From the NCBI GenBank assembly GCA_964351025.1, contig CAYGLV010000002.1, forward strand, positions 20,454 through 84,453: 64,000 nt of DNA, read 5' to 3'. Each line of letters starts with the position of its first letter. The stretch's first letter is position 1. A program made the translations under genes and the position numbers. The stretch comes from an uncultured Gaiellales bacterium (GTDB lineage Bacteria > Actinomycetota > Thermoleophilia > Gaiellales > Gaiellaceae). This document shows, one piece after another, positions 1-64,000 of the stretch. Below the pieces are notes generated by a model. It searched no databases. It had not been told where the DNA came from and worked only from the letters and a program-made list of their open reading frames with translations.

Positions 1-1
1 G

Positions 2-646
2 GTCGAGCTGGAGGACGAGGGGTCGGACGGGTTCCACGACGTCCCGATCGACTGGAAGATCATCGTGGTCAGCGGCGCGCGACGGCCGGAGAACGAGCGC
101 TGGATCGGCAAGTCCGTCGCCGAGGCTGCCGCCGAGGCCGGCAAGCGGCCGATCGACTTCGTCTGCGAGCTGCTCGTCGAGGAGGAGCTCGGCGTCCCCT
201 CGATTGCCCATATCGGCAACGAGGAGAACGTACGGACGATCATGACCCACCCGGCTCACACGGCCGGGAGCGACGGCATCATCGTTGGCGAGCGGCCCCA
301 CCCGCGCGGGTGGGGGACGTTCCCGCGCTACCTCGCCGTGTACGTCCGCGAGCTCGGCCTCCTCACCTGGGAGCAGGCGATCCGCAAGTTCACCTCGCTG
401 CCGGCGCAGCGGCTCGGCTTCGCCGACCGCGGCCTCCTCCGCCCGGGCATGGCCGCCGACGTCGTCTGCTTCGACCCGGAGACCGTGCGCGACACCGCGA
501 CCTACGAGGAGCCGCGCAGCTTCCCGGAGGGCATTCCTCACGTACTCGTCAACGGCCGCTTCGTCGTCGACGGGGGGCAGCTCACCGGCGACCTGCCCGG
601 CCGGGCGCTGCGCTCAGGTCGTCAGAGCGCCGCGAGCGCCTCCTGA
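2..646 (+). CDS. N-acyl-D-amino-acid deacylase (D-aminoacylase) family, C-terminal part; 5' end lies outside the window
   Basis: The frame is open from the window edge. HPAHTAGSDG, HPRGWGTFPRYL, LTWEQAIRKFTSLPA and ADVVCFDP...VLVNG are typical of D-aminoacylase C-terminal regions. Confidence 0.8.
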   Translation, partial: VELEDEGSDGFHDVPIDWKIIVVSGARRPENERWIGKSVAEAAAEAGKRPIDFVCELLVEEELGVPSIAHIGNEENVRTIMTHPAHTAGSDGIIVGERPHPRGWGTFPRYLAVYVRELGLLTWEQAIRKFTSLPAQRLGFADRGLLRPGMAADVVCFDPETVRDTATYEEPRSFPEGIPHVLVNGRFVVDGGQLTGDLPGRALRSGRQSAASAS

Positions 647-1848
647 ACCAGGTCGAGCGACTCGAGCCGCATGAAGCCGTAGTGGTAGAAGTGCGTCCGC
701 TCGACCCCGGCCTCCCGCGCGACGCGTAGCTTCGCGGCCAGGTTCTCGGCCGAGTCGCAGTCGGGCGCCATCGGGCGCATGGCGACCGAGATCCCGGCAC
801 TCGGCGCGACAGCGCGGTACGCCTCGAGGTCGAAGCGGAGGCGCTCAGGGTCGGCGGCGTAGCCGATCGCCGCGATCGAGCCGCACGCCTCGCCGACCGC
901 GGTCAGCTCGACCCCGAGCTTCCACGCGATCGTCGGCGCCGCGTCGCCGGTCGGCCGGCCGGTGGCGTAGCCCTTGACGGCGCCGGAGAGGTCCATGAAC
1001 GCGAACGACGCGCCCTCGGCCCTCGCTGCCGCAGCAGCCTCGGCTGCGAGCGAGGCGACCGTCTCTTCCCGCGCCTGCAGGTAGCCGCCGAGCTCGCCTC
1101 CGGCGAGTGCGGCGACCTCGTCGCGAGCGATGTCGTCGCGCGTCGCCTCCGTCCCGGCGCGCTCGAACACGCGCTCCAGCTCCGCGCGCGCGAACCGCGC
1201 CACCGCCTCGCCGTCGACGCCGCGCTCCCGCGCCGCCGCAAGACAGTGCTCGCAGAAGCACAGCCCGAGCAGATAGCGGCTGAGCGGGCCGAGCTCGATG
1301 AAGTAGCGCTCGTGGGCGTAGCCGTGCTCGAGTGAGTGGTAGTGGAGAGACTCGGCGAAGACGCTCGCGACGCCGAGGCGTGCGACGTCGCCGGCGAGCG
1401 CGCGCGTGTAGGCCCGCACGTCGGGGTTCGCGGGGCAGAGGTCGGTGACGTAGCGGTCGCCGAAGGCGTTACGAGGCGCGCAGTCCGGATGCCGGACGCC
1501 GAGCGTGTCGTTGTGGAGGAAGACCGTCCACGCATGCACCTCCAGACCGCGCCGCCCGGCCTCGGCACACAGCTCGCCGAGGACGTCCGTCTCGCGCGCC
1601 AGCTCGCTCACGTGCGGCTGGATGCGGAGGCCGTCGTAGCGCGACAGGTCGGGCCGGAAGAAGAGCGCTCCGCCTTCCAGGAACCGCACCTTCCGCTTCG
1701 GGCTGTGAGGGAAGAGATCGCGGCCCTCGTGGTAGGAGGCGGCGATCGTGACGCCGCCTACCCCGGCGCGGTGCTGCACGTTGTCGAGCACGGTGGCGAG
1801 GCCCTCGTCGTGCAGGTCGGTGGCGAAGGCGAAGAGGGAGGTCTCCAT
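622..1848 (-). CDS. hypothetical protein (408 aa), no family recognised
   Basis: Starts at METSLFAFATDLHDEG; its ATG at 1848 overlaps the TGA of the upstream RraA-like gene. Coding-like composition. The upstream part of the 633-aa track ORF is an Arg-rich shadow. Confidence 0.6.
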   Translation of the reverse strand: METSLFAFATDLHDEGLATVLDNVQHRAGVGGVTIAASYHEGRDLFPHSPKRKVRFLEGGALFFRPDLSRYDGLRIQPHVSELARETDVLGELCAEAGRRGLEVHAWTVFLHNDTLGVRHPDCAPRNAFGDRYVTDLCPANPDVRAYTRALAGDVARLGVASVFAESLHYHSLEHGYAHERYFIELGPLSRYLLGLCFCEHCLAAARERGVDGEAVARFARAELERVFERAGTEATRDDIARDEVAALAGGELGGYLQAREETVASLAAEAAAAARAEGASFAFMDLSGAVKGYATGRPTGDAAPTIAWKLGVELTAVGEACGSIAAIGYAADPERLRFDLEAYRAVAPSAGISVAMRPMAPDCDSAENLAAKLRVAREAGVERTHFYHYGFMRLESLDLVQEALAAL

Positions 1849-2495
1849 CAGAGGATCCCGTGCCGCTCGAAGACCTCGGCGGGGTCGTCGCCGCGCTCGA
1901 GCTCGAGCCGGACGACGTTCTCGCCCGCGTTCTTCTCCTCGGCGAGCCGCACCGCGTCCTCGGCCAGCGCGGCTGGGATGGCGACGACACCCGTCGCGTC
2001 GGCCAGGACGATGTCGCCCGTGTGCACCTCGACGCCCCCGCAGATCACCGGCTCCCCGTAGGCCCGCACCGCCTGGCGGCCGGCCGAGTCGAGCGGTGAC
2101 GCGCCGCGCGCGAACACCGGGAAGCCCATCCGGTCGATCTCCGCCACGTCGCGCGTCAGCCCGTCGGTCACCGCGCCCGTCGCGCCGCGGGCGCGAGCGG
2201 CCGTGCTGAGCAGCTCGCCCCAGATCCCCGAGACGAGCTCGCCGTTCGTCGCCAGCACGACCACGTCGCCGGGCGACAGGTGAGCGTAGCCGCCGAGCAG
2301 CTGCTTGTAGGGGATCGCCTCCGGCTCGTCGATCGGGAACGACGCGAACGTGAAGGCGCGCCCGACGACACGGCCGGGGCCTGCGAGCGAATGGATGCGG
2401 AAGTCCATCGCTCCGGTGCGGTGACCCAGCGAGTCGAGGACGTCGCAGATCAACGCGGTGTGGACTTGAGCGAGCCGCTCGAACAGCGAACTCAC
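1848..2495 (-). CDS. RraA-family protein (4-hydroxy-4-methyl-2-oxoglutarate aldolase / RraA-like)
   Basis: ICDVLDSLG, GDVVVLATNG, GELLSTAARARGATGAVTDGLTRD and PVFARG are RraA/HMG-aldolase hallmarks. A GTG start at 2495 avoids overlap with the divergent gene. Confidence 0.8.
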   Translation of the reverse strand: MSSLFERLAQVHTALICDVLDSLGHRTGAMDFRIHSLAGPGRVVGRAFTFASFPIDEPEAIPYKQLLGGYAHLSPGDVVVLATNGELVSGIWGELLSTAARARGATGAVTDGLTRDVAEIDRMGFPVFARGASPLDSAGRQAVRAYGEPVICGGVEVHTGDIVLADATGVVAIPAALAEDAVRLAEEKNAGENVVRLELERGDDPAEVFERHGIL

Positions 2496-2568
2496 GTCTT
2501 GAACCTGGGTTGCGGGTGTGCAAGCATCGCGAACCTCACTGTTTGAGATCAACCGGAAAGGTCTGGTA

Positions 2569-3603
2569 ATGGCGACGAAGTACGGCGTTGGGATCCTAGG
2601 CGCCGGTTGGGTGGCCGGCGAGTATGTCAAGGCGTTCCGCGATCATCCGCTCACGGAGATCGTCGGAATCTACAACCGCACGCCGGGCAAGGCGACCGCC
2701 CTCCTGGAAACGCACGGCGTGAAGGCGATCGAGTACGCCAGCGACGACGAGCTCTTTGACGACGAACGGGTCAACATCGTCGTGTCGTGCACGACGCCCG
2801 ATGTTCGCGCCGAGCACGTGGTGCGGGCGGCCGAGTCGGGCCGCCACGTCGTGATCGAGAAGCCGATCGCGCTGACGATGGCGGGCGTCGAGGAGATCCG
2901 CGACGCTGTGGCCCGCGCCGGCGTCAAGTCGGTTACGTCGTTCGTGCTGCGGTGGAATCCGCAGTTCGAGACCACCAAGCAGCTGATCGCAGACGGCGTG
3001 CTCGGCGACCTGATCTACGCCGAGGCCGATTACTGGCATCCGATCAGCAAGGCCTACCCGTGCTACGACTGGATGGTTGGCAAGAAGATCGGCGGCAGCG
3101 CCTTCGTCGCCGCAGGCTGCCATGCCGTCGACGCGCTTCGCTGGTTCGCCGGCGAGATCGTCGAAGTGAGCGCGTTCTCGCGCGGTCCGAAGCAGAACCT
3201 CGACTACGAGTACGACCCGGTGACCGTGGCGTGCCTGAAGTTCGAGGACGGAAGCATCGGCAAGGTCTCGACGCTCCTCGACGGCGAGACGCCCTACATC
3301 TTCAACCTCCGGCTCTTTGGGGCGGGCGGGACGATCCAGAACAACGAGGTGTTCTCGCGGCAGAAGTACCCGGGAGCGCTCGATTACTGGAGCTACCCGA
3401 CGATCGAGCCTGACAACGGCGACGTCGCGCACCACCCGTTCGTAGGCGAGATAGCTCATTTCCTCGACTGCATCGAGAACGACGTCGAGTCCCACGCGTC
3501 GATCAGCGACACGTGGAAGTCGATGGCCGTGTGCTTCGCCATCGACGAGTCAGTCGCACAGGGGGGCACTCCGGTGCGGGTGGCGGAGATCGCGCATGTC
3601 TAA
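2569..3603 (+). CDS. Gfo/Idh/MocA family oxidoreductase
   Basis: MATKYGVGILGAGWVAGEYV Rossmann N-terminus and EKPIALT motif. ATG at 2569. Confidence 0.85.
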   Translation: MATKYGVGILGAGWVAGEYVKAFRDHPLTEIVGIYNRTPGKATALLETHGVKAIEYASDDELFDDERVNIVVSCTTPDVRAEHVVRAAESGRHVVIEKPIALTMAGVEEIRDAVARAGVKSVTSFVLRWNPQFETTKQLIADGVLGDLIYAEADYWHPISKAYPCYDWMVGKKIGGSAFVAAGCHAVDALRWFAGEIVEVSAFSRGPKQNLDYEYDPVTVACLKFEDGSIGKVSTLLDGETPYIFNLRLFGAGGTIQNNEVFSRQKYPGALDYWSYPTIEPDNGDVAHHPFVGEIAHFLDCIENDVESHASISDTWKSMAVCFAIDESVAQGGTPVRVAEIAHV

Positions 3604-3635
3604 ATCCAACTGGGCACAAAAGGGGGCGGACCTGT

Positions 3636-4958
3636 ATGGCCGACGAGCGTAAGGTCACTCGGAGGGAATTGATCGGGACGGGCGCCGCGGCAGGCGGTGC
3701 CGCGCTCGTGGCCGGCGGCGTTGGCGGCTACTTCATCGGGAAGGAGTCTGCGGACGAAGGCGGTGGCGGTGGCGCCACGGCCGGCGCGGCCGGCGAGATC
3801 CGTGCGGTAGGAATCTTCCCGCTTGGCGGCTTCATCGCAGCGGACGGCGAAGAGATGCGCAACGGCGCCGTGATGGCGATCGATGAGCTGAACGCGAATG
3901 GTGGCGTCCTCGGTGCTCAGATCAAGTACATCGAGATCGACGACGGCGACTCGCTTGCGGAGGACGTCACGACGGCGTTCAACCGGGCGGTCGAGACCGA
4001 GGACCCGGATGTCATCTTCTCGGGCTACCACCTGGCGTCCGGCCCCGAGTTCGACATCGTCGCCGACGCCGGGCGGCTCTACTTCAACGTCAACACGCAG
4101 CAGCGCTGGGTCGACCTGTACGACAAGGACCCCGCGCGTTACTGGGGCAGCTTCCAGTGCGATCCGGCCGATACCTGGTACGGCGGCGGTTTCGCTCTGT
4201 GGTTGAACGACCAGGTCGAGAGTGGGGCGGTCGAGGTGGAAAAGACCGCCGCGATCCTCTCGGGCGACGACGCCTACGACGCGTTCATCGCGCAGAACTT
4301 CGAGTCGAAGATCAAGGAGCTCGGGTGGGACGTCATCCACAAGGGCACGTTCACGGCCGGCAAGGTGCCCGACTGGGGCCCCTTGCTCGCGAAGGTGCGG
4401 TCGAATCCGCCGGGGATGCTGTTCACCACCGATTACAACCCCGCCGACGACGCCGCAATGGCGAAGCAGTGGGCGCAGAACCCGGTTCCAGGGACGCTCG
4501 TGTACCAGCAGTACGGGCCGTCGGTGCCGGAGTACCTCGAGCTCGCGGGCGATGCCGCGAACGGCATGATCTGGGCGACGGTGCTCGGCCTGCTCCCGGA
4601 TCAGATCGGCAACGACTTCCGCGCACGCTACGAGGAGAAGTTCGGCAAGGCGCCGGGCTGGGCGAACGCGGGCGGCGTCTTCGACGCCGTGAACGTCTGG
4701 GCGAAGGCCGTCACCGCGGCCGGCACCTACTCGGACTACCAGCGCGTGGCGTCGGAAGCGGAGAAGGTCATCCACCGCGGCACGACCGGCGGCATCTCGT
4801 TCGAGAGCCACGCCGGCCTCGCGTACCCGGGCCAGGTCAACGATCCGTCGCTCGGCCAGGCACATCTCATCGTGCAGCTGCAGGATGGCGAGCACGTCGT
4901 CATCTCCCCCGACCCGTACACGACGGGCGACTTCCAGACGCCCCCGTGGTTCGCGTAG
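3636..4958 (+). CDS. ABC transporter substrate-binding protein, Liv (branched-chain amino acid/amide/urea) type, with Tat-like signal
   Basis: RRELIGTGAAAGGAALVAGG twin-arginine leader. Periplasmic-binding-protein type I features. AAGGGGG RBS before the ATG at 3636. Confidence 0.8.
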   Translation: MADERKVTRRELIGTGAAAGGAALVAGGVGGYFIGKESADEGGGGGATAGAAGEIRAVGIFPLGGFIAADGEEMRNGAVMAIDELNANGGVLGAQIKYIEIDDGDSLAEDVTTAFNRAVETEDPDVIFSGYHLASGPEFDIVADAGRLYFNVNTQQRWVDLYDKDPARYWGSFQCDPADTWYGGGFALWLNDQVESGAVEVEKTAAILSGDDAYDAFIAQNFESKIKELGWDVIHKGTFTAGKVPDWGPLLAKVRSNPPGMLFTTDYNPADDAAMAKQWAQNPVPGTLVYQQYGPSVPEYLELAGDAANGMIWATVLGLLPDQIGNDFRARYEEKFGKAPGWANAGGVFDAVNVWAKAVTAAGTYSDYQRVASEAEKVIHRGTTGGISFESHAGLAYPGQVNDPSLGQAHLIVQLQDGEHVVISPDPYTTGDFQTPPWFA

Positions 4959-4977
4959 GGACATAGGAGCCGACTCG

Positions 4978-5013
4978 GGCCTATCCGCCCGCGCGAGAGC
5001 GGGCGGATAGGCC
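4978..5013 (+). terminator. Strong hairpin (15-bp perfect stem, 6-nt loop) followed by TTT, between the SBP gene and the ABC ATPase gene; intra-operon attenuator or terminator
   Basis: GGCCTATCCGCCCGC-gcgaga-GCGGGCGGATAGGCC, then TTTCC. Confidence 0.5.
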
Positions 5014-5022
5014 TTTCCTAGC

Positions 5023-5799
5023 GTGACGATTCTCGACTGCACCAATGTGACGAAGGCCTATGGGGGGCTTCTCGCCGTGAACGACCTCAGCTTCTCGATC
5101 GAGGCTGGGGAGGTGTTCGCGATCGTCGGCCCGAACGGCGCCGGCAAGACGACGCTCTTCGACACGATCTCGGGCCTCGCCGGGCCGACGGCGGGGACGA
5201 TCACGTTCGCCGGCGACCGGATCGACGACCTGAGCCCGCACGAGATCTGCCGACGCGGGCTCGTGCGCACGTTCCAGACCACCGTGTCGTTCGCGAGCCA
5301 GACCGTGCTTCAGAACGCCCTCGTGGGCGCGGTGTTCGGGCGCAGCGGCAACGCGCGGGCCGCGCTGAGGTTCGACCGATCGGAGGTCTCGGCGGCGCTC
5401 GACGCCCTCGAGCTCTGCGGGCTCGTCGGCAAGCAGGCCGACCTCGCCGAGACGCTGCCGATCCTCGACCGCAAGCGCCTGATGCTTGCGACGGCGCTCG
5501 CCACGGGGCCGAAGCTGCTGCTGCTCGACGAGCCGGTCGGGGGCCTGAACGCGGACGAGCGCGGCGAGGTCGTCGAGCTGATCCGGCGCGTGAGCGAGTC
5601 CGGCGTCACGGTGCTGATGATCGAGCACGTGATGAAAGCCGTGCAGGCGCTCGCCGGGCGCATGCTCGTGCTGCACCATGGCAGCAAGATCGCCGAAGGC
5701 GATCCGGCCAGCGTCCTGCGCGACGCCAAGGTCGTCGAGGTGTATCTCGGCGGCGCGGGCGCAGGGCTCGCGACCGCCCAGACCGGGCAGGCTCCCTGA
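5023..5799 (+). CDS. ABC transporter ATP-binding protein (LivG-like)
   Basis: Walker A GPNGAGKTT, LSGG-type signature region, Walker B LLLLDEP. GTG start. Confidence 0.85.
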   Translation: MTILDCTNVTKAYGGLLAVNDLSFSIEAGEVFAIVGPNGAGKTTLFDTISGLAGPTAGTITFAGDRIDDLSPHEICRRGLVRTFQTTVSFASQTVLQNALVGAVFGRSGNARAALRFDRSEVSAALDALELCGLVGKQADLAETLPILDRKRLMLATALATGPKLLLLDEPVGGLNADERGEVVELIRRVSESGVTVLMIEHVMKAVQALAGRMLVLHHGSKIAEGDPASVLRDAKVVEVYLGGAGAGLATAQTGQAP

Positions 5800-6500
5800 T
5801 GCTCGAGGCACGCGACCTGCACGCGGGCTACGGCGGCTCCGAGGTGCTCCACGGGCTCAGCCTGAGCCTCGGCGACGGCGAGTGCGTCGCCGTCCTGGGA
5901 CCAAACGGCCACGGCAAGACGACTTTCCTGCGAGCGGTCTCGGGGCTCGTCCCGCTCACGGCCGGCACCGTCGAGCTCGACGGCAAGCTGATCTCGAACC
6001 GGCGACCCGACGAGATCGCGGCGGCCGGGGTGGTGCACATCCCGCAGGGCGACCTGCTGTTCCCGGAGATGAGCGTCTACGAGAACCTCGTCATGGGCGC
6101 CTACGTGAAGCGAGCCTGGCGCGAGCGTCAGCAGAAGCTGGATCACGCCTACGAGCTCTTCCCGTGGCTGTCGGAACGCAAGGACCAGCTCGCCCGCAGC
6201 CTGTCGGGCGGGGAGCGCCGGATGCTCGCCATCGCCCGCGGCCTCATGGCCGACGCGCGCGCGCTGCTCATCGACGAGCCCTCGCTCGGCCTCGCGCCCG
6301 TGATCATCGAGCAGATCTACGCTGCGATTCGCGGCATCAAGGAGAACGGGCTGCCGATCCTGCTCGCCGACGAGAACGCGAACCACCTCCAAGGCCTCGC
6401 CGACCGCGTCTATCTGCTGGAGACCGGCGTGTTCGTCCGCGAGGCACCCACCGACCGCCTGCTCGCCGATGAGGCGCTGCTGGCCGCGTACCTGGGGTAG
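5799..6500 (+). CDS. ABC transporter ATP-binding protein (LivF-like)
   Basis: GPNGHGKTT, LSGGERRML, LLIDEPSLGLAP. Its ATG overlaps the upstream TGA. Confidence 0.85.
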   Translation: MLEARDLHAGYGGSEVLHGLSLSLGDGECVAVLGPNGHGKTTFLRAVSGLVPLTAGTVELDGKLISNRRPDEIAAAGVVHIPQGDLLFPEMSVYENLVMGAYVKRAWRERQQKLDHAYELFPWLSERKDQLARSLSGGERRMLAIARGLMADARALLIDEPSLGLAPVIIEQIYAAIRGIKENGLPILLADENANHLQGLADRVYLLETGVFVREAPTDRLLADEALLAAYLG

Positions 6501-6502
6501 TC

Positions 6503-7381
6503 GTGTCCGAATTCATCCAGTCGGCGTACAGCGGCGTGCTCTACGGCTCGGTGTATGGGCTGATGGCCCTCGGTCTCACGGTCATCTGGGGTGCCATGCG
6601 GCTGCTGAACCTCGCGCACGGCTCGCTGTACCTCGTCGGCGGCTACGTCGCCTGGACGGTCGTGAACAGGCTGTCCCTGCCGATCGAGGTCGCGGTTCCC
6701 ATCGCGATCGCGGGTGCGGCGATCGCCGGCCTGCTCATGTACGGCCTGTTCATCCGTCCGCTCGTCGGCAGGCCCAGCTGGGACAGCGCGACGCTGATCG
6801 CGACCGTCGGCGTCGGGATTGCGCTCGAGGCCGGGGCGCTGCTCGTGTACGGGCCGCGGGTCAAGGACTTCCCGAGCCTCATCTCGGGTTCTTTCATCTA
6901 CGAACGCGTGCTCGTCACCTACCAGGGGCTGCTCGTCATGGCCGTCGCCGCGGCTTGCCTCCTCTCCGTCAGCACCTACCTGCGGATGTCGCGGCGCGGC
7001 ATGGCGATCCGAGCGGTCTCGCAGGACGTGGACGCAGCGAAGCTGATGGGGATCCCGATCGACACGACGTTCGCGATCGTGATGGCGCTCAGCGCCGGAC
7101 TGGCGGGGCTCGCCGGCGTGCTGCTTTCCTCGACGTTCTACCTGTCGCCGACGTCCGGCTTCACACCGATGATCCTCGCGATCGTCGTCACGATCCTCGG
7201 CGGGCTCGGCAGTATCAAGGGCACCGTCGTGGCCGCCTACTCGATCGGCCTCCTCGAGTCGTTCGTCAACGTGTACGCGGGCCCGAGTTGGGGGCTGCCT
7301 GCCCTTTTCGGGACGATGATCGTCGTCCTCACGCTGCGGCCGAACGGCCTCTTCGGCGTCGGGGAGGTGAGACGGCTGTGA
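6503..7381 (+). CDS. branched-chain amino acid ABC transporter permease (LivH-like)
   Basis: Polytopic membrane protein. The N-terminus GVLYGSVYGLMALGLTVIWG is typical of LivH. Confidence 0.8.
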   Translation: MSEFIQSAYSGVLYGSVYGLMALGLTVIWGAMRLLNLAHGSLYLVGGYVAWTVVNRLSLPIEVAVPIAIAGAAIAGLLMYGLFIRPLVGRPSWDSATLIATVGVGIALEAGALLVYGPRVKDFPSLISGSFIYERVLVTYQGLLVMAVAAACLLSVSTYLRMSRRGMAIRAVSQDVDAAKLMGIPIDTTFAIVMALSAGLAGLAGVLLSSTFYLSPTSGFTPMILAIVVTILGGLGSIKGTVVAAYSIGLLESFVNVYAGPSWGLPALFGTMIVVLTLRPNGLFGVGEVRRL

Positions 7382-8502
7382 GCGTCGACGTTCCCGAGCT
7401 GACGTCCGGCGAGGCCCACGCGCTCGACCCGAGGCTCGACCCACGCGCGTCGCCGTGGGCGCGACCGCGCTGGCTGCTCCTGCTCGGGCTGCTGCCACTC
7501 GCGCTCGCGCTGCCGCTGTTCCTGAACGCGGTGCAGGGTGGACGCTTCTGGCTCCATCTGCTGATCATCTTCTTCGTCTGGGGCATCGTCACCCAGTCGT
7601 GGAACCTCCTGCTGGCCGTCTCGGGCATCTACTCGTTCGGCCAGATCGCCCTCTACGCCGTCGGTGGCTGGACGACGGGCTACCTGGCGATGCATGCCGG
7701 CATGAACCCGTGGATCTCGATCTGGTTCGCGCCGGTCGCCGCCGCGCTTGCCGCCGTCGTGATCGGCCTGCCGACGCTGCGGCTTCGCGGCGCCTACGTC
7801 GTGCTGATCACGCTCGCGTTCCTCGAGCTGCTCCGCAACTTCCTTGTGAACAGCCCCTACGAGAAGATCTCCGGCGGCGGCTACGGGCTGCTGTATGTGC
7901 CAAAGCTCGACTTCGGCGCGCTCGGCGATGGCCGCAAGCACGTCATGTTCTATTACACGGGCTTCGTTCTCTTCTCGATCGCCACCTACTGGATCTGGCG
8001 CGTCTTCCACTCTCCGCTCGGGATGGCGTTCACCGCCCTTCGCGACTCGGAGGCATATGCGGTTTCACGCGGCGTGAACCAGTTCCGCGCGCGCCTGTTC
8101 CTCTTCGTCTTCTGCGCGTTCTTCACGGGCCTCGCGGGCGGGCTGATGACGCACTACCAGGGCTCGATCTCGCCCTCGATCCTCGGCTTCGGCGTGCTGA
8201 TCAACCTGCTGGCGATGATCGTGATCGGCGGCTGGGGCACGTTCTGGGGCCCGATCTTCGGCACCGCTTTTCTCATCGTGCTGGAGGAGAAGTGGCTCCG
8301 GGCCGGCGAGCTTCAGGAGTACCGCAAGCTCGTGCTCGGCCTGATGCTCGCGGCGATCGCCGTGCTTGCCCCGCGCGGCCTCTTCCCGGTGATCGCCGAC
8401 GGCGTCCGCCGCCTCATCAAGGGGCCGGAGCGCGACGGGGAGGAAGGCGATCAGGTCGAGGACGAGGCGCCCGAGGAAGGGCGCGCGACGCCGCTCGCCT
8501 AG
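7378..8502 (+). CDS. branched-chain amino acid ABC transporter permease (LivM-like)
   Basis: The GTG at 7378 overlaps the livH-like TGA (GTGA). Hydrophobic LivM-like core (GQIALYAVGGWTTGYL...). Acidic C-terminal tail. Confidence 0.8.
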   Translation: MSVDVPELTSGEAHALDPRLDPRASPWARPRWLLLLGLLPLALALPLFLNAVQGGRFWLHLLIIFFVWGIVTQSWNLLLAVSGIYSFGQIALYAVGGWTTGYLAMHAGMNPWISIWFAPVAAALAAVVIGLPTLRLRGAYVVLITLAFLELLRNFLVNSPYEKISGGGYGLLYVPKLDFGALGDGRKHVMFYYTGFVLFSIATYWIWRVFHSPLGMAFTALRDSEAYAVSRGVNQFRARLFLFVFCAFFTGLAGGLMTHYQGSISPSILGFGVLINLLAMIVIGGWGTFWGPIFGTAFLIVLEEKWLRAGELQEYRKLVLGLMLAAIAVLAPRGLFPVIADGVRRLIKGPERDGEEGDQVEDEAPEEGRATPLA

Positions 8503-8879
8503 CTGTCCTCGATCAGCAGGACGGCGTCCACCTCGATCTCGAAGCCGGGCAGGTCGGACTGGATCGTCGTCCGCGCTGGCAGCGGCTCCGGGAAGAACTC
8601 GCGGTAGACGTCGTTCATGGTCGGAAAGTCCTTCATGTCACGCAGGTAGACGCCCACGCGCACGGCGTCCGCGAGCGAGCCTCCCGCCGCCTCGGCAACG
8701 GCTGCGAGGTTGTGGAACGTCTGTCGTGCCTCCTCCTCGAACGATCCGTCCACCCTCTCGCCCGACGGTCTGAAGGGCCCCTGACCGGCGAGGAAGACGA
8801 GGTTGCCCGCCGCGATCGCCTGCGAGTAAGCGCCGCCGGGAGGCGGGGCGGACTGCGTTTCGATGGGACGCTTCGGCAT
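8499..8879 (-). CDS. RidA/YjgF family reactive-intermediate (enamine/imine) deaminase
   Basis: GAYSQAIAAGNLVFLAGQ, VGVYLRDM and EIEVDAVL motifs. Confidence 0.85.
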   Translation of the reverse strand: MPKRPIETQSAPPPGGAYSQAIAAGNLVFLAGQGPFRPSGERVDGSFEEEARQTFHNLAAVAEAAGGSLADAVRVGVYLRDMKDFPTMNDVYREFFPEPLPARTTIQSDLPGFEIEVDAVLLIEDS

Positions 8880-8890
8880 CGTTCCTCCTA

Positions 8891-9805
8891 CTAGAGGGGG
8901 GTGGCGGCGAGCTCGAGCGCGGCCGCGTGGGCAGTGACGAGCTCGTCGAACAGGGGGCCGTAGCCGGTCGCCGGCTGGCGCAAGCCACCGCGGGCGAGCA
9001 CTCCGCGGCGGACGAGCATCGCCTTCGTGGCGGCGTTGCAGTGGTCGATTCCGCCCTGGAGGGCGAAGACAAGATACGGCAGCAGAGGCAGGAAGAGCGC
9101 TTCGGCGGCCACCCGGTCGCCGGCACGCTCGGCCGCGTACGCGGCCACCAGGCCGTCGGCCACGTCAACCGCGGGGATGTTGCCGACGGCTCCGGCGCGC
9201 AGGCAGTCGAGCAGGTGAACGCCCGCATCGCCGGTGAAGAGGCCCACCGCGCCTTCGAGCCCCTCGGCCCAGCGCGCGGTCTCCTCGGGCCCGGCCTCGA
9301 TCTTCACGTAGCGGATGTTCGGTTGCTCGGCGGCGAGCCGGCGGACGAGCGCGGGCGAGAGCGGCGTCCCGAGATAGAAGGACGAGTCCTGGATCATCAC
9401 GGGCACGTCGACCGAGGCAGCGACCGTGCGGAAGAATCCCTCCAGCTCGTTGCCCGGCAGGCGGATCGTGAAGGGCGGCGGGATGACGACCCCGGTCGCT
9501 CCGGCGGCCTGCGCGTAACGGGCGAGCTCGGTCGCGGTATGCGTCGCCTCGGCGCCGACGCCGACCAGCACGGGCACGCGGCCCTGCGCCTCGTCGATGA
9601 TCGCGTCGGTCAGCTGCATGCGCTCCTGCGGCGTGAGCCTGTTTACCTCCGCACCAAGCCCGAAGCAGACGAGTCCGTGCGCGCCGCACGCGAGCGCGAA
9701 GCGCACGACCGCCCGCTGGGCCTCGATGTCGATCGCACCGTCGTTCCCAAACGGGGTGCAGAGCACCGGAAAAACGCCTGTCCAGACCTCCTCGTTCGCC
9801 GCCAT
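8891..9805 (-). CDS. dihydrodipicolinate synthase (DapA) family lyase, paralogue 1
   Basis: GVFPVLCTPF...IDIEA...GAHGLVCFGLGAEVNRLTPQER. ATG at 9805. Confidence 0.8.
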   Translation of the reverse strand: MAANEEVWTGVFPVLCTPFGNDGAIDIEAQRAVVRFALACGAHGLVCFGLGAEVNRLTPQERMQLTDAIIDEAQGRVPVLVGVGAEATHTATELARYAQAAGATGVVIPPPFTIRLPGNELEGFFRTVAASVDVPVMIQDSSFYLGTPLSPALVRRLAAEQPNIRYVKIEAGPEETARWAEGLEGAVGLFTGDAGVHLLDCLRAGAVGNIPAVDVADGLVAAYAAERAGDRVAAEALFLPLLPYLVFALQGGIDHCNAATKAMLVRRGVLARGGLRQPATGYGPLFDELVTAHAAALELAATPL

Positions 9806-9819
9806 CCCGAGTAGCCTAT

Positions 9820-10668
9820 TTGATCGTGCTCGTCGATCTCCACACACATCTCGGCGAGGCCCCCGAGCACATCAGCGAGCGGTTCGCGGCCGAGGCGCGG
9901 GCGGCGTGGGGAGCCGAGCTGAGGCTCGGGAGGACGCTCGACGAGCACTACGAGGCGACGCGCGGCGCCGACCGCGTCGTCGCGCTGGGGTTCTGCGCGC
10001 CGGCGTCCGGCTGGGTCGTCCCGAACGACTACGTGTCCGATTACGTCGCCCGCGACCCCGAGCGGCTGATCGGTTTCGGCTCGGTTGACCCGAACGACCC
10101 GGGCGCGCCGGAGGAGCTCGAGCGCATGCGGCAGGACCTCGGCTTGCGCGGCTGCAAGCTCGCTCCGATCTACCAGGACGCCGACCCGCTCGGCGAGGGG
10201 TTCCTGCGCGTGTGGGAGCGGCTCGAGCGGCTCGAGTTGCCGGCGCTCGTCCACCAGGGCACGACCTTCGTCCGGAACGGGCCGCTCCTGCACGCGCGGC
10301 CGGTGCTGCTCGACGAGGTCGCGCGCCGCTTTCCGCGGCTCGTGATCGTGATCGCCCACATGGGTCACCCGTGGGTGGAGGAGACCGTCGCCGTCATCCG
10401 CAAGCACCCGAACGTCTACGCGGACGTGTCGGCGCTCCATCCGCGGCCGTGGCAGCTCTACCAGGCGCTCGTGTGTGCCGTTGAGTACCGCGCCGAGCAC
10501 AAGCTGCTGTTCGGCTCCGACTGGCCATTCTTCACCGCCGACGAGACGATTCTCGGGCTGCGCGCGGTCAACGACGTCGTGGCCGGCACCGGGCTGCCGC
10601 GTATACCGGAGCAGGTCATCGAGGAGATCGTGCACCGCTCGTCGCTCGGGCTTCTCGGCCTGGATTAG
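9820..10668 (+). CDS. amidohydrolase-2 (PF04909-like) metal-dependent TIM-barrel hydrolase
   Basis: VDLHTHLG, IAHMGHPW, LFGSDWPF. The start may be TTG 9820 or GTG 9826. Confidence 0.75.
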   Translation: MIVLVDLHTHLGEAPEHISERFAAEARAAWGAELRLGRTLDEHYEATRGADRVVALGFCAPASGWVVPNDYVSDYVARDPERLIGFGSVDPNDPGAPEELERMRQDLGLRGCKLAPIYQDADPLGEGFLRVWERLERLELPALVHQGTTFVRNGPLLHARPVLLDEVARRFPRLVIVIAHMGHPWVEETVAVIRKHPNVYADVSALHPRPWQLYQALVCAVEYRAEHKLLFGSDWPFFTADETILGLRAVNDVVAGTGLPRIPEQVIEEIVHRSSLGLLGLD

Positions 10669-10679
10669 AGTCGCGCGGG

Positions 10680-11573
10680 CTACTGGGCGGGCTGCGGCGC
10701 GCCGGCCTCGGTCCACGCGGCCCAGACGGCGGCGACGCGGCGCTCGTCCTCCGCGTCGAGCGCTGCAAGCGGTGGCCGCGGGTCGCCGGCCGGAAAGCCG
10801 GCGAGCGCCATCGCGGCGCGGACGGCCGGCACGTTCTTCGCGGCGTCGTCCTCGGCCCGCAGCTGCTCGAACTCGCGCGCGAGCGCGCGCAGCTCGAGCG
10901 CTCGCGCGACGTCGTCCTCCCGGAGTGCCGCCTCCATCGCCACCGAGAGCCCCGGTGCCGCGTTGACGAGGCCCGACGTGAACCCGCGCGCGCCGAGCAG
11001 GTGGAAGAAGGGCGCCCAGAGCTCGGCCGTGCCGCAGATCCAGAGCGCGCCCGGCGCCGCCGCCTGTGAGCGCTCGAAACCCTGGAGATCGTTGACGGCG
11101 TACTTCACTCCGAGCACCGAGCCGTCCTGCGCGAGCGCGACGACCAGCTCGTCGGGGACGCGGTGGCTGCGCTTGTAGAGGAAGGCGTTGCCGCCGGCGG
11201 CGGCGGCGATCCGGCGATAGTACTCCTCGAGTCCGCGCCGGCCGACGTGCGTGTGCGCGGGATGGTGCACGAGCAACCCGTCTGCCCCCGCGTCGAGCAC
11301 GGCCGCGGTCAGCGCGAGCGCGTCGGTCAGCGGGCCTCCGACGCCGGCGAAGACGAGTGCGTCCGGCGCCGCCTCGCGCGTCGCACGGGTCACCGCGACG
11401 ACCTCCTCGGCCGTCAGGGACGAGAACTCGCCGGTGTTCCCGGCGGGAACGAGGCGCTCGACTCCGTTTGCGGCGAGGAAGGACACGTGTCTGCGGACGG
11501 CTTCGGTGTCGACGCCTCCGTCGGCAGCGAACGGCGTCACCGTTGTGGCCCAGAGGCCCATAAGATCTGGCAT
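10680..11573 (-). CDS. dihydrodipicolinate synthase (DapA) family lyase, paralogue 2
   Basis: WATTVTPF...VDTEAVRRHVSFLAANGVERLVPAGNTGEFSSLTAEE. Confidence 0.8.
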   Translation of the reverse strand: MPDLMGLWATTVTPFAADGGVDTEAVRRHVSFLAANGVERLVPAGNTGEFSSLTAEEVVAVTRATREAAPDALVFAGVGGPLTDALALTAAVLDAGADGLLVHHPAHTHVGRRGLEEYYRRIAAAAGGNAFLYKRSHRVPDELVVALAQDGSVLGVKYAVNDLQGFERSQAAAPGALWICGTAELWAPFFHLLGARGFTSGLVNAAPGLSVAMEAALREDDVARALELRALAREFEQLRAEDDAAKNVPAVRAAMALAGFPAGDPRPPLAALDAEDERRVAAVWAAWTEAGAPQPAQ

Positions 11574-11602
11574 CCAGTCTCCCTCTCAGGAGGTCCTTCG
11601 AC

Positions 11603-12532
11603 GTGCAGCGGATTCCCCGCGAACAGGCCCTAGTCTACGGCTTCGACGCGTCGCTCCAGCCCGCCCTCAAGGTGGCGCAGGGCGAGGCGTTCGCGGTCGA
11701 GACCGAGGACGCATCCTCAGGGCTACTCACGGCTGGCGACCGGCCGCCGACGGCAGAGAACGTGCCGTACGTGCGGCACTCACCGGCGCGGGCGAACCCG
11801 GTCGGGGGCCCCGTCTACGTCGAGGGTGTGCCGCCTGGGCGCGTGCGGGTCGAGGTCCGGGCCGTCGAGGTCGCACCGACCGGCGTCGCCTACAACCGGC
11901 CGGTGCTCTCGCCGCTCGGAGACGTCGCGAGCTGGCCGGAGGCGCGCGAGGAGTTCACCGAGCTCGTGGAGCACGGCGACGGCGAGGCGCGCATAGGCCG
12001 GTTGCGCTGGCCTCTCGCCCCGATGATCGGGACGCTCGCGTGCGCGCCGGAGTGGGAGGTGCGCGCGAGCTCCGTCGGGCAGGGGCCGTGGGGCGGAAAC
12101 CTCGACGTTCTCGACGTCCGTCCGGGCGCCGTCGTCACGCTCAACGCATACCACGAGGGCGCGCTGCTGTTCGTCGGCGACGTCCACGGCTGCCAGGGCG
12201 ACGGCGAGTACTTCGGCGTCGCCGACGAGTCGCGCGCCGAGGTCGTCCTTGCGGCACGCGCCGCCGACGGCCCGCCGCTGCCGGCGCCCCGCGTCGAGAC
12301 GCCCGAGACGATCGTCGCGCTCGGCATCGACAAGCCGCTCGAGGCCGCTGCCCACGCGGCGATCCGCCACCTGATGGACTGGCTCGTCGACGAGCACGGC
12401 TACGGGAAGCGCGAGGCCTACCTGACCGTCGGGCTGAACCCCGACTTCCGGCTGCGCGTCTACCAGATGACCGCGATCCGTGACCTCTCGTTCGTCGTGG
12501 GTGCCTCGCTACCGCGAGCGTACGTCGAATGA
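11603..12532 (+). CDS. acetamidase/formamidase (FmdA_AmdA) family protein
   Basis: NPVGGPVYVEG, GGNLD, FVGDVHGCQGDGE. GTG start. Confidence 0.75.
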   Translation: MQRIPREQALVYGFDASLQPALKVAQGEAFAVETEDASSGLLTAGDRPPTAENVPYVRHSPARANPVGGPVYVEGVPPGRVRVEVRAVEVAPTGVAYNRPVLSPLGDVASWPEAREEFTELVEHGDGEARIGRLRWPLAPMIGTLACAPEWEVRASSVGQGPWGGNLDVLDVRPGAVVTLNAYHEGALLFVGDVHGCQGDGEYFGVADESRAEVVLAARAADGPPLPAPRVETPETIVALGIDKPLEAAAHAAIRHLMDWLVDEHGYGKREAYLTVGLNPDFRLRVYQMTAIRDLSFVVGASLPRAYVE

Positions 12533-13347
12533 CGCTGCCCGAGCGCGCCGTCGTCGTCGCGCTGCTGACGCCGTACCGGCCCGACGGCTCGGTCGACCTC
12601 GACGCGCTCGCGCGCCACGTCGAGCAGCTCGTCGAAGCGGGCGTGGACGGACTGATGCCGGCGGGCACGACGGGCGAAGGGGCGCTGCTCGACGAGGACG
12701 AGATCCTCGCCGTCGTCGAGGTGACTCTCCGCGCGTCTGCGGGCGCGGCGCCTGTGCTCGCGCACGTCGGTCGGCCGGCGACCGCCGCGACGGTCCGCCT
12801 GCTGCGCCGTGCGGTCGAGGCGGGCGCGGACATGCTCTCCGCTGTCGTGCCCTACTACTACGGCCTCGACGACCGGCAGGTGGTCGCGCACTACGAGGTG
12901 CTGCTCGAGGCCGCGGGGACCACGCCCCTGTTTGCCTACACCATCCCGGACCGGGCGCGCAACGAGCTCTCGGCCGCGGCGGTGCGTGAGCTCGCAATCG
13001 TCGGGCTTGCCGGTGTGAAGGACTCGACGAAGTCGCTCGAGCAGCACCGCGAGTACCTGGCCTGCGGCGTGCCGGTGCTGATGGGCTCCGACGGGCTCGT
13101 CTTCCAGGCGCTCGAGCTCGGCGCGGCCGGCTGCATCTCGGCGATTGCGAACCTGCGACCGGACCTGCTGCTCGAGCTCGCCCGCGCGTCGCGCGAGGGC
13201 CGGCCGGAAGACGCCGAGCAGCTCCAGGGCGCTGTCTCGGAGCTGCGGGCCGAGCTTGCGCGGGAGCCTGCGCTCGTCGCGCTCAAGCGCGGCGTGGCCG
13301 CGCGCGTCCCCGGGTACGCGGCCGACGTCAGGCGGCCCCTCGGATGA
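12529..13347 (+). CDS. dihydrodipicolinate synthase (DapA) family lyase, paralogue 3
   Basis: VVALLTPY...VDLDALARHVEQLVEAGVDGLMPAGTTGEGALLDEDE. ATGA overlap with the formamidase gene. Confidence 0.8.
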   Translation: MTLPERAVVVALLTPYRPDGSVDLDALARHVEQLVEAGVDGLMPAGTTGEGALLDEDEILAVVEVTLRASAGAAPVLAHVGRPATAATVRLLRRAVEAGADMLSAVVPYYYGLDDRQVVAHYEVLLEAAGTTPLFAYTIPDRARNELSAAAVRELAIVGLAGVKDSTKSLEQHREYLACGVPVLMGSDGLVFQALELGAAGCISAIANLRPDLLLELARASREGRPEDAEQLQGAVSELRAELAREPALVALKRGVAARVPGYAADVRRPLG

Positions 13348-14273
13348 AGGCTCTCACCGTCGGCGAGTCGATGGCGCTCCTCGACCCCGTCGCCGGCGGG
13401 CGTCCGACCGTGGGGGCGACCCTCACCCTGCGGGTGGCGGGCGCCGAGTCGAACTTCGCCGTCGGGCTCGTGCGGCTCGGCATCGACGTGGCATGGGCGT
13501 CGCGCGTCGGGCGGGACGCGCTCGGCGACGCCCTCCTCGACGCGCTCGGCACAGAGGGGATCGACCTGAGTCTCGTGCGGCGGGACGACAGCGCCCCAAC
13601 CGGCCTGTTCCTCAAGTGGCGGGACCGCGGCAGGAGCCACGTCGCGTACTACCGCCGTGGCAGCGCCGCCTGCGGGATCGAGCCCGCAGACGTGCCGGAC
13701 GAGGCGCTGGAGGGCGTCGCGCTCGTCCACCTGACCGGGATCACGATGGCCCTCTCGGACACGGCGCGGGCGCTCGTGGTCGACCTCGCCGCGCGTGCCT
13801 CCGCGCGCGGCATCACCGTGCTCTTCGATCCGAACTGGCGCCCGGCGCTGTGGTCGGGCCCCGCGGAGGCGGCGGCCGCCCACGGCGAGGTGCTGCCGCA
13901 CGTCGACTGGTACCTCTGCGGGTCGGAGGAGGGACGCCTGCTCTTCGGCACCGAGACCGACGAGCAGACGCTCGAGGCTGCGTGCGCCGCCGGGGCCGGC
14001 GACGCCGTGGTCCGCATCGGCGAACGCGGTGCCCTCGTCCGCCGCGACGGCCGGATCGTCACCGTTCCGCCCCGACGCGTCGTCGACGTCCGCGACGAAG
14101 TCGGCGCCGGGGATGCCTTCGCGGCCGGCTTCGCCTACGGCCTGCTGCACGGAGGCTCTGTGGAGGCGTGCGCCGCCGCCGGGAACACCATCGCCGCGAC
14201 GGCGCTGGCGGGTACCGGCGACTGGGAGACGCTGCCGCGTCTCGAGGACGTGCGCGGCGAGCTCGAGCTCTAG
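13344..14273 (+). CDS. PfkB-family sugar kinase (2-dehydro-3-deoxygluconokinase-like)
   Basis: GAESNFAVGLVRLG N-terminal motif and C-terminal DEVGAGDAFAAGF motif. ATGA overlap with the upstream gene. Confidence 0.8.
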   Translation: MKALTVGESMALLDPVAGGRPTVGATLTLRVAGAESNFAVGLVRLGIDVAWASRVGRDALGDALLDALGTEGIDLSLVRRDDSAPTGLFLKWRDRGRSHVAYYRRGSAACGIEPADVPDEALEGVALVHLTGITMALSDTARALVVDLAARASARGITVLFDPNWRPALWSGPAEAAAAHGEVLPHVDWYLCGSEEGRLLFGTETDEQTLEAACAAGAGDAVVRIGERGALVRRDGRIVTVPPRRVVDVRDEVGAGDAFAAGFAYGLLHGGSVEACAAAGNTIAATALAGTGDWETLPRLEDVRGELEL

Positions 14274-15757
14274 CCCGGGGCTGCCGCCGTCTCCCTGTGC
14301 GCGTACGTGCCGAACCACGGCCGCAGCTGCTCGAACACGGCGCTGGCGGTGAGCAGGTCGGCGTCCGCGTGGCGCTTCCCGATGAGCTGCATGCCGACCG
14401 GCAACCCCTCCTCGGTAAGTCCGGCCGGAATCGACGCCGACGGGTGGCCCGAGAAGTTCGTGAAGTACGTCATGCACCAGCCGATCAGCGGGTCGACCTC
14501 CACGCCGTTGATCTGGCGTGGGCCGACCGTGTTGCCGTCGTCGGTGTTCTTCACCGCCACGTCGGCGACCGTCGGCGTCACGAGCAGGTCGTAGTCGGCG
14601 AAGACGGCCTGGATCGCGTCGTAGATCTCGGTGCGCATCTGGTGGTCGCGCGCCAGGTCAGGCAGGCCCCAGGTGTAGGCCTCGTCGACCCAGCGCAGGT
14701 ACTCGGGCGGGAAGTCGTCCCGGTGGTCGCCGATCAGGTCGAGGCCGTTCGCCTTGAAGCCCTCGAGCGTCTCGATGTTCGGCCACATGACCAACCGGCA
14801 CCAGAGGTCGCTCAGCTCGCGCTGGTCGCGCTGGATTCCGAGCGAGACCTCCTCGACTGTCGCTCCCGCTTCCTCGAAGGCGCGTACTGCGCTCGCGACG
14901 GTCTCCGCCACGCGCCCGTCGACGGGGTAGACGTCGAAGTTCGGGCTGTAGGCGATGCGCCAGCCCTCGACGGACCCGCGTAGCGCTGCGGCGAAGTCGA
15001 CCTGCTCGTCCAGGCTGTACGGGTCGCGCGGGTCGTAGCCGGAGAGCGCGGTGAGCGCCAGCGCGGCGTCCTCCACCGTGCGCGTGATCGGCCCCTCGAA
15101 GAGGAAGGGGAACGTGCCGGTGAAGCCGCCGGGGCGGATGACCATCGGGACGCGACCCCACGACGCCTGGTAGCCGTAGACGCCGCACCAGGCCGCGGGG
15201 ATGCGGATCGAGCCGCCGGCGTCGGTGCCCTCCGCGAACGGCACGAGCCCGTCGGCGACGGCGGCCGCGCTGCCGCCGGACGAGCCGCCCGAGTTTCGTG
15301 ACAGGTCGAACGGGTTGCAGGTCGGCCCGAACAGGAAGTTGTCACAGGTGCCGCGGAAGCCCATCGTCGGGCTGTTCGTCTTGCCGAGGATGATTGCTCC
15401 GGCGCGCTCGACCCGCTCGGCGAAAACGCAATGGAAATCCGTCGTGAAGGTCTTCAGCGCCCTCACGCCCCCAAGCGTCGCCGGCCAGCCGGGCTTGAAG
15501 TCGAAGAGGTCCTTGATCGCGGTCGGGACACCGTGGAGCGGGCCCACCTCCTCGCCGGCGGCGAGTGCGCGCTCCGCTTCCTGCGCCGCTTGCCGCGCCT
15601 CGTCGAAGCCGAGGTGGATGAAGGCGTTCAGGCGCCCGTTGCGCGCCTCGATCCGCTCGATCGCGCCGTCGACCACCTCGACCGGCGACAGCTCGCGACT
15701 CCGGATCCGTGCTGCGAGCTCCGCCGCGCTCACGTATGCCAGCTCGTCCTGCGCCAT
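14270..15757 (-). CDS. amidase-signature (GatA-like) amidase
   Basis: GGSSGGSAAAVA and GTDAGGSIRIPAAWCG signature. ATG at 15757 preceded by GGAGAGGGGG. Confidence 0.85.
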   Translation of the reverse strand: MAQDELAYVSAAELAARIRSRELSPVEVVDGAIERIEARNGRLNAFIHLGFDEARQAAQEAERALAAGEEVGPLHGVPTAIKDLFDFKPGWPATLGGVRALKTFTTDFHCVFAERVERAGAIILGKTNSPTMGFRGTCDNFLFGPTCNPFDLSRNSGGSSGGSAAAVADGLVPFAEGTDAGGSIRIPAAWCGVYGYQASWGRVPMVIRPGGFTGTFPFLFEGPITRTVEDAALALTALSGYDPRDPYSLDEQVDFAAALRGSVEGWRIAYSPNFDVYPVDGRVAETVASAVRAFEEAGATVEEVSLGIQRDQRELSDLWCRLVMWPNIETLEGFKANGLDLIGDHRDDFPPEYLRWVDEAYTWGLPDLARDHQMRTEIYDAIQAVFADYDLLVTPTVADVAVKNTDDGNTVGPRQINGVEVDPLIGWCMTYFTNFSGHPSASIPAGLTEEGLPVGMQLIGKRHADADLLTASAVFEQLRPWFGTYAHRETAAAPG

Positions 15758-15871
15758 GACGCCCCCTCTCCTTCGGGATTGTGTTGCGATCCTAATACCC
15801 GGCGATGCGGCGGAGCGACCTGATCGTCTCGCGCCCACCGCCCGCGAACGGCGCTGCCGGTCGCCACATAG

Positions 15872-15897
15872 AAAAGCCCCACCGGGGCGGGGCTTTT
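15872..15897 (-). terminator. Rho-independent-type terminator hairpin just 3' of rnpB
   Basis: AAAAGCCCC...GGGGCTTTT inverted repeat. On the minus strand the stem is followed by UUUUC. Confidence 0.6.
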
Positions 15898-15900
15898 CCG

Positions 15901-16224
<324 letters not shown>

Positions 16225-16236
16225 AAAGTGTAGCGC

Positions 16237-16431
16237 CTAGCCGGCGTTCGACACGTGCGCGGTCCCGGCTGCGGCCCCCTCTGCGCGCAGTTCGCAGCCG
16301 CACTCGAGGCAGGCGATCGCGTCGGCGCGGTGGAGCAGGAACTCGCCGCAGACGAGGCATTCGAGGCTCGCGCCGCGGGCGATCGCGGCGAGCTCCTGGT
16401 CGAGCGTGCGGCTGAGGGCGACGAGGGTCAC
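16237..16431 (-). CDS. small zinc-ribbon protein (64 aa), translationally coupled to lexA
   Basis: Its GTG at 16431 overlaps the lexA TGA (GTGA). CLVC...CLEC(GC) double CxxC. All but four codons end in G/C by hand count. The + strand ORF opposite it has the antisense phase pattern. Confidence 0.6.
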   Translation of the reverse strand: MTLVALSRTLDQELAAIARGASLECLVCGEFLLHRADAIACLECGCELRAEGAAAGTAHVSNAG

Positions 16432-17054
16432 CGGAGGCTCCGGAACACCCCGATCACCTTGCCCAGGATCTGGACGTGATCGGCGTAGATCGGCTCGAGT
16501 GCGTCGTTCTCGGGCTGCAGGCGGACGCGGCCGTCCTCGCGGTAGAACGTCTTGACCGTCGCCTCGTCGGCGGCCTCGTCGTCGCCGGCGAGCGCGACCA
16601 CGATGTCGCCGTTGCCAGCGTCGCTCTGTCTGCGGACAACGAGTGTGTCCCCGTCGAGGATCCCCGCCTGGACCATCGAGTCGCCCTTGACGCGGAGTAG
16701 GAAGTCGGCGCTGCCAAAGAGCGGCTCGGGCACGGGAACCTGCTCTTCGACATCTTGCTCGGCGAGGAGCGGGCCGCCGGCGGCGATGCGGCCCAGGAGC
16801 GGCAGATGCTGAACGGCGGGGGCCTCCGCCCGCTGCTGCTCGCGGCGGTGGCCGACGAGGTCGAGCGCCCGCGGCTTGGTCGGGTCGCGCTTGATCAACC
16901 CGGCCCGTTCGAGGTTGGCGAGGTGGGCGTGGACGGTGGACGGCGAGGCGAGCCCGACCGCCACACCGATCTCGCGCACCGTCGGCGGGTAGCCGTGGCT
17001 GCCGACGTAGTCGACGAGGAACTGCCAGATCTCCTGCTGTCGTGCCGTGAGCAT
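16428..17054 (-). CDS. lexA: LexA repressor
   Basis: wHTH region PPTVREIG...STVHAHLANLE, AAGG cleavage site, KGDSM catalytic Ser. GGAGG RBS before the ATG at 17054. Confidence 0.95.
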   Translation of the reverse strand: MLTARQQEIWQFLVDYVGSHGYPPTVREIGVAVGLASPSTVHAHLANLERAGLIKRDPTKPRALDLVGHRREQQRAEAPAVQHLPLLGRIAAGGPLLAEQDVEEQVPVPEPLFGSADFLLRVKGDSMVQAGILDGDTLVVRRQSDAGNGDIVVALAGDDEAADEATVKTFYREDGRVRLQPENDALEPIYADHVQILGKVIGVFRSLR

Positions 17055-17086
17055 TCCGCCTCCAGGGTCGCGGACGTGTGTTCCGA

Positions 17087-17100
17087 CGAACGTATGTTCG
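17087..17100. promoter_or_regulatory. SOS (Cheo-type LexA) box CGAACGTATGTTCG in the lexA/secG divergent region
   Basis: Perfect CGAAC-N4-GTTCG palindrome 33 nt upstream of the lexA ATG. An overlapping GTTC-N4-GAAC lies at 17080-17091. Confidence 0.85.
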
Positions 17101-17170
17101 CAGCCCAGGGTAGAACTCCTTCCGGACGGCGTCAAGGGCGGAACCCGGCCGCTGCTATCCTGCGCCCGCC

Positions 17171-17392
17171 ATGATCCAGACGTTCGCAGTCATCCAGGTG
17201 CTCCTCTCCGTCGCGACGGTCGGGCTCGTGCTCATGCACTCGGGCCGCGACGCGGGCATGGGTGGCATGGGCTTCACGCCCGCCTCGCAGGGCGGCACGC
17301 ACATCGTCGAGCGGAACCTCACGCGCCTGACGATCGCAGTCGCGATCCTGTTCTTCCTGAACACGATCGTGCTCTTCCGGCTGCTCGCCTAG
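17171..17392 (+). CDS. secG: preprotein translocase subunit SecG
   Basis: 73 aa, two TM helices flanking LMHSGRDAGMGGMG. Confidence 0.8.
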   Translation: MIQTFAVIQVLLSVATVGLVLMHSGRDAGMGGMGFTPASQGGTHIVERNLTRLTIAVAILFFLNTIVLFRLLA

Positions 17393-18336
17393 CGGGCGGC
17401 ACGGTCGAACGCGCGGAGCGACATCTCGAGCTCCTCCGCTACGACGCCGCGCCCGATGAAGACGAGTCGCGAGCGCCGGTCCTCGTCGGGCCACTCGTCG
17501 AGGTGCAGCGGTGGATGCACGGCGTGCTGGACGCAGCTGACGAGCACGGGGCCGTCGCCGCCGACGTTGAGGAACCCCTTCACCCGCAGGATGTCCTCGC
17601 CGCGCGCCTGAAGCAGCATCGTCAGCCAGAGGCCGAACGCCATCCAGTCGATCTCCTCCAGGAAGAGGACGCACGAGCGCACGTCGTGCCCGTGGTGGGC
17701 GTTGCCGTGCTCGAGCTTGTGCTCCAGATCGCGTGGGTCGCGGAGTGCGCCGTCGAAGAGCCAGTCGGGCGCGACCTCGCCGAACGCGGCCGCTCGAATC
17801 TGCGCCGTGGGGTTCAGGTGCGCCAGTTGCGCTTCGAGCTCCACCCGGGTTTCGGGGCCGGCAATGTCGGCCTTCGTGAGCACGAGCCGGTCTGCGACCG
17901 CGACCTGCTTGACAGATTCGGGGCCGCGGAGCCCGTGGACGCCGTCGACGGTGGCAACGACGCTCTCGAGCTCGTAGTGGTGGCGCACGACCGGGTCGGA
18001 GAGGAGGGTCATCACGATCGGCACGGGGTCTGCGACTCCGGTCGTCTCGACGACGACACGCTTGAAATGCGGCACCTCCTTTGCGTCACGCCGGTCGAGC
18101 AGGTCGCGCAGCTCGTCCACGAGATCACCGCGGAGAACGCAGCAGACGCACCCGCTCGAGAGCAGCACGGTGCGCTCGTCGACGCGGCGCAGCAGGTGGT
18201 GGTCGATCCCGATTTCGCCGAGCTCGTTCACAATCACGGCCGTCTCTCCCATGCCGGGATGCTCGAGCAGCCGGGAGATGAGAGTCGTCTTGCCGCTGCC
18301 GAGGAAGCCGGTGACGAGGACGACCGGGGTCTTCAC
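17389..18336 (-). CDS. COG0523 (CobW/HypB/UreG-type) GTP-binding metallochaperone
   Basis: VTGFLGSGKTTL P-loop, GCVCCVLRGDL metal motif, LTKADI, His-rich HGNAHHGH. Its GTG at 18336 overlaps the upstream TGA. Confidence 0.85.
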   Translation of the reverse strand: MKTPVVLVTGFLGSGKTTLISRLLEHPGMGETAVIVNELGEIGIDHHLLRRVDERTVLLSSGCVCCVLRGDLVDELRDLLDRRDAKEVPHFKRVVVETTGVADPVPIVMTLLSDPVVRHHYELESVVATVDGVHGLRGPESVKQVAVADRLVLTKADIAGPETRVELEAQLAHLNPTAQIRAAAFGEVAPDWLFDGALRDPRDLEHKLEHGNAHHGHDVRSCVLFLEEIDWMAFGLWLTMLLQARGEDILRVKGFLNVGGDGPVLVSCVQHAVHPPLHLDEWPDEDRRSRLVFIGRGVVAEELEMSLRAFDRAAR

Positions 18337-18611
18337 CGGCCGAGCTCTGCGACGAGCTCCGCATCGAGCGGGTCGAGCGTCCGCCCGAGGAGCCTCTCGG
18401 CCTCGCTCCACACGCTGCCGAGATCCCGCACGACGGCGGAGGCGCCCTTCTTGTCATGCAGGACGTAGAGCCCGCCCGCCCAGTCCGTGAGCGACAGCCC
18501 GAAGTGGCCGAGCACGCGGTCGAGGAGCACGACGCGGAACATCCGAGCCCGCCGCCCGCCGTCCTGCTCGGCCCAGTGCTCGTTCAGGATGACACTGCAG
18601 AGAGCGCACAC
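18333..18611 (-). CDS. hypothetical 92-aa protein with N-terminal CxxC, coupled to the COG0523 gene
   Basis: GTG start at 18611 with AAGGGA upstream. (M)[12 protein letters not shown]... G/C-ending codons throughout. GTGA overlap with the downstream COG0523 gene. Confidence 0.55.
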
Positions 18612-18667
18612 TAGAGTCCCTTTGTAGCAGCACGAGCTCGCAAAGCACCGACAGCGGAGGTTTCTTG

Positions 18668-19549
18668 ATGGGCAAGGACATTCTCGTCGCGTACGGCGTC
18701 GACGTCGATGCCGTGGCCGGCTGGCTCGGCTCGTACGGGGGTGAGAACTCCCCGGACGACATCTCGCGAGGCCTGTTCGCGGGCGAGGTGGGGACGCCGC
18801 GCCTGCTCAAGCTCTTCGAGCGCCACGGTCTCAAGACGACGTGGTTCATTCCCGGCCACTCGATCGAGACGTTCCCGCGCGAGACCGAGCTGGTCGTCGC
18901 GGGCGGTCACGAGGTCGGCATCCACGGGTACTCGCACGAGAACCCGATCGCGATGACTCGGGAGCAGGAGACGGCCGTGCTCGACAAGTGCATCGACCTC
19001 GTCGAGCGGGTCTCGGGCAGGCGCCCGACCGGCTACGTCGCGCCGTGGTGGGAGTTCTCGAACGTCACCAACGAGCTGCTGCTCGAGCGTGGGATCAAGT
19101 ACGACCACTCGCTCATGCACGACGACTTCCACCCCTACTACGTGCGCGTCGGGGACTCGTGGACGAAGATCGACTACGCGAAGCGCGCGGACGAGTGGAT
19201 GCTGCCGCTCGTGCGCGGTGAGGAGACCGATCTGATCGAGATCCCGGCCAGCTGGTACCTCGACGATCTGCCGCCGATGATGTTCATCAAGACCGCGCCG
19301 AACAGCCACGGCTTCGTCAATCCGCGCGACATCGAGCAGCTCTGGATGGACCAGTTCGACTGGGTCTACCGTGAGTACGACTACGCCGTGTTCACGATGA
19401 CGATCCACCCTGACGTGAGCGGCCGCCCCGGCGTGCTCGCCATGCACGAGCGGATCATCGAGCACATCAACGGGCACGCCGGCGTGCGCTGGGCGACCTT
19501 CGACGAGATCGCCGACGACTTCAGCAGGCGCAGCCCACGGGCGGGCTGA
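18668..19549 (+). CDS. polysaccharide deacetylase-fold hydrolase (PuuE allantoinase-like family)
   Basis: [42 protein letters not shown] before the ATG at 18668. Confidence 0.75.
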
Positions 19550-19576
19550 GCTCACTCAGCGAGAGGCTGGCTTGTG

Positions 19577-19618
19577 AAAAACCGGGGCGGGCGGCGCCGA
19601 GGCGCGTGCTGCCCGCCC
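19577..19618 (-). terminator. hairpin plus U-tract after the Pot-type ABC operon (also closes the convergent + gene)
   Basis: GGGCGGGC...GCCCGCCC stem. On the minus strand it is followed by CGGUUUUU. Confidence 0.45.
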
Positions 19619-19620
19619 TG

Positions 19621-20580
19621 CTAGCGAGTCGGCTCGTCCGGCTTGACCTTCAGCCCCTCCACCAGGCCGAGCTCCTCCTCGACGCTTTGCGTCGGGGGCG
19701 CACCGAGGAAGCGGAGCCGGAGCGACACGACCACGAGCAGGAGCAGGATCGTCAGGATCGAGACGAGCGTCGTCGCTGTGCCGAGCGCGTAGAGGTCGGG
19801 TCGGATCGCCGCCGTGAACGTCAGTCCGGCGATTTGCAGCGGCAGGGTCTGCGTCTCGGCGCCGCCGATCAGGAGCAACGTGCGGTCGTAGTCGTTCCAG
19901 GCCAGGGTGAAGCCGAACAGGAAGCAGCCGAAGAGGCCCGTCCAGACGAGCGGGAGCGTCACCTCCCGGAACGTCCGCAGCTGGTTCGCGCCGAGATCGC
20001 GGGCGGCCTCCTCGATGTGCTCGTCGTAGCGGTTCCAGACGGCCAGCATGACCAGGAACCCGAACGGGATGCCCCAGATCGCGTTCGTCCCGAGCGCCGT
20101 CTTCCAGAGCGAGGTCGGCTCGTCGATGAAGCGCCAGAAGAGCTGCGTCCCGAGCGCGAGCAGGAAGCCCGGCGTCATCAGCGCCAGCATGATCACGTAG
20201 AAGGCGACGCCGTCGCTGCGGAACCGGCGCCGGAACGCCATCGAGAGCGTGAAGGCGATGAACGAGACGACGAGGCCGGCCGCGAGGCTGAGCCACAGCG
20301 ACTGGATGCCGGCAGACCGGATCTCGTTCGCGTGCGAGCCTGGCATGTCGGCGTTGAAGAGCGACTCCCACCAGCGGATGCTGATCGGCCCCTTGAACGG
20401 GAACGTGAGCGAGCCGTAGAGCCCCTGCAAGGAGAGCACGCCCATCAGTGCCATCGGCAGGTGCAGGAAGACGAGGAAGAGCGTGAAGTACGCCCCGAGC
20501 ACCCATTTCGACCAATCCCTCCGGTGATGCTCGGCGTGGCGCGGGGTGTCCTGCGGAGCGGTGGTGTCGACGGCGCTCAC
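19621..20580 (-). CDS. ABC transporter permease (PotC-like)
   Basis: EEAARDLGANQLRTFREVTLP EAA loop. Polytopic. Confidence 0.8.
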   Translation of the reverse strand: MSAVDTTAPQDTPRHAEHHRRDWSKWVLGAYFTLFLVFLHLPMALMGVLSLQGLYGSLTFPFKGPISIRWWESLFNADMPGSHANEIRSAGIQSLWLSLAAGLVVSFIAFTLSMAFRRRFRSDGVAFYVIMLALMTPGFLLALGTQLFWRFIDEPTSLWKTALGTNAIWGIPFGFLVMLAVWNRYDEHIEEAARDLGANQLRTFREVTLPLVWTGLFGCFLFGFTLAWNDYDRTLLLIGGAETQTLPLQIAGLTFTAAIRPDLYALGTATTLVSILTILLLLVVVSLRLRFLGAPPTQSVEEELGLVEGLKVKPDEPTR

Positions 20581-20581
20581 G

Positions 20582-21529
20582 TCAGACGTCCTCTCGCAGG
20601 TTCGAGAAGCGGGTGATCACGAACACGCCGGCGATCAGGGCGAACACGAGCAGCACTGCGGACGCCGCGCCCTGCGGGTACTGGAGGCCGATCTCGACCT
20701 TGGACTGGACGATCGTGCCGACGGAGGAGATCTTGTTGCCGCCGATCACCCGCACCGTCCCGTACTCGCCCATCGTGAGCACGAAGATGAAGATCGAGCC
20801 GATCACGACGCCCGGCATCGACTGCGGCAGGATCACTTCCTTGAACGTGCGGAACCCGTTTGCGCCGAGGTCGCGCGCGGCCTCGATCGCGCTGCGGTCT
20901 ACCTGCGCGAGCATGAAGAAGAGCGGCGTGACCATGAAGAGGATGTAGAGCTGGATCATCGCGGCGGTCACCGACAGCTGGGAGAAGCCGAAGATCGCCA
21001 CCGGCTCGTCGACGATGCCGAGCTTGAGCAGCACCTGGTTGAGCGCTCCCTGGCGGCCCATCAGCGGGTATGTCCACGCGATCGACCGCGTCAGGAAGCT
21101 CGTCCAGAACGGCGCGAGCGCGAGCACGAACAGCGCGATCTGGTACTTGAGGTTCCGAACCTTGAGCGCGAGGAAGTAGGCGACCGGGAAGCCGAGGATG
21201 AGACAGGCGGAGACGGCGATCACCGACGTCGTGAAGCTCGTCAGCATGTTGTCCCAGTAGACCGAGTCGCCGAAGAGGTCGCGGTAGTTCGCGAACGTCC
21301 AGTCGGTGACGAAGCCGGACCTGGCTCCCTGCTCGTACGTCCAGAAGCTGACGAGGACGATGAAGACGAGCGGTGCGATCAGGTAGAGACTGAGCCAGAG
21401 GAAGCCCGGCGCGGCCCACAGGGCTGTCAGCCAGCCGCCGCCACGGCTGCCGGACGGTTCGGCCCGGCCAAGCGCTGCTTCCGCAGTAGCCGGTGCCCCA
21501 GCCTCCTCAGGTGCCGAGGAGCTGGACAT
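20582..21529 (-). CDS. ABC transporter permease (PotB-like)
   Basis: IEAARDLGANGFRTFKEVILP EAA loop. Polytopic. Confidence 0.8.
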   Translation of the reverse strand: MSSSSAPEEAGAPATAEAALGRAEPSGSRGGGWLTALWAAPGFLWLSLYLIAPLVFIVLVSFWTYEQGARSGFVTDWTFANYRDLFGDSVYWDNMLTSFTTSVIAVSACLILGFPVAYFLALKVRNLKYQIALFVLALAPFWTSFLTRSIAWTYPLMGRQGALNQVLLKLGIVDEPVAIFGFSQLSVTAAMIQLYILFMVTPLFFMLAQVDRSAIEAARDLGANGFRTFKEVILPQSMPGVVIGSIFIFVLTMGEYGTVRVIGGNKISSVGTIVQSKVEIGLQYPQGAASAVLLVFALIAGVFVITRFSNLREDV

Positions 21530-22658
21530 CCTCTTCCCTCCAGGTGACCCGGATCTGCTCGCCCTCTCTCCCGCGCAGGGCCGGGTAGCGATCGCCCGGC
21601 ACCTTGGCGAGGATGCGCTCCTCGCCGGCGTCGAGGTGGAGCTTGACGAGGTCGCCGAGGAACTCGACGAAGACGATCTCGCACTCGGCCGTGTTCAGGC
21701 TGTCCGCCGTCTCGCCCTCCGGGGCGATCTCGACCGCGGCGGCTCGCACTGCGACCTGCGTCCGATCGCCGACCTGGTCGGGGCTCGGGCCGCGCACGCT
21801 GATGCGGAAGCCGCGGGGGTGCTCGAGCACCAGCCGGTCACCGGCGTGCTCGGTCACCGTGCCCGTGAGGATGTTGTTGTCGCCCATGAAGCGCGCGACG
21901 AGCTCGTTGCGCGGCCGCGTCGCGATCGTGAGCGGGTCTGCGACCTGCTGGATGCGCGCGTCGTTCATCACGACGATCCGGTCCGCCATCGAGAGGGCTT
22001 CCTCCTGATTGTGCGTGACGTGGATGAACATCAGGCCGAGCTGGCGCTGGAGCCGGCGCAGCTCGACGCGCATCCGCAGCTGGAGCAGCCGGTCGAGGTC
22101 GCCGAGCGGCTCGTCCAGGAGCAGCGCCTTCGGCTTCGTCACGAGCACGCGCGCGAGCGCAACCCGTTGCTGCTGTCCGCCGGAGAGCGCCGCGGGCTTG
22201 CGGTCGGCGAGCATCTCGAGGCCGACCATCTGCAGCGCTTCGAAGGCCTGGCGCTTGCGCTCGGCCTTCCCGACGCCGTGCATCTTCAGCCCGAAGGCGA
22301 CGTTCTCGAGCACGTTCCGGTGCGGGAAGAGAGCAAAGTGCTGGAAGACGGTCGTTGTCGGGCGGAGGTGGGGCTGGAGGCCCACGAGCGACTCCCCGTC
22401 GAGCCGAATGTCGCCCGAGGTGGGGAAGTCGTGCCCGCCGATCATGCGCAGCGTCGTGGTCTTGCCGCAGCCGGAGGGGCCGAGCAGGACGACGTACTCG
22501 CCGTGGTCGACGTGCAGGTTGACGTCCTCGACGGCGATCGTGCCCCCGGGGAAGACCTTCGTCAGGTTGACGAGCTCGAGCCCGGAGATCTGCGCGGGGG
22601 AGGGGGCGGCGGTTGCCGCCCCCTCCCCCGCTGCGTGCTTGTCCGTTTCCTCTGCCAT
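21507..22658 (-). CDS. ABC transporter ATP-binding protein (PotA-like, with C-terminal TOBE-like domain)
   Basis: GPSGCGKTT, LSGGQQQRVALAR, LLLDEPLGDLD. Confidence 0.85.
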   Translation of the reverse strand: MAEETDKHAAGEGAATAAPSPAQISGLELVNLTKVFPGGTIAVEDVNLHVDHGEYVVLLGPSGCGKTTTLRMIGGHDFPTSGDIRLDGESLVGLQPHLRPTTTVFQHFALFPHRNVLENVAFGLKMHGVGKAERKRQAFEALQMVGLEMLADRKPAALSGGQQQRVALARVLVTKPKALLLDEPLGDLDRLLQLRMRVELRRLQRQLGLMFIHVTHNQEEALSMADRIVVMNDARIQQVADPLTIATRPRNELVARFMGDNNILTGTVTEHAGDRLVLEHPRGFRISVRGPSPDQVGDRTQVAVRAAAVEIAPEGETADSLNTAECEIVFVEFLGDLVKLHLDAGEERILAKVPGDRYPALRGREGEQIRVTWREEDVQLLGT

Positions 22659-22662
22659 AGAT

Positions 22663-24186
22663 CTACGCGCTGAGGAACTCGTTGACGCGCTTGACCTGGT
22701 GCACGTTCTCGGTGAAGAACGAGTTCCAGGACGCGATCTTCGTGGAGCGCTTCACGAACGATCCTCCGTCGCGAATGCTCCCCTTCTTGACGTCGCCGAC
22801 CTGGCCGGTGATGCCGGGCAGGTCGCTCGCCGCGGGCTTGCCGCTGTACCAGAAGTCGTGCTCGGCCTGCGTGAACGCGGGCTTTCCGGTCGACTTGGCC
22901 CGCGACGACTTGAGCCACGCCGGCAGCTGGTTGCCGTTCGAGATGTAGTAGCCCTGGCGCATGATCGCCGCGCCGAGGTACCCCTCGTTCATCCAGTTCA
23001 GGTAGTCGTAGACCGCCTGCAGCTTCGCCGGGTCCTTCGCGACATGGGCAGGGATGCCCTGCGTGCCGCACCAGCCGCGCATGCCCTCCTTCGGGAAGGC
23101 GTAGCGGCAGTTGACGCCCTGCGCCACGAGCAGCGCGACGGCCGGCGACCACATCGACTCGATCACGACCTCCTTCGAGGCCATCAGGTTCACGGACTCG
23201 TTGAACGTGCCCCAGAACGCCCGGAACTGACCCTTCTTCTTAAAGCCGATCATGATCTTGATGAAGCGGTCGATCTCGCCCTTCGTCATGTTCCCGACGT
23301 TCTTGAACTTCATCAACCCGAGTGCCTGCACGGCGTTGCCGCCGTCCTGGGAGATGATCCCCGGGTCGTTCAGGAGCGCGACGCGTCCTTTCCATTTGGC
23401 GTTCAGGAGCTCGGCCCACGACACCTGCCCCGGCGCCTTCTTGATGACGTCTCCGTCGTAGCCCATCGAGTCGAAGTTGAAGTGCGCCGGCGCGCCCGTG
23501 ATGTAGCGAGGCATCGGCTTCCCGCCGATCGGCTTGCCGGTGCGCTCGTCGATCCACTCGACGATGGCCTTGTTGCTCTTCGGGCCCGACTTGGCAGGCG
23601 GCAGGCCCAGCGTGCCGTTCGGGTCGAGGAAGAGCGAGCGGAACGGGGCGTTCCCCTGGCCATAGGTGGCCGCCGGGTTGTTCGGGTTGACCTTCCCGCG
23701 CGTGAAGAGCGGGTACATCGCGTTCCACGCCTTCAGCTTGCGGGTGTCGACCGGCGTGAAGTTCCCGGTCGGCCAGATCTGGAAGAACTGGTAGTTGTAG
23801 AGGCCGCCGACGTCGAAGCTCTCCGGGTCGGTGATTGACTTCTGCACCTGCTGGTTGGTGCCCATCGCCTGGATGTTGAACTTGAAGCCGAGGTCCTTCT
23901 CGGCCTGCTCCTTCGCCCCGGGAGGCCACTCGACGCCGAGCGTGATCACGCGCATGGTGCCCGTGAACTTCTCGGTGCTCGCCGGTGCAGCCGCCGCCCT
24001 GCCTGCCAACGCGCCGAGGCCGCCGAGCGCCGCAGCGCCGACGCCGCCCTTGACGAGGAGGTTGCGGCGAGTGAGCCCGCTCTGCTGCTTCGGCTCGGAG
24101 AAATCGCCTCGCGTGAGCTCCTGAGTCTCCTTCAGGTGCCCGGCGTATTCGTAGGGATCGTACTTGACATCTTCGATGTTGCCCAT
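22663..24186 (-). CDS. extracellular solute-binding protein (PotD/family-1-like) with Tat-type signal
   Basis: TRRNLLVKGGVGAAALGG leader. AAGGAG RBS before the ATG at 24186. Confidence 0.75.
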   Translation of the reverse strand: MGNIEDVKYDPYEYAGHLKETQELTRGDFSEPKQQSGLTRRNLLVKGGVGAAALGGLGALAGRAAAAPASTEKFTGTMRVITLGVEWPPGAKEQAEKDLGFKFNIQAMGTNQQVQKSITDPESFDVGGLYNYQFFQIWPTGNFTPVDTRKLKAWNAMYPLFTRGKVNPNNPAATYGQGNAPFRSLFLDPNGTLGLPPAKSGPKSNKAIVEWIDERTGKPIGGKPMPRYITGAPAHFNFDSMGYDGDVIKKAPGQVSWAELLNAKWKGRVALLNDPGIISQDGGNAVQALGLMKFKNVGNMTKGEIDRFIKIMIGFKKKGQFRAFWGTFNESVNLMASKEVVIESMWSPAVALLVAQGVNCRYAFPKEGMRGWCGTQGIPAHVAKDPAKLQAVYDYLNWMNEGYLGAAIMRQGYYISNGNQLPAWLKSSRAKSTGKPAFTQAEHDFWYSGKPAASDLPGITGQVGDVKKGSIRDGGSFVKRSTKIASWNSFFTENVHQVKRVNEFLSA

Positions 24187-24356
24187 CCGATCTCCTTTCG
24201 CAACGCCTTCGGCCAATAGAGGAGCCTACGGACGGGTTACCGACACCGGGGCAGGGAGCCCCGGGGTTGGGCCGAACGCCAGGCGTCCACGGACGATGCT
24301 CTGTATACAAGAAAGCCGCATCCCGGTCAACCAGCGCCGTGACACCCGTGTGACGG

Positions 24357-25718
24357 TCACCGGTCGGCGGCCTGCTCAGGGGCGAGCCGCCCTGAAGCGC
24401 GCTCGAGCAGCACGCTCTGGACGGCACTCAGCGCGAGGTAGCTGAGGCCGGCTGCCGCGATGCCCCACACGACCTTGACGACCTCGTGCGGCACTGCGTA
24501 GAAGACTGCGGCGCCGATAGCGGTCGCCGCCAGTGCGGCGAGGTTCACGCCCCACGCGTAGCGGTAGCGGCCGCGCGGGTCGAAGAGTGCCGGCACATCG
24601 ATGTGCATCCGCTGCACGAGGACGTAGTCCGCGAAGATGACGCCGGTCAGCGGCGCGGCGATGTTTCCGAGGTGGGTGATCCACGACTGCGCCTCCTCGA
24701 TGAAGCCGGGGAATGCGGACAGGAGGACGGCCGCGGCGCCGACCGCGATCGTCGCGTGCAGCCGCCCGAGTCGTGGAACCGCGTTCACGAGCGACATTCC
24801 GGCGGTATAGACGTTCGTCAGGTTCGCGATGAACGTCTGCACGACGATCGCGAGCAGCAGCAGGCCGAGCAGCACCTTGCTCGTCGTGAGGGCGGCGGCG
24901 GCCACGAACGGGTTCGTCTCCCCCGTCGCAGCCGCGGCGTAGCCGCCGATGAACGTCGTCGCGGCCGCTGCGGTGAGCGACGAGGCGACGAGGCCGACGC
25001 GCATGTCGCGTCGCGTCGGCGTGTAGCGGCAGAAGTCGGCCACATTCGTCACGAACGTCAGCGACGCGCCGCACATCACCGTGACGAACGTCGCGAAGCC
25101 GACCCACGTGAACCGCTGATCGGGCGAGTCGAAGACGCGGCCGACCGCGTAGGCAGGGTCGTCGCTCGCGATGTAGAGCGCGACGAGCACCGCGCCGGAC
25201 GCGAGGCTGAGCGGCAGGACACCCCGCAGCAGCCAGCGCATGACGTCGAACCCGAGCGCCGCCACCGCGGCGTGGAAGACGGCGAGCGCGAGCGCCACGG
25301 GGACGAGCGGCAGTCGCTCGCCGGTGATCACCTGCACGATCGCCTGGAACCCGAACGCCCCGGTCAGGGCCTGGGCCGCGAACCAGTACGTCGCGGCGAC
25401 CATCCGGTACGGGGAGGTGAGGCCGCGCGCCCCCCAGAAGCCGAACGTCGCGCGCATCGCGACCTGGCCGGACAGCCCTTCGTCGACCCCCGGCTGGGCG
25501 GCTGCGACGAGGAACGCGAACGCGAGCGCCTGCCCGGCGACCATCGCAGCGACCGCCCACGGAAGCGGGAGGCCGCCTGCGACGACGGCGAGCGCGCCCA
25601 GCACGTACATGACCGGGTTGAGGAAGAACGTGAAGTTGATCGCGAACAGCGTCCGCCAGCCCGCGGTGCGGAGCTCCGCCGGAATCGGCTCGACGCCGAA
25701 CTCCTCGATCGAGGGCAT
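24357..25718 (-). CDS. NCS1 family (cytosine/purine/uracil/allantoin/hydantoin) permease
   Basis: About 12 TM segments. The N-terminus PIPAELRTAGWRTLFAINFTFFLNP is typical of NCS1. Confidence 0.8.
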   Translation of the reverse strand: MPSIEEFGVEPIPAELRTAGWRTLFAINFTFFLNPVMYVLGALAVVAGGLPLPWAVAAMVAGQALAFAFLVAAAQPGVDEGLSGQVAMRATFGFWGARGLTSPYRMVAATYWFAAQALTGAFGFQAIVQVITGERLPLVPVALALAVFHAAVAALGFDVMRWLLRGVLPLSLASGAVLVALYIASDDPAYAVGRVFDSPDQRFTWVGFATFVTVMCGASLTFVTNVADFCRYTPTRRDMRVGLVASSLTAAAATTFIGGYAAAATGETNPFVAAAALTTSKVLLGLLLLAIVVQTFIANLTNVYTAGMSLVNAVPRLGRLHATIAVGAAAVLLSAFPGFIEEAQSWITHLGNIAAPLTGVIFADYVLVQRMHIDVPALFDPRGRYRYAWGVNLAALAATAIGAAVFYAVPHEVVKVVWGIAAAGLSYLALSAVQSVLLERASGRLAPEQAADR

Positions 25719-25727
25719 TCGCTCCCC

Positions 25728-26591
25728 CTACGCCGGCGTGGCCGTCGCCGCGTGAACGCCGCTCGCGCGGCGGAAGAAGTCGATCACAACGCGGTTGTGC
25801 TCCTCCGTGTTGTCGAAGACGGTCGAATGGCCCGAGCCCCGCACGACGTGCTTCTCGGCGCCGGCGATCCCCCGGAAGATGCCCTCCTGGCCGACGCCGC
25901 CCGGGCCCTGGTCCCACGGCGTCATCAGGTCCTCGTCGCCGCCGAGCACGAGCGCCGGCGACGTGATGCGCGGCAGCCAGCCGGTCAGGTCCATGTCGCA
26001 CATCGCCTGGCAGGCGGCCGTGAAGACCTCGAGCCGGTTGGAGTCGCGCAGGATCTGCTGGATCCCGTCGATCGCGGCGACGCCGTCCGGCGTCTCGAGG
26101 AACGTCTTCGAGAGCGCCTGCCACGCGATCAGCTCGGCGAGGATGCGGCTGCCGGGCCCGTCCGGGTCGAGCCGCGCGATGTCGATCCAGTTCTTGAAGA
26201 TCAGCCGCCCGGTCGTGCCGAGCTTGGCGGCGGCGCAGTTGATCACGACGGACGTCGTGCGTTGCGGGTACTTGCCCGCGAACACGATCGAGATCATCCC
26301 GCCCATCGAGGTGCCGTGAATGTGCGCACGTTCGATCCCGAGGACGTCCAGCAGACCGGCGACATCGTCGGCCCAGACTTCCATGTCGTAGTGCTGCAGC
26401 GGCTTGTCCGACTGCCCGTAGCCGCGCATGTCGAAGTCGATCACCCTGAACACCTTCGAGAGCTCCGGTGTCGCGGGGTCGAAGTTGAAGTGCCCGAATC
26501 CCGCTCCGTGGATCTGCACGACCGGCTCTCCGTCACCGGAGATCCGGTGCCAGAGGCTGACCCCGTTGACGTCGAGCATGCCCTCCATCAC
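25728..26591 (-). CDS. alpha/beta-fold hydrolase
   Basis: HGAGFG, GTSMGG nucleophile elbow, C-terminal GHS. Confidence 0.8.
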   Translation of the reverse strand: MMEGMLDVNGVSLWHRISGDGEPVVQIHGAGFGHFNFDPATPELSKVFRVIDFDMRGYGQSDKPLQHYDMEVWADDVAGLLDVLGIERAHIHGTSMGGMISIVFAGKYPQRTTSVVINCAAAKLGTTGRLIFKNWIDIARLDPDGPGSRILAELIAWQALSKTFLETPDGVAAIDGIQQILRDSNRLEVFTAACQAMCDMDLTGWLPRITSPALVLGGDEDLMTPWDQGPGGVGQEGIFRGIAGAEKHVVRGSGHSTVFDNTEEHNRVVIDFFRRASGVHAATATPA

Positions 26592-26645
26592 GCCTCCCAG
26601 TCGGTGTCGTGGTGGGCGGACTATCTCAGATGTCTGACATCCGGG

Positions 26646-27389
26646 CTACGCGCGTTCGAGCGTGAGCTCGACTCGCTCGAGCGGAAGCCCGGGGAAGGCG
26701 TCGCCGAAGTCCCGCTGCGTCCACTGCCGCTTCGGCACGAGCCGCCGGAGCAGCGAGAAGCGTGCCGGGCTCTCGACGAAGGGGTACGGGTCGAGCGCGA
26801 CCCGCCACCCCTCGAGCGGTGTGAATCGGAACCCGGCCACCTCGCCGGCCTCGCCGCCTGCAACGTCGCTCAGGCAGAAGTACAGGGAGAAGCGGTCGTA
26901 GAGCTGAAGCCGGTGGTAGTCGGCCCAGCGGAGCTCGTCCTCGACCCCGAGCTGCGCCGCCCGGCCCGCGAAGGCGCCCTCCTGCTCTGCGACGAACGCG
27001 TCCACGAGCGCCCTCGCCTCGTCCGCGTGGCTCAGCTGGAGCTCCGGGTGCGTGCCGTAGCGCTGGCGGTAGATGCCGGCCCCGTGCATCGAGACGAGCA
27101 GCCCCGCATACGCGTCCGCGTCGGAGACAGCCGCGATCCCGGCGCGGTAGAAGGCGAGGTGGGCGGGAACCTGGACATCGAGGAAGTTGAGCGGCTTGCC
27201 GGTCTCGGGCTCGATCAGCGGCGCCTGCTCCCAGACCGCCCACCCGTCGTCGTGGCGCTCCGCCGCCACGAGCAGCGACTCATGACGTGGGCCTGTGTCG
27301 GCCCACTGCCGCGCGAACGCCGCGGACAGGTCGGCGTGGTCGGTCTGAAGGACGACCTGCCAGCTTGCGCCGGCCTCGCGGACGATCAC
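26646..27389 (-). CDS. DUF3891-like hypothetical protein
   Basis: The N-terminus MIVRE....V.LQTDHADLSAAFARQW resembles the DUF3891 pattern. Family call from memory only. Confidence 0.5.
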   Translation of the reverse strand: MIVREAGASWQVVLQTDHADLSAAFARQWADTGPRHESLLVAAERHDDGWAVWEQAPLIEPETGKPLNFLDVQVPAHLAFYRAGIAAVSDADAYAGLLVSMHGAGIYRQRYGTHPELQLSHADEARALVDAFVAEQEGAFAGRAAQLGVEDELRWADYHRLQLYDRFSLYFCLSDVAGGEAGEVAGFRFTPLEGWRVALDPYPFVESPARFSLLRRLVPKRQWTQRDFGDAFPGLPLERVELTLERA

Positions 27390-27467
27390 GGCATCCCCTG
27401 GAGGCAGGCCTTGCGCATGCGACCGCCAGCTCGTTCCGGGAGCCTGCCCACGGCCCGAACATACAGT

Positions 27468-28199
27468 ATGGCCCTCGTGTCACCAACGTCTCGATTCACG
27501 CTCCGCTACGAGGAGGAGGCGGAGGGCGTCGTCGCCTCGGTCTTCCGTGATGTCAGGCTGCGGATGGAGTTCGTGCCGGCGATCTTCAAAGCGCTCGCAG
27601 CAGACCCCGAGGCGCTCGTCCAGGCGTGGTTGCAGGCACGCTCGATCTACGACGATCCGCGCACGGGAGCGGCACTCGCGCGACTGCTCGAGCGTGCCGA
27701 GCCGGGCCTCGCCTACCGGCCGAGCGACGCTGTCCGGGACGCGGTCGCCCCCTTTGCGCAGGAGCTGCCCGCGCTGCTTTTGATCGTGACGTCGCTCGGG
27801 CTCGCGCTCGACGGTGCGGTACCCCTTCAGCCGCTGCCGCCGCTCGACCTGCCCCCGGCGGGGCCGGTTCCCGAAAGCTCTGTTCCGGAGGAGCGCGGCG
27901 AGCATCCTCTCTTCGACGAGATCCGTGCCGTCTACCTCACCCAGCACGTGCCGAGCATGTACCGGGCGCTCGCGGCCGGAGCATTGCTGGACGAGCCGTG
28001 GTCCGCGATCGTCCCGTTCCTGGCGGGCGAGGCGGGCAGTGAGCTCGTCGCCGCCGTCGGCGCGGAGGCCGAGGCGCAGGCGCTCCGCTTCCCGGAGTTC
28101 GCCTTCTTCGGGGCGGAGGGCGCGCGGCCCGTTCTCGACCAGTTCCGGCGCGCGCTGCCCCGGAACCTCGTCTTCGCCCTCGGGGCGTCGGCGCTCTAG
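27468..28199 (+). CDS. hypothetical protein, possibly DehI (halocarboxylic acid dehydrogenase-like) family
   Basis: The in-frame tail of the 1237-aa shadow ORF becomes protein-like from the ATG at 27468. GVVASVFRDVRLRMEFVPAIFKALAADPEALVQAW resembles the DehI-family N-terminal pattern. Confidence 0.45.
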   Translation: MALVSPTSRFTLRYEEEAEGVVASVFRDVRLRMEFVPAIFKALAADPEALVQAWLQARSIYDDPRTGAALARLLERAEPGLAYRPSDAVRDAVAPFAQELPALLLIVTSLGLALDGAVPLQPLPPLDLPPAGPVPESSVPEERGEHPLFDEIRAVYLTQHVPSMYRALAAGALLDEPWSAIVPFLAGEAGSELVAAVGAEAEAQALRFPEFAFFGAEGARPVLDQFRRALPRNLVFALGASAL

Positions 28200-29377
28200 C
28201 GGACGGCGGCCGCCGGCAGGCTCGCGGCGACGAGGGCGCCGGCCGCCGCGAGCGCGGCCGTCACGATCCAGAAGACGTTCCAGCCCGCATGGGAGGCAAG
28301 CGCGCCGAGGAGCGGCGTGGAGATGGCGGAGAGCAGGAAGACGACGGTTGCCGCCACGGCGACGGACCGCGCGGCCAGCTCGGGGGCCGCGCGCTCGCCT
28401 GCGTTGACGTAGACGAGCGCGTTCCAGCCGAGCGCGCCGAAGCCAAAGAGCACGGCGGCGGGGATGACGACGGCCGCGCCCGCATGCAGGGCGACAGTGA
28501 ACAGGAGAGCGCCGATCGCGGCAACAGCCCCGGCCTCCGCCAGCGTGCGCGTGCGCCGCATGCCTCCGCCCCGGTCGGCGACCCGCCCCCAGACGACCCT
28601 TGAGACCATGGCGGTCACGTTGATCGCAAAGAACGTGAAGCCGGCGGCGAAGGCGGTCAGCCCGGCCGCCCGGGCGGCAGGAACGGTGAAGGTGAGCACG
28701 GCCTGGAGGACGACGATGTAGAACGAGGCGACGACGAACAGCCGCTGCATGCCGGGGGCGCGCCAGATGCTCCGGAACGGCCGGGGCGCGCGTAGCGACC
28801 GCGGCGCGGGAGTCTCATGGGCGGCGAACGCGAACAGCGTGCCGGTCACCGCGACCGCGACCGCGGCGGCCGTGAGCGGCAGCGCCACGCCCCCGGCGGC
28901 GTCGAGCGCGGGCATCGCGAGCGCCGCGATCGTGCCGCCGAGTGGCACCGACATCTGGCGAACGCCGAGCGCCCACGCACGCCGGCCGGGCTCGTAGACG
29001 CGGAAGAGAGCGCCCGCCCCCGCGACGGGGACGACCGCCGAGCCGACTCCCGAGACCACGAGCGCGACGAAGAGCACGGGTGCCGTGCCCGCCGTAGCCG
29101 CGACGGCGAGGCCGGTCGCAGCGAGCGCCGTGCCGACGAGCGTCGGTATCCGCGCCCCGAAGCGATCGACGGCGATGCCGGCCGCGATGAGCGCGAGACC
29201 CGAGCCGAACAGGTTGGCCGTGAGCACCGCGCCGAGCGCTGCCAGACTGAGGCTGAACTCGTGGCTGAGCTCGGGGCCGATCGCGGGCAACCCGATGCTG
29301 ACGAAGGCGACCGCGGCCTGCGCCGCTGATGCGGCGGCGAGCACGGTCCTTGGCGCACGAGCTCCGACCCTCTCCAC
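28196..29377 (-). CDS. MFS transporter
   Basis: 12-TM-like hydrophobic profile with a D-R-x-G-x-R-like loop (VDRFGAR). The start is uncertain (GTG 29377 or ATG 29425). Confidence 0.75.
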   Translation of the reverse strand: MERVGARAPRTVLAAASAAQAAVAFVSIGLPAIGPELSHEFSLSLAALGAVLTANLFGSGLALIAAGIAVDRFGARIPTLVGTALAATGLAVAATAGTAPVLFVALVVSGVGSAVVPVAGAGALFRVYEPGRRAWALGVRQMSVPLGGTIAALAMPALDAAGGVALPLTAAAVAVAVTGTLFAFAAHETPAPRSLRAPRPFRSIWRAPGMQRLFVVASFYIVVLQAVLTFTVPAARAAGLTAFAAGFTFFAINVTAMVSRVVWGRVADRGGGMRRTRTLAEAGAVAAIGALLFTVALHAGAAVVIPAAVLFGFGALGWNALVYVNAGERAAPELAARSVAVAATVVFLLSAISTPLLGALASHAGWNVFWIVTAALAAAGALVAASLPAAAVR

Positions 29378-29391
29378 CGCTGCATTATCTT

Positions 29392-29775
29392 GTGGCGGTG
29401 GACACCGACGGGATCGTGCGCGCACGACGGCGCGAGCAGGCGCTCGAAGCGCTGGAGTTCGAGCGCGCTCGCGAGGTCGCGCTGCTGGCCCAGATCGAGG
29501 AGGTGCTCACCGAGCTCGAGGGGCCCCGCATCGACGCCGCCGCATTCGAGAAGATGGAGGCCGCGGAGGCCGAGCTCGTACGTGAGACTCTCGATCCAAG
29601 TCACGTTCGATCCGAGGACGAGTCGCTCGAGCTCGAAGGCGAAGATGCGGCCGACTCGGCCCGACTGATGCGCGAGGAGCTGGAAGCCGAGCGTAGCCGG
29701 CTGCGGGAGCTTGCAGCCGAGAGCCGCCGCTGCCAGAAGGCTCTAGAGAGCTACATCCAGGCGCTCGACGGGTAG
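29392..29775 (+). CDS. hypothetical acidic coiled-coil protein (about 127 aa)
   Basis: Heptad-like, E/R/L-rich sequence. GTG start at 29392 or 29398. No family recognised. Confidence 0.45.
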   Translation: MAVDTDGIVRARRREQALEALEFERAREVALLAQIEEVLTELEGPRIDAAAFEKMEAAEAELVRETLDPSHVRSEDESLELEGEDAADSARLMREELEAERSRLRELAAESRRCQKALESYIQALDG

Positions 29776-29824
29776 GTCCACCGGCGCGGCGCTGCACCCT
29801 ACCAAGTTGCTCTTTGCATACTGT

Positions 29825-30538
29825 ATGGTCACCCGCGTGGGCATTTTCGGAGCGCATCCGCCGCTCTCGCGCACGGCGAGCGCCGCTGCCGCGGATCTCA
29901 TCCGGCAGGCGATCGGCGACGGCCGGCTGGAGCCGGGCCACCACCTGAAGGAAGAACAGCTCGCGCAGGAGCTCGGCGTCAGCCGCACCCCCGTTCGGGA
30001 GGCACTCCACGTCTTGCAGGCGGAGGGGCTGATCGAGGCCTTCCCGAACCGCGGTGCGACCGTTCGCGCCTACGACCTCGCCGATCTCGAGGACCTGTAC
30101 GAGCTCCGCGCGCTGCTCGAGGGGCGCGCCGCTCGGCGAGCAGCCACCCGCGCGACGCCGGCGCAGCTACAGGAGCTGCGTGCGAGCTGCGAACGGTTCG
30201 AGCGGCTCGTCGGCACATCGAATCTGCAGGCCGTCGTCGCCGAGAACGGACTGTTTCACGAGGTGATTTTGAAAGCGGCAGCGAGCGAGCGGCTCACCGG
30301 CATGGTGCACCAGGTCGTCGTGCTGCCCCTCGTCTACAAGTCGTACATCTGGTACTCGCCCGAGCAGACCGCTGCCTCCTACGGCTACCACTGCGAGCTC
30401 CTCGACGCGATCGAGCAGCGAGACGCGCAGCGCGCAGACCTCGTCATGCGGGAGCACATCGTCGCCGCGCAGAGAGTCCTCGCGCACCACATGGGTGGCC
30501 TGGCCGAGCCTGGCGACCTGGACGGTGCCGCCGCATGA
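29825..30538 (+). CDS. GntR family transcriptional regulator (FadR/FCD subfamily)
   Basis: LKEEQLAQELGVSRTPVREALHVLQAEGLIE wHTH plus a helical FCD-like C-terminus. An alternative TTG start lies at 29807. Confidence 0.85.
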   Translation: MVTRVGIFGAHPPLSRTASAAAADLIRQAIGDGRLEPGHHLKEEQLAQELGVSRTPVREALHVLQAEGLIEAFPNRGATVRAYDLADLEDLYELRALLEGRAARRAATRATPAQLQELRASCERFERLVGTSNLQAVVAENGLFHEVILKAAASERLTGMVHQVVVLPLVYKSYIWYSPEQTAASYGYHCELLDAIEQRDAQRADLVMREHIVAAQRVLAHHMGGLAEPGDLDGAAA

Positions 30539-31788
30539 CGCAGCCCGCACCCGATCTCAAGGCGGCCGCTGCCGAGGCGGGGCCCCGGATCGGCCCGCTC
30601 GCGGGCATCCGGCTGATCGAGCTCGGCTCGCTCCTCGCGGGGCCCTTCGCCGGCCGGCTGCTCGGCGACCTGGGCGCCGAGATCATCAAAGTCGAGGCGC
30701 CCGGCCAGCCCGATCCGCTCCGCGACTGGGGGAAGGCTCGCTACGAGGGCCGCTCCCTCTGGTGGCCGGTGCAGTCCCGCAACAAGAAGTGCATCACGCT
30801 CAACCTGCGCGAGGAGAAGGGCCAGCAGCTGCTCCTCCGGCTCGTCGAGCAGGCCGATGTTGTGACCGAGAACTTCCGGCCCGGAACCCTCGAGCGCTGG
30901 AACCTCGGCTACGAGCAGCTGGCGGAGGCGAATCCCGGCATCGTCGTCGCCCGCATCTCGGGCTACGGCCAGACCGGCCCGTATGCGGAGCGTGCAGGCT
31001 TCGCCTCCGTCTCGGAGGCGATGGGCGGCATCCGTCACATCAACGGCTTCCCCGACCAGCCGCCGCCGCGCATGCACCTCTCCCTTGGCGATTCGCTGGC
31101 GGCCATGTTCGCCGTCCAGGGCATCCTCGCCGCCCTCTACTGGCGCGACGGGGCCGGCGGGGGGCTCGGCCAGGTCGTCGACGTCTCTCTGATGGAGGCA
31201 TCGTTCGCCTTGCTCGAGAGCACCGTTCCGGAGTACGACCGGCTCGGCATCGTGCGCGGCCCGCAGGGCACGAACCTGAAAGGCGTGGCCCCGTCGAACA
31301 TCTTCAGGTCCAAAGACGGCAAGTGGATGGTGATCGCCGCCAACGCCGACAACGTGTTCCGGCGCCTCTGCGCCGCGATCGGGCAGCCCGAGCTCGCCGA
31401 CGATGCACGGTTTGCGACCCATAGCGCGCGGGGCGACAACCAGGTCGAGATCGAAGGGATCGTCGCCGACTGGGCCATCCAGCACGACGCGACCGAGCTC
31501 GACGCCATCCTCAACGAGGCCGGGGTCATCTGCGGCCCGATCTACACGGTCGCCGACATGTTCGAGGACCCGCAGTACAAGGCTCGCGGGATGCTCCTCG
31601 AGCACGTCGACCCGGAGTTCGGGCCGTACATCGGACCGGGCATCGTCCCCAAGCTGACGAGGACGCCCGGTGCGGTGCGCTGGTCGGCTCCGTGGGACGA
31701 GGGCAGCCACAACAGCGAGGTCTACGGCGGACTGCTCGGGCTGTCGGACGACGAGCTCGCGGCGCTCCATGAGGAGGGCGTGATTTGA
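30535..31788 (+). CDS. family III (CaiB/BaiF) CoA-transferase
   Basis: GIRLIELGSLLAGPFAGRLLGDLGAEIIKVE, ENFRPGTLERWNLGYE. ATGA overlap with the GntR gene. Confidence 0.85.
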   Translation: MTQPAPDLKAAAAEAGPRIGPLAGIRLIELGSLLAGPFAGRLLGDLGAEIIKVEAPGQPDPLRDWGKARYEGRSLWWPVQSRNKKCITLNLREEKGQQLLLRLVEQADVVTENFRPGTLERWNLGYEQLAEANPGIVVARISGYGQTGPYAERAGFASVSEAMGGIRHINGFPDQPPPRMHLSLGDSLAAMFAVQGILAALYWRDGAGGGLGQVVDVSLMEASFALLESTVPEYDRLGIVRGPQGTNLKGVAPSNIFRSKDGKWMVIAANADNVFRRLCAAIGQPELADDARFATHSARGDNQVEIEGIVADWAIQHDATELDAILNEAGVICGPIYTVADMFEDPQYKARGMLLEHVDPEFGPYIGPGIVPKLTRTPGAVRWSAPWDEGSHNSEVYGGLLGLSDDELAALHEEGVI

Positions 31789-32687
31789 GCGCTCGCGCCG
31801 TCACCATCTGCGACGTCGCGGCGCGCGACGGTCTGCAAAACGACGCGAAGGTGCTCGAGCCGGCCGCGCGCGCCGAGCTCGTGAACCGCCTCGCCGGCGC
31901 CGGCGTCCCGCGCATCGAGGCGGTCAGCTTCGTCAACCCGGCCCGCGTGCCGCAGATGGCAGGCGCGGAGGAGGTCGTCGGAGCGATCGAGAGGCAGCCC
32001 GGAGTCGTCTATGCGGGTCTCGTACTGAACGACAAGGGCTACGACCGGCTCGCCGCGACCGAGCTCGACGAGGTGCACTTCGCCTTCGCCTCGACGGAGA
32101 CGTTCAACCAGCGCAACCAGGGCGCTTCCGTCGCCGATTCGATCGCCGCCGCCTCACGGATCGTCGAGCGCGCGCACGCGGACGGCCGCCGCGCGACCGT
32201 GACGATCGGGGTGTCGTTCGGCTGTCCGTTCGAGGGCCGGGTGGAGCCGGAGCGGATCCTCGAGATCGCGGCGGAGCTGGCCGAGGCCGGTCCCGACGAG
32301 CTCGTCTTCGCCGACACGATCGGCGTCGGCGTCCCGCGGCAGGTGCGGCGCCTGGTCGGCGACGCCGTGCGACTCGGGCCGCCCGTGGGCGTGCATCTGC
32401 ACAACACCCGAAACACCGGCTACGCGAACGCCTTCGCGGCGGTCGAGGCCGGGGCCACCGTGCTCGATGCGTCGCTCGGCGGGATCGGCGGCTGCCCGTT
32501 CGCGCCGCGGGCGACCGGAAACATTGCGACCGACGACCTCGTCTACCTGCTGCACGGCGAGGGGATCGAGACGGGCATCGACCTCGACGCGCTGATCGAG
32601 GTAGCGGGATGGCTGGATGGCGTACTCGGGCGTCAGCTCGAGGGACAGGTCTATCGGGCCGGCACGTTCGCGCCGGTGGCCGGCTGA
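31785..32687 (+). CDS. hydroxymethylglutaryl-CoA lyase-like (HMGL/DRE-TIM) acyl-CoA lyase
   Basis: ICDVAARDGLQN, FADTIGVGVP, HLHNTRNTGYAN, GGIGGCPFAP. Confidence 0.85.
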   Translation: MSARAVTICDVAARDGLQNDAKVLEPAARAELVNRLAGAGVPRIEAVSFVNPARVPQMAGAEEVVGAIERQPGVVYAGLVLNDKGYDRLAATELDEVHFAFASTETFNQRNQGASVADSIAAASRIVERAHADGRRATVTIGVSFGCPFEGRVEPERILEIAAELAEAGPDELVFADTIGVGVPRQVRRLVGDAVRLGPPVGVHLHNTRNTGYANAFAAVEAGATVLDASLGGIGGCPFAPRATGNIATDDLVYLLHGEGIETGIDLDALIEVAGWLDGVLGRQLEGQVYRAGTFAPVAG

Positions 32688-32702
32688 AAAGGAGAACGAG
32701 AG

Positions 32703-34763
32703 ATGACCTACAGGCTTGGAGTCGACGTCGGAGGCACGTTCACCGACCTCTTCCTCGTCAACGACGAAACCGGCGCGACGCAGTTCCGCGTCAAGACGCC
32801 CTCGACGCCCGGCGACCCGTCAGAGGGTGTGCTCATCGGCGTCCGCCGCATCTGCGAGGCGGCCGGCATCGGCGCCGGCGATCTGCGCAACATCCTCCAC
32901 GGCACGACCGTGGCCACGAACGCGGTGCTCGAGTCGAAGGGAGCGCGCGTCGGGCTGATCACGACGGAGGGCTTCAAGCAGATCCTCCACCTCGCCCGCT
33001 CGCAGACCCCGGGGCCGCTCGCAGGGTGGATCATCATGATCAAGCCCGACCCGCCCGCGTCGCTCGCCGACACGCGCGAGGCCGTGGAGCGCATGGACGC
33101 GCGCGGCACGACGCTCGTGCCGGTGGACGAGGCCCAGGTCGAAGGGATCGTCCGCGACCTCGTCGAGTCCGGAGTCGAGTCGCTGACCGTCGCGCTGATC
33201 AACTCGTACGTGAACGGGGCGCACGAGCGCGCGATCGGCGATCTCGTCGAGCGCCTCTACCCGGGCTTCCCGGTCACGCTCTCGGCAGAGGTGCTGCCGG
33301 AGTTCCGCGAGTACGAGCGCGCGCTCACGGCGTGCATGAACTCGTACGTGCGACCGAAGGTGCAGGGCTACCTCAACCACCTGCAGAGCGAGCTGGCCGC
33401 CGCGGGCGCGACCGCGGAGGTCAACATCCTCCGCTCGGATGCGGGCCTGATGACGACCGCAGAGGCTGCGCGAAACCCGATCTACGGTGTCATCTCGGGC
33501 CCGTCCGGCGGGGTTGCCGGCGCGCTCTACGTGGCGACGAAGGCGGGCTACAAGGACATCCTCACCTTCGACATGGGCGGCACGTCGACGGACGTCGCCC
33601 TCTGCCAGGACGGCCAGCCGACGATCGGTCGCGAGACGTCGATCGGGCAGTTCCGGATCAAGGTCCCTTCCGTGAACGTGCACACGGTCGGCGCCGGCGG
33701 CGGCTCGATCGCGCACGTGCCGGAGCTGACGAAGGCGCTCCGCGTCGGGCCGCAGTCGGCGGGCGCCGAGCCCGGTCCGGCCGCGTACGCCAAGGGTGGA
33801 GAGGATCCGACCGTGACCGACGCGAACGTCGTGCTCGGGCACCTGCCGCCCAGCCTGCTCGGCGGCGAGATGACGCTCGACGTCGAGGCGGCGCGCGCCG
33901 CCGTGAAGCGGATCGCCGACGCGATGGGCCTCGACTCGGTCGAGCAGGCCGCCGAGGGAATCCTCGCGATCGTGAACGAGAACATGGCGGGTGCGTTGCG
34001 GCTCGTGTCGGTGCAGCGGGGCCACGACCCGCGCGAGTTCGCGCTCGTCGCCTACGGCGGCGCCGGCCCGCTGCACGCGAATGCGGTCGCCAAGCTGATG
34101 GGCTCGTTCCCCGTGATCGTGCCGCCCGCCCCGGGCCTGCTGTGCGCGCTCGGCGACCTCGTGGCGGACTTCCGCGACGAGTTCGCCCAGACGTACATCC
34201 GGCTCATTGGGGACGCGAGCGGCGAGGAGGTCGCAACGATCCTCGACGGGCTCGGCGCTCGCGCCAGGGCCTGGCTCGACGACGAGGGGATCTCGCAGGA
34301 CATCCAGCGCATCTCGTTCGTCGCGGACATGCGCTACCACCGCCAGGGCTACGAGATCCCCGTCTCGATCGAGCCGGACGAGGTCAGGGCCGGCGGGCTT
34401 GCCGGGCTCGAGGAGCGCTTCAACGCGCTGCACGAGCAGCTGTACGGCTTCCGCATGCCCGGCACGGCGTCCGAGATCGTGAACGTCCGGGCCGTCGGCT
34501 TCGGCGCGGCGCCGAAGCCCGAGCTGCGCACCGGTGCCATCGGCGGGGCCGACGCGTCGGGCGCCCTGATCGATGAGCACGACGTGACGATCGACGGACA
34601 GAAGGTCCGAACGAGGATCTATGACCGGGCCAAGCTCGAGCCGGGCGCGAAGCTCGCCGGGCCGGCGATCGTGACCGAGTTCGACTCGACGACCGTGATC
34701 CTGCCGGGCCACGAGGCGACGGTGGACACGAACTACAACATCCTGATCACCCCGAGCGCGTAG
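32703..34763 (+). CDS. hyuA: hydantoinase/oxoprolinase A subunit (ATP-dependent; HyuA family)
   Basis: LGVDVGGTFTDL, HGTTVATNAVLE, DMGGTSTDV. Confidence 0.88.
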   Translation: MTYRLGVDVGGTFTDLFLVNDETGATQFRVKTPSTPGDPSEGVLIGVRRICEAAGIGAGDLRNILHGTTVATNAVLESKGARVGLITTEGFKQILHLARSQTPGPLAGWIIMIKPDPPASLADTREAVERMDARGTTLVPVDEAQVEGIVRDLVESGVESLTVALINSYVNGAHERAIGDLVERLYPGFPVTLSAEVLPEFREYERALTACMNSYVRPKVQGYLNHLQSELAAAGATAEVNILRSDAGLMTTAEAARNPIYGVISGPSGGVAGALYVATKAGYKDILTFDMGGTSTDVALCQDGQPTIGRETSIGQFRIKVPSVNVHTVGAGGGSIAHVPELTKALRVGPQSAGAEPGPAAYAKGGEDPTVTDANVVLGHLPPSLLGGEMTLDVEAARAAVKRIADAMGLDSVEQAAEGILAIVNENMAGALRLVSVQRGHDPREFALVAYGGAGPLHANAVAKLMGSFPVIVPPAPGLLCALGDLVADFRDEFAQTYIRLIGDASGEEVATILDGLGARARAWLDDEGISQDIQRISFVADMRYHRQGYEIPVSIEPDEVRAGGLAGLEERFNALHEQLYGFRMPGTASEIVNVRAVGFGAAPKPELRTGAIGGADASGALIDEHDVTIDGQKVRTRIYDRAKLEPGAKLAGPAIVTEFDSTTVILPGHEATVDTNYNILITPSA

Positions 34764-34777
34764 GAGGGAGGGACCAG

Positions 34778-36712
34778 ATGGCAACCACCACGGATGAGCT
34801 GCGGATCGCCGAGATCCCCGACGTCGAGGTCGACCCGATCACCCTGGACATCATCGAAGGCGCCCTCAAGAACGCGCGCTTCGAGATGGACGCGGTGCTG
34901 TTCCGGTCGGCGATGAGCCCCGTGATCCGGGAGCAGCACGACGAGTTCCCGATGATCACCGACCCACGCGGCCGCATGGTCGTCGGCCAGTTCGGCGCCT
35001 ACATCAACGAGATGATGCTGGAGTGGGACCGGGGCATCTACCCGGGCGACGTGATCCTCACGTCCGATCCGTTCAAGTGCTCCGCGTCGATCTCGCACAC
35101 GAACGACTGGCTCGTGCTCGTGCCGATCTTCTACGAGGACGAGCTCGTCGGCTGGTCCTCCCAGTTCGGCCACCAGATGGACGCGGGCGGGCCGTTGCCC
35201 GGCTCGCTTCCGACCGGGGCGAAGACGATCTTCGAGGAAGGGATCATCATCCCGCCGCTCAAGATCATCGAGCGGGGTGTGGTGCAGGAGGACGTGCTGC
35301 GGCTGATCCTCAACAACGTCCGCCTGCCGGAGATGAACCGCGCCGACCTGTTCGCGATCGTTGCGGGCTGCCGCGCCGGCGAGAAGCGCGTGATCGAGCT
35401 CTGCGAGCGCTTCGGCAAGGACACGTACCTCGCCGCGCTGCAGGCCCTGCTCGACCGGACCTACAACGCGATGAAGTTCCTCATCTCCGTCGCGATCCCG
35501 GAGGAGCCGCAGACGTTCATCGACTACGTAGACGACGACGGCCTCGGCAACGGCCCGTTCAAGATGCAGCTGACGATCTGGCGCGAGGGCGAGCACGCCT
35601 TCTTCGACTGGTCGGGCACGGACCCGCAGGCCCTCGGGCCGATCAACTTCTACCTCTCCGAGGGCATGTTCAAGATGTTCATCGGGATCTACCTGATCAT
35701 GGTCAACGATCCCCAGATCCTCTTCAACGACGGCTTCTACCCGCTGCTGCACGTCGTCATGCCGGAGGGGAGCCTGCTGCGTCCGCGCTTCCCGGCGGCG
35801 CTCGGGTGCCGCACGCACGCGCTCGCCCGGCTGTTCGACGTGCTGGGCGGCGCGCTCTGCAAGCAGGCCCCGGAGCTGAACACGGCGGCCGGCTACGGCA
35901 CGAGCCCGTACATGCTCTATTCGGGCTGGGACAGCCAGGGCGAGTTCTTCTATTCGATGGAGATCCTCTACGGCGGCATTCCGGGCCGGCCGATCGGGGA
36001 CGGGATGGACGGGCACTCGTGGTGGCCGCTGTTCGAGAACATCCCCACCGAGTACCTCGAGGCGTACTACCCGCTGCGGATCGACGGCTACACGACCGTG
36101 ACGGACTCCGGCGGCGCCGGCTTCCACCGTGGCGGCAACGGCGTCGAGAAGCGTTACGTCTACCTCGAGCCGGGAGAGGTCTCGATCCACGACGACCGCT
36201 GGCTGACCCGCCCGTGGGGGGTGCTCGGGGGCCAGCCGGGAGGGCGCTCCGAGAAGATCCTCAGGCGTGCAGACGGCACCGAGGAGCGGCTGCCGTCGAA
36301 GTGCGACCACATCGTCGTCGAGCCGGGCGACATGCTGGTCTACCGCACGGCCGGCGGCGGCGGCTGGAAGGACCGGCTCGACCGGCCGGTTGAGGCCGTC
36401 GTGCGCGATGTCTCGTTCGGGCTCGTCTCGCGGGAGCAGGCGCTCGCCGCGTACGGGGTCGTGCTGAACGCCGACGGCAGCGCCGACGACGCGGCGACGG
36501 AGACGGAGCGGGCGCGCCAGCGCGCTGAGCGCGGCGATGCGCAGAACTTCGACTTCGGCCCGTCGCTCGAGGAGGTGCTCGCCAACTGCAAGGCGGAGAC
36601 CGGCCTCGAGCCACCGGTGCCGGCGAAGCCGCTGCGCTGGTCGCCGCTCGAGCCGTCGGAGGACGCGCTCGCGCGCGTGCGGAAGGGCGACGGGATCCCG
36701 GCTCCGTCGTGA
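34778..36712 (+). CDS. hyuB: hydantoinase B/oxoprolinase subunit (HyuB family)
   Basis: DPITLDIIEGALKNARFEMDAVLFRSAMSPVIREQHDEF, GGAGFHRGGNG. Confidence 0.88.
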   Translation: MATTTDELRIAEIPDVEVDPITLDIIEGALKNARFEMDAVLFRSAMSPVIREQHDEFPMITDPRGRMVVGQFGAYINEMMLEWDRGIYPGDVILTSDPFKCSASISHTNDWLVLVPIFYEDELVGWSSQFGHQMDAGGPLPGSLPTGAKTIFEEGIIIPPLKIIERGVVQEDVLRLILNNVRLPEMNRADLFAIVAGCRAGEKRVIELCERFGKDTYLAALQALLDRTYNAMKFLISVAIPEEPQTFIDYVDDDGLGNGPFKMQLTIWREGEHAFFDWSGTDPQALGPINFYLSEGMFKMFIGIYLIMVNDPQILFNDGFYPLLHVVMPEGSLLRPRFPAALGCRTHALARLFDVLGGALCKQAPELNTAAGYGTSPYMLYSGWDSQGEFFYSMEILYGGIPGRPIGDGMDGHSWWPLFENIPTEYLEAYYPLRIDGYTTVTDSGGAGFHRGGNGVEKRYVYLEPGEVSIHDDRWLTRPWGVLGGQPGGRSEKILRRADGTEERLPSKCDHIVVEPGDMLVYRTAGGGGWKDRLDRPVEAVVRDVSFGLVSREQALAAYGVVLNADGSADDAATETERARQRAERGDAQNFDFGPSLEEVLANCKAETGLEPPVPAKPLRWSPLEPSEDALARVRKGDGIPAPS

Positions 36713-36887
36713 GACGCCCGGTGTCAACCTCCTCCGCCCGCGCGTTCCTCGGGCGCTGCTCGCGGTGCCGGGCCGGAGGGGGCAGTACGGGGGGTACGGC
36801 CCCGGAGAGACCGGTGCCGCGAGCGGCGTCAGGCGGCGGCGGAGCCGGGCTTGCCCCGGCGGGAGCCGTCGCCGACGAGGGGCGCGC

Positions 36888-37499
36888 GTGAGCCATTTGG
36901 AGGGCTTCGGGGAAAGGCAGGGCGCCGTCCGGCGCCCTGCCCTCCTCGTGATCGACATGAGCCTCGGCTTCACGAGCCCGGACTCGCCGCTGCACTGCGA
37001 CCTCGTCGACGTGGTCGGCGCGGTCGGCCGGCTGCTCGACGCGGCCCGTGCGAAGGCCCTGCCGGTCGTCTACACGACTGTCTCCTACGGCGAGGGCGAC
37101 AAGGCCGTGGCGAGGGCGTTCATCGAAAAGGTCCCGATCCTGCTCACCCTCGCCGAGGGCAGCCCGTTCACGCAGATCGACCCGCGGCTCGCGCCGCTGC
37201 CGCACGAGCCCGTGTTGAACAAGCTCTTCGCCTCCGCGTTCTTCGGGACGTCGCTCCAGAGCCTGCTGGCCGCCCACGACTGCGACTCGGTGATCGTCAC
37301 CGGTGCCTCGACGTCGGGGTGCGTGCGGGCAACCGCCGTCGACGTGCTGCAGAACGGCTACCGGCTGCTCGTCCCGCGCGAGGCCGTCGGCGATCGGAAC
37401 CCCGCGGCGCACGAGCAGGCGCTCTACGACATCGACGCGAAGTACGGCGACGTCGTCTCGCTCGAGGAGGCGCTGGCCGCGATCTCCTCCAGCGGCTGA
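36888..37499 (+). CDS. isochorismatase-family cysteine hydrolase (N-carbamoylsarcosine amidase / biuret hydrolase-like)
   Basis: ALLVIDMSLGF, K...FASAFFGT, VIVTGASTSGCVRATAVD (catalytic Cys). GTG at 36888. Confidence 0.8.
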   Translation: MSHLEGFGERQGAVRRPALLVIDMSLGFTSPDSPLHCDLVDVVGAVGRLLDAARAKALPVVYTTVSYGEGDKAVARAFIEKVPILLTLAEGSPFTQIDPRLAPLPHEPVLNKLFASAFFGTSLQSLLAAHDCDSVIVTGASTSGCVRATAVDVLQNGYRLLVPREAVGDRNPAAHEQALYDIDAKYGDVVSLEEALAAISSSG

Positions 37500-37587
37500 C
37501 CGCCGGCGCTCCGTCCGGCGCGGGCCGGGTAGGAATGACCATGCGCGCCTGCAGCAGCGGTGCATAGGGTCACCGGAGGAGGGGTCA

Positions 37588-38583
37588 ATGCGAGCGAGGG
37601 CGTTCCTGATCGTCGGAGTGACAGTGGCCGTTGCCGCGGGCGCCGCGGCGGCAGGCGGCGTCGGTCCCACGCTTCCGGCGGCGCCGGCCGCGACCGTTGC
37701 TATCCCGTACGACTTCGAGATCGACGTCGCTACCGGCATTCCGGCGCCCCAGGTCGGGGTCCCGTCCTGCTCGGCGCCGGACGCCGGCGGCGTGCTCACG
37801 TGCACGGTCACCGGGGCGATCTCCAGCGGCGCGCGCAGCACGTATCTCACGGGAGCCGTGCGCCAGCCGAGCACCGGCCGCACGGGCACTCTGGAGGCGA
37901 TCTGCCGCTGGAGCGGAGACTTCCGCGCGACCGCGCGCGTGAGCGCGTCCCTGAGCGTGGAGCTGACGGCGCTGAGCGGCTCCGTCAGCCAGTCGTGCTC
38001 CTGGGCGGTCTGGATCCGCCACGCGGACACGGGGAAGGTCTCCGGGATCACCGGAAGCATGCGCGGCGGCGGCTCGCTTGCCCTCTCCGGGCCCGCGAGC
38101 GCGGCCTATGCCGGCACCCTCGACGTCTCCGTCGCCGGCGCGGGCACCGGCGAGTTCGCCGGGCTCGTCGGTGGTGGCACCTTCACCCACCGGCAGGAGG
38201 TCCCGGTGTCGTTCGGCGGCTACACGCTCAGCTCGTTCGAGGCTGCACGCTCCGAGCCGTCGCGCCTCCATCTCTCGTTACGCGAGGGAAAGCCGCGTGC
38301 GCTCGTGGACGCGCCGGGCGCACGGCTGAGCAAGCAGACGGACAGTGGCCTGCGCGTCGTGAGCGTCCCCGGCTCGTCGTGCGCGGCCATCGCGACAAAG
38401 GGCACGCGTCGCGTCAGCCTTGGGCTCGCCCGCGACGGCAACCGCGACGGCCTCGTCGTCGTCGTTCAACGGCTGCGGCCAAAGCTCGCACCCGGGCGGT
38501 GGACGATCGCGGTCACGTGCACCTACCGCGTTGGCGGTAAGGCGAAGACCGCGCTCGCGCGGGTGGCCGTAGCCGTCTCCTAG
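37588..38583 (+). CDS. secreted hypothetical protein (331 aa, signal peptide, no family recognised)
   Basis: MRARAFLIVGVTVAVAAGAAAAGG signal peptide. GGAGGAGGGG RBS. S/T/G/A-rich, beta-like sequence. Confidence 0.6.
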   Translation: MRARAFLIVGVTVAVAAGAAAAGGVGPTLPAAPAATVAIPYDFEIDVATGIPAPQVGVPSCSAPDAGGVLTCTVTGAISSGARSTYLTGAVRQPSTGRTGTLEAICRWSGDFRATARVSASLSVELTALSGSVSQSCSWAVWIRHADTGKVSGITGSMRGGGSLALSGPASAAYAGTLDVSVAGAGTGEFAGLVGGGTFTHRQEVPVSFGGYTLSSFEAARSEPSRLHLSLREGKPRALVDAPGARLSKQTDSGLRVVSVPGSSCAAIATKGTRRVSLGLARDGNRDGLVVVVQRLRPKLAPGRWTIAVTCTYRVGGKAKTALARVAVAVS

Positions 38584-39656
38584 CGCGCCGGCAGCGCGCG
38601 CAGGTACTGCGGCGGGACGTAGGCGGTCGCACCGAGCTCGGCCGCCGCGCGCCAGGCCCAGCGTGGGTCGTAGAGCATGCCCCGCGCCAGCGCGACCATG
38701 TCGGCCTGGCCCGAAGCGACGATCTCCTCCGCGTGACGCGGCTCGGTGATCAGCCCGACGGCGATCGTGGGGATGCCCGAGGACGATCTGATCGCCGCGG
38801 CGAGGGGCACCTGGTACCCGGGCCCGACCGGGACCGACTGGCGCGGCGAGACGCCGCCGCTCGACGCGTCGATCCAGTCGACTCCGAGCCGTCGCAGCTC
38901 CTCGGCGAGGACGAGCGTCTGGTCGACGTCCCAGCCCCCCTCGATCCAGTCGGTCGCCGAGACGCGAACGCCCAGCGGGCGCTCTTCGGGCCAGGCGTCG
39001 CGAACGGCCGCGACGACCTCGAGCGGGAAGCGCATCCTGTTCTCCAGCGAGCCTCCGTAGGCGTCGTCCCTGCGGTTCGCGAGCGGCGAGAGGAACTCGT
39101 GCAGCAGGTACCCGTGCGCCGCGTGGAGCTCGATCGCGTCGAACCCGAGCCGCTCCGCCCGCTCGGCCGCGCGGGCGAACGCCTCCACGAGCTGCGGCAG
39201 CTCGCCGGCCGGCAGCGCGCGCGGGGCGAGCTCGCCGTCGGCGTGCGGCACGGCCGACGGCGCGACGCATTCCCACCGACCCTCCTCGGGGGTGAGCTGT
39301 CCGCCTCCGTCCCACGGGCGGCGGTTCGACGCCTTGCGGCCGGCGTGAGCGAGCTGGATCGCGAGCGGGATCTGTGAGTGCCGGCGCACGACCTCGAGCA
39401 CGCGGCGAAGGGCGGTCTCGTTCGCGTCGCTCCAGAGACCGAGGCAGTCGGGAGTGATCCGGCCGGCGGGATCGACGGCCGTCGCCTCGAGGACCAGGAG
39501 GCCGGCGCCGCCGAGGGCGAGCTGGCCGAGGTGGATCACGTGCCAGTCGCTCGCGTCGCCCTCGACCGCCGAGTACTGGCACATCGGCGAGACCACGATC
39601 CGGTTCGGGAGCGTCAGGTCGCGCAGGCGGATCGGCTCGAAGAGTGCGCTGGGCAC
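38580..39656 (-). CDS. NADH:flavin oxidoreductase, Old Yellow Enzyme family
   Basis: LTLPNRIVVSPMCQY, QLAHAGRKAS, HAAHGYLLHEFLSP. Confidence 0.88.
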   Translation of the reverse strand: MPSALFEPIRLRDLTLPNRIVVSPMCQYSAVEGDASDWHVIHLGQLALGGAGLLVLEATAVDPAGRITPDCLGLWSDANETALRRVLEVVRRHSQIPLAIQLAHAGRKASNRRPWDGGGQLTPEEGRWECVAPSAVPHADGELAPRALPAGELPQLVEAFARAAERAERLGFDAIELHAAHGYLLHEFLSPLANRRDDAYGGSLENRMRFPLEVVAAVRDAWPEERPLGVRVSATDWIEGGWDVDQTLVLAEELRRLGVDWIDASSGGVSPRQSVPVGPGYQVPLAAAIRSSSGIPTIAVGLITEPRHAEEIVASGQADMVALARGMLYDPRWAWRAAAELGATAYVPPQYLRALPAR

Positions 39657-39665
39657 AGGATCGTC

Positions 39666-40565
39666 CTAGAGGTCGAGCAGGGCGGGGCCGAGGCGCCGCA
39701 GCGCTTCGACTCCGAGGGCGTCGGCCCCGCGGCCGATCGGCTGGATGCAGACGTGGTCCGCGCCCGCTTCGAGATGCTCGAGGACGCGTCCGCGGACTGC
39801 CGCCTCGTCGCCCCAGGCGACCAGCGCATCGACGAGCTCGTCACTGCCGCCGCCGGCGAGATCGTCCTCGGTGAAGCCGAGCCACCGGAGATTGTCGGTG
39901 TAGTTGGGCAGCGTCAGGTACCAGGCAAGCGCCTCGCGGCCGAGCCTGCGCGCCTCGCCCGGATCGTCTTCCAGCAGCACGAACAGCTCGGTCGCGAGCA
40001 GCTTCTTGGGTCCCAGGATCGAGCGGGCCCTGAGCGTGTGCTCGACCGGCACGAGATACGGATGCGCACCGTCGGCCAGTGTCGCCGCCAGTTCCAGCAT
40101 TGCCGGCCGGAGAGCGCCGAGCAGGCGCGGGAACGGCGCCTCCGGTCTCGGGCCCATGTACTCGGCAGCGTCCATCGCCTCGAGGTACGCGCGCATGGTC
40201 GCCACCGGCTTCCCGTAGGAGTGCCCGCGGTGGTCGACCTGGGGTGGGTGACTGACCCCCAGCCCCAGCACGAAGCGGCCGGGATACGCCTCTGCCAGCG
40301 CGTTCGCGCCGGCAACCATGGCCATCGGGTCGCGCACCCAGATGTTGGCAATGCCGCTGGCGATCACCAGCCGCCGCGTCGCCGCGAGCAGCAGCGCCCC
40401 GTGGCTGAGCGACTCCTTGCCGTTGTGCGCCTCGCTGTACCAGAGGGCCCCGTACCCGAGCTCCTCGATCTCGGCCGCCACCTCCCGCTCGACTGCGGCG
40501 GGCGCCCAGCCGAGCGCTCCGAGCCAGACGCCGACGCGTCCGAAGGTATGGGCCGACGGTGACAT
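39666..40565 (-). CDS. LLM-class (luciferase-like), probably F420-dependent, oxidoreductase
   Basis: GVWLGALG, LGYGALWYSE, FVLGLGVSH. ATG at 40565. Confidence 0.75.
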   Translation of the reverse strand: MSPSAHTFGRVGVWLGALGWAPAAVEREVAAEIEELGYGALWYSEAHNGKESLSHGALLLAATRRLVIASGIANIWVRDPMAMVAGANALAEAYPGRFVLGLGVSHPPQVDHRGHSYGKPVATMRAYLEAMDAAEYMGPRPEAPFPRLLGALRPAMLELAATLADGAHPYLVPVEHTLRARSILGPKKLLATELFVLLEDDPGEARRLGREALAWYLTLPNYTDNLRWLGFTEDDLAGGGSDELVDALVAWGDEAAVRGRVLEHLEAGADHVCIQPIGRGADALGVEALRRLGPALLDL

Positions 40566-40570
40566 CCCGC

Positions 40571-41449
40571 TCAGTCTAGGGACATCTCGCTGCCGTCCCG
40601 GAGGAACGTGAAGACCTCCGTGTGGTCGCTGCCGGGCCGGTCGGCCTCCAGCGCGTCCCACAGTGCGGAGACGGTGGCGCCGATCGTGCGCGGAGTCCCC
40701 GCGGCGGCCACCGCCTCGGAGAACAGGCGCACGTCCTTGGCCATCAGGTGGGTGGCGAAGCCCGAGTCGAACGTGCCGGTCAGCACCCTGTTCACGTACT
40801 TGTCCGACGACGCGTGGCTGCGTCCGGTCGAGACGTTCACGACGTCGAGAATCGTCTTCAGCTCGAGCCCCTGAGACAGGCCGAACAGCACGGCCTCGCC
40901 GGTGGCGGCCGTCGCCGTCGCCGACAGGAAGTTATTGAGCAGCTTCAGGGCCTGGCCCTGCCCCGCCTCCGTGCCGACGTGAAAGACGTGCTTCGCGATC
41001 GCTGCGAGCGCGGGGCGGTTCGACTCCAGCAGCTCGGCCGGGCCGGCCCACATGATCGAGATCGTCCCGTCTATCGCGCCGCTCCGCCCGCCGGAGACCG
41101 GAGCGTCGACGTAGGTCAGGCCCGCGCTGTGGGCGCGGTCGCAGGCAGTGCGCGCGGCCTCGATCCCGATGGTCGACAGATCGACGACCGCGCGCGTGAC
41201 ACGCCCGGGCGCCGCGCCGATCTCCTCCAGCACGTCCAACACGACCGGCCCGTCGGGGAGGCTGAGGAAGACCGTCTCGGCCGCCGCGGCGACGGCGGCG
41301 GTGGAGCTCGCGACGCGCGCTCCGGCCGGCGCCCGGGCGGCCGTGCCGGCCTTGTCGAAGACGACGAGGTCCACGCCCGAGCGAGCGAGGTTCGCCGCCA
41401 TCGGCCCGCCCATGTTGCCCAGGCCGACGAAGCCGTACGCCGCCGTCAT
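40571..41449 (-). CDS. NAD(P)-dependent beta-hydroxyacid dehydrogenase (3-hydroxyisobutyrate dehydrogenase family)
   Basis: GFVGLGNMGGPMAANL, DAPVSGG, KLLNNFL. Confidence 0.85.
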   Translation of the reverse strand: MTAAYGFVGLGNMGGPMAANLARSGVDLVVFDKAGTAARAPAGARVASSTAAVAAAAETVFLSLPDGPVVLDVLEEIGAAPGRVTRAVVDLSTIGIEAARTACDRAHSAGLTYVDAPVSGGRSGAIDGTISIMWAGPAELLESNRPALAAIAKHVFHVGTEAGQGQALKLLNNFLSATATAATGEAVLFGLSQGLELKTILDVVNVSTGRSHASSDKYVNRVLTGTFDSGFATHLMAKDVRLFSEAVAAAGTPRTIGATVSALWDALEADRPGSDHTEVFTFLRDGSEMSLD

Positions 41450-41841
41450 GTCGCTCCCCCGGGTTCGATTCCCTGCTCGTCCAGCACCTCGCGTGCGAGG
41501 CGAAACGCCTCGACCCCCGCCGGTATCCCGCAGTAGACCGTGATCTGCAGCAGTACCTCCTTCAGCTCGTCGAGCGTGCAGCCGTTGGTCAGCGCGCCGC
41601 GAAAGTGGAGCTTGAATTCGTGCGGCCGGTTCAGCGCGGAGAGCATGCCGAGATTCAGCATGCTGCGCGTCTTCCGCTCCAGCACGCCGCGGGCCCAGGT
41701 TCCGCCCCAGCAGAACTCGGTCGTCAGCTCCTGGAGCTCGCGGTTGAAGCTGTCAGCGGCGGCGAGGGCCTTGTCGACGTACTCCGCTCCCAAGACCTCG
41801 CGCCTCACCGTCAGCCCCGCTTCGAAGCGTTCCCTGGACAT
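41446..41841 (-). CDS. carboxymuconolactone decarboxylase (CMD/AhpD-fold) family protein
   Basis: FCWGGTWAR..L..KTRSMLNLGMLSALNRPHEFKLHFRGALTNGCT..E..EVLLQITVYCGIPAG. Confidence 0.85.
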   Translation of the reverse strand: MSRERFEAGLTVRREVLGAEYVDKALAAADSFNRELQELTTEFCWGGTWARGVLERKTRSMLNLGMLSALNRPHEFKLHFRGALTNGCTLDELKEVLLQITVYCGIPAGVEAFRLAREVLDEQGIEPGGAT

Positions 41842-41892
41842 ATGCCCTCCCGCGTCGTCGTGTTCTGCGCTCTCAGGCGCACTCTAGGCCTG

Positions 41893-42510
41893 TCACTCTC
41901 CCGCGGGAGCATCCATGAGCCCCAGCTGCGCGAAGGCCTGCTCGAAGATCGCGTCGGGCTGGGCGCCCAGCACGATCAGGCGCCGGTCGAGCAGGAACGC
42001 GGGGATGGCATTGATCCCGATCGTGTTGGCCTGGGCGGTCGCCTGCGCGATCTGCTCCGCATGCAGGTCGCCGCTGATCGAGGCTTCGGCGCCCTCGAGC
42101 CCGAGCTCCGCGGCGAGCGTGCGCAGGACGTCCGGGTCACCGATGTTCAGTGCCTCCTCCCAGTACGCCTGCATGAGCCGGTCGTGGGTGAGGGCGTGCT
42201 TCCCCTGGGCTCGCGCCAGCTCGGTCAGGCGGAGCGCCGCGTGGGAGTTCGGCACGACGTCGGGCGGCGGGTTGTAGACGAGGTCGTCCCGTTCGAACGC
42301 TCGCTCCAGATTCAGGTGGAAGTCCGCTCCGTAGCGCGCAATCAGCTCGGTGCGGGGGATGCCCTTCGGCGGGTACTCGGGGTGCAGGTCGAAGGGCAGC
42401 CACTCGATCTCGGCGCCGAACCGGCGCTCGAGCCGCTCGGCCGTACGCTGGCCGATGCGGCAGAAGGGTCAGATGTAGTCCGACCAGATCAGGATCGCGT
42501 GGTCTGCCAC
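41893..42510 (-). CDS. DsbA/FrnE-like thiol:disulfide oxidoreductase with an in-frame TGA (42469-42471) at the first Cys of the CxxC motif; candidate selenoprotein (U-P-F-C), otherwise a single-hit pseudogene
   Basis: The minus strand from GTG 42510 reads VADHAILIWSDYI-TGA-PFCRIGQRTAERLERRFGAEIEWLPFDLHPEYPPKG... It continues in frame, with no other stop, into the track ORF 41893..42255 (NAIPAFLLDRRLIVLGAQ). Confidence 0.6.
42432..42461 (-). other. SECIS-like stem-loop starting 8 nt 3' of the in-frame UGA
   Basis: The RNA is GCCGC-A-UCGGCC-[AGCGUAC]-GGCCGA-GCGGC: 11 bp with one bulged A and a 7-nt loop containing GU. The loop begins about 19 nt after the UGA. Confidence 0.45.
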
Positions 42511-42519
42511 AGGCGCAGA

Positions 42520-43446
42520 CTAGCGAGGCCGCCCGGAGGCCTCGAGGGCCTTGACGAGCGCGGTGACGGTCTCGTTCACCGGGGCAGCGACCCCCACGCT
42601 CCGCGCAACCCGTGGAATCGCGCCGTTGATCACGTCGATCTCGCAGCGACGCCTGGCCCTCAGATCGAGGAGGAGCGACGGGCGGGCGTGCGGGATCCGG
42701 AGACCGAACGCGCGGGCGTACTCGACGGGGTCGTCGAAGGAGAGGTCGATCCGGAGCGCGCGGGCGACGTCGTAGGCCTCGACGGCGCATTGCGAGGCGA
42801 CCGCCCAGGCATGCGGATCGGCGAGCACCTCGCCGATCGTCCGGTCGAGCACGGCGCACGTTCCGCTGAAGCACACGTTGCAGAGCAGCTTCTCCCAGAC
42901 GAGCGGGCCGACATCGTCGTAGGTCTTGACGTTGAAACCCGCTGCGCGCCAGACCGCGGCGACGCGCTCGAGCCGCACGGAGGAGGGTCCCTGGCGCTCG
43001 CCGAGGCGCACGAGCTCCATTCCCTCGTGGTGGACGTGCCCGGGTGCGACGACCGAGGCTCCGAAACCGCCTGCGACGCCGATCACGACCCGGTCGGGCC
43101 CGAAGATCTCGGCGACCGTGTCGGCGCTGCCCAGCCCGTTCTGGATCGGAAGCACGACGGTCTCGGCGCCGGCGAGCGAGAGGGCGGCGACGGAGGCGGC
43201 GCGCACGTCCATGGCCTTGGTCGAGACGACGATCAGGTCGACCTCGCCGACGTCTTCGGCCCGGGTCGTCGCCTTGATGCGAACGGTCCTGTCGCCGCTC
43301 GCTCCTTCGACACGGAGGCCGCGCTCGCGAATCGCCGCGACGTGCGCCTCCCATGTGTCGACGGCCCAGACCTCGTTGCCCGCGTCGCCCAGCAGGGCGG
43401 CGTAGACCGAGCCCATGGCGCCGGCACCGACAACGGCGATCCTCAT
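42520..43446 (-). CDS. 2-dehydropantoate 2-reductase (ApbA/PanE) family oxidoreductase
   Basis: MRIAVVGAGAMGSVYAALL, VSTKA, NGLG, EKLL.N motifs. ATG at 43446. Confidence 0.85.
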   Translation of the reverse strand: MRIAVVGAGAMGSVYAALLGDAGNEVWAVDTWEAHVAAIRERGLRVEGASGDRTVRIKATTRAEDVGEVDLIVVSTKAMDVRAASVAALSLAGAETVVLPIQNGLGSADTVAEIFGPDRVVIGVAGGFGASVVAPGHVHHEGMELVRLGERQGPSSVRLERVAAVWRAAGFNVKTYDDVGPLVWEKLLCNVCFSGTCAVLDRTIGEVLADPHAWAVASQCAVEAYDVARALRIDLSFDDPVEYARAFGLRIPHARPSLLLDLRARRRCEIDVINGAIPRVARSVGVAAPVNETVTALVKALEASGRPR

Positions 43447-43594
43447 CCCGGCGACCCTACCGGCCCGGTGCGCAGCGCCCACCACTCGTTGCTCGGTCGG
43501 CCTGAGGAAAGGCCGCAGCCCGATCCGGCCAATCACGGATGCACCCTCGTGTGTCCTTGTCGATCCTGGGAGTACCGCAACAGGAGGAAAGACC

Positions 43595-44272
43595 ATGAAA
43601 GTGCACGAGGCCATGACGACCGGTGTCGTTACGACAGGGCCGGACGTCTCGCTCAAGGACGCGGCGCTCGTGCTGGCGCAGAACCGCATCTCGGGAATGC
43701 CCGTCGTCGATGACGGGGGGGTCGTGGTGGGCGTTCTCTCCGAAGCCGACATCCTCGCGAAGGAGTCGCTGGTGGAGAGAGGCCGAAGAGGGTTCATGCG
43801 CCGGCTGCTCGACCCGCCCGACCCCTGGGTCGCATCCCGCTTCGGCGCAGTGACCGTCGGCGAGGCGATGTCCGCGCCGGCCGAGGTGATCGGCCCGGAG
43901 AGCGAGCTCGCCGCGGCAGCGACACGCATGCTCGAGAGCGCGATCAACCGCCTGCCGGTCGTCGGCCCCGGCGGAACGCTGATCGGGCTGATCAGCCGCG
44001 GCGACCTCGTGCGCGCCTTCGCGCGCTCGGACGAGGAGATCCTGCGCGAGATCGAGCAGAGCCTGCTGCGCGAGGCGCTCTGGATCGACCATCCCGACGA
44101 CGTCCATGTGGCCGTCGTCGACGGTGTGGTGACGCTGTCAGGCAAGGTCGAGTCCGCCGCGGACGCCGAGCTCCTGCCGCTGCACGTGCGGCGTGTGCCC
44201 GGCGTCGTCGCCGTCACGTCGAAGCTGACGGCTCGCGACGGGGAGGAGGAGCGCATCCGAGTCGGCGCCTGA
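43595..44272 (+). CDS. CBS-pair plus BON domain protein
   Basis: Two CBS repeats (ISGMPVVDDGG.VVGVLSEADI; INRLPVVGPGGTLIGLISRGDL) and a C-terminal BON (VVTLSGKVES...VPGVVAV). AGGAGG RBS. Confidence 0.8.
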   Translation: MKVHEAMTTGVVTTGPDVSLKDAALVLAQNRISGMPVVDDGGVVVGVLSEADILAKESLVERGRRGFMRRLLDPPDPWVASRFGAVTVGEAMSAPAEVIGPESELAAAATRMLESAINRLPVVGPGGTLIGLISRGDLVRAFARSDEEILREIEQSLLREALWIDHPDDVHVAVVDGVVTLSGKVESAADAELLPLHVRRVPGVVAVTSKLTARDGEEERIRVGA

Positions 44273-44324
44273 CGGCTCCCGAAGAGAGCGCTCGGTCTGA
44301 CCGCGGCTCGATAGGCTCGCGAGG

Positions 44325-45218
44325 GTGCGCCGCGCTCCCGCAGAGGGCCTCCTGCTCGTCACCGTGCTCCTCTGGAGCTTCAACTTCACAGCCCTCCGCT
44401 TCGGCATCACCCACGGCTTCGCGCCGCTCGCCTATGCGCCGGTTCGCTGGGGCCTGGCGGGGATCGCCCTCGCGGCCCTCGCGCGCTGGCGGAGACACAG
44501 CCTGCGGGTCGGCCGGCGGGACTTCGCGATCCTCGCCGCCGCCTCTGCCGTGGGCGTCTTCGTCAACCAGATCTCGTTCGTCTACGCGCTGCACCTCGTC
44601 TCGGCCTCGACGGTGGCGCTCGTCTTCGGAACGCTTCCGATCTTCGTCTCGCTGATCTCGCAACTGAGCGGCATGGAGCGGCTGCGACTGCAGCACTGGA
44701 TCGCGACCGGCGTCTCGTTCGCAGGCGTCGGGCTCGTCGCGCTCGGGGCGCCGGGCGGGCTCTCGGCCAGCGCAGCCGGCATCCTGCTCGCTCTCGTCAC
44801 GACCTCGACGTTCGCGATCTACTCCGTCGCGATCGTCCCGGTGATGAAGCGCAACTCGCCCCTCGTCGTCAACGCCGTCAGCGCTCTGATCGGCGCCGCG
44901 CTCCTCGCCGCCTTCTCTGCCCCGGTGCTCGCCCGTGAGAGCTGGGGCGAGCCGGGCGCGCTTGCCTGGGGTGCCCTGCTCTACAGCGCCCTCATCTCGG
45001 TGGCGCTCGGCAATCTCTTCTGGTTCATGGCGATCGACCGCGTCGGGCCGGGGCGGGCCTCCCTCTTCGCGAACCTCCAGCCCTTCCTCGGCGCGCTCTT
45101 CGCTGTCCTCGTCCTCTCGGAGACCTTGCGCGCGGGGCAGATTGCGGGCGGCTGTGTGATCGCCCTGGGGATCATCCTCGGTCGCAGGGCGCGTCTCACC
45201 GCACCGCCCTCCGAGTGA
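44325..45218 (+). CDS. DMT superfamily (EamA) transporter
   Basis: 10-TM-like profile made of two EamA repeats. Confidence 0.75.
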   Translation: MRRAPAEGLLLVTVLLWSFNFTALRFGITHGFAPLAYAPVRWGLAGIALAALARWRRHSLRVGRRDFAILAAASAVGVFVNQISFVYALHLVSASTVALVFGTLPIFVSLISQLSGMERLRLQHWIATGVSFAGVGLVALGAPGGLSASAAGILLALVTTSTFAIYSVAIVPVMKRNSPLVVNAVSALIGAALLAAFSAPVLARESWGEPGALAWGALLYSALISVALGNLFWFMAIDRVGPGRASLFANLQPFLGALFAVLVLSETLRAGQIAGGCVIALGIILGRRARLTAPPSE

Positions 45219-45235
45219 GCCGGCGGGATCGCCGG

Positions 45236-45979
45236 CTAGCGGTGCAACAAGCGGGCGGCGTTGCCGCCGAGGATCTGGTCCTTGGCGGCTTCGTCGAGGT
45301 TCGGCGCCCACTGCACGCGCCGGATCTCGAGGCGCGGATCGAGATAGGGGAACGCGCTGGCGAAGAGGACCCGCTCGGGGCCGAGCCGGGCTGCAATCCC
45401 CTCGATGAAGTCCTCCCGGTACACGCCTGCCGTCTGGACCACGAGGTTCGCGTTCGCTTGCAGGGCGAGCTCGGCGTCCTGCTGGCCGAGGCCCGACATG
45501 TTGATCTGGGCCCCATTCGTCGCGACGAAGGTCACCTCCGGGAAGCGGCGGGCGAGCTCGCCGACCTGAAGCCCCTCGGACAGCCACGGGTAGCCACTGG
45601 CGACGATCACCGGCAGGCCGAGGCGCTGCGCGGCCGCGACGACGGGGTCGACGATCGGTGCGCTGATGCAGAACGTCTCCTCCCACGGATGCAGAAAGAG
45701 CCCTTGCAGCCCGGCCGCGGTTGCGCGCTCGAGCTCCGCGACTGCTGCAGCGCCCAGCCACGGATCGACGCGGGCGAAGCCGGCGAGGCGCTCCGGATGA
45801 GCCTGCACCGCTTCCGCGACCGTGTCATTGGCGGCCTCGAGCCCGTAGCCGACCGGCTTCAGTGGGCAGACGACGGCGCGGTCGATGCCCAGCCCGTCCA
45901 GGCAGGCGATCAGCTCCGCCGCGCTCGCCCGCGGGCCGAACAGGGACTCGCCCACGAACGTGAGGGAGTCGGTGATCAC
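45236..45979 (-). CDS. amidohydrolase-2 (PF04909-like) family protein
   Basis: FLHPWEE, VIVASGYPW, VLFASAFPY. Its GTG at 45979 overlaps the upstream TGA. Confidence 0.7.
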   Translation of the reverse strand: MITDSLTFVGESLFGPRASAAELIACLDGLGIDRAVVCPLKPVGYGLEAANDTVAEAVQAHPERLAGFARVDPWLGAAAVAELERATAAGLQGLFLHPWEETFCISAPIVDPVVAAAQRLGLPVIVASGYPWLSEGLQVGELARRFPEVTFVATNGAQINMSGLGQQDAELALQANANLVVQTAGVYREDFIEGIAARLGPERVLFASAFPYLDPRLEIRRVQWAPNLDEAAKDQILGGNAARLLHR

Positions 45980-46716
45980 CTGACCGCCTCCAGCAGGCGC
46001 TGTGCGTTCAGGCCGAGCACGAGTGCCTCCGCGTGCGGGTCGAGCGCGGCGAGCCGGACCTTCTCCACCTCGAGCAACGGCGAGCAGGCAGGCCCGTCGC
46101 TCGCGTACAGGACTCGCTCCGGGCCGAGCCGCTCGACCGCCTCGCGGATCTTTGCCGGGTACGGCATCGCGGAGGTCTCGAGCAGAAGGTTCCCGTGCCT
46201 CTCGGCGACCGCGATCGCCTCGTCCACGTGGAAGTAGCCACCCATGTGGCCCAGGATGATCGTCGCCTCGGGGCAGGCCTCGGCGGCGCGGGCGATCGCA
46301 AGCGGCGTCGCCATCGGCTCGTCGCCGCAGTGGAAGAGCGTCGGAGCCGAGTGCGCAGCCGCAACGCGGATCAGACGCAGCGTGTCGTCCCCGGCGGGAT
46401 GCGCGATGGTCGTGACAGGGTGGAGCTTCAGGCCCTTGAAGCCGAGCTCCACGATCGCCCGCTCGAGGAGTGCGACCGCCTCGTCTCCGTACCAGGGGTG
46501 GATACGTGCGAATGCCTCCAGCCGGCCGGGGAACGCCGCGCACGCCTCGGCGATCAGCTCGAGCGCCCGAGGGTTCACCTCGGGGGCATCGACGATCGTC
46601 ATCACGATCCCCTTGGCGATCCCCGCCTCGTCCATGCGGCGCACGCACTCGGCGGCCTCCAGCGACCATCCGAGCGCCGGCAGATGGTCAACGTGCAGGT
46701 GGGCGTCGATAATCAC
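45976..46716 (-). CDS. amidohydrolase-2 (PF04909-like) family protein
   Basis: IIDAHLHV, GLKLHP, ILGHMGG, VLYASDGP. GTG at 46716. Confidence 0.75.
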   Translation of the reverse strand: MIIDAHLHVDHLPALGWSLEAAECVRRMDEAGIAKGIVMTIVDAPEVNPRALELIAEACAAFPGRLEAFARIHPWYGDEAVALLERAIVELGFKGLKLHPVTTIAHPAGDDTLRLIRVAAAHSAPTLFHCGDEPMATPLAIARAAEACPEATIILGHMGGYFHVDEAIAVAERHGNLLLETSAMPYPAKIREAVERLGPERVLYASDGPACSPLLEVEKVRLAALDPHAEALVLGLNAQRLLEAVR

Positions 46717-46725
46717 CAGACGATC

Positions 46726-47151
46726 ATGGCGCACATCGAACACGCCCTGCAGGATCTGCTCGCAGCCACCGGCGCGAGCCGTGTGACACTGCGCCAGGAC
46801 ACCCCGGGCGACTACGCCTTCCCGGTCACCCACGAGGCGCACGGGCCGTCTGTGCCGTCGCTCGTGGAGGAGCGCACCGTCGATCTGAAGACGCAGCCTG
46901 TCGTGCTCGAGCTGCTGCAGGGGCGTCAGGTCGTCCAGGACGACTGCCGCGCCGCCTTCGACGATCCCGCCTTCCACCGCATGCTGGACGCGTACGGCGG
47001 CCTGGCGGCGCAGATCGTGACGCCGATCTTCAAGGCGGGGCAACTCGTCGCGATCGTTTCGCTCCACCAGCTGGGGACGCCGCGGCACTGGACGGAAGAG
47101 GACGCAGCCGCCGCCGCGCAGGCCGCCGACCGCGTCGCGGGGCTGCTGTGA
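46726..47151 (+). CDS. stand-alone GAF domain protein (141 aa)
   Basis: The tail of the track ORF 46033..47151 becomes protein-like from the ATG at 46726. ...AQIVTPIFKAGQLVAIVSLHQLGTPRHWTEED is a GAF-type C-terminal pattern. Confidence 0.6.
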   Translation: MAHIEHALQDLLAATGASRVTLRQDTPGDYAFPVTHEAHGPSVPSLVEERTVDLKTQPVVLELLQGRQVVQDDCRAAFDDPAFHRMLDAYGGLAAQIVTPIFKAGQLVAIVSLHQLGTPRHWTEEDAAAAAQAADRVAGLL

Positions 47152-48176
47152 GGGTCCCGGCCTCGGCAGCACACAACCGCTGGCACCCCGGCCTCGAGCC
47201 GGTCGTGACGATCGCCCCCGGCGAGGAGCTGACGCTCGACACCCGCGACGGCATCGACGGACAGCTGACGGCGGAGAGCACGCACGCGGACATCCTCGAG
47301 CTCGACCTCGGTCTCGGCCACCCGCTGACCGGGCCCGTCTTCGTCGAGGGCGCCGAGCCGGGCGACCAGCTCGTCGTCGAGCTTGTCGCGTACGAGACAG
47401 CCGACTTCGGAGTGACCGCCGTGATCCCCGGCTTCGGCTTCCTCTCCGACCTCTTCACCGACCCGTACCTCGTCAAGTGGGAGATCGGCGGCGGGGTCGC
47501 GCGCTCCGAGGAGCTGCCGGGCGTCGCCGTGCCCGAGGCGACGTTCGCCGGGGTCGCCGGAGTCGCCCCGTCTCCGGCGCTGCTGGAGGAGTTCCGCCGG
47601 CGCGAGCAGGAGATCGCCGACGGCGGAGGGCCGGTCGCCGAGTCGCTGCCCGAACGGGCGCTGCCTCCGTCGGCGGCAGCGGGACTGCGAACGATCCCGC
47701 CGCGGGAAACCGGCGGCAACATGGACATCCGCGGCCTCGTCGCGGGCAGCCGCCTCCTGCTGCCGGTGCACGTGGAAGGCGCGCTCTTCTCGATCGGCGA
47801 CCTCCATTTCGCCCAGGGCGACGGCGAGGTGTGCGGGACGGGGATCGAGATCGCCGGTGCGGCGACCGTCCGCTTCGAGGTGCACAAGAGCCCGGTCTGG
47901 CGTTCGCGCTTCCCCGCCTATGAGACACCCGGCCGGCGCGTGGCTGCCTCGTTTGCAACGACCGGCATCCCGGTGCGGGACCCGATGGATCTGAACGTGG
48001 CAGCGCGCGAGGCGCTGCTCGAGATGATCGGCTACCTGGCGGCGACCCGCGGCCTGCCGCGGGTCGCCGCCTACGCGCTCTGCAGCGCTGTCGTCGACCT
48101 CCACCTCTCGGAGGTCGTGGACGTGCCCTACCCGCTCGTCTCGGCGCTCCTCCCGCTCGACATCTTCGTCACCTAG
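47148..48176 (+). CDS. acetamidase/formamidase (FmdA_AmdA) family protein
   Basis: HPLTGPVFVEGAEPGD, TGGNMDIR, SIGDLHFAQGDGEV. GTGA overlap with the GAF gene. Confidence 0.85.
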   Translation: MRVPASAAHNRWHPGLEPVVTIAPGEELTLDTRDGIDGQLTAESTHADILELDLGLGHPLTGPVFVEGAEPGDQLVVELVAYETADFGVTAVIPGFGFLSDLFTDPYLVKWEIGGGVARSEELPGVAVPEATFAGVAGVAPSPALLEEFRRREQEIADGGGPVAESLPERALPPSAAAGLRTIPPRETGGNMDIRGLVAGSRLLLPVHVEGALFSIGDLHFAQGDGEVCGTGIEIAGAATVRFEVHKSPVWRSRFPAYETPGRRVAASFATTGIPVRDPMDLNVAAREALLEMIGYLAATRGLPRVAAYALCSAVVDLHLSEVVDVPYPLVSALLPLDIFVT

Positions 48177-49135
48177 CCCTTCAGCGGCACCGCGTACGAC
48201 GGCATCGGGGCCCCGGTCGCGCCGCGGAGCTTGAGCGGGAAGCCGAGGAAGGCGAACTCGTACTGCTTCTCGGCTGCGATCTCCTCCATGTTCACGACCT
48301 CGATGATCTGTGCCCCGGCCGTGGCGAACATGTACGCGTGGACGGGGAGGAAAACGTCAGGCTCCTCGGAGGGCAGCACCTCGAGCCCGATCGTGTCCCC
48401 GGCGATGCACATGGTGCCCATCTCCTCGCACAGCCACTTCGCGGAGGGAAGCGAGATGCCGGGCGTGTTGACGAGGTAGCCGTCGAAGTCGGGCCAGACG
48501 GTCATGCGGCCGGTGCGAACGAGCGCGACGTTCTTCTGGCGCAGCTCGACGCCCTGCTTCTTGACCGCGTCCTGGAGATCCTTCGGCGTCACGGCATAGC
48601 TGTCGGGCAGGCAGTCCACGCCGTGCAGCCCCGCGATGTCGAGCAGGACCCCGCGCGCGATCACCGGCGGGTAGTTCTCGGGGCCCCCCTTGTTCCACAG
48701 GCGGCTGCCGAGATCCTTGTCCGCCGTCCAGCCGTTCCAGAACTTCCCGTAGAAGCCGAGGTGGTTGAGCGTGTCGATGTGCGTGCCGCAGTGCGTGTAC
48801 ATGTGGATCGAGTCGCCGCAGTACGAGTACTTCTCGTGGACGTGGCTGCCGACGCCCGAGAGGTTGTCGTTGATCGACCCCTGCGGCGTATGGGTCATCC
48901 AGATCTCGTACTTCGGGTCGCCGGCGGCGACCCACGACGGCATGCCGATGAAGTACTCGACGTTGAGGTCGAAGACGTGGCCGCCGTCGAGGTGCTCGAG
49001 AATCGCGCGGTTGGTGTCGGGCGTGATCCAGTTCAGGCGCCCGATCTCGTCGTTGGGCCCCCAGGGGCTCTTCGAGACCTTGACGCCCTCCTGCTCGAGG
49101 ATCGCCTCGGGAACGAGTTCGTTGTCAGGTGCCAC
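48173..49135 (-). CDS. putative cyclase family protein (kynurenine formamidase-like fold)
   Basis: HCGTHIDTLNH motif, about 320 aa. Confidence 0.75.
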   Translation of the reverse strand: MAPDNELVPEAILEQEGVKVSKSPWGPNDEIGRLNWITPDTNRAILEHLDGGHVFDLNVEYFIGMPSWVAAGDPKYEIWMTHTPQGSINDNLSGVGSHVHEKYSYCGDSIHMYTHCGTHIDTLNHLGFYGKFWNGWTADKDLGSRLWNKGGPENYPPVIARGVLLDIAGLHGVDCLPDSYAVTPKDLQDAVKKQGVELRQKNVALVRTGRMTVWPDFDGYLVNTPGISLPSAKWLCEEMGTMCIAGDTIGLEVLPSEEPDVFLPVHAYMFATAGAQIIEVVNMEEIAAEKQYEFAFLGFPLKLRGATGAPMPSYAVPLKG

Positions 49136-49180
49136 CGGTTCCTCCGTTCGTTGGAGTGAGTGCCTTCAGGTCGTCGCGCT

Positions 49181-49462
49181 TCAGCCGAGCTCCAGGATCT
49201 CGAACGTCGTCACGTCGGGCTCGAGCCCGACCTTCCGCATCAACTCGGTGCCGCGCGGCACCGGCGCCTCCGCGAGGTAGCGGTCGAGCGTGTCGCGGTC
49301 CTTCCAGACGGCGACCAGTCTCCCACGGCCGTCCCGGAACTCGAGCGTGGCGCTGAGCACGCCCGCCGGGCGCGTCGGTCGTCCCTCCACCATCAGCTGT
49401 GCGAGCCGACCCGCCTGGTCGCGGGTCATCTCGGCCTCGAACGAGATCCCGGCGTACGTCAC
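49181..49462 (-). CDS. hypothetical 93-aa protein (possibly ABM/ferredoxin-like fold), coupled to the OCD gene
   Basis: Its GTG at 49462 overlaps the OCD TGA (GTGA). The in-frame tail of the 493-aa shadow ORF is protein-like: VTYAGISFEAEMTRDQAGRL...LVAVWKDRDTLDRYL. Confidence 0.5.
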   Translation of the reverse strand: MTYAGISFEAEMTRDQAGRLAQLMVEGRPTRPAGVLSATLEFRDGRGRLVAVWKDRDTLDRYLAEAPVPRGTELMRKVGLEPDVTTFEILELG

Positions 49463-50475
49463 GTCGAGATCATCTTCTTCTCGACGCCGACGCCGGCCGC
49501 AACGGCGCGCTCGTACTCGAGCGGCACCGTGGCCGAGTCCTGGAGCGCGATCCCCGTGGAGTCGAAGACCGTGATCTCCGAGTCGGAGGTGCGGCCGGGC
49601 TTGCGGCCCGTGATCACCTCGCCGATCTCGCCTGCGACGTCGTCCTCGGTGATCAGTCCCTGAGCGAGCGGCACGTTGATCTCGCCGTCGGTGCGGCACT
49701 GGCGAATGTCGTCGACGAAGATGCGGGCGCGCTGGAGGATCTTCGGGTCGAGCTCCTGATCGCCGCCCTTGTCCGCGCCGACGGCGGCGATGTGCGTCCC
49801 CTCGGCGATCCACTCGTCGAGGACGATCGGCCCTCGCGCCGGTGTGATCGTGACGACGACGTCGGCGCCGCGCACAACCTGCTCGAGGTTCTGCGACGGC
49901 TTGATCTCGAAGCTCTCGTACTTCGGCTGCTGCGTCGCAGTGAAGTGGTCGAGCGTGTCCTGCGACCGGCTCCAGACGCGCACCTCCTGCCACGGGAAGA
50001 CCTCGTTGCAGGTCTCGAGCGTTCCCTCGGCCATGTTGCCGGCACCGACGATGGCGAGGATCGTCGAGTCCTTCCTCGCCATCCACTTCGCCGAGACGGC
50101 GGCGGCGGCGCCCGTGCGCATGACCGTGTGGTAGCTGCCGTCGACGATCGCGAGCGGGAAGCCCGTCTCGGGGTGCGTGTAGATCAGGATCGAGAAGACG
50201 GTCGGCAGGTCGAAGAGCTCCCGGTTCCGCTCGCGGATCGAGACCCACTTGCAGGCGGCAGCCTCCGGCTCCTCGATGTAGGAGGGCATCGCCTCCCACT
50301 CGCCCGGGTAGCGGTCGAGGACGATATGGCCCTTCGGGTCCATGTAGTAGCGCCCCTCGCCGTGCATCCGGTAGGCCTGCTCGACGCACTGGACGTACTC
50401 CGCGGGCGTGACGAGGCCCATCATGTCCGTCCGGCTGAGGATCAGCGTCTTGCGGTTGCGCCAGCTCTCGCTCAC
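49459..50475 (-). CDS. ornithine cyclodeaminase / mu-crystallin family protein
   Basis: MRTGAAAAVSAKWMARKDS..LAIVGAGNMA, ITPARGPI, AVGADKGG. Confidence 0.85.
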   Translation of the reverse strand: MSESWRNRKTLILSRTDMMGLVTPAEYVQCVEQAYRMHGEGRYYMDPKGHIVLDRYPGEWEAMPSYIEEPEAAACKWVSIRERNRELFDLPTVFSILIYTHPETGFPLAIVDGSYHTVMRTGAAAAVSAKWMARKDSTILAIVGAGNMAEGTLETCNEVFPWQEVRVWSRSQDTLDHFTATQQPKYESFEIKPSQNLEQVVRGADVVVTITPARGPIVLDEWIAEGTHIAAVGADKGGDQELDPKILQRARIFVDDIRQCRTDGEINVPLAQGLITEDDVAGEIGEVITGRKPGRTSDSEITVFDSTGIALQDSATVPLEYERAVAAGVGVEKKMIST

Positions 50476-50491
50476 GCACCGACTCTACGAC

Positions 50492-50547
50492 GCGCGTTCG
50501 CGCCCGGCAAGCAGGCGACGGCAACGTGCCCTCAGCGCGTTCGCGCC
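50492..50547. repeat. two identical 13-nt copies of GCGCGTTCGCGCC (each an internal GCGCG/CGCGC inverted repeat), 43 bp apart, in a divergent promoter region
   Basis: The copies lie at 50492-50504 and 50535-50547, between the OCD start (50475) and the M20 hydrolase start (50592). Confidence 0.6.
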
Positions 50548-50591
50548 TCGGGTGCCGCGCGCGGCCGCCGCAGATTAGAGTTCTCGCGAAG

Positions 50592-51827
50592 ATGGTCGAT
50601 CGCTTGCGCAGCGCCGCGCGCATCGGGCGCGACATCGAGACGCTCGCCGGGCCCGAGTTCACGCTCTCCCACGAGGCGATCCGGCGCTACGCCTACACGC
50701 AAGTCTACCGCAACACCCTCGACTACTTCACGCGCGAGCTCGAGGCGATCGGCTTCGAGGTGACCGAGGATCCGGTCGGCACCCTCGTCGCGCGCAACCG
50801 CCCGCCCGGCGAGCCCGCCTTCGGGATCGGCTCGCACTGCGACTCGAACCGCAACGGCGGACGCTACGACGGCACGATGGGAGTCGTCACGGCGCTCGAG
50901 GTCTGCCGCCTGAACCACGAGCTCTCGCTCGGCCTGCCGCTCCAGCTGATCTCGTTCCTCGAGGAGGAGGGCTCGGGCTTCGGCCAGATGCTGCTCGGCA
51001 GCCGGATCATGGCGCAGCGGGTGACCGAGGAGGAGCTGAAGGAGCGCTTCCTGGCGATCGACGACGGGCGCAGCTTCTGGGAGCATGCCCGCGAGGCCGG
51101 GTACGAGCCCGAACGCTGGAAGGAGTCCCTCCGCGTCCTCGACGGCCTGACCGGCTGGATCGAGATGCACATCGAACAGGCGCGTGTGCTCCAGGACACG
51201 GGGAACCGGGCCGGGATCGTGACCGCCATCGCCGGCTACGTGCACTCCGACGTGATCGTGCACGGCCGCGGCGACCACGCAGGCGCGACCCCCATGGACT
51301 TCCGGCTCGATCCCGGGCTGCCGGTGGCCGAGTCGATCCTCGAGCTCGAGCGGCTCGTGCGGGCCGCCGGGAAGGGCACCGTCGGCACAGTCGGGGAGAT
51401 CGAGGTGCACCCGAGCCTCATCAACGCGATTCCGGAGCGGATCCGCTTCTCCCTCGACATCCGGGGAGTGGACGAGGAGGCGTATCGCGGCGTCTCGCGC
51501 GACATCGCCGCCTTCGCGGAGCAGGCTGCGCAGCGGCGCGGGATGACGGCAGAAGTCCGCGAGCGCCAGACCCTTGCCCCAACGCTGCTCGACCAGCGCA
51601 TCGTCTCGGCCCTCGAGGCGGCCGCGCGGGCGACGGGGGAGCCCACGATGCTGATGCCGTCCGGCGCGGCACACGACACGATGTGTGTCGCCGATCACGT
51701 CCCGTCCGCGATGGTCTTCGTTCCCTGCAGGGACGGCATCAGCCACTCGCCGCTCGAGCACGCCGAGCCGGGGGATGCCGCCCTCGCAGCGGAGATCATC
51801 CTGAACGCGATTCGGGCGCTGACCTAG
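50592..51827 (+). CDS. M20-family Zn-dependent amidohydrolase (allantoate amidohydrolase / N-carbamoyl-L-amino-acid hydrolase type)
   Basis: GSHCDSNRNGGRYDGTMGV, SFLEEEGSGFG, GAAHDT. ATG at 50592. Confidence 0.85.
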   Translation: MVDRLRSAARIGRDIETLAGPEFTLSHEAIRRYAYTQVYRNTLDYFTRELEAIGFEVTEDPVGTLVARNRPPGEPAFGIGSHCDSNRNGGRYDGTMGVVTALEVCRLNHELSLGLPLQLISFLEEEGSGFGQMLLGSRIMAQRVTEEELKERFLAIDDGRSFWEHAREAGYEPERWKESLRVLDGLTGWIEMHIEQARVLQDTGNRAGIVTAIAGYVHSDVIVHGRGDHAGATPMDFRLDPGLPVAESILELERLVRAAGKGTVGTVGEIEVHPSLINAIPERIRFSLDIRGVDEEAYRGVSRDIAAFAEQAAQRRGMTAEVRERQTLAPTLLDQRIVSALEAAARATGEPTMLMPSGAAHDTMCVADHVPSAMVFVPCRDGISHSPLEHAEPGDAALAAEIILNAIRALT

Positions 51828-52992
51828 AGAGCGTCGTCTCGGTCTCCGCGGCGAGCTCGCGCGCGCTCGGGAGCAGGGCGAGCGCGACGGCCCAGAGGAC
51901 GGCGGCGGCGACGAAGCCGGCCTGTCCGCCGCCGGGAAGCGAGAACGTGAGCCCGAGAAGTGGGGTGCCGACGAGAATGACAACGCTCGCGGCGCCGTTG
52001 ACGAGGCCGACCGCGGCCGCCTGGGCGTCGGGCCGGAGCCGGGCCGCTCCCGTGAACGCGGGGGCGAAGGGAATGCCCGCGGCGACTCCGATCAGCAGCG
52101 CGCCGGCGACGGTGAGCGCCGGCGGGCTCGCGGCCGCGACTGCCAGTGTGCCCAGCGCGCCCCCGACGAGGCTCGCGCCGACGGCGGCACGCATGCGTCG
52201 GGGATGCGCGTGCAGGATCCAACCGCCGAGCGGACGCGAGACCACTCCGAGCACGAGCGTCAGTGCCCCGATCGTGCCGGCCGGCCCCCGGCCCATCCCG
52301 CCCTCGCGCTGGAGGAGCGTCACGACCCAGTTGCCGAGCACGACGCTCAGCCCCAGGGAGGCAGAGAAGAGCACGGCGAGCCGGTAGAGCCGCACATCCC
52401 GGAGGACGCCGCTGGGGACGTGCGCCTGTCGTGGCTGCCGCTGCCGAGGCCCGTCCGCAGGCCCGGCCGCGAGCAGGGCGAGCCCGCCGACGGCGACGGC
52501 GACGGCGGTCAGGAACGGCGCGCGCCAGCCCAGCCAACCCTCGGCCCAGGGCACGATCGCGAGCGCGAGGCCGCCCCCGCCCAGAGCGACCCCGCCGTAC
52601 AGGCCTTGCGCGAACGGCAGGCCGCTCTTGCTCCGCACGTAGGCGCTGCCCGAGATGAAGCCGAAGCCCGTCCCGACGCCCGCCAGCAACCGGGCCGCGA
52701 GCGCCAGGCGCGGATCCGGTGCCGCCAGCGCAAGGGAGTTGAAGACCACCAGGAGCGTCAGGGCGAGCACGCCCGTCCGGCGTGGGCCGAACCGGTCGGC
52801 CGCCTTTCCGGCCGGGATCTGCATCGCCACGTGGGTGACGAAGAGCGCGGTCGTGAAGAGCCCGACGACGGCCAGGCCGACGCCGTAGGCACTCGCCAGC
52901 TGGCCCGCGACGGCGCCGGTGTTGGCGATGTTCCAGCCCGTGGCGAGCCCGAGCGCGCAGCCGCCCAGGACGGCCCGACGGATCGTGGTCAC
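51796..52992 (-). CDS. MFS transporter
   Basis: 12-TM-like profile with AGKAADRFGPRR loop. GTG at 52992. Its 3' end overlaps the convergent M20 gene by 32 nt. Confidence 0.75.
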   Translation of the reverse strand: MTTIRRAVLGGCALGLATGWNIANTGAVAGQLASAYGVGLAVVGLFTTALFVTHVAMQIPAGKAADRFGPRRTGVLALTLLVVFNSLALAAPDPRLALAARLLAGVGTGFGFISGSAYVRSKSGLPFAQGLYGGVALGGGGLALAIVPWAEGWLGWRAPFLTAVAVAVGGLALLAAGPADGPRQRQPRQAHVPSGVLRDVRLYRLAVLFSASLGLSVVLGNWVVTLLQREGGMGRGPAGTIGALTLVLGVVSRPLGGWILHAHPRRMRAAVGASLVGGALGTLAVAAASPPALTVAGALLIGVAAGIPFAPAFTGAARLRPDAQAAAVGLVNGAASVVILVGTPLLGLTFSLPGGGQAGFVAAAVLWAVALALLPSARELAAETETTLSRSAPESRSG

Positions 52993-53113
52993 GGGCTGCT
53001 CGAGTCGGCAGCGCGAGCTCGGGAGCGCGCCTCTCGGGCGCGGGCGTCGGGGCCCTCTGCGAGGATCGGTCCGGTGGGCCCTCTCGACTCTGCCACGGCG
53101 AGATCCTAGTACG

Positions 53114-53980
53114 GTGCTCGCCGTTGCCTTCGCGGTGCTGGCGGCGGCGCTCTTCGGGGCCCTCGCCCTGGCCATCCGGTCGGGCCTCAAGCGGGGCGGC
53201 GATCCCGAGGCGGGGGCGCTCGTGGTCACCGGGGTCGGCTTCCTCGTCGGAGCGGCGCTCTCGATCCCGGAGCTTCTGAGCGGCATCAGCCTCTCCGAGC
53301 TCTGGCTCTTCGCGCTCATCGGGGCTCTCGTGCCCGGCGCCTCTCAGATCCTCTTCATTCTCGCGGTGCGCGACGCGGGGCCGTCGCGTGCCGCCATCCT
53401 CATCGGCACCGCACCGTTGATCTCGGTTGTCATGGCTCTGGTGCTACTCGGGGAGCCCTTCCGCCCGCTGCTGCTCGTCGGCACGGCCCTGATCGTCGCG
53501 GGCGGCGCGACCCTCGCGGGGGAGCGAGCGCGGCCTGCCCACTTCAGGGCGATCGGGGCCGTGCTCGCGCTGGCCTGCGCCGCGCTGTTCGCGGTGCGGG
53601 ACAACGCCGTGCGCTGGGCGGCGCAGGACGTGCACCCGCCGGCGCTCACCGCCTCGGCAGCCTCGCTGCTGGCCGCCGCCGCGGCCGTGGGCCTCTACCT
53701 CCTCGTCGTGCGGCGCGAGGGCCTATCCGGAAAGCTCCGTGCCGCGCTGCCGGCCTTCGCCGCCGCGGGCGTCACGCTCGGCCTCGCCTACGCCAGCCTG
53801 CTCGAGGCGTTCGACCACGGGCGCGTGAGCATCGTCGCCCCCCTGAACGCCACCCAGTCTCTCTGGGCGGTGATCCTGGCCGCGGTGCTGATCGGGAGGA
53901 GCGAGATGATCGGCGCCCGGACGGTGTTCTCCGGCCTGCTCGTGGTCGCGGGCGGGGCGATGATCAGCGTCCTGCGCTGA
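53114..53980 (+). CDS. DMT superfamily (EamA) transporter
   Basis: 10-TM-like profile. GTG at 53114. Confidence 0.7.
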   Translation: MLAVAFAVLAAALFGALALAIRSGLKRGGDPEAGALVVTGVGFLVGAALSIPELLSGISLSELWLFALIGALVPGASQILFILAVRDAGPSRAAILIGTAPLISVVMALVLLGEPFRPLLLVGTALIVAGGATLAGERARPAHFRAIGAVLALACAALFAVRDNAVRWAAQDVHPPALTASAASLLAAAAAVGLYLLVVRREGLSGKLRAALPAFAAAGVTLGLAYASLLEAFDHGRVSIVAPLNATQSLWAVILAAVLIGRSEMIGARTVFSGLLVVAGGAMISVLR

Positions 53981-55019
53981 GCGAGACGGCCTCCGCGACC
54001 GCGTCTCCGACCTGGCGGGTGGTCGCGGTCCCGCCGATGTCGCGCGTGCGCGGGCCTTCGCGGCAGACCTGCTCCAGAGCCTCCAACAACGTCCGCGCCG
54101 CGTCCCCCTCGCCGAGCTCGTCGAGCATCAGCGCCGCGCTCCAGATCGCCCCCGCCGGATTGGCGATGCCCAGACCTGCGATGTCGGGGGCCGATCCGTG
54201 CACCGGCTCGAACAGGCCGGGCGTCGTCGACCCGGGCGCGAGGTTCGCGCTCGCCGCCGTGCCCATCCCGCCCTGGATCGCGGCGGCGAGGTCGGTGAGG
54301 ATGTCGCCGAAGAGGTTTGAGGCGACGACGACGTCGAGGCTGCCCGGGTCACGAACCATCCGCGCCGCGAGCGCGTCCACGAGCACCCGCTCGTAGCGCA
54401 CGGCCGGGAACTCGGCGGCGAGCTGCTCGGCCACCTCGTCCCAGAGCACGTACCCGAAGCGCGAGGCGTTCGACTTCGTCGCGCTCGTGACGACGCCGCG
54501 CCGCGCCGCGGCGAGCTCGAACGCGTACCGGATGACGCGCTCGACACCCGCCCGCGTGAACACGCTCGTCTCGACGGCAACCTCCGAGGCGAGGCCGCGG
54601 TGCGCCCTGCCGCCGATCCCGGAGTACTCGCCCTCGGTGTTCTCCCGGACGAACAGCATGTCGACGTCGGCCGGCCCCCGGCCGGCCAGCGGGCAGGGGA
54701 TCCCCGCGAGCAGGCGCGCCGGCCGCACGTTCGCCCACAGGTCGAGACGCTGGCGGACGTCGAGGATCAGCTCCCAGAGCGAGACGTGGTCGGGCACGGA
54801 CGGATCTCCGACCGCGCCCATCAGCACGGCGTCGTGCGCGCGCAGGGTCTCGAGTGCGTCCTCCGGCATCATCCGCCCGTGCTCGTGCCGGTACGCCGAG
54901 CCCCAGGGGAGCTCTGTCCACTCGAGCGAGAGGCCCAGCGCGTCGACTGCGCGCCGGGCCTCCGCGATCACTTCAGGGCCCACCCCGTCGCCGGGGAGCA
55001 GGGCGACCCTGTGCGTCAA
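53964..55019 (-). CDS. isocitrate/isopropylmalate dehydrogenase family enzyme (tartrate dehydrogenase/decarboxylase-like)
   Basis: LLPGDGVGPEV, FVRENTEGEYSG, NLFGDILTDLAA, HGSAPDIAG. Its TTG at 55019 overlaps the upstream TGA. Confidence 0.85.
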   Translation of the reverse strand: MTHRVALLPGDGVGPEVIAEARRAVDALGLSLEWTELPWGSAYRHEHGRMMPEDALETLRAHDAVLMGAVGDPSVPDHVSLWELILDVRQRLDLWANVRPARLLAGIPCPLAGRGPADVDMLFVRENTEGEYSGIGGRAHRGLASEVAVETSVFTRAGVERVIRYAFELAAARRGVVTSATKSNASRFGYVLWDEVAEQLAAEFPAVRYERVLVDALAARMVRDPGSLDVVVASNLFGDILTDLAAAIQGGMGTAASANLAPGSTTPGLFEPVHGSAPDIAGLGIANPAGAIWSAALMLDELGEGDAARTLLEALEQVCREGPRTRDIGGTATTRQVGDAVAEAVSLSAGR

Positions 55020-55657
55020 GCCGCCGCGCCCACGCTTGCCACGAACGCGAGCGCTTCCTCGAGCCCGACGACATCGGCGTACTTCGCCTGGATGTCGAAC
55101 AGGTTCGCCTCGTGCGGCGCCTGCGCCCGGTCGCCCACGCACTCGCGCGGGACGATCGTCGGGAAGCCGTACTGCAGCAGGTCGACCGCCGTGGCGCGAA
55201 TGCAGCCGCTCGTGGTGGCCCCGCAGAGGATGACGGAGTCCACCCCCTGGGCGATCAGGATCGAGGCCAGGTTCGTGCCGAAGAACGCCGAGGCGCCCTT
55301 CTTCAGCACCACCGGCTCGCCGGGCTGCGGGTTGAGACGTGCGTCGATCTCCACCCAGCGGCCGCCGATCTGGAGGTCGCCGAGGGCGGGCACCTTCTGC
55401 AACCAGAGCGCGCCGTCCTTCAGGCTCGGCTCGAAGCCGATCGTCGTGTAGACGATCGGCAGCCCCTTTCTCCGGGCGGCGTCGAGCAGCCGCCTCGTCG
55501 CTTCGACCTCCTTCGTCAGGTCGGAGCCGAGCGTGCAGGCCGGATCGGTGAAGCCGCAGCTGAAGTCGACCACGAGCACGGCCGGCCTGGAGCCGAGCGT
55601 GACGCTCTGCCCCAGGCCCGCGCGCTCATAGACCTGCTGTGCCTGCTCGTCGCTCAT
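55016..55657 (-). CDS. isochorismatase-family cysteine hydrolase (N-carbamoylsarcosine amidase / biuret hydrolase-like), paralogue of 36888..37499
   Basis: AVLVVDFSCGF, KKGASAFFGT, VILCGATTSGCIRATAVD. Confidence 0.82.
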   Translation of the reverse strand: MSDEQAQQVYERAGLGQSVTLGSRPAVLVVDFSCGFTDPACTLGSDLTKEVEATRRLLDAARRKGLPIVYTTIGFEPSLKDGALWLQKVPALGDLQIGGRWVEIDARLNPQPGEPVVLKKGASAFFGTNLASILIAQGVDSVILCGATTSGCIRATAVDLLQYGFPTIVPRECVGDRAQAPHEANLFDIQAKYADVVGLEEALAFVASVGAAA

Positions 55658-55664
55658 CGCCGCC

Positions 55665-57071
55665 TCAACCCGTCAGCTGCTCGCCGAAGCGGGCGCGCTT
55701 CACGAACTGCCCGTGCCCGGCCTCGACGACAAGCGTGTCGTTCTCGACGACGACCGTGCCGCGGACGAGCACGACCTCGGGGGCGCCGGTGACCTTCTCG
55801 CCCTCGAACAGGTTGTAGTTCACGTTCGTGTGGTGCGTGGCCGCGGAGATCGTGACCTTCTTCTCCGGGTCCCACACGACGATGTCCGCGTCTGCGCCCG
55901 GTGCGATCGTGCCCTTGCGCGGGTAGAGGCCGAACAGCTTCGCCGGGTTCGTCGACACGAGCTCGACGAAGCGGTTGAGCGAGATGCGGCCGGTGCGCAC
56001 GCCGTGCGTGTAGAGCATGTGCAGCCGGTTCTCGATCCCCGGTCCGCCGTTCGGGATCACCTGGAACTCCTTGCCGTTGATCCCCTTCTGCTCGGGCCAG
56101 TTGAACGGGCAGTGGTCGGTCGAGAGGACGGAGAGCACGTCGGAGCCGAGCGCCTTCCAGAGGTGCTCCTGCTCCGCCTTCGGCCGGGGCGGCGGCGTGT
56201 ACACGTACTTCGCGCCCTCGAAGTTCGGCTTCTCCAGTGCCGTGTCGTCGATGAAGAGGTACTGCGTGCAGGTCTCGCCGTGCACGTTCCAGCCCTTCTC
56301 GCGTGCGAGCGCGATCGGCTCGACGGACGGCTGGCAGGAGACGTGGACGACGTACAGCGGCGCGCCGGTGACGCGCGCCAGCTGGATCGCCCGGTTCGTC
56401 GCCTCGGCCTCGGTCTCCATCGGGCGCGTGCGCGCGTGCCAGATCGGCTCGGTCTTGCCCTCGGCAACGGCCTTCTTGACGATCAGGTCGATGGCGTCGC
56501 CGTTTTCGGCGTGCACCATCACGAGGGCGCCGGTGTCGGCCGCGACCTCCATGACCTTGAAGAGCGTCTCGTCGTCGACCATGACCGCGCCCTTGTACGC
56601 CATGAAGAGCTTGTACGAGGTGATGCCCTCGTCCGGCAGCTTCGCGAGCTCCTCGAGCGTGCCGCCCTCGCGGAGGTCGGTGACTGCGATGTGGAAGCCG
56701 ACGTCGATCACCGGCTTGCAGCGGTCGATCTTCTCGTAGTAGTTGTCGAGCGCCTGCCTGAACGAGGTTCCCGGCGCCTGGACGCAGAAGTCGACGAGCG
56801 TCGTCGTGCCGCCGAACGCCGCCGCGGTCGTCCCGGACGTGAAGTCGTCGATGGTCGTCGTGCCGCCGAAGAACATCTCGATGTGCGTGTGCGGGTCGAT
56901 CGCGCCCGGCATCACGATCTTGCCGGTCGCGTCGATCACCTTGTCGGCGCCGACGTCGAGCGACTCGCCGATCAGGGAAATCCTCCCGTCGGCGATGAAG
57001 ATATCTCCGACGTAATCATCTGAAGCCGTGACGATTCGGCCTCCCTTGATGAGCACGGACATCAGGCTCAC
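55665..57071 (-). CDS. dihydropyrimidinase / D-hydantoinase
   Basis: GAIDPHTHIE, SYKLFMAYKG (carboxylated Lys), VHAENGD, STDHCPF. GTG start at 57071. Confidence 0.9.
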   Translation of the reverse strand: MSLMSVLIKGGRIVTASDDYVGDIFIADGRISLIGESLDVGADKVIDATGKIVMPGAIDPHTHIEMFFGGTTTIDDFTSGTTAAAFGGTTTLVDFCVQAPGTSFRQALDNYYEKIDRCKPVIDVGFHIAVTDLREGGTLEELAKLPDEGITSYKLFMAYKGAVMVDDETLFKVMEVAADTGALVMVHAENGDAIDLIVKKAVAEGKTEPIWHARTRPMETEAEATNRAIQLARVTGAPLYVVHVSCQPSVEPIALAREKGWNVHGETCTQYLFIDDTALEKPNFEGAKYVYTPPPRPKAEQEHLWKALGSDVLSVLSTDHCPFNWPEQKGINGKEFQVIPNGGPGIENRLHMLYTHGVRTGRISLNRFVELVSTNPAKLFGLYPRKGTIAPGADADIVVWDPEKKVTISAATHHTNVNYNLFEGEKVTGAPEVVLVRGTVVVENDTLVVEAGHGQFVKRARFGEQLTG

Positions 57072-57093
57072 ACCCCTTTGTTGGACGGTACGA

Positions 57094-57107
57094 GGTTGTA
57101 TACAACC
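57094..57107. promoter_or_regulatory. perfect 14-bp palindrome GGTTGTATACAACC, operator-like, 23 nt upstream of the hydantoinase start
   Basis: An AT-rich perfect palindrome in a 51-nt intergenic gap of an otherwise GC-rich locus. It fits the GntR-type GT-Nx-AC operator pattern. Confidence 0.5.
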
Positions 57108-57122
57108 GCGGACCGGGCGCCG

Positions 57123-58442
57123 TCAACCGAGGTCGGGCGGGCGGCGCTCGTGCCAGTCGGTTGCGCGCTGAAACGCGTGGCCCGCCCGCAGGACCGTCTC
57201 GTCGGCGTGGCGAGCGCCCACGAGCGCGAGACCGACGGGAAGCCCGTCGACGAAGCCGCACGGAACGCTGAGCACCGGGAGCCCCGCGAGGCTCCAGGGC
57301 GAGTTGAACGGGATCACCGCGAGGCGGAAGGCGATCCGCTCGCCGCCGAGCTCGACCTCGTTCTCGCCGATGCGGGGGGCCACGATCGGCATGGCCGGTG
57401 CGGCGAGCACGTCGAACCGCTCGAAGAGGCGGCTCACTCCCTCGCAGTACGCCCGGCGTGCTCGCAGGCCCGTCACGTACGCCGTCGCGGGCAGGAACAG
57501 CCCGGCGAGCAGCCGGGCGCGAACGTCGGCGCCGTAGTCTGCGAGGCGCGTCCGCAGCCACTCGAGGTGCGCGTTTGACGCCTCGGGGAGCATGACGAGC
57601 TGCTTGATCGTCCCTGCCTCCGCGAGCATCGGCACCTCGACCGCTTCGGCGGTCGCTCCGAGCGCGACGAGCGACGCTACCCCCGTCCTCGTCGCGTCCG
57701 CGACGCGCGGGTCAGCGAGGTCGAGCAGCGCCTCGACGACGCCGATCCGCAGCCCCTTGACCCCACCCTCGACGACGCTCCGCGTCCCGGCGATCGCGTC
57801 GAGGAGCAGAGCGCAGTCCTCCGCGCTGCGCGCGATCGGCCCGACCGCGTCGAACGTCCAGGAGACGGGCACGACGCCGTGGTTGGGCACGAGCCCGGAC
57901 GACGGCCGCAGGCCGGTGACGCCGCAGAAGGAGGCCGGGATCCGGATCGAGCCGGCCGTGTCCGTGCCGAGCGTGCCGGCCGCGAGCCCCGCTGCCGTCG
58001 CGGCCCCGCTGCCGCCGCTCGAGCCGCCGCAGATGCGATCGAGCGACCAGGGGTTGTGCGCAGGGCCGAAGTGCGGGCTCGTCGTCATCGCCCCGAACGC
58101 GAACTCGTGGGTATTGAGCTTGCCGACGACGATCGCACCGGCTGCACGCAGGCGCTCGACGACCGTGGCGTCGCGAATCGCGACGTTGTCCGCCAGGATG
58201 CGCGAGGCTGCCGTCGTGCGCGACCCGGCGACGTCGATCACGTCCTTGACCGCCACGGGAACGCCGTAGAGGGGGCCGCGTGGCGGCGCCTCGGCTTCGG
58301 CGAGTGCCTCCTCGGCGCGTACCGAGATGTACGCGTTCAGCTTGCCGTCCAGGCGCTCGATCCGGTCGAGCGTGGCCTGCACGGCTTCGCGAGGCGACAG
58401 CACGCCTGCCTTCAGCTCTTCCGCAAGACGGGCGAGGCTCAT
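57123..58442 (-). CDS. amidase-signature amidase (GatA/AtzE-like)
   Basis: GGSSGGSGAATAAG and GTDTAGSIRIPASFCG. Confidence 0.88.
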   Translation of the reverse strand: MSLARLAEELKAGVLSPREAVQATLDRIERLDGKLNAYISVRAEEALAEAEAPPRGPLYGVPVAVKDVIDVAGSRTTAASRILADNVAIRDATVVERLRAAGAIVVGKLNTHEFAFGAMTTSPHFGPAHNPWSLDRICGGSSGGSGAATAAGLAAGTLGTDTAGSIRIPASFCGVTGLRPSSGLVPNHGVVPVSWTFDAVGPIARSAEDCALLLDAIAGTRSVVEGGVKGLRIGVVEALLDLADPRVADATRTGVASLVALGATAEAVEVPMLAEAGTIKQLVMLPEASNAHLEWLRTRLADYGADVRARLLAGLFLPATAYVTGLRARRAYCEGVSRLFERFDVLAAPAMPIVAPRIGENEVELGGERIAFRLAVIPFNSPWSLAGLPVLSVPCGFVDGLPVGLALVGARHADETVLRAGHAFQRATDWHERRPPDLG

Positions 58443-58612
58443 ACGGGCGTCTCCGGGGGAAGCGTTTGCTCGATCTCGGCGAGCGCCGGCAGGATCACGT
58501 TCAGGAAGCCGAGCACGGCCTCCAGATCGGCGTCGTCGGGAGCGACGCCCTGGCGCGCCGCAAGCTCTCGCAGAAACTCGAGCGTGGGTGGCAGGTTAGA
58601 CTCGGAGGCCAT
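58439..58612 (-). CDS. 57-aa GatC/AtzG-like (DUF4089-like) small partner ORF of the amidase; not in the supplied ORF track
   Basis: Hand translation: MASESNLPPTLEFLRELAARQGVAPDDADLEAVLGFLNVILPALAEIEQTLPPETPV. Its TGA overlaps the amidase ATG (ATGA). Confidence 0.5.
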   Translation of the reverse strand: MASESNLPPTLEFLRELAARQGVAPDDADLEAVLGFLNVILPALAEIEQTLPPETPV

Positions 58613-58802
58613 GCCGATCTACGAGTATCGCTGTGATGCGTGCGAGGCGCGCTTCGAGGAGTACCTCTCGACCTCCGACAAGCCTGCCCCGCCCTGCCCC
58701 GAGTGCGCGTCGAAGAAGGTGACGAAGCTGATGTCGCCCATCAACACGGAGTGGCTGCCGAGCGACGTCGCCTGGGACCGCGTCGGGCGCTCCTGGGACT
58801 GA
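58611..58802 (+). CDS. FmdB-family zinc-ribbon protein (CxxC_CxxC_SSSS type)
   Basis: MPIYEYRCDACEARFEEY...CPECASKKVTKLMS is the canonical family N-terminus and double CxxC. Confidence 0.85.
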   Translation: MPIYEYRCDACEARFEEYLSTSDKPAPPCPECASKKVTKLMSPINTEWLPSDVAWDRVGRSWD

Positions 58803-58946
58803 CGTCGCCGGACGGCGTCCCGGGCTGCGCAGGAGTGTCCCCGAGGGCTGAGCGCGGCCGCTTGCGGCGCGCCATGACGAACCGTTGAGGGACCCACCCG
58901 CCCCCGGGGGAGGCGACCTTGATCCGGGACGCGACTCGTTGTCGAG

Positions 58947-59306
58947 TTACGCCGGCTTCGCGTAATTCGACATGCCGGTGACATCCAGGATGACGCACTG
59001 TCCGTCGCCGGCGATCCACGCATCGTGTCCCGAGGGCATATGGAAGGCGTCACCCGGCCCGTACTCGACCTCGTCGCCGTCGTCCATCCGCACCACCATG
59101 CGGCCCTCGAGGACGTACCCGGTGTGCGCAGCCTGGCAGGAATCAGTCCCGGCGACCGGCTTCACGTGCTCGGACCAGCGCCAGCCGGGCTCGAAGACCC
59201 CACGTCCGATCTGGAGCTCGCCGACAGCAACGATCTCCACCTTGCCCTTGCTGAAGGCCCGCGTGTCGTCCGGGGTTTCGAAACGCTTCTTCACGAGACC
59301 AGCCAT
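58947..59306 (-). CDS. cupin domain protein
   Basis: G.FEPGWRWSEH...HTGYVLEGRMVVRMDDGDEVEYGPGDAFHMPSGHDAW. GGAGG RBS before the ATG at 59306. Confidence 0.75.
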   Translation of the reverse strand: MAGLVKKRFETPDDTRAFSKGKVEIVAVGELQIGRGVFEPGWRWSEHVKPVAGTDSCQAAHTGYVLEGRMVVRMDDGDEVEYGPGDAFHMPSGHDAWIAGDGQCVILDVTGMSNYAKPA

Positions 59307-59547
59307 TCGTGACCTCCTTCTTCGTGATCCAGACGGTCGAGTCTGGTCGAAATAGACCACACAGTCAAAGCGACGGTTAGGGCGCCGCGAACATGACGCT
59401 GGTCAAGAGACCTGACGATCGCCTGGGCAAGTGTTCAGGAATGTCGCCTGACCGCGTTACCCGGGCAGCGGGCGGTCTCCGTGTCCATCCGATTGCTAGG
59501 AGGGCTTGGCGAAACGGGTCGCCGGCACAGCGGCCCCCTCGAAAGGG

Positions 59548-59808
59548 TCAGCGGCTGGTTGATGGGCTGGGGTTCGCGACCTGATCGTGCCAGCTGCGCG
59601 CGCATGCAGTCGAGCAGAACGGGTCGCCATTCTTGACGGCGACCTCAGGGCGCTCACTACGACAGCACGGGCAGCGTCCATTCCGTCGTGCGGGAGGATC
59701 AGCTCTTATCGAGGGCTGCTCGTCCAACCCCGTACGAGCTTCACTCTTCACGGCCAGCCCGTTGATGATGCTCGCCACGCCGGTGAGAAGAAGGATGATG
59801 CTAGCCAT
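59548..59808 (-). CDS. possible 86-aa membrane-anchored Cys-rich (TRASH/FCS-like) miniprotein with atypical codon usage
   Basis: N-terminal TM helix MASIILLLTGVASIINGLAV. CPCC...FCSTAC. No clear RBS and many A/T-ending codons. Confidence 0.3.
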   Translation of the reverse strand: MASIILLLTGVASIINGLAVKSEARTGLDEQPSIRADPPARRNGRCPCCRSERPEVAVKNGDPFCSTACARSWHDQVANPSPSTSR

Positions 59809-60003
59809 AGCCGGTGAAAAGGTCGAGCCGCCCGGCTCGCTGGGTGACCCGCTCAGCGGAACGAACGTGCCTGGCCCTGCAAGTCGAATCCTGTTCGCCT
59901 AGGCTCCTCGTCTCGCGCGCCAGAGCGCGTCGGCAGGCTTCGGGCTTTCGGCCGGGGTTCTGGCCGCAGGGCCAGTTGGAGCCAGTCTACTCCTGGCGTC
60001 GGC

Positions 60004-61212
60004 CTAGCCGAACACGCCCGAGTCGGCGAGCTCACGCAGACGCTCCGGCCCGTAGCCGCAGAGCTCGCTGAGCACCTGCTCGGTGTGCTCGCCGCGGAAG
60101 GGCCCACGCTCGGCCGGCCGCTCGAGCGACTCCGCGCCGTCGGAGAGCCGCAGCGGCGTCCGGATCGAGCGCACCCGCCCGAGCGTCGGGTGGTCGTGCT
60201 CGACGATGTCGTCGCGCGCGACCGTCTGCGGGTCCTCGAGCGCCTCCTCGACCGAGTTGACGCGGGCCGCCGGGATCCCGGCCCCCACAAGCGCTTCGAG
60301 CCAGTCCTCGACGGCCCGCTCCTTGAAGACCCGGGCGAGCTCGGGCACGAGCACGTCGCGGTGCTCGTTGCGGCCGCTCATCGTCGCGAACCGGGGGTCG
60401 GCGGCGAGGTCGGGTCGGCCGATCGCCTCGCACAGCTTCTCCCAGAACTTCTGCTTTGCGGCGGCGACGACGAGCCAGCCGTCCGCGGCCTCGAAGTTCT
60501 GGAAGGGGACGATCGTCGGGTGCGCGGAGTCCGGGCGCCGCGGCGGGACGTAGCCGTGGGTCGCCGCCCAGGGGCCGATGTACATCAGCTCGTGCAGCGC
60601 CGTCTCGAACAGGGACACGTCGCAGTCGCACCCGACCCCGTCGCGCCGCGCCCGCCAGATCCCCGAGAGCAGCGCGATCGCGGAGGCGTATCCGCCGGAG
60701 AGGTCCACGAGCGAGAGGCCGCTCTTCGTCGGCGGCCCACCGGGCTCGCCCGTCAGGCTCATCCACCCGGCGAGCCCCTGCATCATGTAGTCGTAGCCGC
60801 CCTCCCCGGCGCGCGGCCCGGTCATCCCGAAGCCCGAGAGCGAGCAGCAGACGATCCTCGGGTTGACGTCCCGGAGCTGCTCGTACGTGAGGCCGAGCTT
60901 CTGCGGCTGGTCGCCCCGGAGGTTCGAGTAGACCGCGTCGGCGGCGCGGACGAGGTCGTGGAAGACCGCGCGCGCGCCGGGGTGGCGGAAGTCGAGCGAG
61001 ATGCTCTTCTTGCCACGGTTGAACGTCTCGAAGAAGAGCGAGCTCTCGTCCTCCTGAAAGGGTGGCACGTACCGGCCAACGTCGCCCTGTGAGGCCGGGT
61101 CTTCGATCTTGATCACCTCGGCGCCGAGGTCGGCGAGCTGGAGCGTGCCCCAGGGCCCCGCCCCGAACTGCTCGACCGCCAGCACGCGGATGTCGGCGAG
61201 CGGCAGCGTCAC
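60004..61212 (-). CDS. family III (CaiB/BaiF) CoA-transferase
   Basis: IRVLAVEQFGAGPWGTLQLADLGAEVIKIE, SNLRGD. Its GTG overlaps the GntR TGA. Confidence 0.85.
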   Translation of the reverse strand: MTLPLADIRVLAVEQFGAGPWGTLQLADLGAEVIKIEDPASQGDVGRYVPPFQEDESSLFFETFNRGKKSISLDFRHPGARAVFHDLVRAADAVYSNLRGDQPQKLGLTYEQLRDVNPRIVCCSLSGFGMTGPRAGEGGYDYMMQGLAGWMSLTGEPGGPPTKSGLSLVDLSGGYASAIALLSGIWRARRDGVGCDCDVSLFETALHELMYIGPWAATHGYVPPRRPDSAHPTIVPFQNFEAADGWLVVAAAKQKFWEKLCEAIGRPDLAADPRFATMSGRNEHRDVLVPELARVFKERAVEDWLEALVGAGIPAARVNSVEEALEDPQTVARDDIVEHDHPTLGRVRSIRTPLRLSDGAESLERPAERGPFRGEHTEQVLSELCGYGPERLRELADSGVFG

Positions 61213-61940
61213 CCTCTCTCCGCCGCCTTGACCGCGTGGCGCCAGGCCTTCTCGTAGAACGGCCGTAGAAACTCAAGGTGCGAGCCCATCTCGCGCTCGG
61301 CCGCGCGCGCGTCGCCGGCCTCGATCGCCGCGGTGATCGCCCGGTGCTGGTCGTTGATCGAGCGGTGGAAGCGCTGGCCCAGCGACGAGCGAGCCAGGTT
61401 CGTCTGCAGGACGGAGAAGACGGGCTGGGCCGCGACGGTCAGCAGGACGTTGCCGCACGTCTCGATCACGACCGAGTGGAACTGCTCGTTGAAGGCGAAC
61501 TGATCGAGCGTCGAGAGCTCGAGCGGACTGGTCGGGATCGCCTCCTTGAGGCGGACGATGTCTGCCGCCTTGCGCCGCTTCGCCGCGAGGCCCGCGGCAG
61601 GCACCTCGAGCGCGGCGCGGGCCTCGAGCAGCTCCTCGAGCGAGACGTCCTGCGCCTTGGTGAGCAGGTCCAGGCTGGAGCGGAGGAACTCCGAGATGTG
61701 GTCGGCGGTCGGCATGGTCACGTAGCTCCCGCCGCCCGCTCCCTTCGCGGTGTGGATCAGTCTCTGCGCCGCCAGGTGGCGCAGCGCCTCCCGCACGGTG
61801 GCCCGGCTGACGCCGAACTCGTGCGCGAGCGTGTTCTCGTTCGGCAGCCGCTCGCCCCGGGCGAGCTCTCCGTGCACGATCAACTCGTAGAGCTGGTCGG
61901 CGACCTGCTCGTACGCCTTCCGCACCCGTCGGACTCCCAT
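61209..61940 (-). CDS. GntR family transcriptional regulator (FadR/FCD subfamily)
   Basis: LPNENTLAHEFGVSRATVREALRHLAAQRLI wHTH plus FCD-like C-terminus. Confidence 0.85.
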   Translation of the reverse strand: MGVRRVRKAYEQVADQLYELIVHGELARGERLPNENTLAHEFGVSRATVREALRHLAAQRLIHTAKGAGGGSYVTMPTADHISEFLRSSLDLLTKAQDVSLEELLEARAALEVPAAGLAAKRRKAADIVRLKEAIPTSPLELSTLDQFAFNEQFHSVVIETCGNVLLTVAAQPVFSVLQTNLARSSLGQRFHRSINDQHRAITAAIEAGDARAAEREMGSHLEFLRPFYEKAWRHAVKAAERG

Positions 61941-61978
61941 GGAGCTCGTCGGGCGCTCGACGGGGCGCAGGCGCCCGT

Positions 61979-63889
61979 CTATCGGAGACCGAACTCCTCG
62001 TTGCCCGCGACGCTCGCTGGGGCGGACGACGGCGGCAGCCCCCGCTCGGCGAAGTGCTCCGTCAGCGATCGCCCCCTCGGCGTGCGGCGCAGCTCCTCTC
62101 GGAGGGCCGTGGTCGCAGCCACGTCGATCTCGAGCGACACCTCGTCGACGAAGACGACTCCGTACGCGTCGCGGGCGAGCTCGAGCGTCGTGAAGTCGTC
62201 GAGCACGTCCTCCCGCACCATGTCGGGAACCCGTTCGAGGGGGTCCCCGTAGCCCGCCGCGTTGGGCTCCCGGAACTCGATGAACTCACCCGCGGCGAAC
62301 GGGATGCCCGTCACCTTCGCCGGCAGCGCTTCCTCGGCCTCCGTGTCCGGGTTCTTGCGGCAGGACGCAACGAGGCCGTCCCAGCCGCCGAACACGGCCT
62401 TCGGCGAATCGGTCTGCCGGTCGCCCTCGCACGAGTACGTCCCGTCGACGAGGAAGCGGTTGCGACGGATGATCCCGATGCCGCCCCGCCACTTCCCGGG
62501 CGCGGCCGGCTCCGGCCGCAGCTCGTACTGATCGCACCGGACCGGGAAGCGCATGTCCAGCTCCTCGATCGGGTTGTTGCGCGTGTTCGCCATCAGGTTG
62601 TCGACCGAGTCCATCGCGTCCTTGCCGTACCTGCCCCCGTACGAGCCCTCGTTCACCTCGAGGTAGAGCCAGTACTGGCCGACCTCGTCGTCGAAGCCTG
62701 CGTAGGCGCAGAAGTGGATGCCCGCCGAGTTGCCGCCGGTGACCTGCTGCGGAAGGGCCTCGGCGAGCGCGAGGATCGTGTTGTCGACGACGCGCTGCAC
62801 CTGGGTGAAGCGCGAGAAGCACGCACGCGGGAAGTTCGGGTTGAAGATCGTCCCCTTTGGGGCGATCACCTTGACGGGCCGGAAGACGCCGTCGTTCTGC
62901 GGCACGTGCTCCGGGAACGTGACCTCGTCGAGGAGGATCGTGCGCACGGCGTAGTAGGCGCCGACGAGCAGCGAGCCCTCGAAGGGCACGTTGAAGCCCG
63001 TGGGCACCTCGGGGTGCGAGCCCGTGAGGTCGATCGTGATCTCGTCACCCTCGACGATCACCCGCGTCTCGACGCGGAGCCGGACGTCGCGGTTCCGCGC
63101 ATCGTCGTCCAGCCAGCCGACGACGGGGCCGTAGACGCCGTCCGGGATCTTTGCGATCTCCGTGCGCAGCATCCGCTCCGAGTAGTCCATCCACTCGTAG
63201 GCGGCGCTCATGACGATGTCTGCGCCGTACCGGTTGACAAGGCGGAGGAAGCGCTCCTTCCCCAGCTGGCAGGCGGCGAGCATCGCGTTCATGTCGCCCC
63301 GGTTCATCGTCTCGGTGCGCACGTTGTCGAACAGCATCCGGTCGAGGTCCTCGTTCAGCTCGCCCCGCCGGTACCAGCGCAGGCCGTTGTAGAGCTTGGC
63401 CTCCGCGTAGACGTCGAAGGCGTCCGCGTTGATGCCCGGGTACGACCCGCCGACGTCGAGGACGTGGGCTGTGACCGCGGCGAAGCCGAGGAGCTCGCCC
63501 TCGTGGAAGATCGGCACGGCGACGGCGATGTCGGGCGAGTGCGAGGCGCCGAGGTACGGGTGGTTGTGGACGATCACGTCGCCTTCCTCGATCTCCCCGC
63601 CGAGGCGGTGGAGGAAGCCGCGGATGTACCAGGGCAGGGAGCCGATGTGCATCGGCGTCGAATCGGACTCGCACAGCTCGCGTCCCTCGGCGTCGAAGAT
63701 GCCGGCCCCGAGGTCCTCGGACTCGCGGATGATGGACGAGTAGCTCATCCGGAAGAGCACGCCGGCCATCTCCTTCGCGATCGCGTGGTACGCGCCGCCG
63801 AGCACCCGCAGCGTGATGGGGTCGACCTCGACGCGCCGGCGGGCGGGTGGCCCCGGCTGGCGCCCGACCTCGTAGTCGATCACAGACAT
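61979..63889 (-). CDS. hyuB: hydantoinase B/oxoprolinase subunit (HyuB family), second copy
   Basis: DPITLRVLGGAYHAIAKEMAGVLFRMSYSSIIRESEDLG, PGKWRGGIG. Confidence 0.88.
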   Translation of the reverse strand: MSVIDYEVGRQPGPPARRRVEVDPITLRVLGGAYHAIAKEMAGVLFRMSYSSIIRESEDLGAGIFDAEGRELCESDSTPMHIGSLPWYIRGFLHRLGGEIEEGDVIVHNHPYLGASHSPDIAVAVPIFHEGELLGFAAVTAHVLDVGGSYPGINADAFDVYAEAKLYNGLRWYRRGELNEDLDRMLFDNVRTETMNRGDMNAMLAACQLGKERFLRLVNRYGADIVMSAAYEWMDYSERMLRTEIAKIPDGVYGPVVGWLDDDARNRDVRLRVETRVIVEGDEITIDLTGSHPEVPTGFNVPFEGSLLVGAYYAVRTILLDEVTFPEHVPQNDGVFRPVKVIAPKGTIFNPNFPRACFSRFTQVQRVVDNTILALAEALPQQVTGGNSAGIHFCAYAGFDDEVGQYWLYLEVNEGSYGGRYGKDAMDSVDNLMANTRNNPIEELDMRFPVRCDQYELRPEPAAPGKWRGGIGIIRRNRFLVDGTYSCEGDRQTDSPKAVFGGWDGLVASCRKNPDTEAEEALPAKVTGIPFAAGEFIEFREPNAAGYGDPLERVPDMVREDVLDDFTTLELARDAYGVVFVDEVSLEIDVAATTALREELRRTPRGRSLTEHFAERGLPPSSAPASVAGNEEFGLR

Positions 63890-63900
63890 CGCGTTGCCCC

Positions 63901-64000
63901 CTAGACGGTCGCGACGCGAGTCGCCGCGGCGATCGCGCCTGCCTCGGCTGATGCGCCGATTTCGATGATGATGTTCCCGAAGCGGTCGACGTGGGCGGAG
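63901..64000 (-). CDS. hyuA: hydantoinase/oxoprolinase A subunit (HyuA family), last 32 codons only; 5' part outside the window
   Basis: The C-terminal ...SAHVDRFGNIIIEIGASAEAG... parallels the C-terminus of the first HyuA (ATVDTNYNILITP). It sits directly upstream of hyuB. Confidence 0.5.
   Translation of the reverse strand, partial: SAHVDRFGNIIIEIGASAEAGAIAAATRVATV

Follow-up and report, generated by a model that had tools for sequence, protein, structure and literature searches.

The minus-strand frame running from position 42510 to position 41893 of the window (by which is meant the whole stretch of DNA analysed, 64 kb in length and part of a 66-kb metagenome contig, k141_1203861 of ENA ERZ27247837) is, with high probability, a genuine selenoprotein gene, in which the first active-site cysteine has been replaced by selenocysteine (Sec) encoded by UGA. 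Judged from its sequence, the product is a predicted FrnE-type thiol-disulfide oxidoreductase of the DsbA family, probably located in the cytoplasm, whose redox centre is U-P-F-C. The gene had originally been put forward as a candidate selenoprotein, and that reading is now supported by a TGA column that is conserved among relatives and by selection on a hairpin that follows it.

The coding sequence (41893..42510, minus strand) comprises 205 codons, with the proposed Sec at codon 14 and a cysteine at codon 17. Translation shows that the frame is open throughout except for a single in-frame TGA at 42471..42469, and the N-terminus read from the GTG at 42510 is V-A-D-H-A-I-L-I-W-S-D-Y-I-[TGA]-P-F-C-R-I-G. 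The original prediction had given this translation, with its one TGA and 85 in-frame upstream codons, and every coordinate in it matches. It had also stated that the ORF listing holds just a 120-aa fragment (41893..42255, minus strand), which is indeed the case; this gene-caller fragment lacks the active site, and the 85 codons 5' of it are in the same frame. The GTG start codon (42508..42510) is the first possible start past an in-frame TAG at 42522..42520, and the sole canonical start 5' of the TGA. It lies 9 nt past the TAG that ends the upstream gene. No Shine-Dalgarno sequence before it is evident by inspection, and at the homologous position many relatives have ATG or GTG.

The in-frame UGA (42469..42471, minus strand) is the proposed Sec codon, supplying the U of U-P-F-C, and the UGC at 42460..42462 encodes the resolving Cys of the UxxC motif; the stem of the candidate SECIS element begins within this second codon. 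Cys17 is the sole Cys codon of the 205-aa protein besides the Sec14 position, and in alignment A1 its codon has an invariant T16 and G17, with C18 at least 90% conserved. The true stop codon, from translation of the frame, is also a TGA (41893..41895). As an ordinary stop codon, TGA is the one most used in the window, closing 26 of the 46 long ORFs (GC3-filtered). Given that TGA ends these ORFs and this gene as well, UGA is not reassigned genome-wide, and any recoding must be site-specific.

With Cys set at the TGA, the protein matches the Pfam DSBA family (PF01323) with E=3.1e-29 and 102.5 bits (cut-off 25.6), over profile positions 2-189 of 191. No NCBIfam selenoprotein model covers it, the sole match, to NF041057, reaching 25 bits where the cut-off is 190. 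Upstream is a 2-dehydropantoate 2-reductase gene of the ApbA/PanE family (42520..43446, minus strand; NCBIfam TIGR00745, E=6e-72). Downstream is a CMD-family gene (carboxymuconolactone decarboxylase / PcaC-like; 41446..41841, minus strand), for which the match to TIGR02425 (E=1.5e-41) is below the cut-off and Pfam CMD is on record. The gene neighbourhood was considered as a clue to function and dropped, because the order ApbA / DsbA-like / CMD is found in only about 10 of the closest loci. The upstream ApbA neighbourhood is kept in just 10 of these, and the CMD gene adjoins in just 6.

A scan using one genome per species gave 80 loci, all from metagenome-assembled genomes (MAGs) of Gaiellales/Thermoleophilia-type Actinomycetota. 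One of the 80 is lost at a contig end at the position of interest. Relatives with TGC and no conserved hairpin had been named beforehand as the pattern that would speak against a selenoprotein; the pattern found is instead TGA in 64 of the 79 informative species-level loci, accompanied by a conserved hairpin, with TGC or TGT in the other 15. The 64 TGA-type loci hold the TGA within WSDY[IL]-TGA-P[FYW]C, conserved on both flanks. Their products are 43-80% identical to the window protein, and the genes lie in many different neighbourhoods. The proteins P0013, P0025, P0043 and P0118 have Cys at the Sec column. In a neighbour-joining tree, two Cys-type loci fall within the Sec-type genes: L033 and L066, each with TGT, a codon that differs from TGA by a single mutation.

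A blind scan, filtered on GC by codon position, also covered 10,152 in-frame TGAs; the sequence scanned was about 1.4 Mb, made up of the loci of the relatives plus the window. The dominant cluster of TGAs conserved on both sides is the DsbA gene family, with 59 loci, and the sole other such cluster is a four-locus candidate (Cys-type loci). It is worth adding, as separate observations on this site, that the relative L014 has frameshifts just 3' of the TGA, and that one metagenome contig has GGA (Gly) at the Sec codon.

A SECIS-like hairpin is predicted at 42432..42461 (minus strand). Its minimum free energy (MFE) structure has a 5-bp lower stem, a bulged A, a 6-bp upper stem and a 7-nt loop AGCGUAC, the sequence from 42461 to 42432 being GCCGC-A-UCGGCC-[AGCGUAC]-GGCCGA-GCGGC. 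The hairpin begins at the 8th nt past the UGA, following a 7-nt spacer, and the loop begins 19 nt past the UGA. The bacterial SECIS (bSECIS) model specifies a loop of 3-9 nt, a stem of 4-16 bp, a G in the first two loop nucleotides, a spacing of 16-37 nt and an MFE of -7.5 kcal/mol or lower (PMC13188914). The window hairpin lies within all of these limits, with its spacing of 19 nt, a G at loop position 2 and an MFE well under -7.5 kcal/mol, and so both the coordinates and the SECIS geometry (a UGA-to-loop spacing of about 19 nt) that had been proposed for it hold good. The loop G is followed by C, a position at which G or U is commoner. The 66-nt fold of the window taken alone is modestly unusual (z=-1.86, with 11 of 200 dinucleotide shuffles as stable), and the significance of the hairpin comes from the comparative data rather than from this fold.

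In per-sequence MFE predictions, every TGA-type gene folds a hairpin that starts about 10 nt from the U of the UGA. The loop starts 18-21 nt past the UGA in 59 of the 61 unique TGA-type sequences, and loops are of 3-8 nt; a G is present in the first two loop positions in 43 of the 61 folds and absent in 18. Cys-type genes, folded in the same way, have no consistent structure in this region. A synonymous-recoding control was used, in which the protein sequence of each gene was kept and the synonymous codons were redrawn. The Sec-type hairpin regions have a mean of -19.5 kcal/mol against -12.5 kcal/mol when recoded (p=8e-11), and are thus 7 kcal/mol more stable, whereas the Cys-type regions have a mean of -9.0 against -10.4 kcal/mol. 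The recoding effect differs between the Sec-type and Cys-type genes with a Mann-Whitney p=2e-9. These p-values are optimistic because the sequences are phylogenetically related, although the effect remains clear in both direction and size. The two Cys-type genes nested among Sec-type genes (L033 and L066) have lost the extra hairpin stability. The hairpin is under nucleotide-level selection only in the TGA-type genes.

The lower stem covaries, being GCCGC/GCGGC in the window group and GCUAC/GUGGC in others. Pair 20-43 is AU in 22 sequences, GU in 17 and GC in 14, and pair 21-42 is CG in 34 and GC in 6. These stem changes alter the encoded amino acids (R...ER as against Y...TW), which implies that the protein sequence bends to keep the pairing. 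RNAalifold did not recover the hairpin from the ungapped 61-sequence alignment, and when the fixed register of the window was applied over the alignment, covariation was weak, the paired cells amounting to 81% as against 79.5% in shuffles. Support for one consensus register is weak because the subfamilies use two upper-stem registers, some with the bulged A and others with a 1x1 mismatch.

A second, smaller hairpin is predicted at 42410..42431 (minus strand; core GCGCCG-GUU-CGGCGC, 42427..42413), in the window and in most Sec-type relatives, and may be accessory. It has a modest recoding effect in the Sec-type genes (-10.7 against -8.1 when recoded, p=2e-8), and one that is not significant in the Cys-type genes. 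Its loop is 47 nt from the UGA, beyond the range of 16-37 nt. The conservation of this hairpin raises the possibility of a two-hairpin variant of the SECIS element.

The machinery for Sec insertion was examined at the level of the lineage, the window being part of a 66-kb contig. Searches by tblastn with E. coli SelA, SelB and SelD found no match in the 64-kb window or in 85 DsbA-gene loci, and a tRNA scan of the same sequences found no tRNA-Sec. Metagenome contigs were then scanned with a high-GC back-translation of the SelA motif GDKLLGGPQ[AG]G, which gave 120 loci. About 14 of these form one clade, with 72-85% mutual identity, and of the 120 they are the loci most similar in tetranucleotide composition to the Gaiellales loci (r=0.955-0.988). 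When one SelA of this clade was compared with the protein database, the sources of the matches were named only as Gaiellaceae bacterium or Actinomycetota bacterium, the best being 96% identical, and the matches are annotated as 'L-seryl-tRNA(Sec) selenium transferase'. On the encoding contigs, which include MAG contigs of 1.2-2.5 Mb and NCBI Gaiellaceae MAGs, selA is followed by selB, in most cases separated from it by one or a few small genes. The selB products contain GTP_EFTU and the SelB-specific domains PF25461 and PF09107. A tRNA with a UCA anticodon lies 3' of selB, and matches the Rfam tRNA-Sec family (RF01852) with 67-69 bits, where the gathering threshold is 47.

The search for Sec machinery that the original prediction had proposed, carried out here on relatives, was therefore successful in part: selA, selB and tRNA-Sec are present in Gaiellaceae MAGs, and selD was not found in the selA-selB loci examined. 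The link between the Sec-type DsbA gene and this machinery is at the level of the family, no case having been found of the two on one contig or in one MAG. The nearest pairing is in sibling MAGs of one project, where JBJMJE has a Sec-DsbA gene and JBJMJT, JBJMJU and JBJMJW have selA. Two relatives with a Sec-type DsbA gene also have a further gene of a classical selenoprotein type, in which TGA occupies the catalytic position: a deiodinase-like gene in L018 (FGSYT-U-PPF; PF00837, E=3e-30) and a peroxiredoxin gene in L031 (SST-U-TDE; PF00578, E=3e-26).

It could be argued that UGA14 is recoded to a residue other than Sec, either as Cys by a tRNA-Sec-like tRNA(Cys) acting with SelB, or as Trp, Cys or Arg by near-cognate read-through that the hairpin stimulates. 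UGA followed by C is a leaky stop context, and in the alignment of relatives the base after the UGA is invariably C; the failure to find selD points the same way. Against this, the spacing and loop features of the hairpin match those of SelB-dependent SECIS elements, and in Gaiellaceae the gene for SelA, which makes Sec-tRNA(Sec), is found beside selB and a canonical UCA tRNA-Sec. Read-through by Trp or Arg would place at the nucleophilic position a residue that inactivates a CxxC enzyme. Recoding to Cys has to be set against the fact that TGC and TGT are a single mutation away, and that this change has happened twice, with the stability of the hairpin then lost. Other genes of the lineage have TGA at classical Sec sites. 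We consider insertion of a residue other than Sec to be improbable, and Sec is presumably the amino acid inserted at UGA14.

A different proposal would be that the annotated, truncated protein is the real product, with a start downstream of the TGA, and that the 13 upstream codons and their motif are a decaying remnant. Gene callers do give only products of 120-191 aa, and the GTG has no evident Shine-Dalgarno sequence, both of which would be expected on this proposal. It is nevertheless very unlikely, given that WSDY[IL] and P[FYW]C are kept in 64 species, at 43-80% identity and in unrelated genomic contexts, and that a start codon is retained at the homologous position in many relatives. The first start past the TGA in the window is a GTG at 42255, and a protein begun there would lose strand beta-1, all of its active site and some 40% of the domain; nucleotide-level selection on a hairpin is not expected of a decaying remnant. 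Least probable of all is a normal Cys-type gene whose TGA arose through an error of sequencing or assembly, or through a recent nonsense mutation. The frameshifts in L014 and the contig with GGA show that errors or mutations at the site do occur. However, five independent assemblies have a record of the truncated product, and all five carry the TGA; two strain variants among them differ at nearby bases yet keep it. Together with the 64 species, this effectively refutes an error, which the original prediction had proposed to look for in the reads.

Our preferred reading is thus that UGA14 is read as Sec during translation. The hairpin at 42461..42432 probably binds SelB, in which case SelB-GTP carrying Sec-tRNA(Sec) would be tethered to it 7 nt past the UGA, with the apical loop 19 nt downstream. 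As the hairpin is inside the coding sequence, codons 17-26 are under a dual constraint, from protein and from RNA. The UGA that ends the gene 190 codons later has no such hairpin, and would be read as a stop. In the enzyme, Sec14 would be the attacking residue, in place of the N-terminal nucleophilic Cys, and Cys17 would resolve the intermediate through a selenenylsulfide, so that the protein would cycle between a selenolate/thiol form and the selenenylsulfide. Like FrnE, it may be a reductase or isomerase of thiols and disulfides. Since the protein has no other Cys and no C-terminal CxxxxC, its reductant must differ from that of the Deinococcus radiodurans FrnE (drFrnE).

Among the closest database proteins, most lack their N-terminal part and measure 150-191 aa, and P0078 is of 120 aa; it had been foreseen that gene callers would truncate the gene, and this is what most homologues in the database show, some having instead the TGA translated as Trp. 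P0001 and P0002 have Trp at the Sec site, and the DNA of P0001 has TGA there, which is a call made with the genetic code in which TGA is Trp. Several dozen species-level orthologues are thus stored in truncated form without their active site, and a few with Trp at the Sec position. As no NCBIfam selenoprotein model covers them, automated pipelines keep mis-calling these genes.

DsbA-like UxxC selenoproteins have been known since 2005, and the window gene therefore joins a known family; neither a new mechanism nor a new protein family is revealed. Novelty may lie in how widely the gene is spread through the Gaiellales lineage, and in its being truncated systematically in databases. The literature searched contained nothing relevant that linked Gaiellales or Thermoleophilia to selenoproteins, and the near-universal Sec state of the DsbA gene in Gaiellales appears to be unreported. 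To the cases of Sec/Cys exchange in thioredoxin-fold enzymes the gene adds one that is well supported, with a natural control in the form of two Sec-to-Cys reversions that lack the hairpin stability. It also suggests that Gaiellales, which are common soil actinobacteria, use selenium routinely. We lean, with some reserve, towards a broader reading in which the Sec form of DsbA/FrnE is ancestral and near-universal in Gaiellales, alongside an overlooked wider selenoproteome, made up of the deiodinase-like gene, the peroxiredoxin gene and perhaps a gene for a membrane protein, and alongside a conserved selA-selB-selC cluster. If this is true, then one of the most abundant groups among soil Actinomycetota depends broadly on selenium, and this is missed systematically in public annotation through truncation and through the reading of TGA as Trp.

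The best solved relative of the window protein is drFrnE (DR_0659; PDB 5CNW and related entries), with E=2.3e-19 over query residues 7-197; this match and the one to Pfam DSBA settle the fold. The drFrnE block IWSDIACPWCYIG aligns to IWSDYI[U]PFCRIG, with U at the first Cys of CPWC; this alignment, and that with the TGC/TGT relatives, confirm the earlier claim that the TGA replaces the N-terminal catalytic Cys. In the residue numbering of PMC8945050, the Sec14 position is Cys22 of drFrnE, a cytoplasmic disulfide reductase/isomerase of the DsbA family (PMC8945050). The two proteins share the IWSD-x-x-C-P-[WF]-C block and, apparently, the absence of an N-terminal extension for a signal peptide; in the window protein there are just 4-5 residues before the beta-1 strand (HAILIWSD), which would leave no room for one. 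They differ in that the window protein is shorter (205 aa, against 260 aa for drFrnE), has Sec for Cys22, and ends without the CxxxxC tail. The FrnE proteins of S. roseofulvus and D. maricopensis also have no C-terminal CxxxxC (PMC8945050), and its absence is therefore compatible with membership of the FrnE group, although the tail-mediated regeneration proposed for drFrnE cannot apply. A periplasmic DsbA of the E. coli type was also considered and rejected, on the grounds that there is no N-terminal extension, that the motif is UPFC and not CPHC, that there is no DsbB-like neighbour in the recorded context, and that the best relatives are FrnE and SCO1869 rather than the E. coli DsbA.

The RNA element resembles the E. 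coli fdhF paradigm in being a hairpin within the ORF, immediately downstream of the UGA, and in the presence of selA, selB and tRNA-Sec in the family. There is no similarity in primary sequence to the E. coli element, as the diversity of bSECIS elements would lead one to expect, and a second conserved hairpin follows here, in contrast to the paradigm. The likeness to the bSECIS model extends to the 19-nt spacing, the 7-nt loop with G at position 2, the 6-bp upper stem and the bulge below it.

The closest known system is the DsbA-like form 1 family. DsbA-like UxxC selenoproteins (COG2761/PF01323) were described in 2005 from the Sargasso Sea metagenome, with 9 sequences (PMC1088965), and this published family bears out the statement in the original prediction that replacement of Cys by Sec is an established pattern in CxxC proteins of the thioredoxin fold. 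DsbA-like selenoproteins were reported in Anaeromyxobacter, Desulfovibrio and Desulfotomaculum (PMC1794560), and by 2016 there were 45 genes from 41 organisms (PMC5029168). A 2026 review lists 'DsbA-like protein form 1' as a selenoprotein (PMC13188914), and members of form 1 are also found in Asgard archaea. The window gene shares with this family the PF01323 domain, the UxxC motif with Sec at the N-terminal Cys, the widespread Cys homologues, and, directly after the UGA, a SECIS-like hairpin whose small loop contains a G. The likeness is one of domain, motif and hairpin rather than of measured identity, and the host here belongs to the Gaiellales/Thermoleophilia. The further difference is one of distribution, in that the Sec form predominates here, being present in about 64 species, and is not sporadic.

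Two JGI database proteins, P0001 and P0002 (locus L089, 31..642), carry tryptophan at the Sec position of the DsbA homologues, but the DNA of P0001 has TGA there, and the Trp call therefore came from translation with a TGA=Trp genetic code. In P0102 (L090, 615..1223), the DNA itself encodes Gly (GGA) at the Sec site and the hairpin is still intact, pointing to a read error or a mutation of recent origin. Two Cys-type genes have a TGT codon, one step from TGA, at 10040 in L033 and at 8575 in L066. In the tree they fall within the Sec-type genes, and neither has the added hairpin stability; they look like natural Sec-to-Cys reversions.

In L077, a fragmentary second copy of the N-terminus of the DsbA gene (approximately 6100..6200, plus strand) has a TGA at 6140, reading VSPLSVWIWSDYI-TGA-PFC, and there is an intact copy at 10025. 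Because the fragment diverges immediately after PFC, it probably represents the remnant of a pseudogene next to the intact gene. The orthologue in L014 (approximately 10000..10600, plus strand) retains the TGA and has frameshifts within the next 20 codons or so, this being either a pseudogene or the result of long-read indel errors.

In the window gene, the SECIS-like hairpin is directly followed by a second conserved hairpin, GCGCCG-GUU-CGGCGC (42410..42431, minus strand), which only in Sec-type genes is modestly more stable than expected from the codons. The distance from the UGA to its loop is 47 nt, beyond the usual SECIS range. Of RNA genes, the window contains a bacterial RNase P RNA of class A (15896..16222, minus strand; RF00010, 217 bits), and no tRNA genes were found in the entire 64 kb.

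The layout of the sel cluster is seen in the Gaiellaceae loci L211 (8001..11655), L212, L213, L214-L216, L218 and L221-L223. The selA and selB genes usually have one to three genes inserted between them, these being an O-methyltransferase (PF00891), a GNAT acetyltransferase or DUF402. The tRNA-Sec gene is downstream of selB, and immediately adjoins it in several loci. Upstream, several loci have a MoaD/MoaE fusion, an M50 peptidase and a LOG-family gene; elsewhere this set is incomplete or differs.

Further genes with an in-frame TGA were identified. Four Thermoleophilia loci with a Cys-type DsbA gene encode a predicted membrane protein on the minus strand (L060 13810, L061 15320, L064 13820, L065 15579), in which the TGA is conserved in the context GVSGAWSP-[TGA]-GFSMVETLTPA.C. 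It has no match in Pfam or NCBIfam. There is conservation on both flanks of the TGA and there are hairpins 3' of it, and the protein may be an undescribed selenoprotein.

Two Gaiellaceae MAGs with a Sec-type DsbA gene also carry selenoprotein-type genes of recognisable families. In L031, an AhpC/TSA peroxiredoxin (PF00578, E=3.1e-26; minus strand) has TGA at 10770, the peroxidatic position (DWSST-U-TDEL), with a strong hairpin of loop CGUGA about 21 nt 3' of it. In L018, the same contig as the Sec-type DsbA gene carries a deiodinase-like gene (19464..20187, plus strand; PF00837, E=2.9e-30; NCBIfam NF038285, E=6e-57), with a hairpin 3' of its in-frame TGA at 19747, which lies in the classical motif FGSYT-U-PPF.

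What the first reader, a model, noticed from the sequence alone, without database searches (positions are those of the whole stretch)
58439..58612. Unlisted 57-codon GatC/AtzG-like ORF translationally coupled to an amidase-signature enzyme
This ORF is below the length cutoff of the supplied track.
- The minus strand from ATG 58612 encodes MASESNLPPTLEFLRELAARQGVAPDDADLEAVLGFLNVILPALAEIEQTLPPETPV.
- Its stop overlaps the amidase start (ATGA at 58439-58442).
- Amidase-signature enzymes are known to need small helical partners: GatA needs GatC, and 1-carboxybiuret hydrolase AtzE needs AtzG.
- This peptide has the size, position, and Leu/Ala/Asp/Glu-rich helix followed by a Pro-rich tail expected of such partners.
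- The other amidase in the window (14270..15757) has no such upstream ORF.
Basis: partly seen in the sequence, partly recalled or inferred. Interest (0 to 1): 0.6.

Follow-up and report, generated by a model that had tools for sequence, protein, structure and literature searches.

The report
Small GatC-like partner of an amidase
The 57-codon reading frame is a real, conserved gene that most likely encodes a small non-catalytic helper subunit for the amidase made right after it, a known design (GatC-GatA, AtzG-AtzE) in a sequence family that current databases do not recognise.

Summary
The minus strand 58612..58439 encodes the 57-aa peptide as written, and its TGA overlaps the amidase ATG (ATGA).

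The ORF is a real gene:
- It has relatives in 38 protein clusters at 90% identity and 95 at 50%.
- 35 Gaiellaceae/Thermoleophilia genome loci carry it, always directly before the amidase.
- An NTGA stop/start overlap is present in 31 of 31 clean loci.
- Median dN/dS is 0.44, variation is concentrated at the third codon position, and GC3 is 0.86.

No Pfam or NCBIfam model is hit, including GatC PF02686 and AtzG-like PF13318.

Evidence that it is GatC-like:
- Profile-profile comparison aligns the whole peptide with the N-terminal half of GatC (probability 77%, E 2e-5, above all 200 shuffles). The match to AtzG is weak.
- AlphaFold predicts helix-loop-helix plus a Pro-rich tail. GatC chains lead a non-significant Foldseek list.
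- The partner amidase is closest to AtzE and GatA.
- The genome has a separate gatCA.

Best reading: a truncated GatC-type scaffold or folding subunit of an AtzE-like amidase in a hydantoinase operon. This is a new member of a known kind and of moderate interest.

The parts
58439..58612 (-). Mini gene, 57 codons plus TGA. Predicted GatC-like small subunit: helix 11-20, loop, helix 27-48, then a Pro-rich tail.
   Evidence: sequence; family; synteny; dN/dS 0.44; AF2 pLDDT 85.6; hhalign to GatC.
58439..58442 (-). ATGA: the mini stop (TGA) overlaps the amidase start (ATG), giving translational coupling.
   Evidence: An NTGA overlap is present in 31 of 31 related loci (28 GTGA, 2 ATGA, 1 TTGA).
58451..58454 (-). 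GGAG inside the Pro-Pro-Glu codons of the mini gene, 8 nt before the amidase ATG. Likely Shine-Dalgarno site for the amidase.
   Evidence: GGAG or GAGG lies within the last 18 nt of the mini gene in 23 of 31 loci.
57123..58442 (-). Amidase-signature enzyme, 439 aa, AtzE/GatA-like. The catalytic K66, S141 and S165 motifs (AVKDV, GGSSGG, GTDTAGSIR) are present.
   Evidence: PF01425; AtzE family best, 343 bits, below the 461 cut-off; GatA 254 bits, AtzE 235 bits; motifs; Foldseek best hit AtzE, for the 73%-identical L035 homologue.
55665..57071 (-). Dihydropyrimidinase / D-hydantoinase, the next gene in the operon.
   Evidence: TIGR02033, 597 bits, above the 393 cut-off. Follows the amidase in all loci that extend far enough, bar two.
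55016..55657 (-). Isochorismatase-family cysteine hydrolase, 213 aa, with weak matches to BiuH and RutB.
   Evidence: An isochorismatase gene occupies the same position in L037.
53964..55142 (-). Tartrate-dehydrogenase-like decarboxylating dehydrogenase. The true start is probably about 40 codons downstream of the listed GTG.
   Evidence: TIGR02089, 482 bits, match from residue 43. Conserved in 21 loci.
58611..58802 (+). Divergent FmdB-family zinc-ribbon gene, 63 aa. Its ATG overlaps the mini ATG as CATG at 58610-58613.
   Evidence: PF09723, TIGR02605; present in 34 loci; CATG in 24 of 31.

Best explanation
The 57-aa product is a small, non-catalytic, GatC-type partner of the amidase encoded immediately downstream.

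Proposed mechanism:
- The two genes are translated from one mRNA. The mini stop overlaps the amidase start, and the amidase's Shine-Dalgarno site lies inside the last mini codons. Both chains are therefore made together, at the same place and in similar amounts.
- The peptide's two amphipathic helices and Pro-rich tail pack onto the amidase core, as the N-terminal half of GatC packs on GatA and as AtzG packs on AtzE. This keeps the amidase folded and soluble, probably as a 2:2 complex.
- It is a cut-down GatC. It lacks the C-terminal half that contacts GatB in the tRNA amidotransferase, and there is no GatB partner here.
- The holoenzyme probably deaminates a ureido or carboxy-amide product of the ring-opening dihydropyrimidinase/hydantoinase encoded next in the operon.

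Shown: the gene is real, it is conserved, it is coupled to the amidase, its predicted fold is helix-loop-helix, its profile resembles GatC, and the amidase is AtzE/GatA-like.

Inferred: physical binding, the stabilising role, the stoichiometry and the substrate.
For: 1. Real gene under purifying selection:
- 38 clusters at 90% identity and 95 clusters at 50% identity, nearly all 43-72 aa.
- Median dN/dS 0.44, third-position variability, GC3 0.86.

2. Obligate neighbour of the amidase:
- 35 of 35 genome loci from Gaiellaceae/Thermoleophilia MAGs have the amidase directly downstream.
- An NTGA overlap is present in 31 of 31 clean loci, and an SD within the mini's last 18 nt in 23 of 31.

3. Remote homology to GatC:
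- hhalign of the 69-sequence family profile against 11 Gaiellales GatCs: probability 66.6%, E 5.4e-5, score 28.6, against a maximum of 21.1 in 150 column shuffles.
- Against 40 Actinomycetota GatCs: probability 76.7%, E 2.1e-5, 55 columns, mini 1-57 aligned to GatC 1-52, null maximum 25.7 of 200.
- The accepted homologues AtzG and GatC score only 15.8 and 12.5 in the same tests.

4. Fold:
- AF2 pLDDT 85.6, with helices at 11-20 and 27-48.
- The Foldseek top hit is GatC 9a62_B (TMq 0.62). Chains 4wj3_C, 3kfu_J/G, 2df4_C and 2dqn_C are in the top 25, although no match is significant.

5. The partner belongs to the clade that uses such subunits:
- AtzE family is the best NCBIfam hit.
- GatA and AtzE are the best PDB sequence hits.
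- AtzE 6c6g_A is the best structural hit, E 2.6e-34.

6. Bridging cases:
- Amidase relatives on Azospirillum, Aminobacter and Burkholderia plasmids also have 69-74-aa upstream ORFs that overlap the amidase start.
- The Aminobacter ORF matches the mini family, AtzG and GatC alike (probability 45, 43 and 36%).
- The Azospirillum ORF matches the mini family at 82%.

7. The genome has its own canonical gatC followed by a gatA-like gene elsewhere. This pair is therefore a paralogous module.

8. Literature:
- AtzE is insoluble without AtzG, and AtzEG is thought to derive from GatCA (PMC6219798).
- GatA is unstable without GatC or GatF (PMC4027206).
Against: - The window protein hits nothing in Pfam or NCBIfam, and no Pfam hit to GatC or AtzG-like appears for any of 69 family members, even at E<=10.
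- A sequence profile of the family finds no GatC or AtzG chain in the PDB.
- Foldseek matches are not significant (best E 1.2). A two-helix hairpin is a common shape.
- The hhalign probability is moderate and not decisive. The AtzG link is weak (probability 10%; score 19.3 is below the shuffle maximum of 22.4).
- No direct evidence of binding exists. No complex could be modelled with the tools at hand.
- The one in-frame mini-amidase fusion (L035) is a 1-nt frameshift in a long-read MAG and is not a true fusion.
- In the AF2 model of that fusion the mini part has only pLDDT 63-78 and the linker is below 50.
Confidence: 0.72

Rival explanations
1. The ORF is a leader or upstream ORF whose translation matters but whose product does not. 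It would serve only to load ribosomes onto the amidase start by termination-reinitiation on a leaderless mRNA, and the peptide would have no function of its own.
For: - An NTGA overlap is present in 31 of 31 loci.
- No SD lies upstream of the mini in 31 of 31 loci, and the start codon is ATG in 28 of 31. This is consistent with a leaderless mRNA on which the first ORF must begin at the 5' end.
- The amidase SD lies inside the mini's conserved PPE codons.
Against: - The amino-acid sequence is conserved over 95 clusters at 50% identity, with invariant or near-invariant L14, R15, A18, G22, D29, L30, F36, L41, P42, L44 and E48.
- dN/dS is 0.44, with third-position variation.
- AF2 predicts a confident fold.
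- The family profile resembles GatC.
- A pure coupling ORF would not keep its residues.
Confidence: 0.08
2. The peptide is a detached or duplicated copy of the amidase's own N-terminal helices, arising by gene fission or partial duplication. It would complement the amidase core in trans, and it would not be a GatC derivative.
For: - There is a local 10-column hhalign match between mini EAVlgFLnvI and amidase EAVQatLDRI (score 20.2, null maximum 14.6).
- MAFFT spontaneously aligned amidase N-termini onto the mini.
- About half of the related loci carry a short amidase of 387-412 aa that lacks the first ~50 residues. Mini plus short amidase roughly equals the long amidase in length.
Against: - The match covers only 10 columns, against 41-55 columns for GatC.
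- The window's amidase, and all long-type amidases, keep their own N-terminal helices and still have the mini gene.
- Proteobacterial upstream ORFs bridge the family to AtzG and GatC.
Confidence: 0.1
3. The peptide is a small regulatory or adaptor protein acting on something other than the amidase. One candidate target is the divergent FmdB zinc-ribbon protein, which is conserved next to it. Another is the hydantoinase.
For: - The fmdB gene is the divergent neighbour in 34 loci, with overlapping start codons in 24 of 31.
- From my own knowledge, FmdB-type proteins were first described next to an amidase (formamidase) gene as putative regulators.
Against: - The tightest and invariant linkage is to the amidase (4-nt overlap).
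- Analogous small ORFs precede related amidases on proteobacterial plasmids that have no fmdB or hydantoinase beside them.
- All 35 loci come from one bacterial order, so synteny with fmdB may simply be inherited.
Confidence: 0.05
4. The ORF is a chance open frame in GC-rich DNA and is not a gene.
For: - High-GC genomes carry many spurious ORFs. The antisense + strand frame 57879..58802 is open across the same region.
- There is no database family hit.
Against: - The frame, the residues and the stop/start overlap are conserved in 35 species-level genomes.
- dN/dS is below 1.
- The codon-position signature fits this frame.
- Supported.
Confidence: 0.02

Closest known systems
GatC, small subunit of the tRNA-dependent amidotransferase GatCAB (Pfam PF02686; PDB 2df4_C, 3kfu, 4wj3_C, 9a62_B)
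   Same: - It is encoded directly upstream of a GatA-like amidase-signature gene, and the genes are coupled.
- The N-terminal helix-loop-helix followed by a Pro-containing segment aligns in register (mini 1-57 to GatC 1-52, hhalign probability 77%).
- GatC chains lead the Foldseek list.
- GatC stabilises GatA (PMC4027206).
   Different: - It has 57 aa against about 95. The C-terminal half, which runs on to GatB and closes the ring, is absent.
- There is no GatB partner in the operon.
- It does not reach the Pfam model at any threshold.
- The genome has a separate genuine gatCA.
- Its partner is a catabolic amidase in a hydantoinase operon, not a glutaminase for tRNA transamidation.
AtzG-AtzE, 1-carboxybiuret hydrolase of Pseudomonas sp. 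ADP (pADP-1 atzDGEHF; Pfam PF13318 AtzG-like; PDB 6C62/6C6G)
   Same: - A small (68 aa) non-catalytic protein is encoded just upstream of an amidase-signature enzyme derived from GatA. It is required for that enzyme's solubility (PMC6219798).
- The partner here is most like AtzE by NCBIfam and by structure.
- The operon logic is also alike: a ring-opening amidohydrolase plus downstream amidases.
- Distant members of the mini family carry a C-terminal VPAGLFLP tail that resembles AtzG's AEIYRPAPFP.
   Different: - There is no match to PF13318, and hhalign probability is only 10%.
- The window protein ends at PPETPV and lacks the invariant C-terminal motif.
- No atzH (DUF3225) or atzD/atzF neighbours are present. 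The neighbours are a dihydropyrimidinase and an isochorismatase-type hydrolase.
- The host is Actinomycetota (Gaiellales), whereas the AtzG-E-H clusters described so far are in Proteobacteria.
GatF N-terminal domain, fungal mitochondrial GatFAB (PMC4027206)
   Same: [quoted passage not shown] This shows that small helical segments with little sequence similarity can take the GatA-stabilising role.
   Different: - It is eukaryotic and is part of a 183-aa subunit that also contains a GatC-like portion.
- No sequence relationship to the mini family was tested here.
Unannotated 69-74-aa ORFs upstream of amidases on Azospirillum, Aminobacter and Burkholderia plasmids (WP_040138221.1, WP_192321429.1, BBQ02399.1, all 'hypothetical protein')
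   Same: - Each lies immediately upstream of a 40-44%-identical amidase, with a 4-11-nt overlap.
- None hits any Pfam model.
- The Azospirillum and Aminobacter proteins match the mini-family profile (probability 82% and 45%).
   Different: - They are longer, from different phyla, and in different operon contexts (TRAP transporter, flavin oxidoreductase, nitrile hydratase).
- The Burkholderia ORF shows no detectable similarity.

Membership tests
GatC (Pfam PF02686, Glu-tRNAGln amidotransferase C subunit) | Scores above the Pfam gathering threshold (23 bits) with the family HMM | tested here: not met
   No hit for the window protein at E<=1. None of 69 family members hits PF02686 at E<=10. The genome's true GatC scores 73 bits.
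GatC (Pfam PF02686, Glu-tRNAGln amidotransferase C subunit) | N-terminal two-helix segment homologous to GatC helices 1-2 | tested here: met
   hhalign probability 66.6% and 76.7%, E 5.4e-5 and 2.1e-5, 41-55 columns in register. Scores exceed all 150 and all 200 column-shuffled nulls. AF2 predicts helices at 11-20 and 27-48. The support is moderate and not conclusive.
GatC (Pfam PF02686, Glu-tRNAGln amidotransferase C subunit) | Full length of about 95 aa, with a C-terminal segment that contacts GatB | tested here: not met
   The protein ends at residue 57, aligned to GatC residue ~52. Local GatCs are 93-100 aa.
GatC (Pfam PF02686, Glu-tRNAGln amidotransferase C subunit) | Works with GatA and GatB in tRNA transamidation | tested here: not met
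   The downstream genes are a hydantoinase and an isochorismatase-type hydrolase, not gatB. A separate gatC-gatA pair exists at G000:C41. Activity itself cannot be tested here.
GatC (Pfam PF02686, Glu-tRNAGln amidotransferase C subunit) | Structural similarity to solved GatC chains | tested here: inconclusive
   GatC chains rank 1, 12, 17, 21, 22 and 24 in Foldseek with TMq 0.53-0.62, but the best E is 1.2.
AtzG-like (Pfam PF13318, formerly DUF4089) | Scores above the Pfam gathering threshold (24 bits) | tested here: not met
   No hit. None of 69 family members hits the model at E<=10. The own genome and 12 relatives have no match over the cut-off. Genuine AtzG relatives carry PF13318.
AtzG-like (Pfam PF13318, formerly DUF4089) | Profile-level homology to AtzG | tested here: inconclusive
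   hhalign probability 10.2%, E 0.0031, 56 columns in register. The score of 19.3 is above the 95th percentile (15.5) but below the maximum (22.4) of 150 shuffles.
AtzG-like (Pfam PF13318, formerly DUF4089) | Invariant C-terminal motif E-x-A-E-I-Y-R-P-A-P-F-P | tested here: not met
   The motif is invariant in 16 AtzG relatives. The window protein ends ...LPPETPV. Some distant family members have a VPAGLFLP tail.
AtzG-like (Pfam PF13318, formerly DUF4089) | Encoded directly upstream of an AtzE-family amidase | tested here: inconclusive
   The position is met (ATGA overlap). The amidase's best NCBIfam hits are the AtzE models, but at 343 and 334 bits they fall below the cut-offs of 461 and 426. 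AtzE is the best Foldseek hit.
AtzG-like (Pfam PF13318, formerly DUF4089) | Forms an obligate complex with the amidase and is needed for its solubility | not testable with these tools
   This is known for AtzG-AtzE (PMC6219798). Here it needs co-expression or multimer modelling.
AtzG-like (Pfam PF13318, formerly DUF4089) | atzG-atzE-atzH cluster, with a DUF3225/NTF2 gene downstream | tested here: not met
   The gene after the amidase is a dihydropyrimidinase (TIGR02033), followed by an isochorismatase-family hydrolase.

The most novel reading that the evidence does not exclude
GatC-derived mini-subunits may be a general, ancestral and largely unannotated feature of the whole GatA/AtzE-like clade of catabolic amidases. 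On this reading they have split into many sequence families that Pfam and NCBIfam miss. In Gaiellales the partner may be so integral that about half of the amidases have lost their own first ~50 residues (the short type) and rely on the mini protein in trans. Many 'amidase' annotations would then describe only half of a two-subunit enzyme, and these enzymes would fail when expressed alone.
Probability: 0.3. Interest if true: 0.6.

Novelty: new member of a known kind. Interest (0 to 1): 0.38.

Why it matters
Small partner genes such as this one fall below most ORF-length cut-offs and have no family model, so the amidase is annotated as a stand-alone enzyme.

If the peptide is needed for folding, as AtzG is for AtzE and GatC is for GatA, heterologous expression of these soil amidases will fail unless the mini gene is included. 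They are candidates for carbamoylase-like steps in hydantoin or pyrimidine-type nitrogen-heterocycle breakdown.

The family also extends the 'vestigial GatC' design from proteobacterial AtzEG to Actinomycetota. It supplies intermediate sequences that link AtzG, GatC and several unnamed families, which could seed a proper superfamily model.

Tried and rejected
- **Pfam and NCBIfam scans.** Nothing was found for the window peptide, and Pfam found nothing for 69 family members.
- **Family profile against PDB sequences.** It returned only spurious de novo TIM-barrel repeats and no GatC or AtzG chain.
- **Foldseek on the peptide model.** No match was significant. I use the GatC ranking only as a weak pointer.
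- **Long proteins among the representative hits.** P0114 (464 aa) and P0132 (532 aa) are Arg/Ala-rich frameshift artefacts. P0060 and P0110 look like fusions but are contig-end fragments I could not examine.
- **L035 as a natural fusion (490 aa).** I rejected it as Rosetta-stone evidence. Frame +1 still reads the normal tail SPPDASP*, so it is a 1-nt indel in a long-read MAG.
- **L035 as a vehicle for AF2.**
  - MAFFT misplaced the mini rows, so the model was run with amidase rows only.
  - The mini segment got pLDDT 63-78 and the linker below 50.
  - The tool gives no contacts or PAE, so docking could not be judged.
  - The model did confirm that AtzE is the nearest structure.
- **69-aa ORF upstream of the second amidase (15730..15939).** It looks like noise.
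- **Sigma-70 promoter scan around the CATG.** Nothing was found.
- **Esquirol 2018 JBC paper (PMC5961051).** It is not held. I relied on the same group's PLoS One paper instead.
Full report
**1. Observation**

The minus strand from ATG 58612 reads MASESNLPPTLEFLRELAARQGVAPDDADLEAVLGFLNVILPALAEIEQTLPPETPV and stops at TGA 58441-58439. The amidase ORF (57123..58442, 439 aa; PF01425, E 7e-105) starts at ATG 58442-58440, so the two genes share ATGA. A GGAG at 58454-58451, inside the Pro-Pro-Glu codons, lies 8 nt before the amidase ATG. No other in-frame ATG, GTG or TTG is available near the 5' end of the mini frame.

**2. Is it a gene?**

Yes.

- A word-indexed search of 5.8 billion proteins found 38 clusters of 52-69 aa at 56-100% identity.
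- These have invariant L14, R15, A18, D29, L30, F36, L41, P42, L44 and E48.
- An exhaustive HMMER search with that profile found 95 clusters at 50% identity, nearly all 43-72 aa.
- A scan of one genome per species returned 35 loci, all from Gaiellaceae, Thermoleophilia or unclassified Actinomycetota MAGs.
- In all 35 the match is followed at once by the amidase. A dihydropyrimidinase follows in all but two of the loci that extend far enough. In 34 the match is preceded on the other strand by an FmdB zinc-ribbon gene.
- In the 31 sequences compared (30 loci with a clean frame plus the window) the mini stop overlaps the amidase start: 28 GTGA, 2 ATGA, 1 TTGA.
- Pairwise Nei-Gojobori estimates over 27 sequences give median dN 0.39, dS 0.84 and dN/dS 0.44.
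- Column entropy is 0.69/0.73/1.12 and GC content is 0.80/0.47/0.86 at codon positions 1/2/3.
- That is the signature of a translated frame in a high-GC genome. The open antisense frame 57879..58802 is the usual shadow that shares the wobble position.

**3. What is it?**

*Database models.* Direct family searches fail.

- The window protein hits no Pfam or NCBIfam model at E<=1.
- None of 69 diverse family members hits GatC (PF02686) or AtzG-like (PF13318, the former DUF4089) at E<=10.
- A family profile finds no GatC or AtzG chain among PDB sequences.
- The genome and its relatives have no PF13318 protein. Each has one ordinary GatC.
- In the window's genome that GatC is followed by a GatA-like gene 37% identical to this amidase.

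*Profile-profile comparison.* This gives a different picture.

| Comparison | Probability | E-value | Score | Columns | Shuffle null |
|---|---|---|---|---|---|
| Mini family (A2, 69 sequences) vs 11 Gaiellales GatCs | 66.6% | 5.4e-5 | 28.6 | 41 | mean 10.5, max 21.1 (150) |
| Mini family vs 40 Actinomycetota GatCs | 76.7% | 2.1e-5 | 30.6 | 55 | max 25.7 (200) |
| Mini family vs AtzG relatives (A3) | 10.2% | 0.0031 | 19.3 | 56 | 95th percentile 15.5, max 22.4 (150) |
| AtzG vs GatC (yardstick) | 1.6% and 0.5% | 0.031 and 0.13 | 15.8 and 12.5 | 33 and 27 | not run |

- Against the diverse GatC set, mini residues 1-57 align with GatC residues 1-52, ending at GatC's conserved V-P-P-T.
- The reversed GatC alignment scores 12.4.
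- AtzG and GatC are accepted as relatives on structural grounds, yet they score lower than the mini family does against GatC.

*Fold.*

- AlphaFold2 with the family alignment gives pLDDT 85.6, with helix 11-20, a six-residue loop, helix 27-48 and an extended Pro-rich tail.
- Foldseek finds nothing significant for so small a model (best E 1.2).
- However, the first hit is GatC (9a62_B, TMq 0.62), and five more GatC chains are in the top 25.
- The second hit is the Rhodococcus N771 amidase 3a1k. I did not check which part of that chain aligns.

**4. The partner**

- The amidase has the Lys-cisSer-Ser motifs at K66, S141 and S165.
- Its best NCBIfam matches are the two AtzE-family models, at 343 and 334 bits. 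Both are below their cut-offs of 461 and 426, so it is not an AtzE equivalog.
- Its best PDB sequence matches are GatA (254 bits) and AtzE 6c62_A (235 bits).
- An AF2 model of the 73%-identical homologue in L035 is closest to AtzE (6c6g_A, E 2.6e-34, TMt 0.85), then to GatA.
- The enzyme therefore sits among the amidase-signature proteins known to need a small subunit.
- The other amidase in the window is 32% identical, scores best with a different model (PRK06169) and has no credible upstream ORF.

**5. Beyond Gaiellales**

- Four plasmid-borne amidases 40-44% identical to this one were inspected.
- Three (Azospirillum, Aminobacter, Burkholderia) have an annotated 'hypothetical protein' of 69-74 aa that overlaps the amidase start by 4-11 nt. 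None has a Pfam hit.
- The Azospirillum protein matches the mini-family profile at 82% probability.
- The Aminobacter protein matches the mini family, AtzG and GatC alike (45, 43 and 36%), in one register.
- The Burkholderia protein matches nothing.
- Distant members of the mini family carry a C-terminal ...VPAGLFLP... tail that recalls AtzG's invariant AEIYRPAPFP. The window protein has lost this tail.
- Together these results suggest a continuum of GatC-derived partners, of which Pfam captures two islands.
- Earlier notes of this scan report many similar pairs in other phyla. They agree with this reading, but they are unchecked leads and not evidence.

**6. Mechanism proposed**

*What the literature establishes.*

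[quoted passage not shown] - GatA is unstable and must be co-expressed with GatC or GatF (PMC4027206).

*What I infer by analogy and from the anatomy.*

- The 57-aa protein is made first and the amidase is made by coupled reinitiation. This fits the NTGA overlap and the SD inside the PPE codons.
- The two helices then bind the amidase core and keep it folded.
- The protein lacks the GatB-contacting half of GatC, and the operon has no gatB. Its role would therefore be purely that of a scaffold or chaperone-like subunit.

*Operon context.* The gene order is:

1. mini
2. amidase
3. dihydropyrimidinase/D-hydantoinase (TIGR02033, 597 bits)
4. isochorismatase-family hydrolase (weakly BiuH/RutB-like)
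5. tartrate-dehydrogenase-like enzyme

This points to breakdown of a cyclic ureide or amide. The amidase plausibly removes the terminal amide nitrogen of the ring-opened ureido acid. An amidase-signature N-carbamoylputrescine amidohydrolase was described recently (PMC12283126), so this chemistry has a precedent. The substrate remains a guess.

**7. Rivals**

- **Pure coupling or leader ORF.** The residue-level conservation and the predicted fold contradict it.
- **Detached or duplicated amidase N-terminus.**
  - There is a hint in its favour. A 10-column match links mini EAVxxFLxxI to amidase EAVQxYLDRI (score 20.2, null maximum 14.6).
  - About half of the loci have amidases of 387-412 aa that lack the first ~50 residues.
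  - However, long-type amidases, including the window's, keep those helices and still have the mini gene. The GatC alignment is also much longer.
- **Partner of FmdB or another protein.** This cannot be excluded, but it lacks support outside this one order.
- **Chance ORF.** It is excluded as far as comparative data can go.

**8. Limits**

- No binding evidence exists.
- The only in-frame mini-amidase fusion (L035) is a 1-nt frameshift in a long-read MAG. Its AF2 model gives the mini segment only moderate confidence, and no interface read-out is available.
- All 35 genome loci come from one order, so synteny beyond the mini-amidase pair may simply be inherited.

**9. Verdict**

It is wrong in its expectation that GatC or DUF4089 models would recognise the protein.

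The design is known. The sequence family is unnamed, its members being labelled at most 'hypothetical protein', and the window's copy is a truncated form. Interest is moderate. The practical message is that these amidases should be annotated and expressed as two-gene units.

Noticed in passing
window 58610-58613 (CATG); related loci L002-L034: The mini gene and the divergent FmdB zinc-ribbon gene start head to head with overlapping ATGs, so there is no intergenic DNA. The CATG overlap is kept in 24 of 31 sequences compared. The mini start is ATG in 28 of 31, and no SD-like motif lies within 20 nt upstream in 31 of 31. This suggests leaderless mRNAs with each promoter inside the other gene. A sigma-70 consensus scan found nothing.
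   Followed up: partly
L004, L005, L007, L009-L011, L014-L016, L020, L021, L024, L031 (amidase genes directly after the mini gene): About half of the related loci carry a short amidase of 387-412 aa. It lacks the first ~50 residues (two N-terminal helices) of the window's enzyme and begins VTLDPFNAFLH. It keeps the GTGA overlap with the mini gene. Mini plus short amidase roughly equals the long amidase in length.
   Followed up: partly
window 58490-58522 (mini residues 31-40) and 58356-58388 (amidase residues 19-28): There is a local motif resemblance between the mini protein (EAVLGFLNVI) and the amidase's own N-terminal helix (EAVQATLDRI). The hhalign score is 20.2 over 10 columns, above all 150 shuffles.
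   Followed up: partly
window 55016-55657 (-): An isochorismatase-family hydrolase gene (PF00857, E 7e-35; weak BiuH and RutB matches) lies between the hydantoinase and the tartrate-dehydrogenase-like gene. It overlaps the listed GTG start of the latter, whose true start is probably about 40 codons further in.
   Followed up: partly
window 57094-57107: An AT-rich perfect palindrome, GGTTGTATACAACC, lies in the 51-nt gap between the amidase stop and the hydantoinase start. It stands out in very GC-rich DNA and may be an operator within the operon.
   Followed up: no
L059:2277-2486, L060:2281-2490, L061:2266-2490 (Azospirillum, Aminobacter and Burkholderia plasmids): Annotated 'hypothetical proteins' of 69-74 aa overlap the start of related amidase genes and have no Pfam family. 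Two of them are detectably related to the mini family, and one also to AtzG and GatC.
   Followed up: partly
L035:4980-6452; also L006, L019, L028, L034, L036: Several long-read MAG loci show frameshift-split or artificially fused genes. The L035 mini-amidase 'fusion' comes from a 1-nt indel. Apparent fusions in these assemblies should not be read as domain fusions.
   Followed up: yes
window 59900-64000 (-): Upstream on the same strand lie a GntR/FCD regulator, a family III CoA-transferase and a hydantoinase B/oxoprolinase-type gene, plus a cupin at 58947-59360. This block is also conserved near the mini-amidase pair in many relatives.
   Followed up: partly
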